A stretch of DNA of 64,000 nt from Candidatus Saccharimonadota bacterium (GCA_034520885.1 JAXHNE010000007.1:54827-118826), one strand, 5' to 3'; counted from the stretch's first letter, positions 1-64,000 are shown. The notes: generated by a model from the sequence alone, not told the origin. Numbers and translations are program-made.

Positions 1-1
1 T

Positions 2-448
2 AATACCAAGAACAACAACAAAAGTGCACTCGGGAAGTTCGTTAAACCGCTGGCTTTCGTGCTTGTGATTGGCGCGGCCTACGTTGCCGGAATATTCACT
101 CCGCAATTGATGGCCGATCAAAAGTATGCTCCGGCTGAAGAGACAGCCAAAAGCTTTATCTCAAACGTGACGGATGGAGAGTACCAAGCGGCTGTCGACC
201 GAGGCACTGAAGACTTCCAGACAGAGTTTGATGACCCTAACCTACTGAAGGTTGCGTTGGGAGACGTGGAGACCGATAACTTAGAAGTTAAAGACACGAG
301 CGAGACTCGTGTAGATGACTTTTATCAGTATCGCCAACTAGTGGACGGTCTCCCGGCAAACGACGCGGGCTTGACGGACGGTTTATTCGAAGTCAGTCTC
401 GTTAATCAAGATGATACCTGGCAGGTAGCCAGCGTGAATTTGCTATAA
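2..448 (+). CDS. hypothetical membrane-anchored protein, 5' end cut by window edge
   Basis: Frame 2 is open from nt 2 (NTKNNNKSALGKFVKPLAF...) into listed ORF 59-448. Hydrophobic N-terminal segment, no recognisable domain. Confidence 0.45.
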   Translation, partial: NTKNNNKSALGKFVKPLAFVLVIGAAYVAGIFTPQLMADQKYAPAEETAKSFISNVTDGEYQAAVDRGTEDFQTEFDDPNLLKVALGDVETDNLEVKDTSETRVDDFYQYRQLVDGLPANDAGLTDGLFEVSLVNQDDTWQVASVNLL

Positions 449-486
449 CTCCATACGTTCTTTTCTACTGCACTATTACGTAGCAC

Positions 487-1905
487 TTGGCGCTCATGAA
501 ATCGAAAAACACCTATCGGTCAATCCGCAAGAAACTGAATATTGAAAAACTGCTGATTTTTCTATACGTAGCCGTGAGCTGGTCATGGCTATTGCAGGTT
601 CAGGTTGGAATTATTACCACCCAGAAATGGACGGGGCTTTTCGTGTTGGGGTTCGTGTTCGTGGTGCTGGTAGCACTAAGTTATTGGTTCGCGCGAACCG
701 TCTACACGAAAGTAATAAAACCCCGCCTAGCCGAGCCTTCATGGAAAAACATTGTCATGGTAGTGGCTTTGTGGGCATTTTTTGAGCTGTTACTAACGTG
801 GGGAATTGCTTTTTTATGGATTGGTGACGGCGGCAGCTGGGATAACATTTTGCCGTTTACGAGCCTAGCGCCATTGGCCGTTGCTACGCCGCTACGTTTT
901 TTAGCCAGGTTTGTCGGTTACTACGGAATATCTGCAATTACAGGGGTAGGTTTGTTACTTTTGGCGAAGAAGTATTGGAGGCAAGCCGGGTATTATTGGA
1001 TGATCGTCATTGTCGTAGCAGTCGCGGGGTGGATGATATACCGCGTACCCACGGGAGAAACGCGGCAGATTTCAATTGTTTCCGAAGCCCTGGATTTCGA
1101 CGTCGCCAATCGTGATATCGAGCAGCTGACTAACGCTACTAAGGGCATTACTGACAGCCGGCTGATTATTGTTCCGGAATATGGGTTGGATGATTACGGT
1201 AGCCAAACGGTCGCCAAACGTTTCGCGGCAACTGACGAGCCGATATACTTCAGCGGTACTCGTCAGGAAGCGACCGACCAAGGTATTAAAAACGTACTGG
1301 TTTACGGCAATACCCAGGACGGCTACACGGCGGAATATCCCAAAGATCGCCTTATTCCCGGCGGCGAATACTTGGCTTACCCAGTGGAGTTATTGCTGCG
1401 AAAAACTAACCCGGTTGCCTATGAAGAGTTTAGGTTCAGTCGCGCGGTCGTAAAAGGAGAACAAGCCTCTCGACCGTTTAAAGTTTCCAAAAACTTGATA
1501 CTAGGGAATGCCGCCTGCTCTAGTATTATTCACCCCGGTGATTACCGACAGCTGACACAAAAAGGGTCTACCGTGTTGGCTAATTCTGCTTCGCTGGAGA
1601 TTTTTAAGGGGTCTTCGTTGTTCGCATTCTATCACGACAACCTAGCGAGATTCATGGCGGTTGCTAACGCCCGGCCATTTTTACAATCCGCCAACGATTG
1701 GAAGGCCTTTGCGCTGGATCACAACGGCACGACCATTGCTAGCCAAGAGCGGGTTGGTTCGCAAACCCTCTCAGTGACTTCAAATAGCAAAAAGACTCCC
1801 TACACGGTGCTTGGCGAGTGGGTCGCCTATCTGGGAAGCGGGTTATCGCTCGTACTCGTCGTGCGGTACGTCCGAAAAAAACAGAAACTAAAAAACACGG
1901 ACTGA
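487..1905 (+). CDS. lnt: apolipoprotein N-acyltransferase-like membrane protein (multi-TM N-terminus plus C-N hydrolase domain)
   Basis: About 6 TM helices followed by nitrilase-superfamily motifs: IVPEYG (Glu), YPKDRLIPGGEYL (Lys, Lnt-like K.hLVPFGEY), GNAACSS (Cys). Start is TTG 487 or ATG 496. Confidence 0.6.
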   Translation: MALMKSKNTYRSIRKKLNIEKLLIFLYVAVSWSWLLQVQVGIITTQKWTGLFVLGFVFVVLVALSYWFARTVYTKVIKPRLAEPSWKNIVMVVALWAFFELLLTWGIAFLWIGDGGSWDNILPFTSLAPLAVATPLRFLARFVGYYGISAITGVGLLLLAKKYWRQAGYYWMIVIVVAVAGWMIYRVPTGETRQISIVSEALDFDVANRDIEQLTNATKGITDSRLIIVPEYGLDDYGSQTVAKRFAATDEPIYFSGTRQEATDQGIKNVLVYGNTQDGYTAEYPKDRLIPGGEYLAYPVELLLRKTNPVAYEEFRFSRAVVKGEQASRPFKVSKNLILGNAACSSIIHPGDYRQLTQKGSTVLANSASLEIFKGSSLFAFYHDNLARFMAVANARPFLQSANDWKAFALDHNGTTIASQERVGSQTLSVTSNSKKTPYTVLGEWVAYLGSGLSLVLVVRYVRKKQKLKNTD

Positions 1906-1976
1906 ATAGCAATGATTATTTGTTCGTAAAGCAAAGAATGTGCTGCTATACTATTTAGTATAAAAAGGAGAATTAT

Positions 1977-2537
1977 ATGATTATTTGGATAGTGCTTGCC
2001 GTTGTCGTTGTACTCGGCGGCGTCCTGGTAACGATTTACAACGGATTGGTAAAAGCTAATGTACGGGTCAACGAAGCTTGGAGCGACATCACCGTGCAAC
2101 TTAAGCGCCGGGCGGATTTGATTCCGAACTTGATAGACACCGTGAAAGGCTACGCCAAGCACGAAAAAGGCGTGTTCAAAGAAGTAACCGAAGCCCGAAC
2201 GGCGCTACAAAACGCCGAAGGCGTACAAGAAACCGCTGCTGCTGACAATCAGTTCGCAAGCGCGATGAAGAGCTTATTCGCGGTTGCCGAAGACTACCCT
2301 GACCTAAAGGCCAACGAAAACTTTAAGCACTTGCAAGAAGAGCTGGTCGATACGGAAGATAAGATTCAGGCCGCTCGCCGCTTTTACAATGGTTCGGTGC
2401 GTGACTTAAACACCAAAACGCAAGTGTTCCCCACCAATATTTTTGCCGGTATGCTCGGCTTTAAAGAACGCGAGTTTTTTGAGGTGAACGAGGATGAACG
2501 CGAAAGCATTACTCAGCCGACCGACGTTAAGTTTTAG
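1977..2537 (+). CDS. lemA: LemA family protein
   Basis: N-terminal TM then YNGLVKANVRVNEAWSDITVQLKRRADLIPNLIDTVKGY, a typical LemA sequence. AGGAG RBS upstream. Confidence 0.9.
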   Translation: MIIWIVLAVVVVLGGVLVTIYNGLVKANVRVNEAWSDITVQLKRRADLIPNLIDTVKGYAKHEKGVFKEVTEARTALQNAEGVQETAAADNQFASAMKSLFAVAEDYPDLKANENFKHLQEELVDTEDKIQAARRFYNGSVRDLNTKTQVFPTNIFAGMLGFKEREFFEVNEDERESITQPTDVKF

Positions 2538-2560
2538 TTTAGTAAAAAGCAATAAGTAAT

Positions 2561-2938
2561 ATGCAAAATGTAGCCAAAGAAAAAGCTACGAAATTTACTG
2601 ATCTTGTAGCATGGCAAAAAGGTCACGGACTGGTCGTGGCGGTATACGAGGCAACGAGTTCATTCCCGCCAGAAGAGAAATTCAGCTTGACTAACCAGAT
2701 CCGCAGGTCGGTCGTATCGATTACGTCGAATCTTGCCGAAGGTTTTGGCAGACAAAGTCGTGGCGATAAAGGACACTTTTATACTATTGCGCGAGGTTCA
2801 ATATTGGAGCTACAAAACCAACTCATTATAGCTCGTGATATTAAGATTTTAGATAAAGACGAATTTAATAAACTGACCGAAAAGTCTATAATAGTACACA
2901 AGCTCGTTAACGGCCTCATAAAGAGTTTATCGAAATAA
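2561..2938 (+). CDS. four-helix-bundle protein (23S rRNA intervening-sequence protein / Avd-like family)
   Basis: LVAWQKGHGLVVAVYEATSSFPPEEKFSLTNQIRRSVVSITSNLAEGFGRQS...ELQNQLIIARD matches the family signature. Visibly AT-richer than both neighbours. Confidence 0.85.
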   Translation: MQNVAKEKATKFTDLVAWQKGHGLVVAVYEATSSFPPEEKFSLTNQIRRSVVSITSNLAEGFGRQSRGDKGHFYTIARGSILELQNQLIIARDIKILDKDEFNKLTEKSIIVHKLVNGLIKSLSK

Positions 2939-2976
2939 TATATGCGTATTACTAACTACCTATTACATTTTACTTA

Positions 2977-2999
2977 CATCGAAATCGGGGATTTCGATG
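2977..2999 (+). promoter_or_regulatory. perfect 10-bp hairpin enclosing the htpX SD-like GGGGA and start codon
   Basis: catcgaaatc (2977-2986) / ggg / gatttcgatg (2990-2999). The right arm ends with the ATG at 2997-2999. Confidence 0.4.
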
Positions 3000-3871
3000 T
3001 ATAAGCAGATTGCATCCAACAAGCGCAAAACGGCCTTATTGATGGTGGCTTTCGTGGCGCTCGTGGCGGGGATCTCCTGGATTTTCGCCTTGTATCTTGG
3101 CGAGCCGATGATCACGCCGTTCGTGCTGGTCGGGGCGGCGATTTACGCCATTGTGACGTACTACGCCGGAAGCAAAATGGCTTTGGCGGTGAATGGCGCC
3201 AAGGAGATTCAAAAGAAGGACAACCCCCGGCTGTGGCGAATCGTGGAGAACCTGAGCATCACCAACGGTATGCCCATGCCCAAGGTGTATATTATGCAAG
3301 ACCCCGCGCCCAATGCTTTTGCGACCGGCCGGGATCCCGAGCACGCGGCGGTCGCGGCTACCTCCGGAATTTTGGAAATCATGGACGATCAGGAGCTGGA
3401 AGGCGTGATGGCGCATGAACTGGGACACGTAAAAAACTACGACATTCGGGTGTCGATGATCGCCTTCGCTTTGGTGGCGGTGATTGCCATTCTCGCCGAC
3501 ATTATTTTGCATATGGTGTGGTTTAGGAGCAGCGACAGCGGCAAAGGGAGTCCGTGGATATTCGTGATCGGCATTATTGCCGCCATTTTGACGCCTATTA
3601 TCGCCACGGCCATTCAACTGGCGATTTCCCGCCGGCGCGAGTATCTGGCCGACGCCACGGGCGCGCTGACCACGCGCTATCCCGATGGCTTGGCCCGGGC
3701 GCTGGAAAAAATCGGCGCTTACGGCAGCTCCACGAAAAAACAAAACACCTCTACCGCGCATTTGTTTTTTGCCAACCCGCTGAAAAAATCCAGCTTTTCG
3801 GGGTTCTTCAGCACGCACCCTCCCGTGGAGGAGCGAGTCCGGCGGCTTCGTAAAATGGGGAATGGCGCGTA

Positions 3872-3872
<1 letters not shown>
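2997..3872 (+). CDS. htpX: zinc metalloprotease HtpX (M48 family)
   Basis: HELGHVKNYD zinc motif, 4 TM segments, C-terminal STHPPVEERV. Conserved lemA-htpX neighbourhood. Confidence 0.9.
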
Positions 3873-6828
<2,956 letters not shown>

Positions 6829-6855
6829 CGCTTTTTTACCGGTGTTGCTACCATA

Positions 6856-7572
6856 ATGGAAATGCCAAGACAAAAACTAAGATTTTATTGTTTTTCGCCG
6901 CCGATCATGCTGGCGACGTTCGCCGTGGAAATCGTGGCGGCGCTACTACTACTCGTTACGTATAAAAGCAGCCGTTTACAGAGGTTAAGTGTCGTGACTT
7001 TGCTGCTACTGGCCACGTTTCAATTAGCGGAATATAACGTGTGCGGACGTTTGGGCGTGGATGCGCAAACGTGGTCACGGATCGGGTATGTCGCCATTAC
7101 TTTGTTGCCGCCGCTCGGGTTGCATATCGTTTACGAAATCGGGAAACGAAAATTCGATTGGTTGCTCGCTTTGGCCTACGGATCCGGTGCGGTATTCGCC
7201 GGTTTATTCGCCTTCGGAAGCGTGTTTGAGAGCTACGCCTGCGGAGGAAACTATGTGATTTTCCAACTACAAAATCCGGCGGGCGGTTTATTTATGATTT
7301 ATTATTATTTGTGGCTGTTTTATACGATCTTTCTCGCGGTCTTACTAATGCACCAAAAACGCCTGGCTCACCGCCGTAAAACCGCTCTACTGAATCTGAT
7401 AATCGGCTATGCATTATTTATGGTGCCGACCAGCTTAGCGATAGTTATGTTTCCGGAATCCGCCGACGCACTCCCTAGCGTGATGTGTGGTTTCGCGGTG
7501 TTGTTCGCGTTGGTGCTCACCTTTATGGTGGTGCCCTACACCGAAAAGAAAAAGCCCACTCGCCGCTCGTAA
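6856..7572 (+). CDS. hypothetical 7-TM membrane protein
   Basis: Long ORF with regular hydrophobic helices and good codon periodicity. No catalytic motif recognised. Confidence 0.55.
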   Translation: MEMPRQKLRFYCFSPPIMLATFAVEIVAALLLLVTYKSSRLQRLSVVTLLLLATFQLAEYNVCGRLGVDAQTWSRIGYVAITLLPPLGLHIVYEIGKRKFDWLLALAYGSGAVFAGLFAFGSVFESYACGGNYVIFQLQNPAGGLFMIYYYLWLFYTIFLAVLLMHQKRLAHRRKTALLNLIIGYALFMVPTSLAIVMFPESADALPSVMCGFAVLFALVLTFMVVPYTEKKKPTRRS

Positions 7573-7680
7573 AATCCTTGCCAATTATGTGGAATATCCT
7601 AAACTGTTGTTGCGCGTTCGCGATTTCGGCCGTCCGTTTTCCGAGGGTCGAGAGGAGTGCTATAATTCAACAATAACTTC

Positions 7681-7757
7681 GGGGCATTAGCTCAGCTGGC
7701 TAGAGCGCTACACTGGCAGTGTAGAGGTCATCGGTTCGAATCCGATATGCTCCACCA
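7681..7757 (+). tRNA. tRNA-Ala (anticodon GGC), CCA encoded
   Basis: Manual cloverleaf: acceptor GGGGCAT/ATGCTCC with the G3:U70 Ala identity pair, anticodon loop CTGGCAG, T-loop TTCGAAT, 3' ACCA. Confidence 0.9.
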
Positions 7758-7790
7758 ATTATTACCCGATTTTATGAAAAATTTGCTACC

Positions 7791-8684
7791 ATGAACATAA
7801 TGCAACGCAACGCCCCTAAAATCTTCGTGCTCATTGGCCTGGTGTTCTTTATTGTTGCCGGCGGACTTTTATTCAGGCAGCACTTTAATGACCCCGAAAA
7901 CGTTTTTTATGACATGCTGCGCGGTAACGTTACGACATCGGGCGTGTCCCGTAGTGTTACGCAGGAAGGCCCCGGGCAATCGCTCATCCAAAAATCGCAA
8001 CTACAAACCGGAGAAACCAACATCGTTGCCGGGCGCACCGATTTAAGGCAAGGGAACGAACAATCCGAAACCACGATTGTGACCGAACGCACCGGAACGC
8101 CCGCTCAAGATTATGTGCGTTACGCGGCTATTTCTACCGACGAAGTCACCCAAAGTGGGGAGGAGTTTGATTTTTCCAATGTCGTGGGGCAGTGGGGACT
8201 TTCACCGGCCAGTGGTGAGATGACCCGCGGGGGCGAACTTTTCGGCGAAGCGACACTGGGCATCGTGCCTTTCGGTAAGCTTGATCGTTGGCAAACGGAA
8301 AAGCTCATTGAGGAGATTAAAGAACGGAACGTGTACGGCGTGGATTTCTCCGCGGTGGAAAGAGCGCTGGTCGATGGCCGGCCGACTTATCGGTATCGGG
8401 CGCAAATCCAATCGGACCGGTACGTTCGAATGCTGCAGCTTTTCGGTGGTTACATCGGCACTTCCCAGCTGTCGGACTTGAACCCGGAAGAGTTCGCGAA
8501 TAACCCGCCAATTGCCATTGATTTCGAAGTGGATGTCTGGAGCCGCCAACTGGTAACGGCGAGTTTCGTAAACTCCGAAAGAGTGGAAGATTATACGGCC
8601 TACGGCGCGTGGCGCGAGGTTAAGCTCCCGGAAGATACCGTGCCGATTAGTGAGCTGCAGCAACGGCTTCAGCAAGTTCAATAA
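7791..8684 (+). CDS. hypothetical N-terminally anchored extracytoplasmic protein
   Basis: Signal-anchor IFVLIGLVFFIVAGGLLF then a soluble 260-aa domain. No recognised family. Confidence 0.6.
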   Translation: MNIMQRNAPKIFVLIGLVFFIVAGGLLFRQHFNDPENVFYDMLRGNVTTSGVSRSVTQEGPGQSLIQKSQLQTGETNIVAGRTDLRQGNEQSETTIVTERTGTPAQDYVRYAAISTDEVTQSGEEFDFSNVVGQWGLSPASGEMTRGGELFGEATLGIVPFGKLDRWQTEKLIEEIKERNVYGVDFSAVERALVDGRPTYRYRAQIQSDRYVRMLQLFGGYIGTSQLSDLNPEEFANNPPIAIDFEVDVWSRQLVTASFVNSERVEDYTAYGAWREVKLPEDTVPISELQQRLQQVQ

Positions 8685-8960
8685 ACCTCCTTCATACTGT
8701 ATGCTGTGCGCTAAAGAAAAGCGTAGGGGGTAACCCTAATGGGCCCGAATCAGAAAGAGAGCGAAAACCAAACACCGGAAACGACGCCAACGCCTCCCGA
8801 GCCTCAAGAGTAATCCGGAGCGTCCTCGGGGAGCGTAGCGTCATCGCAAAATCAACCGCAGGTAACCACGGCACCTATCGGCCATTAAGCACCGGCTACC
8901 AACAGTACTCCACAAGCGGTACCGGGCGGCGCTCCCGGGCAAACGGTAAATACGTCGCAA

Positions 8961-9280
8961 ATGAACGATACGCCAAAAAATAAAAAACACTTCAAAAAGT
9001 TTTCCGGTTTGGCCGTGGCTTTGATTGTCGTGGCCGTTTTATTGGCGGGTTCGGCCGCCGCGTATTTCGGCTACATCGTGCCCAACCGGCCGAAGTTGAG
9101 GTTCCCGAAGACACCCGAACCATTAACGAGATCGTGGGTGCGCTGTACTCGACACCGACTCCCGGTATGAACGGTTCGAATCAAACGCCGGGCTCCGATT
9201 TTGAAAACGAAGGCTCCTTTGATGGTGGTAGTGGTAGCATCCAGCTGAATGACGGCCTTTTCGAAGGTTTTCAGTTGTAA
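8961..9280 (+). pseudogene. small membrane-anchored protein, frame-broken near 9085-9095
   Basis: ORF 8961-9170 (basic N-terminus plus TM) continues sensibly only in another frame: AQPAEVEVPEDTRTINEIVGALYSTPTPGMNGSNQ...FEGFQL* ending at 9280. Confidence 0.45.
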
Positions 9281-9300
9281 AATAACGTATACTAGAGCGC

Positions 9301-10566
9301 ATGAAGCGGGTATTTCGTTCGGTCGTTGCCAAGATTCTGGAATCCCAGGTCAGGCGATTACAAAAAAAGCGCGACTTTAAAGTGGTCGCGGTGGTAGGGA
9401 GTATTGGTAAAACCAGTACCAAGTTGGCGATTGGCCGATCATTGAGCAAAGTTGCCAAGGTGCGTTACCAGGACGGCAACTATAACGACCGAGTTACGGT
9501 GCCGCTGGTGTTCTTTGGCCGGCAAAACCCACGAAGGGTGTGGCATTTTTGGTCGTGGCTAGCGATTTTTATACGAAACGAACTCGCACTCCGTAAGCCG
9601 TATATTTTTGAGTGGGTGATACTGGAGCTGGGCACCGACGGGCCGGGGCAGATACGAGAGTTCGCTTATCTTGATGTCGACCTGGCGGTGGTGACCGCCG
9701 TTACTCCCGAGCACATGGAGCAGTTCGGCGATCTGGACGCCGTGGCCAAGGAAGAGCTTTCCGTGGCGAACTTTAGCCGACATCTGCTGATTAATCGTGA
9801 TTTATGTGACGAAAAGTATATTCGGCAAATAGGAAAATCACTTAATACGTACGGCACCTCAAAAGAGGCGACCATTCGTATTGCCTCCGACTACCCTTTC
9901 GACCTGAAAAGCGGGGAAAACGTATTGTACTCCATAAATCAGCGGCCACTCCTTCCTAAACAGTATGGTCTAGCGGCAGTAATGAGCGTTTTACGTTTTG
10001 CCCGGCAGGATGATTCCCGCGTCATTCATTCTTTGCTCACGCAAGAGCTGGAGGTGCAAACTCCGGGACGTATGCAAGTTCTACCGGGTATTAATCAGTC
10101 GGAAATTATTGACGATACCTATAACGCCCAACCCGATGCCGTAAAAATGGCCTTGGAAGTGCTTCAACGAAAAACCGGGCCGCAAAAAATTGCTATTTTA
10201 GGGAACATGAACGAACTGGGACAAAAAAGCGCTGAGTTACACAAAGAGATCGGACAGTCGTGCAAGCCAAAAAATATCGACTTATTGGTAACCATTGGTG
10301 CCGACGCTAACGAATACCTCGCCCAAGAAGCCAAAAAAAACGGATGTGACGTAAAGGCTTTCACCAACCCGTATCAGGCCGGTGTGTTTTTGAAAGACCG
10401 GGTAAAACACAAAGCGGTGATTTTGGCCAAAGGTTCACAAAATGGCGTATTTGCCGAGGAAGCCATAAAGCCGCTACTGAAAAACCCTCATGACGAAAAG
10501 AAGTTAGTTCGCCAATCCAAAGACTGGCTCATAAAAAAACGCAACTCGTTCGAGGTAATGCGCTAG
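9301..10566 (+). CDS. murF: UDP-N-acetylmuramoyl-tripeptide--D-alanyl-D-alanine ligase (Mur ligase family)
   Basis: P-loop VVGSIGKTSTK, DDTYNAQPDA (MurF-typical DDxYNANP) and a Mur ligase C-domain. Confidence 0.8.
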   Translation: MKRVFRSVVAKILESQVRRLQKKRDFKVVAVVGSIGKTSTKLAIGRSLSKVAKVRYQDGNYNDRVTVPLVFFGRQNPRRVWHFWSWLAIFIRNELALRKPYIFEWVILELGTDGPGQIREFAYLDVDLAVVTAVTPEHMEQFGDLDAVAKEELSVANFSRHLLINRDLCDEKYIRQIGKSLNTYGTSKEATIRIASDYPFDLKSGENVLYSINQRPLLPKQYGLAAVMSVLRFARQDDSRVIHSLLTQELEVQTPGRMQVLPGINQSEIIDDTYNAQPDAVKMALEVLQRKTGPQKIAILGNMNELGQKSAELHKEIGQSCKPKNIDLLVTIGADANEYLAQEAKKNGCDVKAFTNPYQAGVFLKDRVKHKAVILAKGSQNGVFAEEAIKPLLKNPHDEKKLVRQSKDWLIKKRNSFEVMR

Positions 10567-10567
10567 T

Positions 10568-11362
10568 ATGTCATCCTCTGAGGCTGAAAAAAGTGAAATT
10601 GAATTTACTTCTACCCCACAGCAGGCGATTGGTAGGATGTTGATTGACGCTCACAATAAAGAGCAATTAAAATTTGCGCTTGATCGATCATGTACTGCCC
10701 ATTGCGTTGAAGCAATTGCAGAGATGAGCGGTTTAAAAATCCCATCATTTAGCAACATCGAAGCTTATACACGATTTTTGCTTGAGAGCATGACCGCATC
10801 TCATAGACAATCAACAGATCTACCCACAGACGCAAAGTTATATTTTGTGGATGATGGCTGGAGTGCAATCGCAGTTGCTGACTTAGTAAGACTAAGCGGG
10901 TATGGAGCTGTATCGCACAACTTAAATTATCCACCTAAGAATACTGATGTTGCTGCAATGGAGAAGATTGGGCGTGTACGTAGTGATTTTGAGCGGCAGT
11001 ATGCAACAGAAGTTGCAGAATATGGGGGCCAAGATAAGGCTAAGTGGTTATTGGCATTACAGGACACAAAATCACATGGCGGTTTTCCGGTTGTAAGTAT
11101 TGAAATACCTTCAAGCGAGTTTCCGGATAAACTTGGTAGGCACTCAGTCGTCTTCCTTGAAGCGGATGAGACTCACATTACGTATTTTGACCCTGATCAA
11201 AAAAACATCAGCCGATATGGTGAGGCTGCGAGTCATCAGCAGATACACAAAGAAGCTACTGACAAATTAATATACCGACAGCCATTGGAAAAGTTTCTTG
11301 ATAGAATGTCAGGAGAAGTCATCCATATATTTACCCCAATAGCATTGAATTCAGAAAGGTAA
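10568..11362 (+). CDS. hypothetical cytoplasmic protein, possible papain-like (C39-like) cysteine peptidase fold
   Basis: Candidate Cys in DRSCTAHCVEAIAEMSG and candidate His in GRHSVVFLEADETHITYFDPD (resembles gHfvvl..d...v.v.DP). AT-richer than its flanks and no signal peptide. Confidence 0.4.
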   Translation: MSSSEAEKSEIEFTSTPQQAIGRMLIDAHNKEQLKFALDRSCTAHCVEAIAEMSGLKIPSFSNIEAYTRFLLESMTASHRQSTDLPTDAKLYFVDDGWSAIAVADLVRLSGYGAVSHNLNYPPKNTDVAAMEKIGRVRSDFERQYATEVAEYGGQDKAKWLLALQDTKSHGGFPVVSIEIPSSEFPDKLGRHSVVFLEADETHITYFDPDQKNISRYGEAASHQQIHKEATDKLIYRQPLEKFLDRMSGEVIHIFTPIALNSER

Positions 11363-11369
11363 ATCACAC

Positions 11370-12665
11370 ATGAGAGTAAATATTGTTCACCCCGGTGCCG
11401 GCGAGTTACGTTACGAAATAAGGAGTATCGTTAAATTTGCGAAACAATTGCAATCTACAGGGGTAGGTATTACGTGGGAAAACATTGGCGATCCGGTCGC
11501 CAAAGGCGAAGAAGTACCGCAGTGGATCCGCGATATCGTGTCTCGAAAAGTCCAGGACAGTAGTTCGTTCGGCTATTCACCGACGAAGGGATTGGATGAA
11601 GCGCGCGAGTATTTGGCTCGCGCCAGGAGCCAGGAGACAGGCAATGAACTTCTGGCGGAAAACATCATATTTTTTAATGGCCTGGGCGATGCGATAGGGA
11701 AAGTCTATACCTGGCTGAATCCGATTGCCCGCGTACTCGGGCCGAACCCGGCTTATCCAACTCACTCCTCCATTGAGGGTGCTCACGGCCGCTCTGAACA
11801 CCTGACCTATGAACTGGATCCCGACAACGGCTGGCTGCCGGACATGGAAGATATTCGTAACAAGGTCAAATACAACCCCAATATCGCGGCCTTGCTTTTG
11901 ATTAACCCTGATAATCCTACCGGAGTGGTCTACCCCCGGGAAATTTTGGAAGAGTTCGTAGCCATTGCCGAAGAATTCGATTTGTTCCTGATCGCCGATG
12001 AAATTTACGCCCATTTATCTTACGCCGCCGAACCATTTACCGCTATCGCTTCGGTGGCACACGAGGTGCCAATCATTGTGATGCGCGGACTTTCCAAGGA
12101 AGTGCCGTGGCCCGGAAGCCGGTGCGGGTGGCTGGAGTTTTATAACGTACACAAAGACAAAGCCTTTGAAACTTACGTGGAGTCCATTGAAGAAGCCAAA
12201 ATGACCGAAGTGTGTTCCACGACTCTCCCGCAAGCCGCTTTGCCGGACATTTTATCGGACGAACGCTATCAGCCGCACTTGGCCGCCCGCCGGGAAAAGT
12301 ACAAAAAACGCGCAGGGCAGCTTCGCGAAGCCTTCAAAGATAATGAAGCCATAAAAGTAATCGAACCCAAAGGGGCGTTCTACGCCGCACTGGAGCTAAA
12401 AGATTTGAAAACGCGTGACGTCCAAGCCGCCAACCCCGAAGCGCAAGAGTTGCTCGATGACATATTAAAAACCGTCCCCACGGAGGCGCACGACAAACGG
12501 TTTTGCTACCAATTGCTCGCGGCGACCGGTATTTGTGTCGTCCCCTTAAGCAGTGGATTCAACAGCTCTACCCAGGGCTTCCGCATGACACTACTGGAAG
12601 AGGATGATCACGTATTTGAGCAAACTCTCCACCGAATCGCGGAATTTACCGCAAAAAATAGCTAA
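11370..12665 (+). CDS. PLP-dependent aminotransferase, class I/II (alanine/aspartate aminotransferase-like)
   Basis: NPDNPTG and the SKEVPWPGSRCGW lysine motif. 431 aa. Confidence 0.85.
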   Translation: MRVNIVHPGAGELRYEIRSIVKFAKQLQSTGVGITWENIGDPVAKGEEVPQWIRDIVSRKVQDSSSFGYSPTKGLDEAREYLARARSQETGNELLAENIIFFNGLGDAIGKVYTWLNPIARVLGPNPAYPTHSSIEGAHGRSEHLTYELDPDNGWLPDMEDIRNKVKYNPNIAALLLINPDNPTGVVYPREILEEFVAIAEEFDLFLIADEIYAHLSYAAEPFTAIASVAHEVPIIVMRGLSKEVPWPGSRCGWLEFYNVHKDKAFETYVESIEEAKMTEVCSTTLPQAALPDILSDERYQPHLAARREKYKKRAGQLREAFKDNEAIKVIEPKGAFYAALELKDLKTRDVQAANPEAQELLDDILKTVPTEAHDKRFCYQLLAATGICVVPLSSGFNSSTQGFRMTLLEEDDHVFEQTLHRIAEFTAKNS

Positions 12666-13630
12666 CGAGTGTGCGTAAGGGACTTGTCCGGGTTAACAAA
12701 ATCTTTTCCATTGGCAAAAAAGATAAGCGCCCAACGGGCACAAATTTCCGTGGCTTTGGGTGAAAGTGTTCTCCCGGGATTGAGTTCATTGGTGCGAATA
12801 ATGTCGTGCCAAGCCGGTTGATACGGTGTGTCGGGGTCGACATCTTCAGCAATGCGGCGACCGGCAAAGAACGCGGCTTTGTCCGCACCGCGCGTAATTA
12901 GTTCCAGGTCGCTTGCTTTGTCTTTGGCGATTCGAAGCCCCTTGTGGCTTTCTGCAAGCTGCAGGGTGAGCGAGCTTTTATCGTAATGCCCGCTGCCGAT
13001 ACTTTCGCTTTGGCCGGGGTGATAAAACAGGAGGCGCACCGGACTGGTAGCCAAATCTTTCGGTGAAAAATAGTCACGTATTCCCGGATGTACTTCCTCA
13101 ATGTCGCGGGCAATCCGCAAAATAAGCTCTGAAGCTTTTTGGTGAATCGGGCGAAAACGGGTTTCCAGTGCCTCGACTTCCGGTGGAACCGGTCCCCATT
13201 CGTTCTCTTGGTGTCTACGACTGACATTTGCGAGCCAGTGCCGGGAATAATGGAAAAATTCTTTGGGATCGTCATCCAGGTGAAGCCCACGGGCACGCGC
13301 CAAAGCGGATACCTGAAAACTGCGGTTGGTGTAGCCGTCCGGCTTGCCGACGCCCTCCACGTTGGTCCGGTATTTGTGCCAATAACCTTCTTGGTCTTGG
13401 GAGCGATCAAGGTCGTCGAGTCGCTTATGAAATTCCTTGGAAGTTTCCGGGAGCATGGCTGACATGGTTTCCGGTGAGGGATCGGGAAAAGCCAAAGTAA
13501 AATCAGCGTAAGCATCAACCGCCGCATCAATGGTTTCGTCGGGAATGAGGTGCTCGAACTCCGCGTACCCTCGCTCTTCGATTTCATGCCGTAAGCCGAA
13601 ACCACCGAGCGTTTGTTGCTCCAGTGCCAT
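12662..13630 (-). CDS. 2-oxoglutarate/Fe(II)-dependent oxygenase superfamily protein
   Basis: HxD in GSGHYDKSSLTLQ, distal His in AWHDII, Arg in RWALIFF. Isopenicillin-N-synthase-like layout. Confidence 0.6.
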   Translation of the reverse strand: MALEQQTLGGFGLRHEIEERGYAEFEHLIPDETIDAAVDAYADFTLAFPDPSPETMSAMLPETSKEFHKRLDDLDRSQDQEGYWHKYRTNVEGVGKPDGYTNRSFQVSALARARGLHLDDDPKEFFHYSRHWLANVSRRHQENEWGPVPPEVEALETRFRPIHQKASELILRIARDIEEVHPGIRDYFSPKDLATSPVRLLFYHPGQSESIGSGHYDKSSLTLQLAESHKGLRIAKDKASDLELITRGADKAAFFAGRRIAEDVDPDTPYQPAWHDIIRTNELNPGRTLSPKATEICARWALIFFANGKDFVNPDKSLTHTR

Positions 13631-13746
13631 GTATACCCTCCTGGTTTGCTAAAAGTATAACATGTCATACATGCAGTGAAATTATTACCTAATTGAAACA
13701 CACCCAGGTTGTCAGTCACCGCTGTTTGCGGTAGCATTAAACCGAC

Positions 13747-16218
13747 ATGAGGCATTACGATCCGAAGGAAATTGAGACCAAGTGGCAGAAGGTTTGGGAA
13801 GAACAACAAACTTACAAGGCCGATCTGAACGGTAGCAAACCCAAATACTACGGGTTCGGTATGTTCAACTACCCCAGCGGCAACAGTATCCACTTGGGGC
13901 ATGCCAAGAATTTCACGATTCCCGATGTGCTGCTGCGTTTTAAACGGCAACAAGGATACGAAGCCTACTCGCCCGTGGGGTTTGACAGCTTTGGCCTGCC
14001 AGCGGAAAATTACGCCATTAAAACCGGCACCTCACCGCGTGAAACCACGGACGAAGCCATCGCCAGCTACCGGAAACAGTACCGGCGAATGGGATGGGGG
14101 ATGGACTGGTCCAAAGAAATCGACACCAGCAAACCGGAGTATTACCAGTGGACGCAGTGGTGCTTTTTGCAACTTTACAAAAACGATTTGGCTTATCAAA
14201 ACGAAAGCTTGCAGTGGTGGTGCGATCAGTGCAAAACCGTGTTGGCCGACGAACAGGTAACTGCCGGCAAATGTTGGCGCCACGACGGCGATGACGATCC
14301 ATTCGTGACCAAGAAGAGCTTACGGCAATGGTTTTTTAAAATTACCGATTACGCCGATGAAATACTGGAAGCTACTGATGGCTTGGACTGGACGCCGTGG
14401 GTCAAGACCGCACAAAAGAATTGGATAGGCCGCAGCGAAGGCACGGTCATTGATTTCCCGTTGGAAGGCTTGGGTACGGACGGACAAAACCTGGACGTCT
14501 TTACCACGGCGGTGGAAACGATTTTTGGCGTAACTTTCATGGTATTGGCGCCGGAACATCCGATTGTCACCAACTTTGCCCAGCACGCCGATAACGCCCA
14601 GGAAATCGACGAATACGTACAGCACGCCTTGCGTAAAAGCGAACTGGATCGTGAAAAAGAACGGGTTAAAACCGGCGTACCGATTAAGGGCTTAACGGCC
14701 ACTAATCCGGCTAACGGGCAAAAAATTCCGGTATGGATAGCGGATTACGTATTAATGGGTTATGGATCGGGCGCCATCATGGCGGTCCCGGGGCAGGATG
14801 AGCGGGATTTCGCGTTCGCGGAAAAATACGAGTTGCCGATCGTCTACACCACTGACAAAGGCGAATTTGTGAACTACGCCGAAGAGATAAAACCCGAACC
14901 GCGGAAGTATAAAATGGCCAACTCAGGCGAGTTTGACGGCCAGGATCTCAAAACCGCCCGGGGAAACATCACGAAAAAACTGGTCAACGAATCCCGAGCG
15001 GAAGAAAAAGTGCAGTATAAAATGCGGGACTGGCTGATTAGCCGCCAGCGTTATTGGGGCGCGCCAATTCCCATTATTCACTGCGAAACTTGCGGTGTCG
15101 TGCCGGTTCCGGAGGAAGAGCTTCCCGTTAAATTGCCGGAAATTGACGATTACCACCCGAGCGGTACCGGGGAAAGTCCATTAGCTAAGGCGCGCGAATG
15201 GGTGAATGTCGCATGCCCTGAGTGTGGCAAGCAAGCCCGCAGAGAAACTGACACCATGGACGGTTATGTGTGTTCCAGCTGGTACCAGCTGCGTTATTTG
15301 TCACCGAAAGATAACCAAAAAGCCTGGAATCCGGAGTTGGCTCAAAAATGGCTGCCGGTGGACTTTTATAACGGGGGAGATCACGCCACGGCACACCTGC
15401 TTTACGCGCGGTTTTTTACCCGGTTTTTCCATAAGCTAGGTTTGACCGGCACCCCGGAACCTTTCGAACGGATGTATTTCCACGCAAAAATTTTGGCCGA
15501 AGACGGCAGTTTCTTTAGCAAAAGTAAAGGCAACGGCATTGATCCGTTGGAGGTAATTGATAGCGGCTACGGGGCGGACGCGCTCAGGACGTACATTTTG
15601 TTTTTGGCGCCGCCGGACGTGGAATCGCCGTGGAATAGCCAGGGATTACCAAGCTGTTACCGCTTTTTGAATCGGCTCTGGACGCTCACCCAAGAGTTTT
15701 TGAACGGCGAAGCACAGCAGGGTGAGACGTCCGAAGATTTGGCCAGGGCGACCCATCAGGTAATCAAGAAAGTCACCGAAGACATCGAAGCGATTAAGTA
15801 CAACACGGCCATCGCCGGGATGATGGAATGCATTAATGCCTTGTATAAGCTTAAAGATAGTAACGGATTCGTTGATCAGGCGGGATGGCGATTCGCGCTG
15901 GAATCACTAACGCAATTAGTCGCGCCGTTCGCGCCACATATCGCATCGGAGTTATGGGAGCAATTAGGGCATGAAGACAGCGTGCACATTGATCATTGGC
16001 CTTCGTGGGACGAAAGCAAGCTCGTACAAAGTGAAATTACCGTGGTCGTGCAGGTGAATGGCAAGGTGCGAGCGAACGTTAACGTCGCGGCGGACGCGGA
16101 CAAGCAAACGGTGCTGGATGCGGCCAAAGCGGAAGACAACGTCCAAAGCCATCTGGGTGATAACGAGATTAAAAAAGAGATTTACGTTCCCGGAAAACTC
16201 GTTAACTTCGTAATTTAG
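13747..16218 (+). CDS. leuS: leucine--tRNA ligase
   Basis: 823 aa, HIGH-type motif (SIHLGHAKN), KMSKS-type (FSKSKGNG), CP1 editing insertion. Confidence 0.95.
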   Translation: MRHYDPKEIETKWQKVWEEQQTYKADLNGSKPKYYGFGMFNYPSGNSIHLGHAKNFTIPDVLLRFKRQQGYEAYSPVGFDSFGLPAENYAIKTGTSPRETTDEAIASYRKQYRRMGWGMDWSKEIDTSKPEYYQWTQWCFLQLYKNDLAYQNESLQWWCDQCKTVLADEQVTAGKCWRHDGDDDPFVTKKSLRQWFFKITDYADEILEATDGLDWTPWVKTAQKNWIGRSEGTVIDFPLEGLGTDGQNLDVFTTAVETIFGVTFMVLAPEHPIVTNFAQHADNAQEIDEYVQHALRKSELDREKERVKTGVPIKGLTATNPANGQKIPVWIADYVLMGYGSGAIMAVPGQDERDFAFAEKYELPIVYTTDKGEFVNYAEEIKPEPRKYKMANSGEFDGQDLKTARGNITKKLVNESRAEEKVQYKMRDWLISRQRYWGAPIPIIHCETCGVVPVPEEELPVKLPEIDDYHPSGTGESPLAKAREWVNVACPECGKQARRETDTMDGYVCSSWYQLRYLSPKDNQKAWNPELAQKWLPVDFYNGGDHATAHLLYARFFTRFFHKLGLTGTPEPFERMYFHAKILAEDGSFFSKSKGNGIDPLEVIDSGYGADALRTYILFLAPPDVESPWNSQGLPSCYRFLNRLWTLTQEFLNGEAQQGETSEDLARATHQVIKKVTEDIEAIKYNTAIAGMMECINALYKLKDSNGFVDQAGWRFALESLTQLVAPFAPHIASELWEQLGHEDSVHIDHWPSWDESKLVQSEITVVVQVNGKVRANVNVAADADKQTVLDAAKAEDNVQSHLGDNEIKKEIYVPGKLVNFVI

Positions 16219-16308
16219 GCGAGGTTTAAAAGGTCGTCTTTAACGTCACCCACCTTGTTTTATGAATGTATGCCGTAACATATAATTATTTTTGTCAACA
16301 TACTTTAC

Positions 16309-16340
16309 TTGCAAAATTGTCTCTGTTAGCGTAATATAAT
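16309..16340 (+). promoter_or_regulatory. sigma70-like promoter candidate for rpmF
   Basis: TTGCAA (16309-16314), 17 nt spacer, TAATAT (16332-16337) overlapping TATAAT (16335-16340). Confidence 0.4.
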
Positions 16341-16373
16341 CTAAAGTTTTCAGTAGCTAAGAAAGGAATTGAA

Positions 16374-16538
16374 GTGGGAAAGCCCAAGAAGCGAACGTCA
16401 TCGCGTAAGACCGGTATGCGGCGCAGCCATCACGCCATTAAATTGGCGCGGGCCGTGAACGCCACATCACCAGTAAAAGCCAAAACGACCAAGAAGGAAA
16501 CGGGAAAAGCGGCCAAGGACGCGGCAACCAGTAACTAG
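16374..16538 (+). CDS. rpmF: 50S ribosomal protein bL32 (Cys-free form), absent from the ORF track (54 aa, GTG start)
   Basis: VGKPKKRTSSRKTGMRRSHHAIKL matches the L32 N-terminal signature (PKKRTSxxxxxxRRSH). GAAAGGA RBS 5 nt upstream. Confidence 0.8.
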   Translation: MGKPKKRTSSRKTGMRRSHHAIKLARAVNATSPVKAKTTKKETGKAAKDAATSN

Positions 16539-16680
16539 TAATTAGAAACCAATAGGCTGCTACAATGCGTAGCAGAGCTAACATTAACATCATGACACAG
16601 CGATCTAACAAACAGTCTATAGATATCGAGCTAATTTCTAGTTTCTATTTGTTAATTCCAATAAAGCTGAGCTTTGCCCT

Positions 16681-17232
16681 ATGAGCGCTAACAGACACCT
16701 TGGTCGTATTATTGTGTTGCAGACTCTGTATGAGCAAGAGTTTCGCTTGGCGTCGGAAGATACCGCCTTTTCGTTGGAGGGGGTGCTCAAGCGCAATATC
16801 GGACGCTACAACACCCTGATTGACGACGTGGCATTCGTGAAAAACTTGGTACACGGCGTACTGGATAAGCAATCCGAGTTGGATGAAAAGTTACAGCCTA
16901 TCGCCCCCGAATGGCCTTTGGAGCATATTGCGCGCATGGATCGTCTAGTGTTGCGTATCGGTGCTTATGAGTTACTGTATCAGAAAGATACGCCGCCAAA
17001 AGTGGTGATCAACGAAGCCGTGGAACTGGCCAAAGCCTTTGGCGGAGATAATTCCAGTAAATTCATTAACGGTGTATTGGGAACGTTGTATCGCCAAGAA
17101 TCGAAAGAAGAGGCGGGAAAAACCAAAGAAAAGGCCGACGAGCCCAAAAAATCCACGCCAAAAGTCGATAAAAAATCGACCACGAAAACGACCAAGAAAT
17201 CCAAGAAGAGCAAAGAAGAGAAGTCACAATGA
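16681..17232 (+). CDS. nusB: transcription antitermination factor NusB with Lys-rich C-terminal tail
   Basis: [13 protein letters not shown]...[27 protein letters not shown] core. The last 45 aa or so are KKST/KKSK low complexity. Confidence 0.85.
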
Positions 17233-17726
17233 AGCGACCCAAACCCATAAGCAATTTTCGGAAATTCGTACATAAACGGCGTCCGGCCATTAATGAAGTG
17301 GTACGTGAACCAACGGCCGGTGGTATTATTTTTCGCCGTAATAAAAACGGACAACTGGAAATTTTACTGATTCAGGACGCAAAAAATCGCTGGACGATCC
17401 CGAAAGGACATATCGAGGAAGGCGAAACCGCCAAACAGGCCGCGAGACGCGAAATCAGTGAAGAAACGGGGCTAAAAGGCCTGGAAATGCATAGTTGGTT
17501 GGGGAAGATTAATTTTCGGTATCGCCGGGCGACCAGCTTGGTACTCATGACCACCGAAATATTTTTGGTACGGGCGACCGGTGACACCGACGCCTTGCGG
17601 CCTGAAGAGTGGATGAACGGTATTAAGTGGTTTTCCGCGAATGACGCGCTGGACAGGATTGAATACGACGACATTGGGAAGCTCATGCTTTTGGCGCTGA
17701 AAAATATCCGGAGTAAAAAGCTGTAA
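17229..17726 (+). CDS. NUDIX hydrolase
   Basis: Nudix box [22 protein letters not shown]. Confidence 0.8.
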
Positions 17727-18421
17727 TGGACGTGCAAAAATACGCTGTTTTCGCCAAGGAAAAGCTCGGATATGAATTCACGGATATCCAGCATTTAATC
17801 ACCGCCTTTACCCACCGTTCGTATGTGAACGAACATCGCAAAACCGCCAAGGAGCATAACGAACGCCTGGAGTTTTTGGGTGACGCGGTGCTGGAGTTAG
17901 TAGTCACCGAGTTTTTGTACCAAAATTATCAAGACCCCGAAGGAACGCTTACTAACTGGCGAAGTAGCTTGGTGCGCACCGAAAGCATCAGTGACGCCGC
18001 GGCACGCTTTGATTTCGAGCCCTTACTGCGTTTGAGCCGAGGAGAACGCCGAGGAACGGATCGCGCCCGGGCGCAAATTTTGGCCAATACCTACGAGGCG
18101 GTCGTTGGGGCGCTGTATCTCGACCAGGGGTACGATGCCGCCAAGGATTTCATTAACCGCTCTTTGCTGGTAACTTTCGAGGAGATTTTAAAAACCGGTG
18201 CCTGGATGGATCCCAAATCCAATTTACAGGAGTTAGTACAGCAAGAAGACGGCTACACTCCATCTTATAAAGTACTGGAAGAGGACGGGCCTGATCACGA
18301 CAAAACGTTCACCGTGGGTGTGTTCGTTGGCGGAAAATTGAAAGGCAAAGGCCAGGGGCCGAGTAAGCAAGCCGGACAGGTCGCCGCCGCCGAAACCGCC
18401 CTTCAAAAATATCAATCTTAA
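17726..18421 (+). CDS. rnc: ribonuclease III
   Basis: ERLEFLGDAVLELVV signature plus a C-terminal dsRBD. Confidence 0.9.
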   Translation: MDVQKYAVFAKEKLGYEFTDIQHLITAFTHRSYVNEHRKTAKEHNERLEFLGDAVLELVVTEFLYQNYQDPEGTLTNWRSSLVRTESISDAAARFDFEPLLRLSRGERRGTDRARAQILANTYEAVVGALYLDQGYDAAKDFINRSLLVTFEEILKTGAWMDPKSNLQELVQQEDGYTPSYKVLEEDGPDHDKTFTVGVFVGGKLKGKGQGPSKQAGQVAAAETALQKYQS

Positions 18422-18478
18422 CGATGATAAGCCGATGATATACGCTTTCGCGTATGGTCTCGGGGATCTACTACTGGG

Positions 18479-18507
18479 TTGACAACTGAGGTCGTTCTCT
18501 GTAGAAT
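18479..18507 (+). promoter_or_regulatory. sigma70-like promoter candidate for the rpsP operon
   Basis: TTGACA (18479-18484), 17 nt spacer, TAGAAT (18502-18507), about 50 nt upstream of the rpsP GTG. Confidence 0.5.
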
Positions 18508-18558
18508 ACAGCGGATTGCCTTATTAATCTTATAAGTGAAGAAAGTGAGAAATATTAC

Positions 18559-19077
18559 GTGCTAGCAATTCGCCTGCAAAGAACCGGTCGTAAAGGCCAT
18601 GCCCAATTTAGAATGATCGTGCAAGAAGCCCGGCGTTCACCGAGTAGCGGACGCGTAGTTGAGATTTTGGGCAACTACGATCCGCACAGCAAAGCGCTCA
18701 ACATTGACAAGGAAAAGGCCAAGACTTTTCTTGATAATGGCGCGAAACCTTCCGACCGAGTAGCCCGTATCTTAAAAACCGAAGGCGTGAAATTGCCGTC
18801 ATGGGTAAAAATCGTTGATCATTTGGATAAGAAGACCAAAAACCCTGAAAAACTGCGCAAAAATCAACCGAAAGAAGAAGCTCCGGCCGAAGCCGAAGCG
18901 GCGAAAGTCGAAGATGCCAGCCAGGAAGTAGCCGAAGAAGCGGCTACGTCCGGGGAAGTCGAAGAAACGCCCGCCGAAGCGGAAGAATCAACACCGGAAG
19001 AATCTTCGGAAGAAAACGACACGTCGGACGAAGCCAAAGAGCCTAACGCCGCCACCGAAGAAACCGATAAAAACTAA
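18559..19077 (+). CDS. rpsP: 30S ribosomal protein bS16 with long acidic/Ala-rich C-terminal extension
   Basis: MLAIRLQRTGRKGHAQFRMIVQEARRSPSSGRVVEILGNYDPH. The tail of about 80 aa is rich in E, A and S. Confidence 0.9.
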   Translation: MLAIRLQRTGRKGHAQFRMIVQEARRSPSSGRVVEILGNYDPHSKALNIDKEKAKTFLDNGAKPSDRVARILKTEGVKLPSWVKIVDHLDKKTKNPEKLRKNQPKEEAPAEAEAAKVEDASQEVAEEAATSGEVEETPAEAEESTPEESSEENDTSDEAKEPNAATEETDKN

Positions 19078-19169
19078 AAAAGCGCGCTCACCCGTAATAA
19101 GAACGTAAGCTACGGTTGCCGTAATTTGTTATACTGTGGAAGTAACCGAAATAATGAGGAGGAGTCCGT

Positions 19170-19655
19170 ATGGCCACCAGCATCGATCAGCAATTCATAG
19201 AATTTATCGTAAAGTCTCTTGTTGGAAAACCCGATAGCGTTGAAATAAAGCGTACGATTGACGAAAAAGGCGTACTTTTGGAGCTTACCGTCGACCCCGA
19301 AGACCTTGGTCGTGTGATTGGAAAGCGCGGCGCCACCGCACAAAGCTTGCGTACTCTTTTGCGAGCGTTGGGAACAAAAAATGATGCACGCTATAATTTG
19401 AAAATCGTGGATAACGGCGAAGAACGCCCGGTCCGCAAGGAGACCCCGGAAGATGATCAAGCTTCCGATAAAGACGAACCGCGGGAAACGAAAGAAACGG
19501 AGTCGGAATCGGAAGCTACGGAATCCGAAGATTTTGAAGAAGCCGAATCAACGGGTGACAACGACACCTCGGAAACTCCGGAAGATGAAGACGAAAATAG
19601 CTCCGCTGCCAGAACCCGTAAGGAACTGGCCGATCTTGACGACCTGGACATTTAA
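19170..19655 (+). CDS. KH-domain RNA-binding protein (KhpA/YlqC-like) with long acidic tail
   Basis: VGKPDSVEIKRTIDEKGVLLELTVDPEDLGRVIGKRGATAQSLRTLL. It sits in the usual position after rpsP. Confidence 0.8.
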   Translation: MATSIDQQFIEFIVKSLVGKPDSVEIKRTIDEKGVLLELTVDPEDLGRVIGKRGATAQSLRTLLRALGTKNDARYNLKIVDNGEERPVRKETPEDDQASDKDEPRETKETESESEATESEDFEEAESTGDNDTSETPEDEDENSSAARTRKELADLDDLDI

Positions 19656-19811
19656 GAGCTTGCCCCGTAGTAGATTTTTCACTAACTTCACCTCTGTAGA
19701 GGTAGAAGTTTTTTGGAGAAACTGCGAAAAACTCACTACAGGGCTTGATGATTTAGGTAATTTATATATAATGGCATCTGTACTTTTCGGTCGCGTCCAT
19801 CGACAACAAAA

Positions 19812-19882
19812 ACCCCGCACAACACTTCACTCTTTCGCGTAATCTGAGTACGGATTACTTAGAAGAGGAAATGAAGCGGGGT
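19812..19882. other. 71-nt imperfect long hairpin (four stacked helices) in a non-coding gap
   Basis: ACCCCG/CGGGGT, CTTCA/TGAAG, CTCTT/AAGAG and GTAATC/GATTAC are nested around the loop TGAGTACG. Confidence 0.3.
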
Positions 19883-19946
19883 AAAACAAAAAGTTAAAGC
19901 TCATTGCGAGCCAATTGCCAAACTGGCGATTGGGAGCTTTATGTGA

Positions 19947-19976
19947 TAAAAAGACCCGGAGTAATCCGGGTCTTTT
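19947..19976. terminator. bidirectional rho-independent terminator
   Basis: aaaaagacccgga-gtaa-tccgggtcttttt: GC-rich 9-bp stem with an A-run on the 5' side and a T-run on the 3' side. Confidence 0.75.
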
Positions 19977-19999
19977 TATATTGCGGAAATTGACTTTAA

Positions 20000-20456
20000 T
20001 TATTCCTGAGTAGACTTAATTTGATCACCAACAACAACACTATTTATCTCGTTAGCACCACTAATTCTTATAGTTGCGTTGCTTGTTGTCTCATTGATTG
20101 CTGTAGAGCTATTAAGATCTGTACTATATCCCATACTACCACTGATGTTTCGGACTTCGAGGGCTATTGTTTCGTCACCATTCTCTGGTTCAATAACTGT
20201 AGTACTATCGCCTTCTACTAAGTTTAGTGAGGCGGGCGCGCTCCCCTCGCCAAGTCGGACCTGTACTGAGTTGCCGGTGTCGACTGCCGGAACGCCAGCG
20301 TTTATCGGTGATTATCTACGCCACCGCCCTCACAGTCGACTGCGTAAGTAAAAGTTTCAGTTACTGAATCGCCAGCGCATCCGGCGAGACTCAATCCTCC
20401 TACACTAGTGTTGTCCCTAAAGCAATCTTCCTTCCAAACGTTAATTTTTCTGACAT
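20000..20456 (-). pseudogene. lipoprotein gene broken by two frame changes
   Basis: Minus strand reads MSEKLTFGRKIALGTTLV|GGLSLAGCAGDSVTETFTYAVDCEGGG...|...PAVDTGNSVQVRLGEG...GDQIKSTQE* across three frames. Lipobox LSLAGC. AT-rich. Length 457 nt is not a multiple of 3. Confidence 0.5.
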
Positions 20457-20540
20457 GTCTTCTCCTGCGTTAATTAAAAAGTTAATATATTTATAGCATT
20501 CATTGATTAATTCGTCAATACTTGCTAAAGTGCAAACATA

Positions 20541-21223
20541 ATGAAAGTGCAAATAATTACCTTATTCCCGGAGGTGTATTTGAGCTTTCCACAGCTGCTC
20601 TGATGCCAGACGTGCTCGAAAAGCCACGAAGACGAACAAGCCGGTGGAATTTCAGCTAATCTCAATTTAGCATGAATCTCGGTAAGGGGCCGCATAAAAA
20701 AGTGGATGAAAAGCCATTGATCCACGGTGGCGGCTGACGGCATGTACTCCGGATGAAGGTCGATCACGCTGGCTGCGCGCGATCAAGAGCCTGTACCGCC
20801 AAAAACAACGACCCGGACGCGAAAGTGCTGCTTCCTACTCCCCGCGGAAAGGTTTATAAGCAATCCGACGCCAAGCGTTTGGCGGCCGCCCAAGAGGGAT
20901 TAATTATCGTATGCCCCCGTTATGAAGGCTATGATGAACGCGTAACACAATGGGTCGACGAGCAGTTTTGTATCGGTAACTATGTGCTCACCGGCGGGGA
21001 AATCCCGGCCATGGTAATTTTGGACAGTGTGGTTCGGTTGCTTCCCGGCGTGCTGGGCGGTGAAAACTCAGCGGAGATCGAGTCCTTCCAACGGGACGAT
21101 AAAACAGTCGAGTTTCCTCAGTACACTCGCCCGGAAACCTATCGGGACATAACGGTTCCCGGCGTATTATTAAGCGGAAACCACGCACAAATTCAAAAAT
21201 GGCGGGAGGACAACAATGGGTGA
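20541..21223 (+). pseudogene. trmD: tRNA (guanine37-N1)-methyltransferase TrmD, N-terminal third frame-broken several times
   Basis: MKVQIITLFPEVY... stops at 20601. VEFQLI, GKGPHKKVDEKPLIHGGG and the intact C-terminal ORF 20753-21223 (LIIVCPRYEGYDERV...GGEIPAMVILDSVVRLLPG) lie in different frames. Confidence 0.7.
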
Positions 21224-21929
21224 AGTGATTGAGTTCCCGGGAGGGGAGTATGCGCCGGTTAGCTCCATAATTTCTAAACACAGAAGCAAAGTGGAAGTAT
21301 CCTATGATGTTTCCGAGTTTTTGTTACGTCCAAGCCACGAGGGCTTTAATGCCGAGACTTTTCCCAACGGAACGATCCAGGCAGGAGACAAGGGTTTAAC
21401 GTATTTTTGTGATGTTTTCGGTTCCATAGAAGTAGGTACGCCACCTCCCGTGACTGACATGGAAACCTATTTTTCTTCTGAAGAACCCGAGGAGACAGTT
21501 GAAACGCTGCAGTCGGACTGGTTGTACGCAATTTACTATGCCGCTCGAACCACTCTTCAAGAAGGGTTGAAACGCAACAACTCATTACATAGCGCTCTCG
21601 GTGCGTTGGCAACATGGATTTATAAAAGACAGCCGGGTGCTAGCGAGCCGGGGCGCATTCGTTTTGATTCCACCCATCTTGCGGAAAACTATTTAATAGG
21701 TAAGTACGCGGCCACCTTTGCCGCCAGGACTATGGAGAAAACAACGAAAGCGCCGCACCTGGCGCGGGAAATACATTCACGCGCTTTTGACAAATCAAAA
21801 TTTATGGGTGAGATTAGTGATGACGAAGCGAGAGTACTGAGTCACTTCTCAAATGACGAAGTCATTATAGTCATTACTGAATCTGGAATAAGCTCGCCGG
21901 ACGAAGCAGTCGCACGGCAACTGGGCTAA
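21216..21929 (+). CDS. hypothetical protein, start overlaps the trmD stop (ATGGGTGA)
   Basis: 237-aa ORF with no recognisable motif. It occupies the slot where rplS usually follows trmD. Confidence 0.5.
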   Translation: MGEVIEFPGGEYAPVSSIISKHRSKVEVSYDVSEFLLRPSHEGFNAETFPNGTIQAGDKGLTYFCDVFGSIEVGTPPPVTDMETYFSSEEPEETVETLQSDWLYAIYYAARTTLQEGLKRNNSLHSALGALATWIYKRQPGASEPGRIRFDSTHLAENYLIGKYAATFAARTMEKTTKAPHLAREIHSRAFDKSKFMGEISDDEARVLSHFSNDEVIIVITESGISSPDEAVARQLG

Positions 21930-21986
21930 GAAAGTTATAAGCCTTCCGCTAAATTTGTTACACTAAAGGATATAAAGGGAGGGTTT

Positions 21987-22412
21987 ATGTTCAAAATCAA
22001 ACCTGTTTATGCTCATTGTGATCTTATGTGCGGCGTGTACGACCCGGCGCAAGCCAGGATTGAAGCACAATCCGTATATAACGCCGTGAAAAAATACCAA
22101 GCGTCCGACGACGCGGTTTTCAAACAACGTGCCTTGGCCATCAAGGAAAAACGCGCCGATATGGTGAAAGAGCACCTCTGGGTGTTGTGGACGGATTACT
22201 TTAAGCCCGAACATCTACAAAACCATCCCGACCTACATGACCTTATTTGGCGGGCGACCAAAGCCGCCGGCGACGCCAAAAAAACCGGCAAACTCGAAGA
22301 CGCCCAGAAAACGATTGATCTGGTTGACGAAGTCGGCGCGGTTTTTGCCAAAACCAAAGACGGCTATGATTACGAAGCGGTTAAATCCAATATGGAAGGA
22401 CAGGCCGCGTAA
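21987..22412 (+). CDS. sodN: nickel-containing superoxide dismutase precursor
   Basis: 9-aa leader MFKIKPVYA then HCDLMCGVYDPAQARIEAQSV (Ni-hook HCxxPCGxY, here with M at position 5). GGGAGGG RBS. Confidence 0.9.
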   Translation: MFKIKPVYAHCDLMCGVYDPAQARIEAQSVYNAVKKYQASDDAVFKQRALAIKEKRADMVKEHLWVLWTDYFKPEHLQNHPDLHDLIWRATKAAGDAKKTGKLEDAQKTIDLVDEVGAVFAKTKDGYDYEAVKSNMEGQAA

Positions 22413-22415
22413 GCT

Positions 22416-22700
22416 TTGAGTTGGCCGTTTATGCTTCGGCGGGTCGCCGGTAACAGCATGCACCCCGCTTTACGAAAAGGAAATGTCGTTTTGGCGACCC
22501 GATGGTGGCGCACGTTACGCGCGGGAGACGTGGTAATTTTTGAACACAAAGGGCTGGAAAAAATTAAGCGTATCAGCATGATCAAGGCGGAAAAGCTACG
22601 GGTAACCGGCGATAATGCCGTTCAGAGCACGGACAGTCGCACGTTCGGCTTCATTCCCCGCTCATCGGTAGTCGCAAAAGTGGTGTGGCCGCGGGCATAG
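22416..22700 (+). CDS. sodX: S26-type signal-peptidase homologue, NiSOD maturation protease
   Basis: GNSMHPAL (catalytic Ser box) and EKIKRISM (Lys box), immediately downstream of sodN. Start is TTG 22416 or ATG 22431. Confidence 0.8.
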   Translation: MSWPFMLRRVAGNSMHPALRKGNVVLATRWWRTLRAGDVVIFEHKGLEKIKRISMIKAEKLRVTGDNAVQSTDSRTFGFIPRSSVVAKVVWPRA

Positions 22701-22717
22701 GTATCGTTAGCGTAAAT

Positions 22718-22936
22718 TTATGTATTGATTATAGGTTTCACTGGCGTTGTTATAGCGGTTTTGTTTCGCGCCGTGCATTTTCCCGGTTCCCGTATGTCGC
22801 CGAGAATGTATAGCTTATCGTGGTGTGAATTACGTCGCTTTTCAATTTTGCGAGCTAACTCTAGCAGCTCATCTTTGGGACTTGTCGCGGTTTCGTCAAA
22901 GCCGGTAATGTCGCTTCGGTGATGAAGGCGTTTCAT
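22718..22936 (-). CDS. hypothetical 72-aa protein directly downstream of the CDF gene
   Basis: ATG follows the CDF stop codon with no gap (TAAATG). No motif recognised and a plus-strand ORF overlaps it. Confidence 0.3.
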   Translation of the reverse strand: MKRLHHRSDITGFDETATSPKDELLELARKIEKRRNSHHDKLYILGDIREPGKCTARNKTAITTPVKPIINT

Positions 22937-23866
22937 TTATTTTTCCGGGGTTTCGGCTTCGATTTGTACGCGGGTGATCATGGGCAAACGCTTTTTCAAC
23001 TTCTGCTTGATTCGATCGGTCGTAGTTTCTACTTCATCGGTATTCAAGTCGTCGGCAAAATGCACTTCTACGACCACGAATATTTTCCCGGATCCGACCG
23101 TGATAGCTCGTAAATCCAAAACGTCTTGGACATGCTTCACCGAAAGCGTCGTCCGTTTTATTTCGTTAATGACTTCCGGCCGGGGACTGATTCCGACGAT
23201 AAAACCCCGCAAATTATATATCAAAAGCACCGCACCGGCGACAATCAAGCCGCCTACGATGACCGCGCCGATACCGTCAAAGAACACCTCGCCGGTCAAC
23301 CAAAAAATGAACAATGAAACGAATCCCACTAAAGCGGATAAAGTCCCCATAAGATCAATTAAAAGCGTGGTTTTCGTCTCCACCAAAGAAGAGTGGAATA
23401 TGCGCCGAAGCGTGGCTTTGGTATCGGCGTTTTGTAAAGTGTATCCGAGCCGCCGCAAACTTACGTGCATGGAATAAGCATTGGTTACGAATCCGAAACT
23501 GAGCATACCCAGCGCAATAAGCGGGAACATAACGTTTTGCGGATCAAGGATTTGACGCACCCCTTGGGTTATAGCGAACCCACCGGTCACTACCAGCGCG
23601 AAAATACTGGCCAGTAATGTCCAAAAGAACACTTCTCTCCCGAATCCGAACGGGTGAGTCGCATCGGCCTTTCTGTCGGACTTTTTTACGCCGATAAGCA
23701 GCAGTAGAGCCGTAGTCAAGTCGGCCGCGCCCTGCAAGGCCTGCGCGAGCATGACGGCGCTTTGCGTAAAAACGGCCACAATGATGTTTAGTAAAATATC
23801 ACCGACACTTACCAGAATTGATACGCCCACGGCATGTTCAGCGGACACGTTTTTTGGTTTTGCCAT
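22937..23866 (-). CDS. cation diffusion facilitator (CDF) family metal efflux transporter
   Basis: 6 TM plus a cytoplasmic C-terminal domain, typical CDF sequence (LVSVGDILLN..., HFADDLNTDE). Start chosen at MAKPKN, while the ORF track extends to 23905. Confidence 0.85.
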   Translation of the reverse strand: MAKPKNVSAEHAVGVSILVSVGDILLNIIVAVFTQSAVMLAQALQGAADLTTALLLLIGVKKSDRKADATHPFGFGREVFFWTLLASIFALVVTGGFAITQGVRQILDPQNVMFPLIALGMLSFGFVTNAYSMHVSLRRLGYTLQNADTKATLRRIFHSSLVETKTTLLIDLMGTLSALVGFVSLFIFWLTGEVFFDGIGAVIVGGLIVAGAVLLIYNLRGFIVGISPRPEVINEIKRTTLSVKHVQDVLDLRAITVGSGKIFVVVEVHFADDLNTDEVETTTDRIKQKLKKRLPMITRVQIEAETPEK

Positions 23867-23941
23867 ATCTAAAAGTATAACGCACATGCTTAACGTAACA
23901 ATCATGCTGATTTTTTCTTTGATAAACGTTACAATTTAGCC

Positions 23942-24547
23942 ATGCGTTCATTACGAACATTATGGCCACACAAGGTCGAGCTACTACTGTATGGCATCAT
24001 TGCGGCCATGATTATGACGTTGGGTAATTTTGATTTTTTTGCCCGCCAACTCGGACTTATCGATCATACGACTAATGCAGTAATCACCGATGTTATCAGT
24101 GGGTATATTAATGACGGAGTGCGGTTCATTGACGGATTTTCCGTGACCGCCGTGAGCTCGGTGTTTTTGTTTTGGAGTTTTGTCGGCATCTTGACCCTGA
24201 GTGTTATTCACACCGTTTCCGAAACGTATCACGAAGTCAGCCAAGACGTTGAAGTGGCGACCAAGTTTTATCATCCGCGGCACTTTTCCACTAAAAAGTT
24301 TTGGGTGGGAGTCATAAAACAAGCGGTTTTAAATAGCGGGTTGTACGTTATCGTTTTATTTTTCGTATTTTTCGTCTCCGTCGTTATGTCACCGGTGGCC
24401 GTAAGTGCTCTCCATGAAGTAGTAAGCAATCTCAGCGTAGCGAGCATTGGAATCTTTGTTGGCGCCGCGTTCGCCCTATGGTTAAGTCTAGTGATTCTGG
24501 GCGTTGGAATCCGCCTTATTCTGTTAAGAAAACACTTCCAAGTGTAA
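23942..24547 (+). CDS. hypothetical membrane protein
   Basis: 4-5 TM helices, 201 aa, no recognised domain. Confidence 0.55.
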   Translation: MRSLRTLWPHKVELLLYGIIAAMIMTLGNFDFFARQLGLIDHTTNAVITDVISGYINDGVRFIDGFSVTAVSSVFLFWSFVGILTLSVIHTVSETYHEVSQDVEVATKFYHPRHFSTKKFWVGVIKQAVLNSGLYVIVLFFVFFVSVVMSPVAVSALHEVVSNLSVASIGIFVGAAFALWLSLVILGVGIRLILLRKHFQV

Positions 24548-24550
24548 GGT

Positions 24551-24961
24551 TTAGTACTCCAAGGATATGTTTTCTTGGCCTTCCGGCGTGAGGATTTTGT
24601 CTACCAATTTATCGATGTCATCGTTGGATAAGTTGGCCTTTACGGCATACCCTTCTATCCCGTATTCGCGAAGACCGGCCGGCGCGTCCTTTTCGTTCAA
24701 GTTGGAAATAATGTAAACGCGGATGTCCTTGCCCCAGTCGTGAGCACGCATACGGCGTAAAATTTCATCACCGGCGACACGGGGCATCATGAGATCCAGG
24801 AGCACCAAATCCGGTTTTTCCCGTTCGATGATACCGAGCGCTTCTTCGCCGTCAAACGCCGAGAAACACCGATATCCGATAATTTCCAATCGGGCTTTGT
24901 AGATCTCGTTCAAAGCTACATTGTCTTCGGCGATAACGATCTTTTGCTTTTTCGGCTCCAT
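24551..24961 (-). CDS. stand-alone response regulator receiver domain (CheY-like)
   Basis: KIVIAEDN...DLVLLDLMMP (phospho-Asp context)...KANL. No output domain and no kinase nearby. Confidence 0.85.
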   Translation of the reverse strand: MEPKKQKIVIAEDNVALNEIYKARLEIIGYRCFSAFDGEEALGIIEREKPDLVLLDLMMPRVAGDEILRRMRAHDWGKDIRVYIISNLNEKDAPAGLREYGIEGYAVKANLSNDDIDKLVDKILTPEGQENISLEY

Positions 24962-25067
24962 AGCGGGTACTATAGCGTGAAAATAGCTGCTTGCAAACTT
25001 GACTCCCGTGTCCGTTCTGTTTTACTGAAAAGTAGGAAATAAAAAGAGAAAATACAAAACACGCAAC

Positions 25068-25550
25068 ATGCCGCCGGATACTCATAAACTCCATCATCAT
25101 CTGCTACTTACGGGCTTCCTCATCGCTTTTGGCGTGGTCGGTATGTTCGGGCTGCAAACCAACTTCGCTGCGGATTCCACTTTACTTTCCCCAGAAGACG
25201 CGCTTAACAGGAGCGATGTCGTGGTTCCGGATTCGGATACTATTAGCGATCAGTCGGGTGCCGTGGATCGTACTTACGATTTACGTAACTTTATGACTAC
25301 TGAATATGACACCCAGAGCGGAAACGGCGTTTATCCCGTGCGACTCGGGAATAATAATGCAATGACCCTGCGGCGTCAGAAAAAGACAACGACCCATCCG
25401 GGAGGAAGGTACCGCGGAGAAACAAAATACCAAATTATTCGTATCAATCACACTAGGAGTAGCCGGGATTTCCGGATTGGCAGCGGATATTTCAGAGCTC
25501 AAGTTCGGCGCCATCTCCCGCTTTTTGAAAAAGTAGGAGACGTCACTTAG
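25068..25550 (+). pseudogene. truncated, degenerate paralog of the N-terminus of the downstream surface protein
   Basis: Anchor plus ADSTLLSPEDALNRSDVVVPDSD...YPVRLG parallels ATNDPLLTVDQALSRSSKVVVSD...YLVRVG of ORF 25704, then degenerates into a basic nonsense tail. Confidence 0.4.
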
Positions 25551-26811
25551 TCATTTTCGGCGGGTAAACGGAGGGGTTTTCTCATACAAAGAAGAGTGAA
25601 TGACTAAAATCTAGCTATAAAGTTGACAACGTAAGCATTTTCGAGTTTACTCAAGCGTAGTGTGAATTATTTATAAAAATTCAACAAAAGAGTAACAAGT
25701 AAATTGAAAAAAATGGTTTCAAATTCTCGGTACAGGTTGCGTTTCATAGTATTCACTTTGATATTTGCTACGACTGGCGCTTTGGCTTTGATTTTTGTTT
25801 CCGCGACGAACGACCCATTATTAACCGTGGATCAAGCACTATCAAGGTCTTCAAAGGTAGTCGTTAGCGACACCGACAAATTCACGGATACGAATCATCC
25901 GGACTTTACTACCTTTGACGCGAGAAACGCACATATAGATGGGGTTGTTCGTTCGAACGCCGACGCTTATCTCGTGCGGGTCGGCCATAGGAACCCGTCA
26001 AAACAAACCGCCTGGATTGGCGGGCTTGTAACGTCCGATGTTGACAGAAATTTCTCGTGGCATCGACTGAAGAGTGACCGTGACGGTGCGGGTATTAAGT
26101 TCGATGCGGAAGACTGGTGGGTAATCGATGGTCTGCGACTTGACAACACGATGGACGCGATCCGCCCCCACGTTACCGGCAGTGACCGTCAGTGGGAGGT
26201 GCGGAATACATGGGCGGAATACACTCGTGACGACTTCATTGAAAACGACCACACGTCCGCGCCCGGCGGAAGAATTCATGACACCTTAGTCGACGGCGTT
26301 TTCATGTTCTTGTCAGTTGGACAGAACCAGACTTGGGACGGCGATAACCCTTACCACATAAGCAACACCATAGTCGACCTCAAGCCGATGCCTTACGACT
26401 CTGATGAAAAAACTCCCTACATGGAAGATGCGTATGGATTTGACGCGGATCGTCATGGCCATCTGTTCAAACGTTATGACTCATCCGATCCGCCAATGTA
26501 CGTAAGTGACACCGTTTTTATTGTGCGGCAACATGCGGGTAGACGGGACAAGACAGATGGCTCTACCGGAAAATGGCTCGACGTACGACAATGTCACGCT
26601 CGTTTGGTACCAAGACAGTGAATATCCCGCGCATGTGCCAGATGACGTTGAGGTCATGTCGCTGCGAACTCACACCCGTGCCGAACTCGACAATTTTGTG
26701 AATACGATCAAAGGGGACTGGAAGGAGCGTCACGGTTTTGCACGGAACGCATCAGTCACGGATGATCCGGTTCACCCCGATAAGCTTCTCAACCCCGATC
26801 CGGTAGGCTCT

Positions 26812-26932
26812 GATCCCGAACCAGAACCAGAACCAGAACCCGAACCAGAACCTGACCCGGAACCTGAACCTGATCCAGACCCAGCTCCCGAACCTGAACC
26901 CGAACCTGATCCAAACCCAGATCCTCCCGAAC
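26812..26932 (+). repeat. (Pro-Glu/Asp)n dipeptide-repeat linker, cryptic 6-nt tandem repeat
   Basis: gaaccagaaccagaaccagaacccgaaccagaacctgacccggaacct... encodes DPEPEPEPEPEPEPDPEPEPDPDPAPEPEPEPDPNPDPPE. Confidence 0.9.
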
Positions 26933-27387
26933 ATGAATCCGTACCGTTTCGATTGAATAGTGGCGGGCAAAGTTAACGTCGATAACGAGGGCAATCAGTG
27001 GGAAGCCGACCAGTACTTCACTAACGGCAGTTGTAGCAACGATACGTATTCGGTCAGTAATGACATTGCGAATACACCGGATGACGAACTGTATCAGTCG
27101 GAGCGTTTCTGTATGGAAAGTTACGATATCCCGCTGGCTGACGGTGATTACACCCTTAACCTACACTTTGCCGAGATTTATCCCGATGCCGCGCCAAGAG
27201 TATTCGGTGTGACGGCCGAGGGTGACACGCTATTTACTGATTACAACATCGCGGCCGAAGTCGGCGACTATACGGCCACGACTCGCAGTTTTGATGTCAC
27301 GGTAAACGACGGAACGTTAAACCTGGCCTTTCAGCGTGGCACCGAAAATCCCAAAATATCGGCCATCGAAGTCGTAGAACAAGCCGA

Positions 27388-27450
27388 TGAAGAACCCGAC
27401 CCCGAACCTGACCCTGAACCCGAACCTGAACCTGAGCCTGACCCCAACCC
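27388..27450 (+). repeat. second (Pro-Glu/Asp)n linker
   Basis: Encodes EEPDPEPDPEPEPEPEPDPNP between the two malectin-like domains. Confidence 0.9.
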
Positions 27451-29115
27451 TTCAGTCGTCAGCATACCGTTCAGGCTGAATGCCGGTGGCGGAACATATA
27501 CCGATGTTAACGGTAATCAATGGCAGGCTGACGAGTACTACACACATTCCGATTGCGGAAAAGATTATTCGGTAAGCGACGGTATAGCCAATACCGAAGA
27601 CGACACACCTCTATCAGACCGAAAGATGGTGCATGGACAGCTACGACATACCGGTGAGCAACGGTGAGTATGATCTCAGGTTGCACTTTGCGGAAATATT
27701 CCGGATGCTTATCCACGCGTGTTCGGCATGAGCGCTGAGAGCGATACCTTATTCGCCGACTATAATATCGTCGATGAAGTCGGTAACTTCGCCGCCACTA
27801 TGCGCAGTTTTGACATTACGGTGAGTGACGGTACGTTGAACCTTAACTTCCAACGCGATTCGGAAAATCCCAAGATTTCCGCGATCAGAGATCGTAGATC
27901 AATCAGCACCTGATCCAGAACCGGTAGACAGCGAGCCGCCCACGGTTAGTTTCCTGGAACCTGCGGAGGGCGCCACTCTGTCAGATACAGTTACAGTCGA
28001 AGCAGAGGCGGAAGACAATGAAGGAATCGACTATGTGGAATACTTCATCAATCAATCCAAGTTCGATCAAGAGGGCGGGGATCCGTATGATACGACGCTC
28101 GATACTACTCAATTTGCCAACGGCGAGTACACGATCATGGCTCGAGCTGTTGATATCAACGGCAACAGCAGCACGGACAGTGTTAATATCGCGTATTGAC
28201 AACGAGGTAGCTGACACCGATCTGCCAGACCGCGCCAAGCAATCTCAGAACGGGAGACGTTACGTCCGAAAGGGTTGTACTCCGGTGGAATGCAGCGACT
28301 GACAACGAGGGAGTAGATTATAACGAGATCTGGCGGGATGGTGAAATTCTAGCGATCAACAACGACGATGCTTACGCTGACGGCAACGTACAACCAGGAA
28401 GTGACCATACTTACCAAGTTTGGTCAGTTGATACTTCCGGTAATGTCGACGCTTTTCGTAACGAGATAACCGTCAACGTACCAGAGCTCGCCGATACGAC
28501 ACCGCCAAGCGCACCGACCATGGAGGTTAGTAACGTAACGCAAAACTCAGCGGACGTATCATGGAGTGCCGCTACTGACGATAACGAAATAGACGGCTAT
28601 ACTTATATCGAAACGGCGCCGTTATCCGGGAAATTTCAGCTAACCAGCGATCGCTCACTGATGAAAGTCTCAGTGCTGACACGCTCTACTCGTATTATGT
28701 TCGCGCTTTTGACGATTCCGGTAATCTGAGTGACGCCAGCAACACGGTTTCCATAACTACCGAACCAATAATGGAAGAACCAGTCGACAAAACCGCGCCG
28801 ACAACTCCCGGTGACCTTGAAACCGATACGATTTCGAGTTACCAAATCAACCTCAGCTGGAAGGCCTCCAAGGACGATCAAAGCAAGGTCGTGTATGAGA
28901 TTTTTAGAGGTGACTCGCTGTTAGCCCGTACGACAACGACTTCGTTCGGCGACTCTACTGTTAGGCCGGACACGACGCTATACCTACAAAGTACGGGCTG
29001 TCGATGATTCTGATAACCGCAGCTCATTCAGTAGCTCTGTATCCGCCAAGACGTACAATTACCACTGGAGAGTCATATGGAAGATTTGGAAGAATTATTG
29101 GGAGAATAGATAGCA

Positions 29116-29622
29116 ATGAGTGAAAACGACAACCAGAGTATAGATGACAAGATTAGCGCCAATTCGCAAACGGGTACCGTGATTGAGTCCGGTGACGGCA
29201 AAGGCGGCGAAAAGAAGGTCGGCCTGATTTTGCTGGTAATCGGCGTCTTGGTTGCCGCTGGCGCGGCCTTATTCATGATATTTCGTGAACAAATCATTCC
29301 CGTGGAAGAATCAACGAACGAGGCGTCGGTTGCATATATCGATATTACGGCGGACGGTTTCGTGCCCGACACGCTTTTGGTCGAACCTGGCACCACGGTA
29401 ATCTGGCGCAATGGGGACACCGAGCCACACCATGTAGCCTCCAATCCCTACCCCGAACAAACTGATCATCCTGAGCTAGATTCTGAGGGACAAATAGGCC
29501 CCGAGCAGACCTACGAATTCACCGTTGGAGAGGAAGAACAAACTTACAACTACCATGATGCGAACGAGCCCACCAAAAACGGATCTATCACGATCACGCT
29601 GGGCGACACTATTGACGAATAG
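29116..29622 (+). CDS. membrane-anchored cupredoxin-fold domain protein
   Basis: TM anchor then IDITADGFVPDTLLVEPGTTVIWRNGDTEPHHVASNP...YHDANEPTKNGSITI, a plastocyanin/EfeO-like pattern. Confidence 0.6.
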   Translation: MSENDNQSIDDKISANSQTGTVIESGDGKGGEKKVGLILLVIGVLVAAGAALFMIFREQIIPVEESTNEASVAYIDITADGFVPDTLLVEPGTTVIWRNGDTEPHHVASNPYPEQTDHPELDSEGQIGPEQTYEFTVGEEEQTYNYHDANEPTKNGSITITLGDTIDE

Positions 29623-29693
29623 TTACACGGTTTTATCCGGAGCAGATAAAATTAACTAATAATGTGAGCCTTCACTGTCATTTCTTGCCAGTT

Positions 29694-30113
29694 TCACAAA
29701 ACGTACGGGAGCGTCTTCGTCAATCGACTCCGATGGAACCACGTATACGGTTGTTTTCTGACGCGCTTCCTATAACCAATTTTTACTACCGTTAGGCAGG
29801 ATTGAATAACTTGGTTTTCACCTTCTTCCGCTGCGGCGCCTTCTTGAAGTTCCGCTAGTCGTTCTTCACCTACTTCTTCACTGATACAAGCGAGCTGTTC
29901 TTCGGTTGGTTGCGGTGGTTGCTGGGCTTGTGGTTGTTGTGGTTGTTGTTGCGGTTGCCGTGCACTTTGGCTCGAGGAATCGGTTTGCTCGGTCAAGTTA
30001 AGGTTTTCGACCCAGGTGCCACTTCCGAATATTCCCATAATGAACAGTCCGATTATAAAAAGTCCTACTACCGTCCATGTTGCCAAAAAGGCCGTTTTTA
30101 CCATATCTTGCAC
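29694..30113 (-). CDS. hypothetical membrane-anchored Gln/Pro-rich protein, C-terminus possibly frame-shifted
   Basis: TM anchor, QPQQQPQQPQAQQPPQP stretch. The last 35 aa or so are basic nonsense, while another frame reads EARQKTTVYVVPSESIDEDAPVRFVKL. Confidence 0.4.
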   Translation of the reverse strand: MQDMVKTAFLATWTVVGLFIIGLFIMGIFGSGTWVENLNLTEQTDSSSQSARQPQQQPQQPQAQQPPQPTEEQLACISEEVGEERLAELQEGAAAEEGENQVIQSCLTVVKIGYRKRVRKQPYTWFHRSRLTKTLPYVL

Positions 30114-30255
30114 TTTCGTTCTCCCTTGTCATATTGCACACGGCTATGCGTTATTTGCCGCTTACGGTTTTTACCGGTCGTCATACTGTAGCATTCGGGT
30201 TCCGCTCCATGCAATCATGCGAATTGAACAGAATTTTTCGGCAAAAGCCTATCGG

Positions 30256-30897
30256 TTAAAACGAGAGTGATTGAACGATGTCGTTGGCTTCGTGGAACCA
30301 GCGGGCATTTTGGAATTCATCAACCTCGATATCTTCCGATTCGGTTTCGCGGCAATCAAACCGCCCGAACACCGCGGCTTGGGCGCCGGACGCTCCGTCA
30401 ATACGGCTCACGAAGCTCTCATCGCCTTCGTTGACCGTTTCGGTAGAAACGCCCCACTGCAAGCTGGACAATCCCTCCAGTTGGTAGATCACTGACTGGT
30501 CGCCATTTTCAAGCGTTTCGGTGGCGAGAATTTCGGCGTCATCTATGGCAAAGCTGGCGTCCGCCGTATCGGTAACTACGTGCAGATCAAGGCAAAAGTA
30601 AAATTCGTTTTCGTCGAGCGGGCTCTCCACGGTAAGTAGTTGATCTTCCTCGGAGTTATCCGCTCCTTCGGTGACGTTCCAATTATTGGGATAGGTAAAG
30701 GTGAGGTCGCTAAATTCGCTTTCGAACCTGGTAAGCTCCGCCGTCTCCCCGGATTCATCAACCCGGGCGGGGAAGTCCTGCGGCTGAGTTGGCTCAGTTT
30801 GTGCGGGCTGCTGCTCATCGCCCGGAAAGCCCCAAATAATAAACCATATGGCCGCGCCTACTATAATGACACCGATAATCACGAGTAGCTTTTTCAT
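30256..30897 (-). CDS. hypothetical N-terminally anchored acidic extracytoplasmic protein
   Basis: MKKLLVIIGVIIVGAAIWFIIW anchor followed by a 190-aa acidic domain. Confidence 0.6.
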   Translation of the reverse strand: MKKLLVIIGVIIVGAAIWFIIWGFPGDEQQPAQTEPTQPQDFPARVDESGETAELTRFESEFSDLTFTYPNNWNVTEGADNSEEDQLLTVESPLDENEFYFCLDLHVVTDTADASFAIDDAEILATETLENGDQSVIYQLEGLSSLQWGVSTETVNEGDESFVSRIDGASGAQAAVFGRFDCRETESEDIEVDEFQNARWFHEANDIVQSLSF

Positions 30898-31264
30898 AAT
30901 CCCCCTTATTTTGCTTGAATCTTAAGCGTACCACGAAGAACCATCCGGGTGAAAGATGGAAGGTGCTATTTTTTTCAGGTACTGGCCTGCAATTTGCCGA
31001 TTAATCAGTATATGAATAGTCCTTCGGCTGGCTCAGGACATTCTAAATCTCATTTCTTGCTGGCTGCAAGCCATGAGCTTGCTTCGCTCTGAGCCGGATG
31101 GTTTTCAGGGTCGAATGGCTGGGGCTATGGTCCGATTTCAGAACTTTAAGTCTGACTATTGACGTACGTCGATGGCAAGAATGAAAGCTCTGTTGGCATA
31201 ATCTAGTCAAGCGATAGAACGGGTGCTTCAATTAAGCATTAGATGCAAATAAGTAACGATCCTA

Positions 31265-31293
31265 TTGACACAACAGGCACGTAAGCATAGTAT
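31265..31293 (+). promoter_or_regulatory. sigma70-like promoter candidate for the Rdx-like gene
   Basis: TTGACA (31265-31270), 17 nt spacer, TAGTAT (31288-31293). Confidence 0.45.
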
Positions 31294-31344
31294 ATGAAGG
31301 TATGTTCATATATAATAAAGAAAGTAACAATTAAGGAGAATATT

Positions 31345-31635
31345 ATGCATAAGGAATATGAATTTAAATTCTGCGTGTCATGTTATATGGAAAGCGCAAT
31401 GACGTTGAGTGAGAATCTTATCCAGATGTATCCGCATGATAGCAAATTTGCTCTTAAGCTGGTCCCTGGGGAGGCTGGTCAATTCGATGTAATGCTTGAT
31501 GGGAAACTCATATACTCGAAGGCTGAGACAAATCGTATACCAAAAATCCAGGACATAGCTAAAAATGACGATGGGACAGTAGTAGTAGAAACAACACCGT
31601 CACAGAAAGAAAAGCAAAATAGCAATTCATGCTAA
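31345..31635 (+). CDS. Rdx family (SelW/SelT-like thioredoxin-fold) protein, Cys form
   Basis: MHKEYEFKFCVSCY (CxxC where selenoproteins have CxxU) ...LVPGEAGQFDVMLDGKLIYSKAETNRIPK. AAGGAG RBS supports the ATG at 31345 rather than 31294. Confidence 0.6.
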   Translation: MHKEYEFKFCVSCYMESAMTLSENLIQMYPHDSKFALKLVPGEAGQFDVMLDGKLIYSKAETNRIPKIQDIAKNDDGTVVVETTPSQKEKQNSNSC

Positions 31636-31707
31636 AGTCAGTCGTAAAGAGTGCCTAGAGAAAGAGCTAAAAGAAGTTAAACAGCAGCTTAGAAAGTGGT
31701 AAAGTAG

Positions 31708-32022
31708 CTACTTAGCCAAAGTCAGTAGCGACTTCATAACGCTATTACCAAAATCGGTCAGGGAGTAATATACTTTCTGACCTTTTTTAGTGTCTGAAAC
31801 TATGCCAATTGCTTTTAGATCTTTCAAGTGATGAGATATAAGACTTTGAGACAGCTTAGTGTGTTCTTCCAGTTCACAGACGCAGTGACTGTCTTTTTGT
31901 AGCACACATAGTAGACGCAGACGACTGTCCTCGCCTATTACTTTCAAAACTGGGCCAAGGTCGGTAATCCGTTTACTGGTTGCTGAGTTAGGAGCGCAGC
32001 AGTCATATGAGTTCATGTTCAT
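31708..32022 (-). CDS. ArsR/SmtB family metal-sensing repressor, CadC-like cysteine pattern
   Basis: RLRLLCVLQKDSHCVCELEEHTKLSQSLISHHLKDLK (CVC in the alpha3 position, wHTH) plus N-terminal DCC. Confidence 0.85.
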   Translation of the reverse strand: MNMNSYDCCAPNSATSKRITDLGPVLKVIGEDSRLRLLCVLQKDSHCVCELEEHTKLSQSLISHHLKDLKAIGIVSDTKKGQKVYYSLTDFGNSVMKSLLTLAK

Positions 32023-32110
32023 ATAATACGCTGTTAGTATTTATATGCACAAGTAGTTGTTTTTGTGCGAATGAATTTTCTTCGAGAAGATATAAAGTTT
32101 GAATTTTTAT

Positions 32111-32121
32111 GCTTGGCTGGG
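32111..32121. repeat. 11-bp direct repeat copy 1 (gcttggctggg)
   Basis: Identical 11-mer to 33627-33637, which covers the 3' end of tRNA-Gln. Confidence 0.5.
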
Positions 32122-32215
32122 CACGTGTCCCACAGGTGGCACCGTTTATCTACAGACTTGGTACATCTATATATCAAATTGCAAAAACTAAAGCTGGTAA
32201 CTGGAGGTGGATAAT

Positions 32216-33562
32216 ATGCTACTGCTTGTTTCTGTGGGTAATGTGCATCAAAATACAGTAATGAGCAAAAATCGAGAGCTTACTCCAGAAAATTATTCTG
32301 AATTTTCACAGAGAAGCCTTTTGCAAGGAATAGTGGTTGAGGCTAATAATGAACAGGCCCAATATATTGTTACTCATGTTTTAGATGGCAAGGAAGAAGT
32401 ACTAGATTATGATTTTGATTTCTACCCAGAGTTCAGAACAGCAAGCGTGCATAGCCCATGGTACAGCGAAACTCCCGAAAGTTATCGAGCACTTTTATAT
32501 GAATTGAATGGTGATGAAAGCCCTGACGCGTTTCCTGCAAGTGATTCTGTAGCACTGACTGACAACTTAGAGCTTTTACCAGGAGATACTATTCATGTGC
32601 ATCAAACAATGTTTTGGGAAACAGACGAACAAGGCCGCAAGTCAGGCTACCCCAGGTATGATGTATGCAAACTGCCCGTGGCTAATACGGGTTTAAGTGT
32701 CGTGCTGGAAACAATCAGAGCCGAAAGACTTGAACGTATTGCACAAAAAATTAAAAAGATTGAAGAAGATGAGCAAGAAGCGATGTCAGGCTGTGTAAGA
32801 ATTTTGCCAAACGAGCCTACTAGGCCATTTGAAAATCCAGGTCCGCATAACACGGATAGCAATCGGTATCAGCGCATTAGTTCTCGATACGCGTACGGTG
32901 ACGGTGTTGTCGACGACCATTTTGTTGACATAAAAGCACAAGAAGCTTATATAGGCGATGTAGAGCTTGGTGGAGTACGACGATTTGGCGCTGACGGAAC
33001 TGAATACCTTGTTCCCTCAATAATGCCTTTTGGCGAAGGAACCATCGAGGATCCATTGTATGAACTAGAGATTCACATTCACTCAGAAACAAAACTTAAT
33101 CCTGCTGTCGGTGAGCTACGTGGGTATGTAATGATAGATGGAACTAAATACGAAGCTTTGTTAGACCCGGAAGTTTCCAGCCATTATTTTGAAAATCCTG
33201 GTCACGATATTACATTTTCTGGGTTTCGAGCTGAGGGGGTTCAATTCGACATGGTTGGAATTAACAAAGAACAAAGTGATGCACTTTATGTGCGGAGTAG
33301 ACGAGAGCAGGATATTGCCATGGATCAACTTTATGCGAGCATAGATAGACGTGAAGATTTTGCAGATAAACTGGAGCAAATCGACCAAAGAGCTCAGCAA
33401 GCCGCCCGAGAACAACGGCAACTTCAACAGAAAGAACAAAAGATCATTGATTCAATTCGCAACAATCCTCGAAAATATACTATATCTACAGGTGCATCGA
33501 TACTAGTCCCTAGAAGTATGCTCGATGCTATAGAAGTAGTACTTGGATCGAATCGAGAGTAG
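32216..33562 (+). CDS. orphan 448-aa acidic cytoplasmic protein with C-terminal coiled-coil-like segment
   Basis: Uninterrupted AT-rich ORF. GGAGG sits 8 nt before the ATG at 32216 (the ORF track uses GTG 32207). No motif recognised. QRAQQAAREQRQLQQKEQK near the C-terminus. Confidence 0.6.
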   Translation: MLLLVSVGNVHQNTVMSKNRELTPENYSEFSQRSLLQGIVVEANNEQAQYIVTHVLDGKEEVLDYDFDFYPEFRTASVHSPWYSETPESYRALLYELNGDESPDAFPASDSVALTDNLELLPGDTIHVHQTMFWETDEQGRKSGYPRYDVCKLPVANTGLSVVLETIRAERLERIAQKIKKIEEDEQEAMSGCVRILPNEPTRPFENPGPHNTDSNRYQRISSRYAYGDGVVDDHFVDIKAQEAYIGDVELGGVRRFGADGTEYLVPSIMPFGEGTIEDPLYELEIHIHSETKLNPAVGELRGYVMIDGTKYEALLDPEVSSHYFENPGHDITFSGFRAEGVQFDMVGINKEQSDALYVRSRREQDIAMDQLYASIDRREDFADKLEQIDQRAQQAAREQRQLQQKEQKIIDSIRNNPRKYTISTGASILVPRSMLDAIEVVLGSNRE

Positions 33563-33626
33563 CACTATATGCACAGGTTTGGTTCCAGAAAGAACACGTG
33601 CTGGATTAAAATCAATCTGTTAAAAA

Positions 33627-33637
33627 GCTTGGCTGGG
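33627..33637. repeat. 11-bp direct repeat copy 2 (gcttggctggg)
   Basis: Overlaps the last 8 nt of tRNA-Gln (minus strand) plus 3 flanking nt. Confidence 0.5.
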
Positions 33638-33703
33638 GATGCAGGATTCGAACCTGCGATCACGGGACCAGAACCCGCTGCCTTACCACTTGGCTAATCC
33701 CCA
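33630..33703 (-). tRNA. tRNA-Gln (anticodon CUG), CCA encoded
   Basis: Manual cloverleaf on the minus strand: TGGGGAT/ATCCCCA acceptor with U1-A72 and G73, anticodon loop TTCTGGT, T-arm GCAGG-TTCGAAT-CCTGC. 74 nt. Confidence 0.9.
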
Positions 33704-33786
33704 CTAGCTGAATTCGTAACAGGGGCAATTGTAGCAGATGTGTTAAGACGAAACCAGGTGAAGAAAACAAATAGATCGGCCACTTT

Positions 33787-34521
33787 TCAGTCGAGTGACA
33801 TTTCCAGGTCGGCAACGGGGTCGTACCAGCCTTTATCCAATACGAAAGTTTGGATGTCTTTGTCCAACCCGAACACAATGGCCAGTCCCACGATAATGAG
33901 AATAATGCCGATAACTCGTTTGAACGTTCCATGCGGGTCGGAGAGGACGCCAAGTTTCCGGGTAAATGACTGGCCGGCAAAAGCGATAAGTAATAATGTG
34001 CCGCATAGACCAATGGTGTAGGCGACGAGTAAACCGAATCCCTTTAAAAACGTAGCCGGTAATACGGCGGCCACAATAAACAAGTACGTCGGGCTACAGC
34101 TATTGAACACCGGACCGAGCGCCAACCCGGTGGCGACGTTTTTGGATTGCCCGGACAGGCGCGAACTTTTGCCCAGCAAACTTTGGGTCTTACCGGTAAG
34201 ATTTAATTTTGCGGTTAGTTTTTCCCAGGTGACAGGCAAGGCGAACGTAAGACCGAGCAGCACAATGATAGCTCCGGCAACAACGGCCCAGAACGCCGCG
34301 GGTACCCCGAGCAGCACGCTACTTCCTTTTAGTAGGAGGGTAAACGCGATAATCGACACACCCAGGCTTACGGTAATGACTATCGGCTTGATTGGGTCGC
34401 GTTTCTTAGTTTCATCGTCACTGACCACGCTGGCACCCAGCACCACCGGTAAAAGCGGCAAAATGCACGGCGCGAGGAGTGTCAGGATACCGGCCGCAAA
34501 GGCGGCAATGTAGAGTTCCAT
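33787..34521 (-). CDS. ccdA: cytochrome c biogenesis protein CcdA / DsbD-family thiol-disulfide transporter
   Basis: LLAPCILPLLPVVLG and SPTYLFIV... motifs, 6 TM. Confidence 0.85.
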   Translation of the reverse strand: MELYIAAFAAGILTLLAPCILPLLPVVLGASVVSDDETKKRDPIKPIVITVSLGVSIIAFTLLLKGSSVLLGVPAAFWAVVAGAIIVLLGLTFALPVTWEKLTAKLNLTGKTQSLLGKSSRLSGQSKNVATGLALGPVFNSCSPTYLFIVAAVLPATFLKGFGLLVAYTIGLCGTLLLIAFAGQSFTRKLGVLSDPHGTFKRVIGIILIIVGLAIVFGLDKDIQTFVLDKGWYDPVADLEMSLD

Positions 34522-34524
34522 GGT

Positions 34525-35013
34525 TTAGAGATAGTCGCGAATTACGGCGTCGAAGGTTGGTTCGTTGTAAGCAACGTAATCATCAATTTTTTCGTTGTTT
34601 TCGTCAATCTTTACAAACGTGGTCTGCAGACGCACATCGTATTTAGCCCGCAAATCCTGGTTGCTGTCGTAGTCCACTTTTACAATGGTATACCCGTCGG
34701 GAACGCCGTCAGATTCTATGCCGGCCTCTATGGAGCGGCACTGCGGGCACCACGAGGCGTGGAAAAACAACACTCGCTGTCCTTCGGCGTTGGCCAAAGT
34801 TTCTTCGTCGTACTCAATATAACTCCCCGGGATTGAAGCATCCACCGGCGGAGCTTCCTCGGCGGTCGGTTCTTGCTTTGTAGTCGGTTCCGGCGCGGTT
34901 TCCACTGCGGCTCGGTCGTTATTTTCCGCTTCATCGTTTCGTGAAGCGGTATAAGCGATGGCACCGCTCCCCAGCGCAATAAATAATAGAATAAGTCCCA
35001 GTTTCTTGGCCAT
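34525..35013 (-). CDS. membrane-anchored thioredoxin-fold protein (WCPQC)
   Basis: Signal-anchor then LFFHASWCPQCRSIE. Tandem with ccdA. Confidence 0.8.
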   Translation of the reverse strand: MAKKLGLILLFIALGSGAIAYTASRNDEAENNDRAAVETAPEPTTKQEPTAEEAPPVDASIPGSYIEYDEETLANAEGQRVLFFHASWCPQCRSIEAGIESDGVPDGYTIVKVDYDSNQDLRAKYDVRLQTTFVKIDENNEKIDDYVAYNEPTFDAVIRDYL

Positions 35014-35049
35014 GGGCGAATCCTCCGGTTAACGATTTTAGTATAGCAT

Positions 35050-35349
35050 GTGCGGTATCATGGAAGCATGGGCAGATATTGGTTCAAAAGACGACGCTAC
35101 GGGTACGATTGGATTCCGGTTACTTGGCAAGGCTGGCTGGTGATAGCCATTTACCTTGTCTTGATCTTGCTTGGGAGTTTGTTTTTAGCGCGCGAAGGCG
35201 ACGATCCTTCGGCGGGAGATCTTTTAGTGTTTTTCACCACGCTTTTCGTGGCCACGGGAACGTTATTGGTAGTAACGTTTTACACCGGCCCCAAACCCAA
35301 ATGGCGCTGGGGTAGGCGGCCGGGCGATACCCCGAGAGAAGATTTTTAG
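35050..35349 (+). CDS. hypothetical small 2-TM membrane protein
   Basis: 99 aa, two hydrophobic helices, basic ends. Confidence 0.5.
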   Translation: MRYHGSMGRYWFKRRRYGYDWIPVTWQGWLVIAIYLVLILLGSLFLAREGDDPSAGDLLVFFTTLFVATGTLLVVTFYTGPKPKWRWGRRPGDTPREDF

Positions 35350-35378
35350 CGTAAACCGATTGACGAAAGCGTAAGCGT

Positions 35379-35951
35379 TTGCTTGACTTAAAAGTAATGG
35401 CCAAACAAAACCTCAAACAACTCAAACTGCGCATACTGCGGGTCAGCCGCTTGCATTTTTACTTGGCCTTGATCTTGGCGGTGCAAATTATCGTGTATGA
35501 CGCCTGGATGTTAATTCAGCCGGAAACCGTTTTCCAGCGCTGGATAGCCACGGCTATTTTGTTCGCCGGCGCCACGGTCGTGTGGTTATTGGCGCGGTCT
35601 CCTTCTACCAAAATAGTGTTTTACGAGCGGCTGGTTTCCGGATTAATCGTGCTGGACGTGTTATTGGCCTCCTTTATGGTGTATCAAACCCGGGGGATGG
35701 CCAGCACCGCCGTAGCACTTTACGTAGTTCCCATATTGGTAGCCGCGGTGTTTCACTCACGCGTAGCATTGATCGCCACCTCGTTTTTATGCGTGGCGGC
35801 TTACACTACGACGGCATTGGCCTATTTCACGCTGAATTTTAACGAAGGTTATAACGTGGAACTATACGGCACCATCGGATTTTATAGTGCATTCATGGTG
35901 CTCGTGGCGATGATTATTTGGGGGCTACAAAACCCCTCAAAAAACGATTAG
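35379..35951 (+). CDS. hypothetical polytopic membrane protein
   Basis: 190 aa, 5-6 TM. The start may be the ATG at 35397. Confidence 0.55.
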   Translation: MLDLKVMAKQNLKQLKLRILRVSRLHFYLALILAVQIIVYDAWMLIQPETVFQRWIATAILFAGATVVWLLARSPSTKIVFYERLVSGLIVLDVLLASFMVYQTRGMASTAVALYVVPILVAAVFHSRVALIATSFLCVAAYTTTALAYFTLNFNEGYNVELYGTIGFYSAFMVLVAMIIWGLQNPSKND

Positions 35952-36020
35952 TTGTGTATAACTACTTGAAAAACTTGTGCTTAAGGCATAAGTTGTAAGT
36001 GGAAGTGTGAGGCTTCCAGT

Positions 36021-36049
36021 GACCCTGGGTAACAACCCGGGGTCTTTTT
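36021..36049 (+). terminator. rho-independent terminator downstream of ORF 35379-35951
   Basis: gaccctggg-taacaa-cccggggtc followed by ttttt. Confidence 0.6.
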
Positions 36050-36238
36050 ATTTGTTGCGCCGCGTCGGCACCCGAGGCCAGCGAAACGGCCGAAGTCGCC
36101 ATCATTTTTGCCACCCATAATACTTTTCTTCCGCGAAACCCCACAACACCAAGAAATTCCCGTTTTCCTGACGATCGTTCAAAAAACAAAAATTTTATCG
36201 TCGTGGGAGGGTCGTCGTTCATTGTGCGGGAAAAGGGG

Positions 36239-36652
36239 TTATTTGCAGTCGGTGCAGAGGCCGCGAATTTCCAGTGTGTGTTCCAGGGCTTTAAATCGGT
36301 TGCGATAGCTGAGTCGGGCGATTTCTTGTTCGATAACCAGGTCTTCGTCCAGGGCGATCACGCGTTCGCAGGCCAGGCAGGTGAGGTGGTGATGGTGTTC
36401 ATGGAACAGTTCGCTGAGCTCGAACTTATATTTCCAACCCAGCTGGACTTTCTTAATCACGCGCAGCTTCTCGAATAAGTCCACATTGCGGTACACACTG
36501 GATTTATCCTGCTTGGGCAGGGCTTCAATAAGTTCCCGCATGCTCATGGATTGATGCCGCATAAAAACTTTAAACAGTTGCACGCGCGGTTTGGTCGCAA
36601 AATGCCCATGTTTTTTTAAGTGGTCCTTAAAGTTTGAAATCGCCTCTTGCAT
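36239..36652 (-). CDS. Fur family transcriptional regulator (Fur/Zur/PerR type)
   Basis: wHTH SVYRNVDLFEKLRVI, HEHHHHLTCLACERV and C-terminal CTDC zinc motifs. Confidence 0.85.
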   Translation of the reverse strand: MQEAISNFKDHLKKHGHFATKPRVQLFKVFMRHQSMSMRELIEALPKQDKSSVYRNVDLFEKLRVIKKVQLGWKYKFELSELFHEHHHHLTCLACERVIALDEDLVIEQEIARLSYRNRFKALEHTLEIRGLCTDCK

Positions 36653-36755
36653 ACCTTTATTTTAGTGTAAATTACGAATTATTTGCAAAATGATTTTTAC
36701 ATCACTTTCAATTGGGAGGTAGCGCCGCCCGCCCCGGATCAGTTACAATGAGCTT

Positions 36756-37817
36756 ATGGAAATCGGGTTAATAGTTGCGGGCTTGGTAGTTTTAGCGGTC
36801 GTTTTGGTGGTGGCGATTTACTTTTTCGCGCAAAAGTTTACCTTGCAACTCACAAAAGTTAATGAAGACCAACGCAAAGAAAGCAAAGAGGAGATCGAAT
36901 CCGACGTAAAAAACATTTTTAACGAGATCACCAAAGGCATTGAAAAACAATTGGCTATCAGCCGCGAGGAAATGAGCGCCCTAAAAAACCAAAACACGGC
37001 AATTACGGAGCAGCTTAAAGGCGCTTCGGAAGTCACCAAGGAGTTGCACACCTCCACTGAAAACCTTAAAAAAGTGTTATCTAACAACCAGCTCCGGGGG
37101 CGATGGGGCGAAGAAGCCGCCGAACAACTGTTGATGTCCGCCGGATTCGTGGTGGACGAAACCTACATAAAACAGCGCTCCTCCGGTGAGGGTCGGCCGG
37201 ACTTTACGATATTATTACCGGATAAGACCAAGCTGAATGTCGACGTTAAGTTTCCTTACAACGGACTAATGGATTATCAGGAAGCCAAAACCAAAAAGGA
37301 ACGCGAAGCGGCGCTTAAAAAGTTTAAATCCGACGTCAAGGAGCAGGCCAAAAGCATCACCTCCAAGGATTATATCGACCCGCAAAATAACACGCTGGAT
37401 TTCGTGATCATGTTTATTCCCAACGAAATGATCTTTAGCTTTATTTACGACCAAGCGCCGGAGCTAAAAGAATTTTGTGATCAAAACAAGGTGGTGCTGG
37501 CCGGTCCTTTCGGGTTCACCGCTATCTTGCGCTTGATTTTCCAGGCTTATAAAAACTTCGGTTACGAGAAGAATTTGCAAGAAATCCTCGGCCTGGTAAA
37601 CAAGTTCCAGGAAGAATACGACAAGTTCGGCGACCACATGCAAAAACTTGGAAACCAACTGGCCACCGCCCAAAAAACTTTTACGGAAGTCGAGGGAACA
37701 CGAAATCGCCAACTCACCAAAGTGGTTGACCAAATCCAGGCTCACTCAGAGTCCCAGCCGCTCAAAGACACCGAAGAAATAAAAAAGCTTGGTGAAAAAA
37801 ATAGGGACGATAACTAA
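36756..37817 (+). CDS. rmuC: DNA recombination protein RmuC
   Basis: N-terminal anchor plus coiled coil, then RGRWGEEAAEQLL...GRPDFTILLPD...VDVKFP (RmuC nuclease-like core). Confidence 0.85.
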   Translation: MEIGLIVAGLVVLAVVLVVAIYFFAQKFTLQLTKVNEDQRKESKEEIESDVKNIFNEITKGIEKQLAISREEMSALKNQNTAITEQLKGASEVTKELHTSTENLKKVLSNNQLRGRWGEEAAEQLLMSAGFVVDETYIKQRSSGEGRPDFTILLPDKTKLNVDVKFPYNGLMDYQEAKTKKEREAALKKFKSDVKEQAKSITSKDYIDPQNNTLDFVIMFIPNEMIFSFIYDQAPELKEFCDQNKVVLAGPFGFTAILRLIFQAYKNFGYEKNLQEILGLVNKFQEEYDKFGDHMQKLGNQLATAQKTFTEVEGTRNRQLTKVVDQIQAHSESQPLKDTEEIKKLGEKNRDDN

Positions 37818-38077
37818 TGGCGGAAGAAGGTGTAAACGTTAAGAATGCAGAATGTGATGCTTTGATACCGGGATGCGTCGATGCGCCTCCGTTTTATTTT
37901 GGTATTGGGCTTGTAACTGGACTGCCATTGTTAGTAGTAGCTGCCGCAGCGGTGTTTTTTGCGCGTAGAGCAAAATCCAGGCTGCTTAAAAAGATAGCCA
38001 TTGTTTGCCTGGTTATCGGTTTACTATTGTTGGCTTGGTATCTGTATGGATACGTTGTGTGGGTGATCGCCCCATGA
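37817..38077 (+). CDS. hypothetical small 2-TM membrane protein
   Basis: 86 aa. The stop overlaps the ndh ATG (ATGA). Confidence 0.5.
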   Translation: MAEEGVNVKNAECDALIPGCVDAPPFYFGIGLVTGLPLLVVAAAAVFFARRAKSRLLKKIAIVCLVIGLLLLAWYLYGYVVWVIAP

Positions 38078-39231
38078 ATGTTGTCGTGGTGGGGAGTGGG
38101 TTCGGTGGTGTCAAGCTGGCGTTGGAGCTTTCCAACAAAAGCGGCGTAAAAGTAACGCTAGTAAGTAAGATTTCCAATTTCGAATACCACGCGGCGCTGT
38201 ATCGCTCCGGCACCGGTCGCTCGCCACTGGAAGTGGTTCTGCCCTTACGGACGATCTTTAAACGCAGCCGAAACGTTACAATCGAACAAGACCGTATTGT
38301 CGGAATCGACACCAAAAAGAAGCATGTGGTCAGCGAAACCGGCCATACTTACAAATACGACAAAGTGGTGTTCGCCATGGGGAACAAGGTGAACTATTTC
38401 GGCATTTCCGGTTTGGAAGAATCGACCATGACACTGGACACCATCGCTAACACCATTGCGCTGCGCCATGAACTCACCGACGTATTTAAAAAGAAAAAGC
38501 GCCCCAAAGTAGCGGTCATCGGTGCCGGTCCGGCCGGCGTGGAACTGGTGGGCGAACTGCAACACTACGCGGATATGGTGGCCGAGAAGTATCAGCTCCG
38601 GCCTCCTCACGTGCAGGCTACGATTATTGAAGGAGCTAATCGGTTGCTCCCGGCGCTGGATGAGAAAGCCAGCAAAAAAGCCCTTAAGCGCCTACGCCAA
38701 TTGAAGGTACGGGTGAAGCTGGGAACTCAAGTGGATTCCTGTGTGCCCGGGAAGGTGTGCATTAGTAGCGGTGACATTAAGGCCGACGTCATTGTCTGGA
38801 CGGCCGGCAGCCGGGCGGTCGGTTTTTACGCCGAACACCCCGAGGTGTTCGAGCTGGAGCGGGGAAGAGTCAGGGTGGATCAGTATCTTCATGCCGTGGG
38901 GCACGAGGACATTTACGTGATCGGGGATAACGCGGCCACGCCGCACTCCGGTATGGCACAGACCGCGCTGCACGACGCGACGTTCGTGGCCGAAAATATT
39001 TTGCGCGAACAAAGGCGCGAGCGGCCAAAATGGTACCGTTCGATCACGCCGATTTACGCGGTACCCATCGGCCCGAAGTGGGCGATCTTACAAACCAAAA
39101 CCAAGGTGATCAGCGGCTATAAAGCCTGGTTGGCACGCCGACGGGCGGATTTAGCGATTTATCGAAATTTCCAACCGTACAAACAGGCCGTAAAAACCTG
39201 GCGCAAGGGCAATAAACCGGCCAAATTTTAG
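38074..39231 (+). CDS. ndh: type II NADH dehydrogenase-like FAD-dependent oxidoreductase
   Basis: MNVVVVGSGFGGVKLA and VAVIGAGPAGVELVGEL dinucleotide folds. Start chosen at 38074, while the ORF track extends to 38005. Confidence 0.8.
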   Translation: MNVVVVGSGFGGVKLALELSNKSGVKVTLVSKISNFEYHAALYRSGTGRSPLEVVLPLRTIFKRSRNVTIEQDRIVGIDTKKKHVVSETGHTYKYDKVVFAMGNKVNYFGISGLEESTMTLDTIANTIALRHELTDVFKKKKRPKVAVIGAGPAGVELVGELQHYADMVAEKYQLRPPHVQATIIEGANRLLPALDEKASKKALKRLRQLKVRVKLGTQVDSCVPGKVCISSGDIKADVIVWTAGSRAVGFYAEHPEVFELERGRVRVDQYLHAVGHEDIYVIGDNAATPHSGMAQTALHDATFVAENILREQRRERPKWYRSITPIYAVPIGPKWAILQTKTKVISGYKAWLARRRADLAIYRNFQPYKQAVKTWRKGNKPAKF

Positions 39232-39342
39232 TTACCGCTTTTTTACGGACCTCCAAACCTATTTACGAGTAAAATGACTTGAGTGCTCTTAGCTCAGTTC
39301 GAAACCGCGCCCTTTCAGAAAAAATGAATCACGAAAAAGCTG

Positions 39343-39379
39343 ATTTAAATCGGAGTTAAATCGGAGTTAACTCCGATTT
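39343..39379. repeat. three copies of an 11-mer (two direct, one inverted) forming a 22-bp perfect palindrome
   Basis: aaatcggagtt (39347-39357), aaatcggagtt (39358-39368), aactccgattt (39369-39379), preceded by the palindrome gatttaaatc. Lies between convergent genes. Confidence 0.7.
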
Positions 39380-39449
39380 AACGTGAGAAAAATACAAATC
39401 GTGCGAATCAAAGATTCTGACCTTTGCCAGTCGCACCGAAGGAGTGCCG

Positions 39450-40781
39450 CTACTTCTTTTCCTTGGTTTTTAGTAGGTCAACGGTAAGGGCTGCCGTCCA
39501 GGAAAAGTTCGAGGCGCCGCCGGGTTTGCCGGACAGCGGGCTGTAGTATTCGTGAATCTCACTGGCGCCGACCATTTCCAGAGTGGATTCTTTTAAGGCG
39601 CTAGCGTGGTCGTCAAAACCGAGTCGTTTTAAGCCGTCAATTAACAGCCAGTTAGTGTTAACCCAGGTCGAACCTTGCCAGTACCCCAGTTCTTTAAACC
39701 AAGGTGATTCTACGCTAACGCTGGGAACGGGGTAAGGGGTGCCGTAGGCGTGGTCGTTTTCCAGCTGCTTGATCAATAATTCGGCACGCTCCTTGCTGAT
39801 AGTGCCCGCGTACAACGGCATAAGCCCGGCAATGCTGGGTTCTTTAATAAGTTGGTGCGTCACGAAGTTGCGTGAATAATACTGGTTGCCGTAAGGATCC
39901 CACAGGGTTTCCAGCGCTCCTTGGGTTTTGGCCATTTGTTCTTGTAGGTTATCCGGCACCTCTTCTTTGATAGTTTTGGCGATGTCCAGCAAAAGCTGAT
40001 CGTTGCGGATTAAAATACAGTTAAAACTTAAATCTTCGATGGCGAAATGCGAATGGCTCAAGATACGGTTAATATCATACATTTTGCGGCGTAAACGGCG
40101 CTGCACGCTGTAAAGCGATAGGGCTTCTACGGTGTCCAGGCGTTGTTCGGCCGGGATGCGTTTGGTGTCGCGGCGGAAAAACTTAAAAACGCTTCCCAGG
40201 CGTAGCTTTTTGACGGCTTGGATCCATAGCGGCATTTGGTGTTCGTGGAGTTCTTTCATCCACGGCGGGGTGTTGTCCAAGCCGGTTTCCCAGGGGTGGA
40301 TTTGAATGGTCAGCCCTTCCTGGTGCGGGTCGCGTTCGTCGTGGAGCCACTCGTGGTAGGCCAGTAACTTGGGATAGACTTTTTTGTACCAGGCGCGTCG
40401 CTCGGCGGCGGAGAGTTTTTTGCCGATTCGCACGATTGCCTCGGCCAGTACCGGAGGTTGGGTGATGCCGCTGGTGGACAAGTCGTACGGGGCATTGGGG
40501 TTGATCCAGCTACGCCAGAACTTGGCGTCCCGCGTGTTGTGGTGCTCGTCGGAAATGATCATGTTGGGGATCATGCCGTTGCTCCACTGGCCGCCCAGCA
40601 TGCGCAAAACTTCCGCTTGCGCCCGGTCTATGTCCAAATGACGTAGTCCGATGGCCACGAAACAACTGTCCCACAGCCACTGGTGAGGGTAGAGTTCCGG
40701 TGCGGGCACCGTAAAGTTACCACGATCGTTTTTGTTTAGTACCTCTTTGGCTCGCTCCAGTGTAGCGGCTTTGTCGTCCAT
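39450..40781 (-). CDS. (alpha/alpha)6-barrel glycoside hydrolase, GH63/MGH1-like (mannosyl-/glucosylglycerate hydrolase or debranching-like)
   Basis: YPHQWLWDSCFVAIGL near the N-terminus, GITQPPVLA, WETGLDNTP, YWQGSTWVN: motifs I associate with GH63-type glucosidases. Confidence 0.65.
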   Translation of the reverse strand: MDDKAATLERAKEVLNKNDRGNFTVPAPELYPHQWLWDSCFVAIGLRHLDIDRAQAEVLRMLGGQWSNGMIPNMIISDEHHNTRDAKFWRSWINPNAPYDLSTSGITQPPVLAEAIVRIGKKLSAAERRAWYKKVYPKLLAYHEWLHDERDPHQEGLTIQIHPWETGLDNTPPWMKELHEHQMPLWIQAVKKLRLGSVFKFFRRDTKRIPAEQRLDTVEALSLYSVQRRLRRKMYDINRILSHSHFAIEDLSFNCILIRNDQLLLDIAKTIKEEVPDNLQEQMAKTQGALETLWDPYGNQYYSRNFVTHQLIKEPSIAGLMPLYAGTISKERAELLIKQLENDHAYGTPYPVPSVSVESPWFKELGYWQGSTWVNTNWLLIDGLKRLGFDDHASALKESTLEMVGASEIHEYYSPLSGKPGGASNFSWTAALTVDLLKTKEKK

Positions 40782-40911
40782 TCCGTTAGAGACCTTTCCT
40801 TACCGTGCCTGATTTCGCGTAAAATTCGCTGCTCGTTTTTCTCATAAAGATAAACCGTGTACGTTTTAAGACTCTAACGGGATCCATACCTAAACAGTAT
40901 AACGCATGTGC

Positions 40912-40940
40912 TTGCGCTTTCTTAAGCGCAGGGATATAAT
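40912..40940 (+). promoter_or_regulatory. strong sigma70-like promoter with an embedded 7-4-7 inverted repeat (operator-like)
   Basis: TTGCGC (40912-40917), 17 nt spacer, TATAAT (40935-40940). The spacer contains tgcgctt-tctt-aagcgca (40913-40930). AAGAGG follows about 15 nt downstream. Confidence 0.45.
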
Positions 40941-42033
40941 GAGCAAAATAGTTAAGAGGATAACATATCGATCAAAGTTCTAAAATTGAACTTATAATTC
41001 CAGAGGGGGCGTGGATCCGCATACTCACCCCAGAGCATTTGATGCACTTACAATCAGGATGGCAGAGACGGAGTTTCTGGTATACCTTGGCTATGCTGAA
41101 GTCAGGGTTTGTCGGCGGCAACGCGATGCCGAATGATCGTTACGGCGCCCGGTAGAGTAGACGGGCTTACTGGCGAAAAAGGCTACAATTCCGCCACTCA
41201 CCCTTTCCCAGTGGCCGATACTTAAAGCAATACTACAAATGGAGCAACGTATAGGCACTGAAGCAGTTACTGGTATGGGGGTCATCAGGGAGTTGATCCT
41301 ACAAAAATATACAAAGAAGGCAAACTTGACGAAAGCGTTTTGCACTATGTAAAATTACTCGCACACCAGGGCGCACTGTTGCACTAAAATTATCTGGCCA
41401 TGACGCAAAGGTGGCTACATGGTTTCAGGCCAGGAAGCATTCCTACCATAATAAACGAATTTGGGCGAAGTTGCCATGAAGGCCGTCGACATACTTCGCT
41501 CAAAGACGCCAGTGTTGGTCAGGTGCTCGCAGAGATAAGAAACAGAGGCACTTCTCCTTCGCCAATTCATATTGCTCATGTGTCGTAGCAAAGCTGGAAC
41601 CAATTGCTGCTGCCAAAAAACGCCTGGGTAAAATACGAATCAGGTCACTTTGCACCATTTGACGCCATCGTGGTGATAAGAACGCTTTCAAGGACAGGGG
41701 TGCATGAAGCCAACATCAAGTCAAAAGACGACATCGCGTTCTTGCGCGACAACGTGAGTTTGATAGATATGTTTGGTTCGGACTTCACACCATCGACTGG
41801 AGGGGTCGATACCGCAAACCGTATACATTTGGGGTAACGAACCACACGGCTGCTCTACCATTGCTTGTGACTGAAGCTTTGAAAGAAGAGTGGATAGATC
41901 TAGAAAAGCTCTATGACATGACTGTAGAACAACCTAGAAATCGTTTTAATTTGCGCGACAAGAAGACAACTTTGTAAAAATGAAGCTACCGAGATAGTTG
42001 GACTTCAAAGATGCAGGCAAAGGTTGCCCCGCG

Positions 42034-42222
42034 TTATATGTGGTCTCCTTTTACTGAACCTGCTTTGTCATCTATGAGAAAAGCCAGTCCTTCAACGGCA
42101 GTGAACGGTATGTCTGCAGGGTCATGGTGAAATAGTAACAGACGGTGAGCTAACGCTAAACCCAGACGAACTTCAAGAGCTTTGATAACATAGCCGTCGC
42201 TAGGCGCTATTAGTTTATTCAT
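42034..42222 (-). CDS. 62-aa ORF, downstream member of the pair
   Basis: MNKLIAPSDGYVIKALEVRLGLALAHRLLLFHHDPADIPF... No family recognised. Confidence 0.25.
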   Translation of the reverse strand: MNKLIAPSDGYVIKALEVRLGLALAHRLLLFHHDPADIPFTAVEGLAFLIDDKAGSVKGDHI

Positions 42223-42356
42223 TTAAGTTGAGCACCTGACCAGAGTTTTTCAAAAATCTCTCTTTGAGTTTTTGTGAACTGCTTACTCTTGATTTCAAAT
42301 CCTTCTATGACCGAAGCTTTCAAGTAGACCTGAGCAAAAGTGTTAATAAAGTACAT
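42219..42356 (-). CDS. 45-aa mini-ORF, upstream member of an ATGA-overlapping pair
   Basis: MYFINTFAQVYLKASVIEGFEIKSKQFTKTQREIFEKLWSGAQLK*. The stop overlaps the next ATG by 4 nt. Confidence 0.2.
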   Translation of the reverse strand: MYFINTFAQVYLKASVIEGFEIKSKQFTKTQREIFEKLWSGAQLK

Positions 42357-43119
42357 AAAAGTGTAAGCCTAACGTCTAATAGTATTTCTCGCACGAATAT
42401 CACTAATACTTGATCGTGAGACTCGGGCTTTCACCGTGTTGCTCTATTGATTTACGAACTCTTGGTGAAGCGTTTGTTCATGCTTTCTTTGATGTTTCGC
42501 ATGTAAGACTCGGCTACGAACTTTTTATGAATTAAACCCTATGTATCTGCCACGTCCCCACTCGCTCACGTAGACTTCCTGCTTCGCTTTTAAAGAATTC
42601 CAGAATATTTGACGCGCACCTGCTTGCCCGTGATACGTCAAAACTGAAGACGGTGAAGCATCGATTTACCGGCCATTTCTCCAGCAGGTGCTCGAGGTCA
42701 TCTTCAAGCGTTGCTCTTTCTTCGGCAAGCCTGACTTTATTCGCGTGCCGCGAGTTTGTGCCGCAGCCTCCCGATAGGATTTGCTTTTAATAGCTTGAAG
42801 TTCTCCTCCACGATCTCATCGACCAAGCCTTTGCCCTTCAAAATCTTAAGATATTCATAAATTGAACTTCTGGGGAAGTTCTGGTCAGGGCAGTCAGGTC
42901 CTTGATACGTTGAAGGCCGTGCAAGAGCAAAGCAAGGTAAAGGTTGGATTGCCTTTTCTTGTAATCCAACTTTTTGAAGTTTGCCGAATGACTTTGCGTT
43001 TGCTTCAAGCCCATTAGCGTGACACTAAGTATATGACGGCGAATTTCGTCGTCAAGTTGAAAACGCGGGCAAGAGTAAGCATAAATTAATATAAACCACT
43101 TAAATTGGAGGAACGGATA

Positions 43120-44072
43120 ATGGCGTTTAAAGGGGAAATAGGACATTTAGAAGGTTTTGAATCACCATTTGCTAATGCAGGTGGGGTAGTCAAGACAATG
43201 CATGACGTTGAAATAATGGCAAATACTGGAGTGGCGTATATTGAAGATGGATCACAGCCGCTGTTACCACGACTTGGCAATGCCGTTTCGGAACGCCGAA
43301 AAAGCAATCACGAGGCAAAGATTATGATTTTGATCCAGAAACTGGCGAAATGCATAATTCACTTGGTATGCCATGTGCAGGTTATGAAGAAGAAGAGAAA
43401 GTTCTCCCTGACAAACTAGAAATAGCACATGCTAAGGGCAAGAAATTGATTTGGAATTTTGCACCAGTAACAGATTGTCCAGCCGAAGAGTCGTTAGAGG
43501 GAATTCAGCGAGCTTTTGCGGCTGGAGTAGACGGCGTCATCTTAAACGCCGGTTGCCCAAATGTTAAGGATACAGACGGCACACAACATGCGATATTGAG
43601 CAGAAATCCTCAGGCGTTCGGCAAAGTTCTATCCTTCTTGAGAGAGGCTAATCTGCCGGAACCAATTTGGGTGCGTTTGTCGCCACAAGAGTCATTTAGT
43701 AATATGAGTGTCATCGGAAATCACATAAAAAATTCTGGTATTGTAAGTGCCGTATTGGTGCCAAATACATGGTCGGTCGATATGCCGATAAAAGATAACG
43801 GTGAATCATTGCTCGATACGAATACAGAAAAAGTTGGTAAAAGTGGACCAGCCATGGCAACAGGAGCCCGCAAGGAGACTGCATGGGCCGTTTCCGCCCT
43901 TAAAGGCAGTAATGTTGATGTGATTAGTTCCAGTTCAATTATGGATGAAAAAGAACTCAAACATCGACTTGGTCAGGGGGCAGTTGCAGGAGCTGGAACC
44001 ACGTTCTTTTATGCATCCGAAAACGGTTGGTCTCAAGACGTAGATCGTCTTCTCTGGGACTTTGCTACCTAG
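43120..44072 (+). pseudogene. dihydroorotate dehydrogenase-family (class 1-like TIM barrel) gene with one frameshift at an A5 run
   Basis: MAFKGEIGHLEGFESPFANAGGVVKT..., then NSLGMPCAGYEE, ILNAGCPNV, GKSGPAMATG in the second frame. Adding one A at 43299-43303 joins the two frames. GGAGG RBS. Confidence 0.6.
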
Positions 44073-44566
44073 CGATAGTTAGTGAAGTTGATTGGGAAGT
44101 CGAAGTCAGTGTTTTTGAGTAACTGCATGGCCGCTTGCAGTTCGTCCTTTTTGCCGCTTATCACTCGCACTTCTTGGCCCTGAATTTGGGTTTTTACCTT
44201 GGGTTGTTTTTCTTTGATGAGTTTGGTGATTTTCTTGGCCTTTTCTTGATCCAATCCTTGTTTGAACGGGACATCTTTGGTGATTTTCAGGTTACTGGTA
44301 ACGGCTTCCTTAGACGTATCCAGTACTTTTTGGCTTAAGCCCCGCTTGGCGAGCTTCTTGCGCACCATGTCGATGATCGTATTAATATGATAGTCGTTAC
44401 CTCCGGTAACTTTCAGTCCGTTTTTGTCGCCGTCCAGCCACTCTACGGCCGCGGACGTGCCCTTAAAGTCATAGCGGTTGGTAAGTTCGCGCTGGACCTG
44501 ATCGAACGCGTGGTTCATCTCCCCGCGGTCAAAATCGGAAACGATGTCAAAACTAAAATTCGCCAT
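44069..44566 (-). CDS. yajQ: YajQ family nucleotide-binding protein (UPF0234)
   Basis: MANFSFDIVSDFDRGEMNHAFDQVQRELTNRYDFKG is a typical YajQ N-terminus. Confidence 0.85.
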   Translation of the reverse strand: MANFSFDIVSDFDRGEMNHAFDQVQRELTNRYDFKGTSAAVEWLDGDKNGLKVTGGNDYHINTIIDMVRKKLAKRGLSQKVLDTSKEAVTSNLKITKDVPFKQGLDQEKAKKITKLIKEKQPKVKTQIQGQEVRVISGKKDELQAAMQLLKNTDFDFPINFTNYR

Positions 44567-45190
44567 TTATAACTCCGTGCTTTCGCCGTCATTTAAAACG
44601 ATTACGTTGGCGTCGCCAAAGCGTTCCTTGAGCACATTCGGGTCGTTATAAAAAACCGGATTACTGTAGTGAATGGGGATAACGTTCATGGCGCCGACTT
44701 GGCGGGCGAACTTTACGGCATCAAATAGCGACACGCTGGGGCCGGCAACCGGCGCGGCCAGGGATTCCACCTGTAAATTATCAATTGAGGTGCCGTCGCC
44801 GGGGTGGAAGAAGTTTCCGTCTATCACGTAGCCGGTGTTGGGCGGCCCGTCGGAGCCGTCGACCATTTTGCAGTGCGGCAAGTCGCGGGCGGTCACGTTG
44901 AACCCGGCAATTTCTTGCTGATCGCTATCGTTTAGGACGGTAACTTCAAGGTCACTTAATTTATCGGCTACGTCTTGGTTGGCGTAAATTGGCACGCCCG
45001 CTCCGGAAAGTTGCTTGGCGACGTCGGGGTCCAAATGATCGGCGTGCTGGTGGGTAATGAGCAGTGCGTCGATAGGTTGAAGATCTTCCAATTTATATTT
45101 TTGCGTTACGAAAATACCGATGTCGATCATTAAGGATTTGTCATTCTTTTCAAGTTTTAAGCAGCTCTGCGGATATTTCGTCACCTTCAT
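44567..45190 (-). CDS. MBL-fold metallo-hydrolase
   Basis: ITHQHADHLD metal-binding motif, 207 aa. Confidence 0.8.
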   Translation of the reverse strand: MKVTKYPQSCLKLEKNDKSLMIDIGIFVTQKYKLEDLQPIDALLITHQHADHLDPDVAKQLSGAGVPIYANQDVADKLSDLEVTVLNDSDQQEIAGFNVTARDLPHCKMVDGSDGPPNTGYVIDGNFFHPGDGTSIDNLQVESLAAPVAGPSVSLFDAVKFARQVGAMNVIPIHYSNPVFYNDPNVLKERFGDANVIVLNDGESTEL

Positions 45191-45298
45191 ACCTTAATTC
45201 TAACATCCTGTCCTCCCTAGACTAAACGCGGGCACTTAACAAGGTTCAACCTTGTACAGTAGGTGATAAGGGAGGTGGTTTGGTATACTTTATGTAAG

Positions 45299-46334
45299 AT
45301 GAGTTATCAAAGTAAAAAGGTGGCGGACGTTGCTGATGCGCTGAAAAAGCGCTTCGAAGAGCTGGATAACAAAGCGGACGTGCTAAAAGCGACGGAATTA
45401 AAAGCGCTGTACGCGGAAATCCCGACTTTGCCGGAGGATGAGCGCGCCGTTTTCGGCCAAGAAATCAACGCTTTAAAAAATGAATTGCAAAAAATGGTGG
45501 ACGAACACCAAGAAAAGTCCGAAAAACTACCGCCGATTGACGTGACCGCGCCGTTCGCCCCCAACACCAAGCCGGAAGACAGGCCGCGGTTATTTACCAG
45601 TGACAACGGGTCACGGCATCCAATTACTGCGGAGATGGAGCGCATTGCGGATATCTTTTACCGTATGGGCTACGACGTAGTAGAGTCACGCCAGTTGGAC
45701 GATGATTACCACATGTTCGGCAGCCTGAACTTCCCCGAAGATCATCCGGCCCGCGACCACTACGACACATTTACGACGGAGGACGGCCTCATCGCCCCGG
45801 CGCACACCAGCACCATGCAAAACCGCGTGTTGATTGAGCGAAAACATTTACTGGAGGAAGGCAAAGCCATCGCCGCGGTCATTCCCGGCCGCGTGTTCCG
45901 TAACGAAGACCTGGACGCCACGCACGAGCACACCTTTCATCAACTTGAAGGCGTGTATGTGGCAAAAGGCGCAAATGTCGGCAACCTAGTTGCTACACTT
46001 CAGACGTACTTAAGTGAATACTTTGGACAGGATTTGAAGGCAAAGATCCAACCGTTTTACTTTCCGTTTACCGAGCCGAGTTTTGAGTTTGCAGTTGAAC
46101 GCCCAGAAATTTTACGCAAGGACAATAGCGAAGAGCAGCGCTGGTTAGAACTAGGCGGCTGCGGCACGATTCACCCCAACGTCCTGCGTGAAGCTGGCAT
46201 TGACCCAGAAGTCGATACCCGGATTCTGCATGCATCGGGGATTTGGCATTGAGCGTATGGTGCTTATGCATTATGAAATCGAAGACATTCGTCATTTCAA
46301 CAGTGGCAAATTAGACTTCTTGAGGCAGTTTTGA
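45299..46334 (+). CDS. pheS: phenylalanine--tRNA ligase alpha subunit, 3' end frame-disrupted near 46210-46235
   Basis: Class II motifs (FPEDHPARD, GRVFRNE, ELGGCGTIHPNVL). The listed ORF stops at 46252, but the conserved tail GFGIERMVLMHYEIEDIRHFNSGKLDFLRQF* is in the +1 frame and ends at 46334. Confidence 0.85.
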
Positions 46335-46990
46335 TGAACAGATCTATTAAAAATCCAGAAATCAGAATTAACTATGCTTGGCTTTTACAAAAGGACGTAT
46401 CTACACGACTTAATGAGCTAGATAAGTATGACTTGCCAGAGTACGATGACGATACGTTTTCTAAATGGACAGATGAATGTCGGAAGAATGGGAAAAGATC
46501 AGAGAAACAAAGTCTCGAGCGGCGCACGCAAAATACTCAGGTTTACAATTTTACCTTCCAGTCATGGACGTCAGCATGGCAACGAATATTGTTGCGCAAA
46601 AGCTGGCCCGGTAATTGTTGGCTATCATGGCGGCCCTTCAAATTTTTGTCGATACACTTGTGCATGAAGTTTGTCATGTGTTATTAACCGACAATACAAT
46701 AATGAGTCTTAAAGGGGCGCATAGGAATTATAAACTTGGGATCGGCATGGAAAAAATTGTTTGGAAAAGAGCATAGCTTTACGACACTTGCCCACATTCC
46801 AGTTCATGCTATTCATAAAAAAATTTACTTAGAAATAATGGATGGCGAAGAAGGTTTGAAGCGGGAAATGAAAGAATTAGATAAGTGGAAAGCAACGGAA
46901 TATATAAAATCATGGGAGTATGTCAATAAGCACGGACACACGAGAGCATCCCTGGATCGTCGACTTGAAAGAGTTTTATTCCCAATTTGA
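46331..46990 (+). pseudogene. frame-broken gene for an HExxH (zinc-metalloprotease-like) protein
   Basis: Three reading pieces in different frames. LQIFVDTLVHEVCHVLLTDN, with HEVCH at 46663-46677, is only readable in a frame lacking a start. AT-rich. Confidence 0.4.
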
Positions 46991-47023
46991 AGCAACTGGA
47001 GCAAAAGTCTCGGAGGCCCAAAA

Positions 47024-48043
47024 ATGAGGGTGTTTGTGTTTGGTGACAGTATCGGGCAGGGGTTTTTTGACTCTCATGGCGGCTGGGTGCAGCGGCTGGC
47101 GAATGATTTTCATTCGCGTACGCTGAAATCTATGAGTCGAGGCGAAGATAACTGGACGGTTTTGTTCAACCAAGGAATCTCCGGAGACACCGCCGAAGGC
47201 GTGTTGCACCGGATGAAACCGGAAGTCGAAGCCCGTCGAATGGGCAAAGACGAGGAAATGATCGTTATAGCCATCGGTACCAACGACGCGATTTTACGGG
47301 AAAACCACGTAGTGACCGATGTGTACGACTTCCAGGAAACGTTGGAACACCTTGCCGACGGTGCGCATAAACTAACGGATAACGTGGTGTTCGTGGGCTT
47401 GCCCGCGGTGGATGAGGCGCAAACCAACCCGTGGAAGCACAGCTCCACAGGCAAACAATGGTTCAATGAGCGGCTTAATTTGTTCGAAGACGCCATAAAA
47501 CAAGTGGCGTTCAACAAAGACGCCGCATTTATTCCGGCGCACGATGAATTTATAAAACAGCTACAAGAAGGTAAAGATTTACTGAGCGATGGCTTACACC
47601 CCAATGACAAAGGCCACCAACTGATTTACGATATAGTGAAACACAAAACTCGAGGAGCTTCTGAAACGAAAAAATTTTTAACTTTTATAGAGCAGAATTA
47701 CTTGTTCGTTCTGAGTATTGGCGCAATTGTAATCTTAGTTTTTGTGGTTGTCCTTGCGGGCCATTCCGAGCCAAAGAGAACTCAAAGCACCAGAGAAAAC
47801 AGCACCCCTGAAGAACTATCAGGCGCTACAGCAAAAGACCCAACAAGACCCTATGCGTCCTTTGGTGAGACTGCAAGCGGTGATAAATACTACTATGCAC
47901 TTAGGGAAATCTCGTGTTCATCAGAAAACTGCGAAGTAAAGCTCACAGTTTTAAATCGTACGGATTCAACTCAGTCTATAAAGTACGAGGATCTTAGTGT
48001 CACATCACCTAGCATTACGCCTCAAAATTCAGTATTTGGATAG
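47024..48043 (+). CDS. SGNH/GDSL hydrolase apparently fused to a TM-anchored module
   Basis: MRVFVFGDSIGQG (GDS block), GTNDA, DGLHPNDKGH (DxxH) within the first 205 aa or so. Then a TM helix (LFVLSIGAIVILVFVVVLAG) and an AT-rich second module, with an A6 run at the junction near 47666. Confidence 0.7.
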   Translation: MRVFVFGDSIGQGFFDSHGGWVQRLANDFHSRTLKSMSRGEDNWTVLFNQGISGDTAEGVLHRMKPEVEARRMGKDEEMIVIAIGTNDAILRENHVVTDVYDFQETLEHLADGAHKLTDNVVFVGLPAVDEAQTNPWKHSSTGKQWFNERLNLFEDAIKQVAFNKDAAFIPAHDEFIKQLQEGKDLLSDGLHPNDKGHQLIYDIVKHKTRGASETKKFLTFIEQNYLFVLSIGAIVILVFVVVLAGHSEPKRTQSTRENSTPEELSGATAKDPTRPYASFGETASGDKYYYALREISCSSENCEVKLTVLNRTDSTQSIKYEDLSVTSPSITPQNSVFG

Positions 48044-48236
48044 AGCATACGTTTATGATCAACCGTCAGCTGACCTAAATGGCGGAGATTACGAACTAGA
48101 ATTTGTGCCAGATGAACCTAGAGACATAGAGTTGGTTTTTATGCCTTTCATCCCAGTAGAAGGTACACTCTTGCACATGGAAGACGGTGCAACTCTTAGC
48201 CTGCATAGTTTAGGGGAAAGTCAGGGCAAACAATGA
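47997..48236 (+). pseudogene. C-terminal continuation (other frame) of the TM-anchored module
   Basis: YLDRAYVYDQPSADLNGGDYELEFVPDEPRDIELVFMPF... continues the beta-rich domain begun in 47750-48000. The stop overlaps the pheT ATG. Confidence 0.35.
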
Positions 48237-50740
48237 AGGTTAGTTTAAATTGGGTCAAGCAGTTTACGGAGATTGATGTTTCCACTGAGGAGCTGGTTAA
48301 GAAAATTGGCGAGCAGCTCGGCGCGGTGGAGGAAATTATTGAGCTTAGCCCGATTTATAAAGACGTGCTGGTGGCCGAAGTAAAAAGCTGCGAAAAACAC
48401 CCCAACGCAGATAAACTCAGCGTGTGTTTGATTGACGATGGCGGCGCCGCGGAAAACGTGGAGCGCAAAGACGGTTTAGTTGAACTGGTTTGTGGCGCGC
48501 CGAATGTCAAGCAAGGGCAAAAGGTGGCGTGGCTCCCGCCCGGTTCGGTCGTGCCAAGCACCTATCACACTGATCCGTTCGTGCTGGAGGCGCGTGAACT
48601 GCGTGGCGTGGTAAGTAACGGCATGATTGCCAGCGCCCGTGAACTGGCCATCGGTGACGAGCACGACGGCATTTTGGAGGTCGACGTCGAGGCGGCACCC
48701 GGGCAGAAGTTCGCGGACGTGTATCAGCTGAACGACACGATTATTGACATTGAAAACAAGATGTTTACTCATCGCCCGGATTGTTTTGGGCAGTTGGGCG
48801 TTGCCCGGGAAATTGCCGGTATTTGTCATAAACAATTCAGTAGTCCGGATTGGTACAAAGCGCCTTTGGCGCAGGAAAACGTAAAAAGAAAAAAGGAAAA
48901 CGGTGAGCTCAAGTTGGCGGTGCAAAATGATATTTTGGATTTGGTACCGCGCTTCGTGTGCGTTCCGATTGCCGACGTGAAAGTTGGTCATAGTCCGGTG
49001 GCGATTCGCACCTGGCTAGCGCGCGTTGGCATTAAACCGATTAATAACATCGTGGATATTACGAATTACGTGATGATGCTGACCGGCCAACCCTTACATG
49101 CCTACGATTATGACAAGCTGCTTGCCTTGCAAGCCGGAGAACGGAGCACGGAGCACGGAGCACTGAGTCTGGAGGTGCGAAAGTCGAGGGAAGGTGAAAA
49201 GTTAAGACTGCTCGGAGACAAAGAAATAACCTTTAAAGACGATTCGACCATGTTGATCACCTCCAACGACGTTCCCGTTGGGGTCGGCGGCATCATGGGT
49301 GGCGCCGATACCGAAGTGGACGAGAGCACCAAAAACATCGTTTTGGAGTGCGCCAATTTTGATATGTATCAGATTCGCCGCACGGCAATGAGTCTGGGAT
49401 TGTTCACCGACGCGGTGACACGCTTCAATAAAGGGCAGTCACCACTACAAAATGATACGGTGCTGGAAGAAGCGGTATCCATGATCCAATCCATAACCGG
49501 TGGCCGGGTGGCCGGCGAGGTGCAAGACGCGCGCGGTGAAGTCGATCCGCCGAACCAAGTGGAGATCACGGCCGATTTCGTGGCCGAACGCTTGGCCGAA
49601 CCGATAAACGCCGACGACATTGTACGCTTACTAGGTAACGTGGAATTTCAAACCGAAGCGCAGGATGACACGGTGCGCGTTACCGTGCCGTTTTGGCGCA
49701 CGGATATCGCCATCCGCGAAGACATCGTAGAGGAAGTCGGCCGTTTGATGGGCTTTCATCACTTGCCGATAAATTTACCAAAGCGCACCACGTATCCGGT
49801 GGAAAAGAATCACTTGCTGGAAATCAAATCCAAAATTCGTGACGCGTTAACCGCTGCCGGCGGCAACGAACTGCTTACCTATAGCTTCGTGCACGGGGAT
49901 TTATTGGCCGCGGTTGGCCAGGACGTAGAGAAGGCTTTCAAATTGAGTAATGCACTTAGCCCGGATCTGCAGTATTATCGGCTCAGCATCGTGCCGAGTT
50001 TGTTAGAAAAAGTGTACGGCAATTTACGCGCGGGTTACGATAAGTTCTTTTTGTATGAAATCGGCAAAACCCATATTAAGGATTTTAACGGGGATGACGG
50101 CTTGCCGCGGGAGGAAGAACGAACCGCCGGCGTGGTGGTCAGCAAAGGCGCGCAACCGGCCTATTTTCAAGCTAAGCACATCGTAGGGCCATACGTTTGC
50201 TTTTAGAACTCGGGCGTCAAAGGCGTGCGGTTCGAAAAGATTGATCACGAATTTCAGCATGAATCCGGGCGGCAATTGCTCGCACCGTTCGACGTTGCGC
50301 GAACGGCGGTGGTAAAAGTCGGTGACGACGTATTGGGCGTGGTCGGCGAGTTTACGGCCAAAACCCGCAAAGCTTTGAAATTGCCGGCGAAAACCGCCGG
50401 ATTCGAACTCTCCACTACGCGGCTGCTTAAAACTAACAAGTTCGCGAGTTACCAAGAGCTTTCCAGATTCCCGAGCGTGCAACAGGATATTTCCCTGAAA
50501 GTTCCGGAAAGGGCGAGCTTTGGTGAGGTGCAAGGTTTCTTACATGATAACTTTCAGCCACCCAAAAACACTTCGTGGGAGTTTTCGCCCCTGGATATTT
50601 ACCGGGAAAAAGACACGCACATGACGTTCCGGCTGGAGATCAGTTCTTACGAACGTACTTTGCAAGCCGAAGAAGTCAACGCCGCACTGGATGATGTTGC
50701 GGCCCAAGCGAAGGACGTGCTTGGCACAACGCGCCTGTAG
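48233..50740 (+). CDS. pheT: phenylalanine--tRNA ligase beta subunit, interrupted by an in-frame TAG (50204-50206) inside a compensated double frameshift
   Basis: MKVSLNWVKQFTEI..., tRNA-binding OB (EKHPNADKLSVC), B3/4 and B5 domains. ORFs 48233-50206 and 50225-50740 share one frame. The alternative frame between 50186 and 50214 reads AIRLLLELG. Confidence 0.85.
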
Positions 50741-50820
50741 TGATTCGCTTGGTCTCCGAGTTTCATGGTTGGTGGAAACTTAGCTTGGCAATCATACACT
50801 GTGCTTTACAATAAAAACGG

Positions 50821-52596
50821 ATGAGACATATTTTACGGATTTTGCGCTCGGCTCACGAGCTGAGGAAGTATTACTTGGGCATTAGCATTGTCATGGTGTT
50901 CGTGAGTTTGAGCCAGCTGCTATTGCCGGTACTCAGTGGCCGCGCGGTGGACGAAATTAGCCTGGGCACGGAGGCCGACGCGCGGTACTTGCTTTTGTTG
51001 GCCGGAGGCATTTTTCTTCTGGACGTGGCCAATACGTTCCTAAATAACCTCAGCGGTTATTGGGGTGACCAAATGTCGGAAAAAATGTATCGCATTCTCA
51101 GTACTCGGTACTACGAACATCTACTAACACTGCCGCAAAAATTTTATGACCGTGAACTTTCCGGGAAGCTAATCAATCGTTTGAGCCGCTCCATCGAGCA
51201 GATCACCCGGTTCATGCAAATGATGAGCAATAACTTTTTGCAGTTCATTCTGACCACCGTTTTCGCGTTGGTGTTGATCGCTTACTACAGTTGGCAAGTG
51301 GCGGCATTACTTTTTTCGCTGTATCCGATTTATATCTACCTGACGGTAAGAACCAGTAACCGATGGCAAAAGTACCAGGCCGAAAAGAATGATCATAAAG
51401 ACATTGCCAGTGGACGGTTCGCGGAAGCGATAAGCCAGATCAAGGTGGTCAAAAGCTTTATCCAGGAAAAGACCGAAGCTTCGTTTTTCAGGAAACACCT
51501 AAATAAAATGGTGGGAATTAACCGGCCGCAATCCCGCTTTTGGCACGTGCGTGACGTACGCCGCCGGCTGGTGTTGAATGTGATCTTCTTTTTCGTGTAC
51601 GCGTTTATTTTCTTCCAGGCGGCCAACGGTGACTACACTCCGGGCGTGGCCGTGGCCTTGATTTTGCTTTCCCAGCAGATCCGTATTCCGATTTTCACCA
51701 TCAGCTTTTTGGTGGAAAACATGCAACGGGCGATAGCCGACAGCAAGGATTATTTTGAAATCATGAACGTAAAACCGCAGATCGTCGACCGATCCGGCGC
51801 GCGGAAATTAGGGGTGGATAACGGACACGTGGTATTCGACGACGTATCGTTCGGCTACGAGCGTGACCGGCCGGTAATAAAAAACATCAGCTTTGAAATT
51901 AAACCGGACAGCAAAGTGGCTTTGGTCGGTGAAAGCGGCGAAGGCAAGTCCACGATTACCAATTTATTAATGCGATTATATGAACCGGATAGCGGGGCCA
52001 TTAGTATTGACGGCCAAAACATAAACGATGTCACGCAAAAATCACTTCGGGAGAGTATCGGTGCGGTGTTCCAGGAACCAGCGTTATTTAGCGGTACTAT
52101 TAAGGAAAACATCGCCTACGCTCGCCCCGGCGCCAACCAAAAACGGATTGAAAAGGCCGCCAAAGCGGCCAACGCCCACGATTTTATCCGGACGTTCGAT
52201 AAAGGGTACGATACGGAAATCGGCGAACGCGGCCTAAAACTTTCCGGCGGGCAAAAACAACGTATCGCCATTGCCCGCGCGATTTTAAAAGACGCGCCGA
52301 TACTGATCTTGGACGAAGCCACCAGCAGCCTGGACAGCAAGAGCGAAGCGACCGTACAGGAGGCGCTGGAACGACTCATGCGAGGCCGCACCACCATGAT
52401 TATCGCTCACCGATTGAGTACCATTAAACACGTGGATCGCATTGTCACGCTGAAAAATGGTAAAGTGGATGAAATTGGTTCGCCGCGCGAGTTGGCCAAG
52501 ACCGATGGGATTTACGGGCAGCTTCTTAAACTTCAGGGCGGCAAGACGGAAGCGACCAAGAAGAAGTTAAAAGCCTACGATATCGCGGGCGAATAA
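50821..52596 (+). CDS. ABC transporter, fused permease/ATPase exporter (MsbA/ABCB type)
   Basis: 6 TM plus Walker A GESGEGKST, signature LSGGQKQR, Walker B ILILDEATS. Confidence 0.9.
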   Translation: MRHILRILRSAHELRKYYLGISIVMVFVSLSQLLLPVLSGRAVDEISLGTEADARYLLLLAGGIFLLDVANTFLNNLSGYWGDQMSEKMYRILSTRYYEHLLTLPQKFYDRELSGKLINRLSRSIEQITRFMQMMSNNFLQFILTTVFALVLIAYYSWQVAALLFSLYPIYIYLTVRTSNRWQKYQAEKNDHKDIASGRFAEAISQIKVVKSFIQEKTEASFFRKHLNKMVGINRPQSRFWHVRDVRRRLVLNVIFFFVYAFIFFQAANGDYTPGVAVALILLSQQIRIPIFTISFLVENMQRAIADSKDYFEIMNVKPQIVDRSGARKLGVDNGHVVFDDVSFGYERDRPVIKNISFEIKPDSKVALVGESGEGKSTITNLLMRLYEPDSGAISIDGQNINDVTQKSLRESIGAVFQEPALFSGTIKENIAYARPGANQKRIEKAAKAANAHDFIRTFDKGYDTEIGERGLKLSGGQKQRIAIARAILKDAPILILDEATSSLDSKSEATVQEALERLMRGRTTMIIAHRLSTIKHVDRIVTLKNGKVDEIGSPRELAKTDGIYGQLLKLQGGKTEATKKKLKAYDIAGE

Positions 52597-52607
52597 AGGA
52601 GAAACGA

Positions 52608-55439
52608 GTGAAAAATCAAACGTCCAACAAAAAAGGGCTTTTCGCCGCGATTGCCGCCACGTTTTTCAAGCATGCCCGGCTGGTAGTGATCGGCTTGCTG
52701 GTGCTGCTGATCGCCGGGGGTACCATCTATGGTTCGGTGATTAAGCGTGAAGGTTTTCCGTCGATCCAGTTCCCGTTGACGTTCGTTAACGGATTTTACT
52801 TCGTGGATGATAAAGCCCAGGTCGACCAAGATATCGCCCAACCGTTTTACCAAGCGGTAAAAGATCTTAACGGCGTGGAGACGGTGCAAACTACGGCCAA
52901 CGCCAATGATTTTACCGGCGTAGTGTACTTTGAAGAATCGGTGACCCCACAAGAAGGCGCGGAGGAGGTCCGCCAAGCAATCGAAGGGCAGTTTCCCGAG
53001 CAAGCGCAATTTAACGTAATTAGCATTGACCCGGCGGCGTATCTGAATAAATACGACATGCTACTGACGGTTTACGGCGAAAACGGTGATGTCGCTAAAC
53101 TGCAAGAAGTCGCCGGTTTCGTGGCCGAAGATATCGAAGGATTGGAAGAAGTAACGCTGGCCGAGCCGCAACCACTGATTTCCGAATCGGAAAATTCCGC
53201 TACGGGCGAGCCACAACCGACTCGAACGTCGTTTAACCGGGTCGGGCTTCCGGATAACGGCGGTTTGGAATTTAGTAACGCGGTGACTATCGGCGTGGAT
53301 CGCGATCAGGATAAGTATGACGTTATCGAACTGTCCGAAGCGGTCCAAGCATATTTGAACGACTTGGATTTGTCGCAATTCGGCGAGGGATATGACGCGG
53401 TAATCGGCGCCGACTTCGCCGAATCAATTAATACGCAAATTAATTCCCTTCAAGATAATTTATTTACCGGGTTAATCGCGGTCGCCGTGGTCAGCTTGCT
53501 GCTTATAACCTGGCGGGCGTCGATTATTACGGCCGTGTTCATGGTGACGGTTATGGCCGCCACCATCGCCATTTTATTCGCCGTAGGGTATACGCTAAAC
53601 ACCATTACGCTTTTCGCGCTTGTTCTGTCGCTCGGCCTGTTCGTGGATGACGCCACCATTGTGGTAGAGGCCATTGACGCCGCCAAGCGCAAACGCAAAA
53701 AAGGCCTTCGGGTCGTCAAAGAGGCGGTGGGCAAAATTGGTGCCGCCAGCTTTGCCGGTACCTTCACCACCGTATTGGTATTTTTGCCGCTGGCCTTCAT
53801 TAGCGGTGTCCTCGGTGAGTTCATCCGTCTGTTACCGATTACCGTAATCATTGCTTTGGTGGCTTCTTTGGCATTGTCGTTGACGGTCATTCCGGTGCTT
53901 TCCAAGTTCTTATTGTTGCGGAGTGATAAGAAAAGCCTGCTTACCAAGATGAATCCGGTGGCTTTCGTCGAAAGTTGGCTCGGGCGCCTTACGGGAGCGC
54001 TTCCGCGGACGCTGAAAACCCGGCCCAAGCTCGGTCGCGGCCTGGCGGTATTTATGGTGCTTTTGAGTATTGCCGGACTTATCGGGGCACTCGGGTTTGC
54101 CGGCCGTGTGCCGTTTAATATTTTCCCGTCCAGCAAGGACAGCAACCAGATTGGCGTTACGCTGGACTTCCCGGAAGGCCACACCATTGAACGGGCGGAA
54201 GCGACTTCCCAAGAAGTCGAACAGATAATCGAAGAAGAAGCCGGCGACCTGGTGCGCCGGGTGACCTACGGAAGTTTCAGTATCGTGCAGCCCAATGAGC
54301 GCAGCGCGGATATTCTCGTGGACTTGATACCGTTCAATGAGCGGGATCGAACGTCACAGGATATCATTGCCGCACTGCAAACGGAGCTGAACCGGGAGCT
54401 GGAGGATACGCGCGCCAAAGTGGTGCAATACGATGCCGGGCCGCCAGTGGACGATTATCCGTTCAAGGTGCAAATTTACAATGAAGACGAAGCCGCCGCC
54501 CTGCGTCTCGCCGAAGAAGTCCGAGAGTACATTGAAGGAGCGACCATCACCCGGCCGAATGGCACGGAAGCCGAAATAACCGACACCAACCCGCCCGGAA
54601 GTTCCGCGGTTCGCCGCAGCGACGGTCGGCAATTCGTAGAAATTACCGCCGCTTTTAACGCCGGCGACACCTCCGCGCTGTTGGTGGCCGCGGAAGACCA
54701 TACCAAGGAAAAATTTACCGATGAGTATCTTGAAAATAACGGATACCGGGATACGGAAATTAGCTACGACTTCGGGCAGGAATCGGAAAACGCCGAATCA
54801 TTCGCCGCGCTTGGCGTGGTGTTTCCGGTGGCACTGGGATTAATGTACGTGCTACTGGCCGTTCAGTTCCGGTCACTCTTGCAGCCGCTACTAATTTTTG
54901 TCGCCATCCCGTTCACGTTTTTGGGTGTGTTCGCCGGCTTACACTATACCGATAACGGGCTAAGTTTCTTCGTGATGGTCGGGCTCATCGGCTTGATCGG
55001 TATTGCCGTCAACAACACGATTTTGCTGACTACGTACATTAACCAGGAACGCGCGGCGGGCGAGGTGCCGATTGACGCCGCGGCCAACGCCGTCACTAAA
55101 CGCTTCCGCCCGCTTTTGGCAACCACATTGACCACTATCGTGGCCTTGCTACCATTGGCGCTAACCGATCCGTTCTGGGAGCCACTGGCTTTCACGATTA
55201 TTTTCGGCCTGGCTAGCAGTACCTTTTTCGTCCTGGTATCTTTCCCGTACTATTACCTGGGCTTTGAGCGCTTGCGCCGTTCCGTTAAGGCCAAAAAGGT
55301 AGCGCTATGGCTACTGGGGCTCGTCGGGCTGCTGGTTTACGTCGGCATCGGTAATTCGTCCTACGTTTTGGCCGTGCTCGGGCTGTACGCCGTTTCCACG
55401 ATTTTGCTTAGTAAACTGTGGGCCAAAATCGGCATGTAA
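52608..55439 (+). CDS. RND superfamily efflux transporter permease
   Basis: 943 aa, 12-TM 1+5/1+5 topology with two large loops. ALVLSLGLFVDDATIVVEA is typical of AcrB-family TM4. Confidence 0.85.
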   Translation: MKNQTSNKKGLFAAIAATFFKHARLVVIGLLVLLIAGGTIYGSVIKREGFPSIQFPLTFVNGFYFVDDKAQVDQDIAQPFYQAVKDLNGVETVQTTANANDFTGVVYFEESVTPQEGAEEVRQAIEGQFPEQAQFNVISIDPAAYLNKYDMLLTVYGENGDVAKLQEVAGFVAEDIEGLEEVTLAEPQPLISESENSATGEPQPTRTSFNRVGLPDNGGLEFSNAVTIGVDRDQDKYDVIELSEAVQAYLNDLDLSQFGEGYDAVIGADFAESINTQINSLQDNLFTGLIAVAVVSLLLITWRASIITAVFMVTVMAATIAILFAVGYTLNTITLFALVLSLGLFVDDATIVVEAIDAAKRKRKKGLRVVKEAVGKIGAASFAGTFTTVLVFLPLAFISGVLGEFIRLLPITVIIALVASLALSLTVIPVLSKFLLLRSDKKSLLTKMNPVAFVESWLGRLTGALPRTLKTRPKLGRGLAVFMVLLSIAGLIGALGFAGRVPFNIFPSSKDSNQIGVTLDFPEGHTIERAEATSQEVEQIIEEEAGDLVRRVTYGSFSIVQPNERSADILVDLIPFNERDRTSQDIIAALQTELNRELEDTRAKVVQYDAGPPVDDYPFKVQIYNEDEAAALRLAEEVREYIEGATITRPNGTEAEITDTNPPGSSAVRRSDGRQFVEITAAFNAGDTSALLVAAEDHTKEKFTDEYLENNGYRDTEISYDFGQESENAESFAALGVVFPVALGLMYVLLAVQFRSLLQPLLIFVAIPFTFLGVFAGLHYTDNGLSFFVMVGLIGLIGIAVNNTILLTTYINQERAAGEVPIDAAANAVTKRFRPLLATTLTTIVALLPLALTDPFWEPLAFTIIFGLASSTFFVLVSFPYYYLGFERLRRSVKAKKVALWLLGLVGLLVYVGIGNSSYVLAVLGLYAVSTILLSKLWAKIGM

Positions 55440-55454
55440 TCCGGTGCTTTTTGG

Positions 55455-55483
55455 TTGGTGGGAAGCGTGCGGTACGCTATACT
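55455..55483 (+). promoter_or_regulatory. sigma70-like promoter candidate upstream of the FKBP gene
   Basis: TTGGTG (55455-55460), 17 nt spacer, TATACT (55478-55483). Confidence 0.4.
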
Positions 55484-55593
55484 GGTGCCATTACAAAGCG
55501 GAGGGTTCGCTCGGGTTTTTAGGCGCATTCATTGAATTACGCAATAAAGGCGAGGAACGTTAATTACTAAAGTTCGATAACTTAGGAGGGCGC

Positions 55594-56142
55594 ATGTCAA
55601 AAAAGAAACGAATGGCGATTATATTCATTGCTATTTTATTCTTGGCGACGTCGGTCGCGTTCAGCGTGATGGTGTTCGTTGATATATCGGGGAATAATGA
55701 CGACAGTACGCGATCGGTCGAGGACATCGCCTCGGAACAAGCACAACAAAATCAAGGTGAGAGCGAAGGTGACATGTTACAAGGAGCCAAACTGCAAAAT
55801 TTTGAGCCAACTGCGATTGAAGAACTGCGGCACGAAACAGTAGAAAAAGGTGACGGGGAAGTCGTCAGCGAAGATGCCACCATAACGTTTCACTATACTG
55901 GGGCGCTTGCGGAAGACGGTACCATTTTTCAAAGTTCACTTGATATGGGGCAACCGGCAACCTTTCCGCTTTCCGATTTGATTCCGGGCTGGCAGCAAGG
56001 TATCCCAGGCATGAAAGTCGGTGAAACCCGAAGACTATTCATCCCATGGCAGCTTGGTTATGGCGAGCAAGGGTCGCCGCAAGGCGGCATTCCTCCGCAA
56101 GCAGATCTTGTCTTCGATATTGAAGTTCTTTCCACGGAATGA
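55594..56142 (+). CDS. membrane-anchored FKBP-type peptidyl-prolyl cis-trans isomerase
   Basis: Anchor then FHYTGALAEDGTIFQSS...IPGWQQGIPGMKVGETRRLFIPWQLGYG...LVFDIEVL. Confidence 0.85.
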   Translation: MSKKKRMAIIFIAILFLATSVAFSVMVFVDISGNNDDSTRSVEDIASEQAQQNQGESEGDMLQGAKLQNFEPTAIEELRHETVEKGDGEVVSEDATITFHYTGALAEDGTIFQSSLDMGQPATFPLSDLIPGWQQGIPGMKVGETRRLFIPWQLGYGEQGSPQGGIPPQADLVFDIEVLSTE

Positions 56143-56168
56143 TAGGAAAAAACACAACATATAGGGTC

Positions 56169-56196
56169 TTGTATTAGCTCGCGTACGCTATATAAT
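56169..56196 (+). promoter_or_regulatory. sigma70-like promoter candidate upstream of the glutaredoxin-like gene
   Basis: TTGTAT (56169-56174), 16 nt spacer, TATAAT (56191-56196). Confidence 0.4.
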
Positions 56197-56260
56197 AGAC
56201 AAACGTAAGCTTTAAAAAGCCAAGAAAACAATAAAATCAACACCAATCAGGAGGGTTCAC

Positions 56261-56509
56261 ATGCCAAAAAACATCACTATTTTCACCACGAACACGTGCG
56301 GCTATTGCGGAATGGTAAAAAAATGGCTCGGGAGTAAGGGGTTTACGTACGAAGAGGTCAACCTTGACGAAAACCCCGCTCGCCAACAAGAGGCCTTCGA
56401 ACTCTCCGGCCAGCTGACCGTTCCCGTTACGGTAGTAACCAAAGCCGATGACAGCAAACAAGTCGTGGTCGGATACAATCTCGGCCAACTCGCGCCAGCG
56501 GTCGGATAA
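56261..56509 (+). CDS. glutaredoxin-like / NrdH-like small redoxin (CGYC)
   Basis: ITIFTTNTCGYCGMVKKWLGSKGFTYEEVNLDENP...TVPV, thioredoxin fold. AGGAGGG RBS. Confidence 0.75.
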   Translation: MPKNITIFTTNTCGYCGMVKKWLGSKGFTYEEVNLDENPARQQEAFELSGQLTVPVTVVTKADDSKQVVVGYNLGQLAPAVG

Positions 56510-56672
56510 GTAAAGAAGCGGAGCGTCGTGTCGACGATTTGAAGGCCGGAAGAGCGCGAAGTGGATAGTGTGCCATCAGTGCCGTAAAACGGCAAATTAA
56601 TGATCGCGGTCGACAATAAATGATAAAATGGGCGCCGGGTACGATACCAACAATGATGAGTCTGGAGAGGTT

Positions 56673-57617
56673 ATGAGCGAGGACAACAAAGTACATGACG
56701 TAGTAATGATCGGAGCCGGTCCGGCGGCACTTTCGGCGGCGATTTACACCACTCGTGAAGAATTGGACACCGTTTTGTTCGAAAAGGGCGTGATTGGCGG
56801 CTTGGCGGCCATTACCGACTGGGTGGACAACTATCCGGGCTTCTCCGAAGGGGTTTCCGGATTGGATTTATCGGAGGAGCTGCGCAAGCAGGCCGAACGG
56901 TTCGGCGCGGATATCCGTTTGGGCGAGGTGAGCAAAATCAGCGACAAGGGCGAATACAAAGAACTGGAAACCACCGACGGCACCGTCAAGGCCAAGGCCG
57001 TATTGCTGGCCACCGGCAGTGATTATAAAAAGCTGGGCATCCCCGGCGAGAAAGAATACTACGGCCGCGGCGTGCACTACTGCGCGACCTGCGACGGCGC
57101 GTTTTATAAGGATAAGCGTTTGGTAGTAGTCGGCGGCGGCAATTCGGCCATTCAAGAATCCATCTTTTTGACCAAGTTCGCCAGTAAGATCGACATTCTG
57201 GTGCGCAGCGACCGGCTGAAGGCTTCGGAGATTTTGCAAGAAGAACTCAAAAAACACGAGGACAAAGTCACCGTCCACTACCACACTACCAGTAAAGAAA
57301 TTGTCGGCGAAGACGGCAAAGTCACCAAGGTCGTCGCCCAAAATACCAAAGATGACAAAGAAGTTATTTTCGAAACGGACGGGGTATTCGTGTTTATCGG
57401 TTTGTTGCCCAACACCGATTTTCTGAAGGAAAGCGACGTAAAACTGGACGAAATCGGCATGATCGTAACCGACCAATACCTGGAAACCTCCATGAAGGGC
57501 GTGTTTGCCGCCGGGGACGTTCGTAGCGGCGCGACCATGCAAATTGCCAGCGCCTCGGGCGAAGGGGCTACTTCGGCCTTGATGATACGGAAATATCTTG
57601 AACCGCATCACCAATAG
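56673..57617 (+). CDS. trxB: thioredoxin-disulfide reductase
   Basis: VVMIGAGPAALSAAIY, redox-active CATCDG, VVGGGNSA. Start chosen at the ATG at 56673 after GGAGAGG. Confidence 0.9.
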   Translation: MSEDNKVHDVVMIGAGPAALSAAIYTTREELDTVLFEKGVIGGLAAITDWVDNYPGFSEGVSGLDLSEELRKQAERFGADIRLGEVSKISDKGEYKELETTDGTVKAKAVLLATGSDYKKLGIPGEKEYYGRGVHYCATCDGAFYKDKRLVVVGGGNSAIQESIFLTKFASKIDILVRSDRLKASEILQEELKKHEDKVTVHYHTTSKEIVGEDGKVTKVVAQNTKDDKEVIFETDGVFVFIGLLPNTDFLKESDVKLDEIGMIVTDQYLETSMKGVFAAGDVRSGATMQIASASGEGATSALMIRKYLEPHHQ

Positions 57618-57626
57618 TTTGCTATA

Positions 57627-58076
57627 ATGGGGGATGCTATGAGCGGGAAGTCACGATCAGCGTTCGAACGTTTACTGCAGGCCACGCAAGTGGATCGCAA
57701 AATGCGCCAGAGGGCACATGAAGTCACTAAGACCGAAGGTAATGTGACGGTGTCCGAATGGTTGCTTCTTTCGATTATCTCCCGCGGCCCGCGAAAGGGG
57801 CTTACCATGAGCGCGCTCAGTAACACGCTTTTGGTGACCCGCCCGCAAATCTCCGCCCTGATAGACGGATTGCTTGCCAAGCGTTTGGTTCGCCAAAAAA
57901 AGGGCGAGGAAGACAAGCGCAGCTACACCGCGCATATAACCGAACGGGGAAAAGACACGCTTAATCGAGTCAACAAGGCGATCGAATCGTCCTTTCACGA
58001 CGTATCCGGAGCGATTCCCGACACCCACTTGCAAATTTACGAACAAGTACAAGAAGAGCTGATCCGCAAAAGCTAA
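57627..58076 (+). CDS. MarR family transcriptional regulator
   Basis: wHTH LTMSALSNTLLVTRPQISALIDGLLAKRLVRQKKGEEDKR. Confidence 0.8.
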   Translation: MGDAMSGKSRSAFERLLQATQVDRKMRQRAHEVTKTEGNVTVSEWLLLSIISRGPRKGLTMSALSNTLLVTRPQISALIDGLLAKRLVRQKKGEEDKRSYTAHITERGKDTLNRVNKAIESSFHDVSGAIPDTHLQIYEQVQEELIRKS

Positions 58077-58741
58077 GTCGAACTGACGCTGTAGTTCGGG
58101 AAGTAATCCCGCAGTAGCCGCGTTTGTGAAAAATCGTCTTTTAATTGATCGTAAAGTTTTTCCACCAGCGGCTCCGGTCCGGAAATGTATACCGAGGGGT
58201 CGCCCATGGCTTCGGCGCGCGCTTTTATGACGTCCGCGTCCAAGGCGCCCATGTGTTTCTCCAAACGGGTGGTTTCTTCGAACAAATCCAAAAAAGCGAA
58301 GTCGGCTTCATTTTTGGCCGCGTACAGTAATGTTACGCGGCGATCTTCATGTTTATCACGTAAAAATTGGCACATGCTGCGGTACGGCGTAACGCCAATG
58401 CCGCCGGCTACGAAAAGTACTGGCCTGCGCTGGTTGCGGGGGAGGACGAAATCACCCATGGGTTGGCTGATTTCCACTTTATCACCCGGGGTTAGCGACG
58501 AAAGCGCGGCTTTAAAAGTGCTCGGTTTTTGGAAGATTTTGGTGGTAACCGCCAAATGATCTTCGGTGGGCGAGGAAGAAAGCGTAAACCAGCGTTTCGT
58601 TCCGCGATCGTCGGGGTTGTCGTGCGGAAGGGTAAGCTCAACGAATTGCCCGGCCATGTAAGTGAACCCCGCTGATTTTTCAAAACGGAAACTGTGTGCT
58701 TGTTCGGCGACTTTGCGTGAACCTAAAAACTTCATTTTCAT
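58073..58741 (-). CDS. FNR-type FAD/NAD(P)-binding oxidoreductase
   Basis: RWFTLSSSP (RxYS-type FAD motif), MGDF, VLFVAGGIGVTP (NAD(P) fold). Confidence 0.75.
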   Translation of the reverse strand: MKMKFLGSRKVAEQAHSFRFEKSAGFTYMAGQFVELTLPHDNPDDRGTKRWFTLSSSPTEDHLAVTTKIFQKPSTFKAALSSLTPGDKVEISQPMGDFVLPRNQRRPVLFVAGGIGVTPYRSMCQFLRDKHEDRRVTLLYAAKNEADFAFLDLFEETTRLEKHMGALDADVIKARAEAMGDPSVYISGPEPLVEKLYDQLKDDFSQTRLLRDYFPNYSVSST

Positions 58742-58788
58742 TGCTTTTTATTCTACGCTATTATGGAAGCGCGAAAAAAGGAGATAAA

Positions 58789-59319
58789 ATGGCTGATTTT
58801 AATAAAGTGCTTAAACCGGGTGACGTAGATAACGGCACGGTAAATACCGTGGTGGAGATCCCCAAAGGGTCAATGATGAAAATCGAATGGGACCGCGAGC
58901 GGGCCGTGTTCATGCTGGACCGCGTGGAACCGGGAGTATTCGCCAAACCGTGTAATTATGGGTTTATTCCGCAAACCCTGGACGAAGACGGCGACGAACT
59001 GGATACCTTGATCGTGACGGACGAGCCTTTGCCTACCGGTATTTGGCTGGAGGCAACGGTTATCGGTGTAATGAATTTCGAAGATGACGGAGAAATGGAT
59101 CACAAAATCGTGGTCGTACCGGCGGACGATCGCAACACGGGTGATTCCATTACGACGCTGGATGACTTGGGCGAGCGCTGGAAACAGCAGTTAGTGCACC
59201 ACTTCACGCACTACAAAGATTTAAAAAGGCCTGGCAGTACCAATGTACTTGGGTGGGGCGATATCGATGAAGCCAAAAAAATCATCAATGAATGTATAAA
59301 ACGCTATAAAAACAGCTAA
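58789..59319 (+). CDS. ppa: inorganic pyrophosphatase (family I)
   Basis: VVEIPKGSMMKIEWD...YGFIPQTLDEDGDELDTLIV...DHKIVVVP. AAGGAG RBS supports the ATG at 58789. Confidence 0.9.
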   Translation: MADFNKVLKPGDVDNGTVNTVVEIPKGSMMKIEWDRERAVFMLDRVEPGVFAKPCNYGFIPQTLDEDGDELDTLIVTDEPLPTGIWLEATVIGVMNFEDDGEMDHKIVVVPADDRNTGDSITTLDDLGERWKQQLVHHFTHYKDLKRPGSTNVLGWGDIDEAKKIINECIKRYKNS

Positions 59320-59730
59320 ATGGCCTCTCGTAGATACGCCAAAGCACTTCTGGTATCCCCCGAGGGAAAGATACTCATTTTGCGGAGGTCTTCTTCGGCT
59401 CCCAAGCGTCCGTTGGAGTTGGATTTACCGGGAGGTACCGTGGAAAACGATGAAACCTTCCAAACCGGTGTTATTCGTGAAATAAAGGAAGAAACCGACG
59501 TGGATTTCGCTGATGATGAAATAGAACTCATTCATGCGCACACGGCATACTACCAAGGAAAAACCAGTTTTCTGTTTCTGTATATCGGCTACCTAAAACA
59601 ACAAGAGGTGAGGCTAAGCAACGAGCATGACGAGCAATATTTCATGTCCCTTGATGAAGTGTTGGATCAGTTTAAGCATCCTGGTTGGCGCCACGGAATT
59701 GAATATGCCGCCCAGCATATCCTTGCCTAG
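59320..59730 (+). CDS. NUDIX hydrolase
   Basis: Nudix box GGTVENDETFQTGVIREIKEETDV. Confidence 0.75.
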   Translation: MASRRYAKALLVSPEGKILILRRSSSAPKRPLELDLPGGTVENDETFQTGVIREIKEETDVDFADDEIELIHAHTAYYQGKTSFLFLYIGYLKQQEVRLSNEHDEQYFMSLDEVLDQFKHPGWRHGIEYAAQHILA

Positions 59731-59874
59731 GTACCGCGAAACTCGTACAATAACACTGAAACGGTAATGCTAAACAAAGTCGTGAAAACATGAATCCCGT
59801 AGTGAGCCTCCAAGTTGTTGCACGAGGGATGTTACTATGTATGCAAGCATAAGCGACGAGGAAGGGTGGAATAC

Positions 59875-59925
59875 ATGAAGGGAGTTCAAACAAACGTAAG
59901 TTTTCGGGGGTCTACTACGCGATGA
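59875..59925 (+). CDS. 16-codon upstream ORF whose TGA overlaps the gap ATG (ATGA)
   Basis: GAGGAAGGGTGG SD-like run about 5 nt before the ATG at 59875. Encodes MKGVQTNVSFRGSTTR*. gap itself has only a distant GGGGG. Confidence 0.25.
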   Translation: MKGVQTNVSFRGSTTR

Positions 59926-60938
59926 AAGCAAAGATTGCAATTAACGGATTCGGTCGGATTGGCCGCAACGCGTTTAAGGTCGCTTTTGAGCGCACTGACG
60001 TGGACATCGTGGCCATTAACGATCTCACCGACACCAAAATGTTGGCGCACTTGTTGCGCTTTGACAGTAACTTCGGGCGCTACCAACATAACGTAACGTA
60101 CGACGAAAACAGTATCACGGTAAACGGCCAAAAGATCAGTGTTACCGCGGAAAAAGACCCGGCCAATCTACCCTGGAAACAACAAGAAATCGACGTCGTG
60201 ATCGAATCCACCGGCTTTTTCGTGGATCCCGCCAAAGCCCGGGCACATCTGGATGCCGGCGCCAAACGGGTGGTGATTTCCGCCCCGGCCAAAGGCGAGG
60301 GCGCCTCGACAATCGTTCTGGGTGTCAACGACGAAGCAATCGAGCAAGCCGACGGGATTTTGAGCAATGGCTCCTGCACCACGAACTGCATTGTACCGCC
60401 GGCCGCGGTCATGGACGCCGCCTTCGGCGTGGAAAAGGCCATGATGACCACCATTCACAGCTATACCGCCGATCAACGCTTACAAGACGCACCGCATAAG
60501 GATATGCGCCGGGCACGGGCCGCGGCACAGAATATCGTTCCGACCAAAACCGGCGCGGCAATCGCCACCAAGGAAGTTTTACCGCAATTCGACGGCATTT
60601 TTGACGGCATGGCGGTGCGGGTTCCGACCAGCGTCGTCAGCTTAAGCGACTTTACTTTTTTACTGAAAAAAGACGTTACTGTCGAAGAGGTAAACAGCGC
60701 TTTCCGCGAAGCGGCCAAACAGCCGTACTACCAAGGAATTCTGGCGGTAACCGAAGAACCACTGGTGTCCAGTGACTTTATCGGCGACAGCCACTCCTCT
60801 ACCGTGGATTTGGGCCTCACCAAAGTCGTGGCCGGTAATATGGCGAAAGTTGTCGCTTGGTACGACAACGAATGGGGCTATAGCAACCGCTTAGTGGAAG
60901 TCGTGGCCGACACCGCCAAAGCACTACGGAAAGGGTGA
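59922..60938 (+). CDS. gap: glyceraldehyde-3-phosphate dehydrogenase, type I
   Basis: MKAKIAINGFGRIGRNAF, catalytic SNGSCTTNC, WYDNEWGYS. Confidence 0.95.
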   Translation: MKAKIAINGFGRIGRNAFKVAFERTDVDIVAINDLTDTKMLAHLLRFDSNFGRYQHNVTYDENSITVNGQKISVTAEKDPANLPWKQQEIDVVIESTGFFVDPAKARAHLDAGAKRVVISAPAKGEGASTIVLGVNDEAIEQADGILSNGSCTTNCIVPPAAVMDAAFGVEKAMMTTIHSYTADQRLQDAPHKDMRRARAAAQNIVPTKTGAAIATKEVLPQFDGIFDGMAVRVPTSVVSLSDFTFLLKKDVTVEEVNSAFREAAKQPYYQGILAVTEEPLVSSDFIGDSHSSTVDLGLTKVVAGNMAKVVAWYDNEWGYSNRLVEVVADTAKALRKG

Positions 60939-61002
60939 AAATGCCGCGCATTTTAGGAGCAAAGAGCAAAGAACAAGGAGCAAGGAAGATAAATTCGTAT
61001 TT

Positions 61003-61090
61003 TCATCCCGTTAGAAATTACTCGAAGTTAGCACGAACCGTTAATTTTGATTTTTATATGAAAAAAACGAAGGGATTTCTAACGGGATGA
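61003..61090 (+). promoter_or_regulatory. 16-bp perfect inverted repeat whose distal arm covers the rpiB start codon
   Basis: tcatcccgttagaaat (61003-61018) and atttctaacgggatga (61075-61090) with 56 nt between them. The rpiB ATG is at 61087-61089. Confidence 0.5.
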
Positions 61091-61533
61091 GGATTTACGT
61101 CGGAGCGGATCATAACGGCTTTCGGATGCGTAACTCGGTTATCGACTATCTAAAACGCGCCGGGTATGACGTGGTCGACGAAGGTGACGAGCGGCTTGAC
61201 CCCGACGACGATTTTCCGGTATTCGCCCACAAAGCCGTGACCGATGTGCTCACGAGTAACGACGAAGATCCCAGGGCCATATTAATTTGCGGCAGCGGCC
61301 AGGGAATGTGCATGGCGGCCAATCGTTTTAAAGGAATTCGCGCGGCACTGATTTATGATCGCCAATCGGCCAAGAGTTCGCGCAATGACGACAACAGCAA
61401 TATCGCCTGCCTACCGGCCAAAGAACTGGAAAAAGACGAAACCAACGTAATAATCGAAACATGGCTCACGACGCCGTTCGCCGAAGCCCCGCGCTTTAAA
61501 CGCCGTTTACGGCAAATCGACGAATTCAATTAA
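61087..61533 (+). CDS. rpiB: ribose-5-phosphate isomerase B
   Basis: MRIYVGADHNGFRMRN...ILICGSGQGMCMAANRFKGIRAAL. Confidence 0.9.
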   Translation: MRIYVGADHNGFRMRNSVIDYLKRAGYDVVDEGDERLDPDDDFPVFAHKAVTDVLTSNDEDPRAILICGSGQGMCMAANRFKGIRAALIYDRQSAKSSRNDDNSNIACLPAKELEKDETNVIIETWLTTPFAEAPRFKRRLRQIDEFN

Positions 61534-61546
61534 ATAGGATTTATTT

Positions 61547-62176
61547 ATGAGCGTTATTTGTCCCACCGTTACCGCCGAAGATTCGCACCTCTATCGCCAA
61601 CAATTGGAGCGCGTGCAAAAACTTGCTGGGCGCATTCACCTGGATTTTATGGACGGATTGTTTACTTCCAATAAATCCATTGATCTGGCGCGGGCCTGGA
61701 TGCCCGAGGGCAAACAAGTCGACTTGCACCTGATGTACATGCGCCCGGATTTATACGTTGAAAAAATAAAAGAGTTCGCCCCTTCGCTGGTGATCGTGCA
61801 TGCCGAAGCCAAGGGTGAATACGAACCGTTCGCAAAAAGCATGCATGACGCCGGGATTAAGGTCGGCGTTTGTTTACTGCAGGATACGCCGGTGTCAATC
61901 ATCGCCGATCATCTTGACCGGATTGATCACGTGCTTATTTTTTCCGGTGATATGGGACATTTCGGCGGTAAAGTGGATCTTTCGCTCCTTAGTAAAGTTA
62001 AAGAGCTAAAACGTCTCAAGCCGGGGTTAGAAATAGGGTGGGACGGCGGCGTGAGTGATAAAAACGTTCAAGATTTGGTTGCCGGCGGCGTTGATGTCCT
62101 TAACGTCGGCGGGTTCATCCAGCGCGCCGAAGATCCCCGGCAAAATTATGAAACCCTGGTTTCCAAAGTTAGCTAA
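61547..62176 (+). CDS. rpe: ribulose-phosphate 3-epimerase family protein
   Basis: ICPTVTA...HLDFMDG...DLHLM...VIVHAEA...WDGGV pattern of the Rpe TIM barrel. Confidence 0.75.
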   Translation: MSVICPTVTAEDSHLYRQQLERVQKLAGRIHLDFMDGLFTSNKSIDLARAWMPEGKQVDLHLMYMRPDLYVEKIKEFAPSLVIVHAEAKGEYEPFAKSMHDAGIKVGVCLLQDTPVSIIADHLDRIDHVLIFSGDMGHFGGKVDLSLLSKVKELKRLKPGLEIGWDGGVSDKNVQDLVAGGVDVLNVGGFIQRAEDPRQNYETLVSKVS

Positions 62177-62267
62177 ACTATGCTTCTCACTCCAGCCATC
62201 AGTGTCCGGTAACCACCGGAGCAGGATGGCTGGTGTGTGGCGTATGGAATGTTATACTTAAGCTTAA

Positions 62268-63125
62268 ATGAAACAACACTACACGCTCGAAGAACTGGAA
62301 CGTATTGCCTACGATATCCGCGGCGATGTTATTAGGATGCTGGAACATGCCCAAAGCGGGCACAGCGCCGGGCCGCTGGGACTCGCGGACATTTTTACCG
62401 CGCTTTATTTTGACGTCATGCGCCATGATCCCAAGAACCCCACCTGGGAAGAGCGCGATATTTTGTTGCTGAGCAACGGTCACTGCGTGCCGGTGCAATA
62501 CGCTACCATGGCGCACGCCGGCTATTTTCCGAAAAAAGAACTCATGACTTTGCGTCAACTCGGCTCTCGGCTACAAGGCCACCCCGAACGGACTAAATTG
62601 CCCGGATTGGAAAACACCAGCGGACCGCTCGGGTCAGGTCTTAGCCAGGCCGCCGGGATGGCCTTGGCCATGCGCCTGGATAAGCAGCAACACCGTTGGG
62701 TCTACGTCATGATGGGTGATGGCGAGTTAAACGAAGGCAATATTTGGGAAGCCGCTATGTTTGCCGGCAAGGAAAAGTTGAATAATCTGACCGGTATCGT
62801 GGATCGTAATAACATCCAAATCGACGGCCCGACCGAAACGGTCATGCCGCTGGAAGATCTAAAAGCCAAGTGGCAGGCTTTCGGCTGGCACGTGATAGAA
62901 ATTGACGGGCATAACATTGAAGATTTTATCGACGCTACCGCCATGGCCAAGGCCATCGTGGAAAAGCCGGTGGTCATTTTGGCGCACACCATTCCCGGCA
63001 AAGGCGTGGACTTTATGGAATATGACTTTCACTGGCACGGAGCTCCGCCGAATCACGAACAAGCCAAAGAGGCGCTGCATGATATCCGCACCCTAAAAGG
63101 AAAAATCAGGAGCGAACATGAGTAG
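62268..63125 (+). CDS. transketolase, N-terminal (TPP-binding) subunit
   Basis: GHSAGPLG, LLSNGHC, GDGELNEGNIWEA. 285 aa split form. Confidence 0.9.
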   Translation: MKQHYTLEELERIAYDIRGDVIRMLEHAQSGHSAGPLGLADIFTALYFDVMRHDPKNPTWEERDILLLSNGHCVPVQYATMAHAGYFPKKELMTLRQLGSRLQGHPERTKLPGLENTSGPLGSGLSQAAGMALAMRLDKQQHRWVYVMMGDGELNEGNIWEAAMFAGKEKLNNLTGIVDRNNIQIDGPTETVMPLEDLKAKWQAFGWHVIEIDGHNIEDFIDATAMAKAIVEKPVVILAHTIPGKGVDFMEYDFHWHGAPPNHEQAKEALHDIRTLKGKIRSEHE

Positions 63126-64000
63126 TTTGCATTTAGCGGATATTCATGGAAAAAACGTGGAGTACGAGCCCAACCGCGTGGGCTTCGGCCGCGGGTTGAA
63201 AAAAGCCGGTGAACTGGATGAAAACGTAGTCGGGTTGTGCGCGGATCTGACAGGTTCGACCAAAATGAGCATTTTTGCCGAGGAGTTCGCGGATCGTTTT
63301 TTTGAAATGGGCATCGCCGAACAAAACTTGGTCACCGTGGGCTCCGGTTTGGCGGCCATGGGCAAGGTTCCTTTCGTCAGTAGCTACGCGGCGTTCAGTC
63401 CGGGGCGCAACTGGGAGCAAATTAAAACTACTATCGCGCTCAATGACCGGCCGGTGAAAATCGTCGGCGCCCATGCCGGCCTGTTTACCGGACCGGACGG
63501 CGCCACGCACCAAATGCTCGAAGACATCGCGTTAATGCGCAGCATGCCCAATATGGTAGTGATTGTTCCGGCGGACAGCCTGGAGGCCGAAAAGGCCGTA
63601 CTGGCCATGGCCAAGGACAAACGGCCTAATTATCTACGTGTCGCGCGGGAGAAAATTCCGGTAATTACAACTGAAAAAACCCCGTTTGAAATCGGAAAGG
63701 CTTACGTCTACGAGCACGGTAGCGACGTGACACTCATATCCACCGGAACCATGACATACAACACGTTATTGGCCGCCGAAAAACTGTTCAAGGAAGGCAT
63801 TGAAACCGAAGTGATCCACGTACCGACCATAAAACCCCTGGACGAAGAAACACTATTAAAAAGTATTAAGAAAACCAAAGCCGTGGTCACGCTGGAAGAA
63901 GCCCAGATTAACGGCGGCTTGGGCAGTGCGGTGGCGGAACTAATCGCCGAAAAATGCCCGGCCACGCTCAAGCGCGTCGGCATACAAGACACCTACGGTG
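63118..64000 (+). CDS. transketolase, C-terminal (pyrimidine-binding) subunit, 3' end beyond the window (not in the ORF track)
   Basis: The ATG at 63118 overlaps the upstream stop. MSSLHLADI...FFEMGIAEQNLVTVGSGLAAMG...GPDGATHQMLEDIALMRSMPNM, open to nt 64000. Confidence 0.85.
   Translation, partial: MSSLHLADIHGKNVEYEPNRVGFGRGLKKAGELDENVVGLCADLTGSTKMSIFAEEFADRFFEMGIAEQNLVTVGSGLAAMGKVPFVSSYAAFSPGRNWEQIKTTIALNDRPVKIVGAHAGLFTGPDGATHQMLEDIALMRSMPNMVVIVPADSLEAEKAVLAMAKDKRPNYLRVAREKIPVITTEKTPFEIGKAYVYEHGSDVTLISTGTMTYNTLLAAEKLFKEGIETEVIHVPTIKPLDEETLLKSIKKTKAVVTLEEAQINGGLGSAVAELIAEKCPATLKRVGIQDTYG

Follow-up and report, generated by a model that had tools for sequence, protein, structure and literature searches.

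A Saccharibacterial sodN-sodX gene pair and the non-proline branch of predicted nickel superoxide dismutases

Introduction

The closest described counterparts of the gene pair considered here are the nickel superoxide dismutase (NiSOD) of Streptomyces and the S26-family maturation protease SodX. The Streptomyces SodN carries a leader of 14 aa, and the structures of the enzyme are described with a proline at position 5 that shapes the turn of the Ni-hook. Cleavage by S26 proteases follows the classical A/V-x-A rule.

The hook proline has entered the working definition of the family. The pattern H-C-x-x-P-C-G-x-Y, including Pro5, has been treated as diagnostic and necessary and used as a filter (PMC4460010), and NiSOD has been defined by the same pattern elsewhere (PMC2234264). 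The occurrence of NiSOD in CPR/Patescibacteria has also been published already and was read as horizontal gene transfer: Sutherland et al. (2021, bioRxiv 10.1101/2021.01.12.426412) placed the Patescibacteria sequences among those of Chloroflexota and inferred Chloroflexota donors, and the words "hook" and "motif" have 0 occurrences in their text. In the literature that could be searched, neither natural nor engineered Pro5 variants turned up, nor any biochemical work on NiSODs with another residue at this position.

Here we describe a sodN-sodX pair in a stretch of 64,000 nucleotides from a Candidatus Saccharimonadota bacterium (GCA_034520885.1, JAXHNE010000007.1:54827-118826), hereafter the window. 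A first-pass annotation made from the DNA alone had proposed a SodN precursor followed by its SodX-type protease, with methionine instead of proline in the hook, and had considered the presence of NiSOD in a CPR-type genome unusual. The last of these views was not upheld, since such enzymes have been published and this very protein is annotated at NCBI.

Results

SodN gene and predicted protein

The first ORF of the pair encodes SodN, an ordinary and already annotated NiSOD (Table 1). The protein matched the Pfam family Sod_Ni (PF09055) at 4.9e-35 (121.3 bits, cutoff 25) and the NCBIfam equivalog TIGR02753, "superoxide dismutase, Ni", at 127.9 bits (cutoff 90), and the NCBI entry identical to it is named [quoted passage not shown]. 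PDB entry 1q0d was matched at 7.9e-33 in an alignment that runs ungapped from His1 to residue 115, with the hook HCDLMCGVY pairing residue for residue with HCDLPCGVY of 1q0d/1t6i. The ribosome-binding site GGGAGGG in front of sodN is also kept in the DNA of the closest relatives, L001 (the contig of the window as assembled in Logan) and L122.

Table 1. Features of the sodN-sodX region, numbered from the first nucleotide of the window
Feature	Position	Strand	Description
Shine-Dalgarno-like GGGAGGG	21977-21983	+	3 nt 5' of the sodN ATG; read directly from the DNA
sodN ORF	21987-22412	+	141-aa precursor, starting MFKIKPVYA and then HCDLMCGVYDPAQARIEAQSV
SodN leader	21987-22013	+	MFKIKPVYA, 9 aa; ends in a V-x-A cleavage motif
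Mature SodN	22014-22412	+	132 aa plus stop; predicted four-helix bundle with an extra C-terminal helix
Ni-hook HCDLMCGVY	22014-22040	+	Canonical His1, Cys2, Cys6, Gly7 and Tyr9; Met at position 5
His1 codon cat	22014-22016	+
Cys2 codon tgt	22017-22019	+
Met5 codon atg	22026-22028	+	Codon 14 of the ORF
Cys6 codon tgc	22029-22031	+
Tyr9 codon tac	22038-22040	+
SodN C-terminal extension	22362-22409	+	About 15 aa, GYDYEAVKSNMEGQAA; from the column comparison; not in Streptomyces NiSOD
SodX-type S26 protease	22416-22700	+	94 aa from TTG 22416, or 89 aa from ATG 22431
SodX Ser box GNSMHPAL	22449-22472	+	Ser codon 22455-22457
SodX Lys box KRI	22566-22574	+	Lys codon 22566-22568
SodX box GDNAVQSTDSR	22608-22640	+
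CDF-family cation efflux gene	22937-23905	-	Cation_efflux 1.2e-25 and ZT_dimer; TIGR01297

The AlphaFold2 model of SodN had a mean pLDDT of 87.5 and a pTM of 0.81, with helices at residues 20-39, 43-71, 74-79, 83-99, 103-123 and 129-140. When the model was searched with Foldseek, the top 16 PDB matches were all NiSOD (TM 0.90-0.96, rmsd 0.8-2.5 Å). Along the C-terminal helix 129-140 the pLDDT drops from 79 to 57, and at residues 4-16, which cover the hook, it lies below 50, so that the model carries no information on the geometry of the hook.

The nickel ligand residues H1, C2 and C6 were invariant among 306 homologues in a column comparison. The second-sphere and gating residues Asp3, Tyr9, Glu17, Arg47, Asp61, Tyr62 and Lys64 are all identical to those of 1q0d in the pairwise alignment. 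Moreover, H1, C2, D3, C6, G7, Y9, E17, R39, R47, D61, Y62 and K64 were near-invariant in the 242 homologues that have a residue other than proline at position 5; we take these residues, Asp3, Glu17, Arg39, Arg47, Asp61, Tyr62 and Lys64 among them, to be functional sites in the Streptomyces enzyme.

Residues at position 5 of the hook

The hook of the window SodN fits the published H-C-x-x-P-C-G-x-Y pattern at five of its six specified positions, the exception being methionine for Pro5. An independent Logan assembly of the same contig (L001) encodes the identical SodN protein. In a DNA alignment of five genomes the ATG at this position was invariant, whereas the codons around it, for His, Asp, Leu, Cys, Gly, Val and Tyr, varied in their third positions. 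A fixed ATG between synonymous sites that vary implies selection on the amino acid.

Position 5 was then tabulated in homologues at two depths. The hook was intact in 119 of the 120 closest clusters at 90% identity, with Met in 93, Phe in 24, Ala in 2 and Pro in none. Among the best 150 representatives at 50% identity, the 105 intact hooks had Pro in 93 cases, Tyr in 7, Phe in 3 and Met in 2. Leu, His, Gln and Arg were not seen at position 5 in either of these two protein surveys. In addition, a scan of GTDB species genomes for non-C-initial codons at this position, which by design left out the Leu, His, Gln and Arg codons, gave at least 120 loci, with Tyr in at least 72, Phe in at least 38 and Met in at least 10. 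The GTDB matches listed include Acidimicrobiia/Ilumatobacteraceae and many cultured Mycobacterium and Mycolicibacterium species, as well as Ilumatobacter nonamiensis, Euzebya, one Myxococcota MAG and four Saccharimonadia MAGs. In the surveys made, only P, M, F, Y and A occupy position 5.

The first-pass annotation had singled out Met5 as a departure from a conserved proline. The replacement is genuine but far from singular, since non-proline hooks are common and account for all 119 intact hooks among the closest clusters. Judging from the homologues surveyed, Met5 is the norm in a large branch of NiSODs and not a peculiarity of this genome.

Features shared by the non-proline sequences

We compared the alignment columns of 242 non-Pro and 64 Pro sequences. 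The two groups were separated by columns 22-24, 87 and 90 and by the C-terminal tail. Among the 242 non-Pro sequences the hook HCDL[MFY]CGVYDPAQA was almost invariant, Lys90 was present in 235 and Asp or Glu at position 87 in 222, and the group carries a C-terminal extension of 10-15 residues. Within this extension Y127, Y129 and N135 were invariant in the window SodN and its close relatives (alignment A1).

In a neighbour-joining (NJ) tree the non-Pro sequences fell into two halves, a Saccharibacteria-like one with M, F and A at position 5 and an Actinomycetota one with F, Y and M. When column 5 was removed, 55 of the 57 non-redundant non-Pro sequences still grouped in a clade free of Pro sequences. 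The bootstrap value of the non-Pro clade in this column 5-deleted NJ tree was 6%, which means that the tree does not establish a single origin of the clade; it is the shared characters that suggest one. Thus, M, F, Y or A at position 5, Lys90, Asp/Glu87 and the extra C-terminal helix appear to mark a large and apparently undiscussed NiSOD subfamily. The residue at position 5 of this subfamily is bulky and hydrophobic (Met, Phe or Tyr) and rarely Ala. Because Met, Phe, Tyr and Ala replace each other among close relatives, its side chain probably does not serve as a metal ligand; most likely it packs around the active-site pocket or lines it.

The SodX-type protease and the cleavage site

The ORF that follows sodN matched Pfam Peptidase_S26 at 3.1e-13 (50.4 bits, cutoff 22.9). 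It aligned with the SodX model TIGR02754 over positions 2-90 of 90, that is, full-length, with a score of 52.5 bits that lies below the cutoff of 63.25, and with the generic model TIGR02227 over part of its length at 59 bits, above the cutoff of 47. The segments GNSMHP, KRI and GDNAVQSTDSR align with signal peptidase I (4nv4) across both boxes. A search for a transmembrane segment in SodX gave zero hydrophobic 19-mers over the threshold. The pair that the first-pass annotation had proposed, a sodN precursor with an S26 protease of the SodX type, was therefore borne out by the profiles, both of which were significant, by the boxes and by adjacency.

The start of sodX lies 4-19 nt 3' of the sodN stop codon, depending on the start codon. 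A SodX-like S26 ORF adjoins sodN in 71 of the 121 loci listed when the window SodX was used as the phmmer query. In all five Saccharibacteria loci, namely L001, L033, L046, L047 and L061, sodX is 3' of sodN and co-directional with it, and the gene calls of two further Saccharibacteria genomes (L122 and L124) show Sod_Ni and then Peptidase_S26. In 65 Actinomycetota loci among the matches listed, sodX is divergent and upstream. Nine other sodN-adjacent S26 proteins were compared with TIGR02754; seven matched at 34-52 bits and two had no match. As every neighbour protease that matches the model is below its cutoff, the TIGR02754 cutoff is probably too narrow for the subfamily, and SodX is probably not aberrant.

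Among 231 SodN precursors, Ala occupies position -1 in 230 and Val or Ala position -3 in 227. The site of the window SodN, V-Y-A followed by His, conforms to the S26 rule. On the strength of this substrate motif, SodX would cut off the leader and expose His1.

Gene neighbourhood and nickel supply

The order LeuRS-NusB-NUDIX-RNase III-S16-KhpA-TrmD-(variable ORF)-SodN-SodX is common to the window, GCA_041600755.1 and GCA_021811625.1, in which SodN is 84% and 78% identical to that of the window, respectively. The GC and GC3 values of sodN (0.50/0.56) and sodX (0.55/0.62) are within the range of the window (mean 0.51/0.58). The shared gene order together with the typical GC content indicates that the pair is an old resident of the lineage and not a recent import.

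The 237-aa ORF between trmD and sodN had no Pfam or NCBIfam match. It was rejected as a conserved accessory protein or chaperone, the ORFs in the same slot of L122 and L124 having no detectable similarity to it. On the other side of the pair, the CDF gene to which the first-pass annotation had pointed is indeed present on the opposite strand, but the conserved sodN module does not include it: no CDF homologue lies beside sodN in L033, L046, L047, L061, L122 or L124. The CDF gene was therefore rejected as a sodN partner or Ni-homeostasis module, as its linkage is not conserved in these six other Saccharibacteria-type loci.

Ten membrane or regulatory proteins of the window gave no Pfam match to the NiCoT, HupE/UreJ, CbiM or Nik families, and the signature motifs of NiCoT (HX4DH), HupE and CbiM were not found in the membrane ORFs of the 64 kb window. 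These Pfam and motif scans agree with the earlier remark that the window, 64 kb only, holds no nickel importer or chaperone. Searches near sodN and the CDF gene gave no riboswitch, of the NiCo class or any other, and no regulatory RNA, and a scan of 21700-23000 for sigma-70-like promoters was negative. The window also holds genes for a Fur-family regulator (36239-36652) and an ArsR-family regulator (31708-32022).

Discussion

We consider it highly probable that sodN and sodX together make up a working nickel superoxide dismutase module of two genes, resident for a long time in this Saccharibacteria lineage, with a Met5 that is typical of its subfamily. SodN would be synthesised as a 141-aa precursor, and SodX, predicted to be a small cytoplasmic S26 protease of the Ser/Lys type and probably co-translated with it, would cut after Val-Tyr-Ala9, so that His10 of the precursor is left as the first residue of the mature protein, His1. 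Nickel would then be held by His1 through its free amine and imidazole, by Cys2 through its backbone amide and thiolate, and by Cys6 through its thiolate, in a hook folded around the metal on the four-helix bundle, where cycling between Ni(II) and Ni(III) would dismutate superoxide. The Met5 SodN is expected to work like the canonical enzyme.

The simplest objection to this reading is that Met5 arose as an error of sequencing, assembly or MAG consensus in place of a true proline codon. We found nothing in favour of it and regard its probability as next to nil: the identical protein is encoded in the independent Logan assembly, HCDLMCGVY recurs in 93 distinct 90%-identity clusters among the 120 closest, the ATG is present in five different genomes with divergent flanking codons, and a change from Pro (CCN) to Met (ATG) requires at least two base changes. 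An error at 22026-22028 was thus rejected by the hooks of the relatives, the Logan assembly and the codon alignment alike. A genuine methionine could still mean a change of function, with another metal, residue 5 as an extra ligand (e.g., a Met thioether) or some other redox role. The restriction of position 5 to M, F, Y and rarely A, which speaks for selection and not drift, would fit such a shift, as would the co-changes at K90, D/E87 and the C-terminal helix, which suggest a remodelled active-site environment, and the negative search for a Ni importer in the 64 kb window. However, Met is exchanged for Phe, Tyr and Ala between close relatives, every Ni ligand and known second-sphere residue is kept, and so are the SodX partner and the A-x-A site before His, which serve to expose His1. 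Synthetic Ni-hook peptide mimics are also reported to tolerate the replacement of Pro5, and we hold a functional shift to be very improbable. The same co-changes could be accommodated in another way, namely that a distinct subfamily builds the hook turn in a structurally different manner, which might alter hook folding, Ni loading or substrate access; this we put forward tentatively, as a possibility with the balance against it.

The identity of the protease and the origin of the pair deserve the same scrutiny. The 94-aa ORF could be a general or degenerate fragment of signal peptidase I, or even non-coding, with some other protease maturing SodN. It scores below the TIGR02754 cutoff and above that of the generic TIGR02227, the Logan annotation of the contig does not call it, no clear ribosome-binding site precedes it, and the orthologous ORFs of L047 and L033 lack the DSR box. 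These points are outweighed by the full-length alignment, which only TIGR02754 gives, by the lack of the membrane anchor that LepB has, by a place directly after sodN that is kept in seven Saccharibacteria-type loci, with Peptidase_S26 called in L122-L125, by the equally sub-cutoff scores of every TIGR02754-matching sodN-adjacent S26 protein of the subfamily and by a sodX GC3 of 0.62, typical of coding sequence in the window. We therefore think it very unlikely that the ORF is anything other than a dedicated SodX. A recent horizontal gain of the pair by a minimal CPR genome, e.g., from an actinomycetotal host, is likewise unlikely, if a little less so: the non-Pro subfamily is common to Acidimicrobiia and Mycobacteriaceae, a few Actinomycetota Met5 sequences branch beside the Saccharibacteria clade, and repeated transfer of sodN into Patescibacteria has been inferred by Sutherland et al. 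(bioRxiv 10.1101/2021.01.12.426412). Against a recent event stand the GC and GC3 values typical of the window, the housekeeping order conserved between genomes despite SodN divergence to 78-84% identity, and an orientation of sodX unlike the Actinomycetota arrangement. The deep branches of the NJ tree have negligible bootstrap values, so that it does not resolve the donor or the direction of transfer; an ancient transfer of sodN into the lineage is possible.

The gene call itself matters little, since the pair had been correctly annotated automatically. What carries more weight is that an epibiotic Saccharibacterium with a reduced genome retains a predicted nickel-dependent superoxide defence in a core gene neighbourhood, and that the textbook Ni-hook motif appears too strict, with Pro5 in most lineages but Met5, Phe5 or Tyr5 in a branch of considerable size. 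Censuses of NiSOD based on an HCxxPCGxY filter would undercount the family, and the TIGR02754 cutoff would miss the partner proteases of the non-Pro branch. If distinct, the non-Pro subfamily spans CPR bacteria, Acidimicrobiia and cultivable mycobacteria, and HCxxPCGxY surveys would miss it. The structural role of Pro5 could be tested with the natural variants of growable Mycobacterium and Ilumatobacter species.

Comparison with known systems

Relative to the NiSODs of Streptomyces coelicolor and S. seoulensis (PDB 1T6U, 1Q0D), the window SodN is about 47-50% identical over 115 residues and is predicted to have the same four-helix-bundle fold (TM 0.90-0.96). The two share His1, Cys2, Asp3, Leu4, Cys6, Gly7, Val8, Tyr9, Asp10 and Pro11, together with Glu17, Arg39, Arg47, Asp61, Tyr62 and Lys64, and both have a cleavable leader ending in Ala, which is 9 aa long in the window protein. 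The window SodN differs in having Met for Pro5, the subfamily residues Lys90 and Asp87 and, at its C-terminus, a further predicted helix of about 15 residues.

The window protease resembles the known SodX (TIGR02754; MEROPS S26) in its size of about 90 aa, its lack of an anchor, its Ser/Lys and GDN..S.DSR boxes, its adjacency to sodN and the substrate pattern V/A-x-A before His1; at the same time, it stays below the curated TIGR02754 cutoff. In the window and the other Saccharibacteria, sodX is co-directional and 3' of sodN, whereas in the Actinomycetota loci examined it is divergent and upstream. As compared with the Chloroflexota affinity reported by Sutherland et al., the labelled non-Pro relatives found here are Actinomycetota, as seen among the GTDB matches listed, the sole set named by organism.

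Cultured organisms with Tyr5 or Phe5 in this type of hook include M. rhodesiae JS60, M. hodleri, M. flavescens, M. elephantis, M. agri and I. nonamiensis YM16-303. These Mycobacterium, Mycolicibacterium and Ilumatobacter NiSODs share with the window SodN a proline-less hook, HCDL[Y/F]CGVYDPAQA in their case, and the C-terminal extension, with a mature length of about 126 aa. An S26 protease adjoins them in most loci, with sodX divergent and upstream, and their identity to the window SodN is about 50% or lower (distance at least 0.63).

Orientation and annotation of sodX

The orientation of sodX relative to sodN varies with lineage. In 65 Actinomycetota loci among L002-L121 sodX lies upstream of sodN and is divergently transcribed, whereas in all Saccharibacteria-type loci (L001, the Logan-assembly contig carrying the window's own sodN, and L033, L046, L047, L061, L122 and L124) it is located directly downstream and is co-directional with sodN. 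We also observed that SodX is poorly treated by annotation. The gene was left uncalled in L001 (4385-4669, corresponding to window 22416-22700), and the NCBI SodX call in L122 (6473-6724) takes as its start the Met that follows the catalytic Ser in the Ser box ('SM'), so that this Ser is omitted. The SodX-like ORFs of L047 (3924-4190) and L033 (1922-2179) lack the DSR box, and these two ORFs may be degenerate.

Genomic surroundings of sodN

The features of the surrounding DNA are collected in the table below.

Further features located in the window
Feature	Position	Strand	Basis or values
tRNA gene	7681-7754	+	Rfam
237-aa ORF, overlapping the trmD stop codon	21216-21929	+	
SodN C-terminal extension GYDYEAVKSNMEGQAA (~15 residues)	22362-22409		alignment A1
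201-aa ORF, six predicted TM segments, adjoining the CDF gene	23942-24547	+	
ArsR/SmtB-family regulator	31708-32022	-	HTH_5 1.8e-15
451-aa ORF	32207-33562	+	GC 0.42, GC3 0.31
tRNA gene	33633-33703	-	Rfam
DsbD/CcdA-like membrane protein with adjoining thioredoxin-fold protein	33787-35013	-	
Fur-family regulator	36239-36652	-	FUR 2.4e-16; contains HEHHHH...CxxC
ABC exporter (ABC_membrane + ABC_tran), then 943-aa RND/AcrB-family transporter	50821-55439	+	
Putative thioredoxin-reductase-like flavoprotein	56628-57617	+	N-terminal GxGxxA motif only

The slot between trmD and sodN is occupied by ORFs of 283 aa in L122 and 315 aa in L124, and no similarity was detected among these and the 237-aa ORF of the window, which itself had no match in Pfam or NCBIfam. 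This implies that the slot is hypervariable within a conserved housekeeping cluster. The putative 201-aa ORF beside the CDF gene likewise had no family match, and the Logan annotation has in its place a candidate ORF of 96 aa that runs the other way (23984-24274, -).

The 451-aa ORF differs in composition from the window gene mean (GC 0.51, GC3 0.58), and in the ~5 kb preceding it (~26.7-32 kb) all ORFs are short or uncertain; together they may represent a foreign island. Either the Fur-family or the ArsR/SmtB-family regulator might conceivably sense metal or peroxide and so bear on the control of sodN. Further redox-defence genes in the window, beyond sodN, encode the DsbD/CcdA-like and thioredoxin-fold proteins and the flavoprotein, which is probably thioredoxin-reductase-like. 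The Rfam scan of the window gave no matches besides the two tRNA genes.

C-terminal extension of SodN

The C-terminal extension of SodN is predicted to form a helix, and its residues Tyr127, Tyr129 and Asn135 are invariant in alignment A1, which covers the window's SodN and its close relatives. It is found together with Lys90, Asp/Glu87 and the replacement of Pro at hook position 5 by Met, Phe, Tyr or Ala. The extension is present in SodN proteins of the window's clade but absent from the Streptomyces NiSOD.
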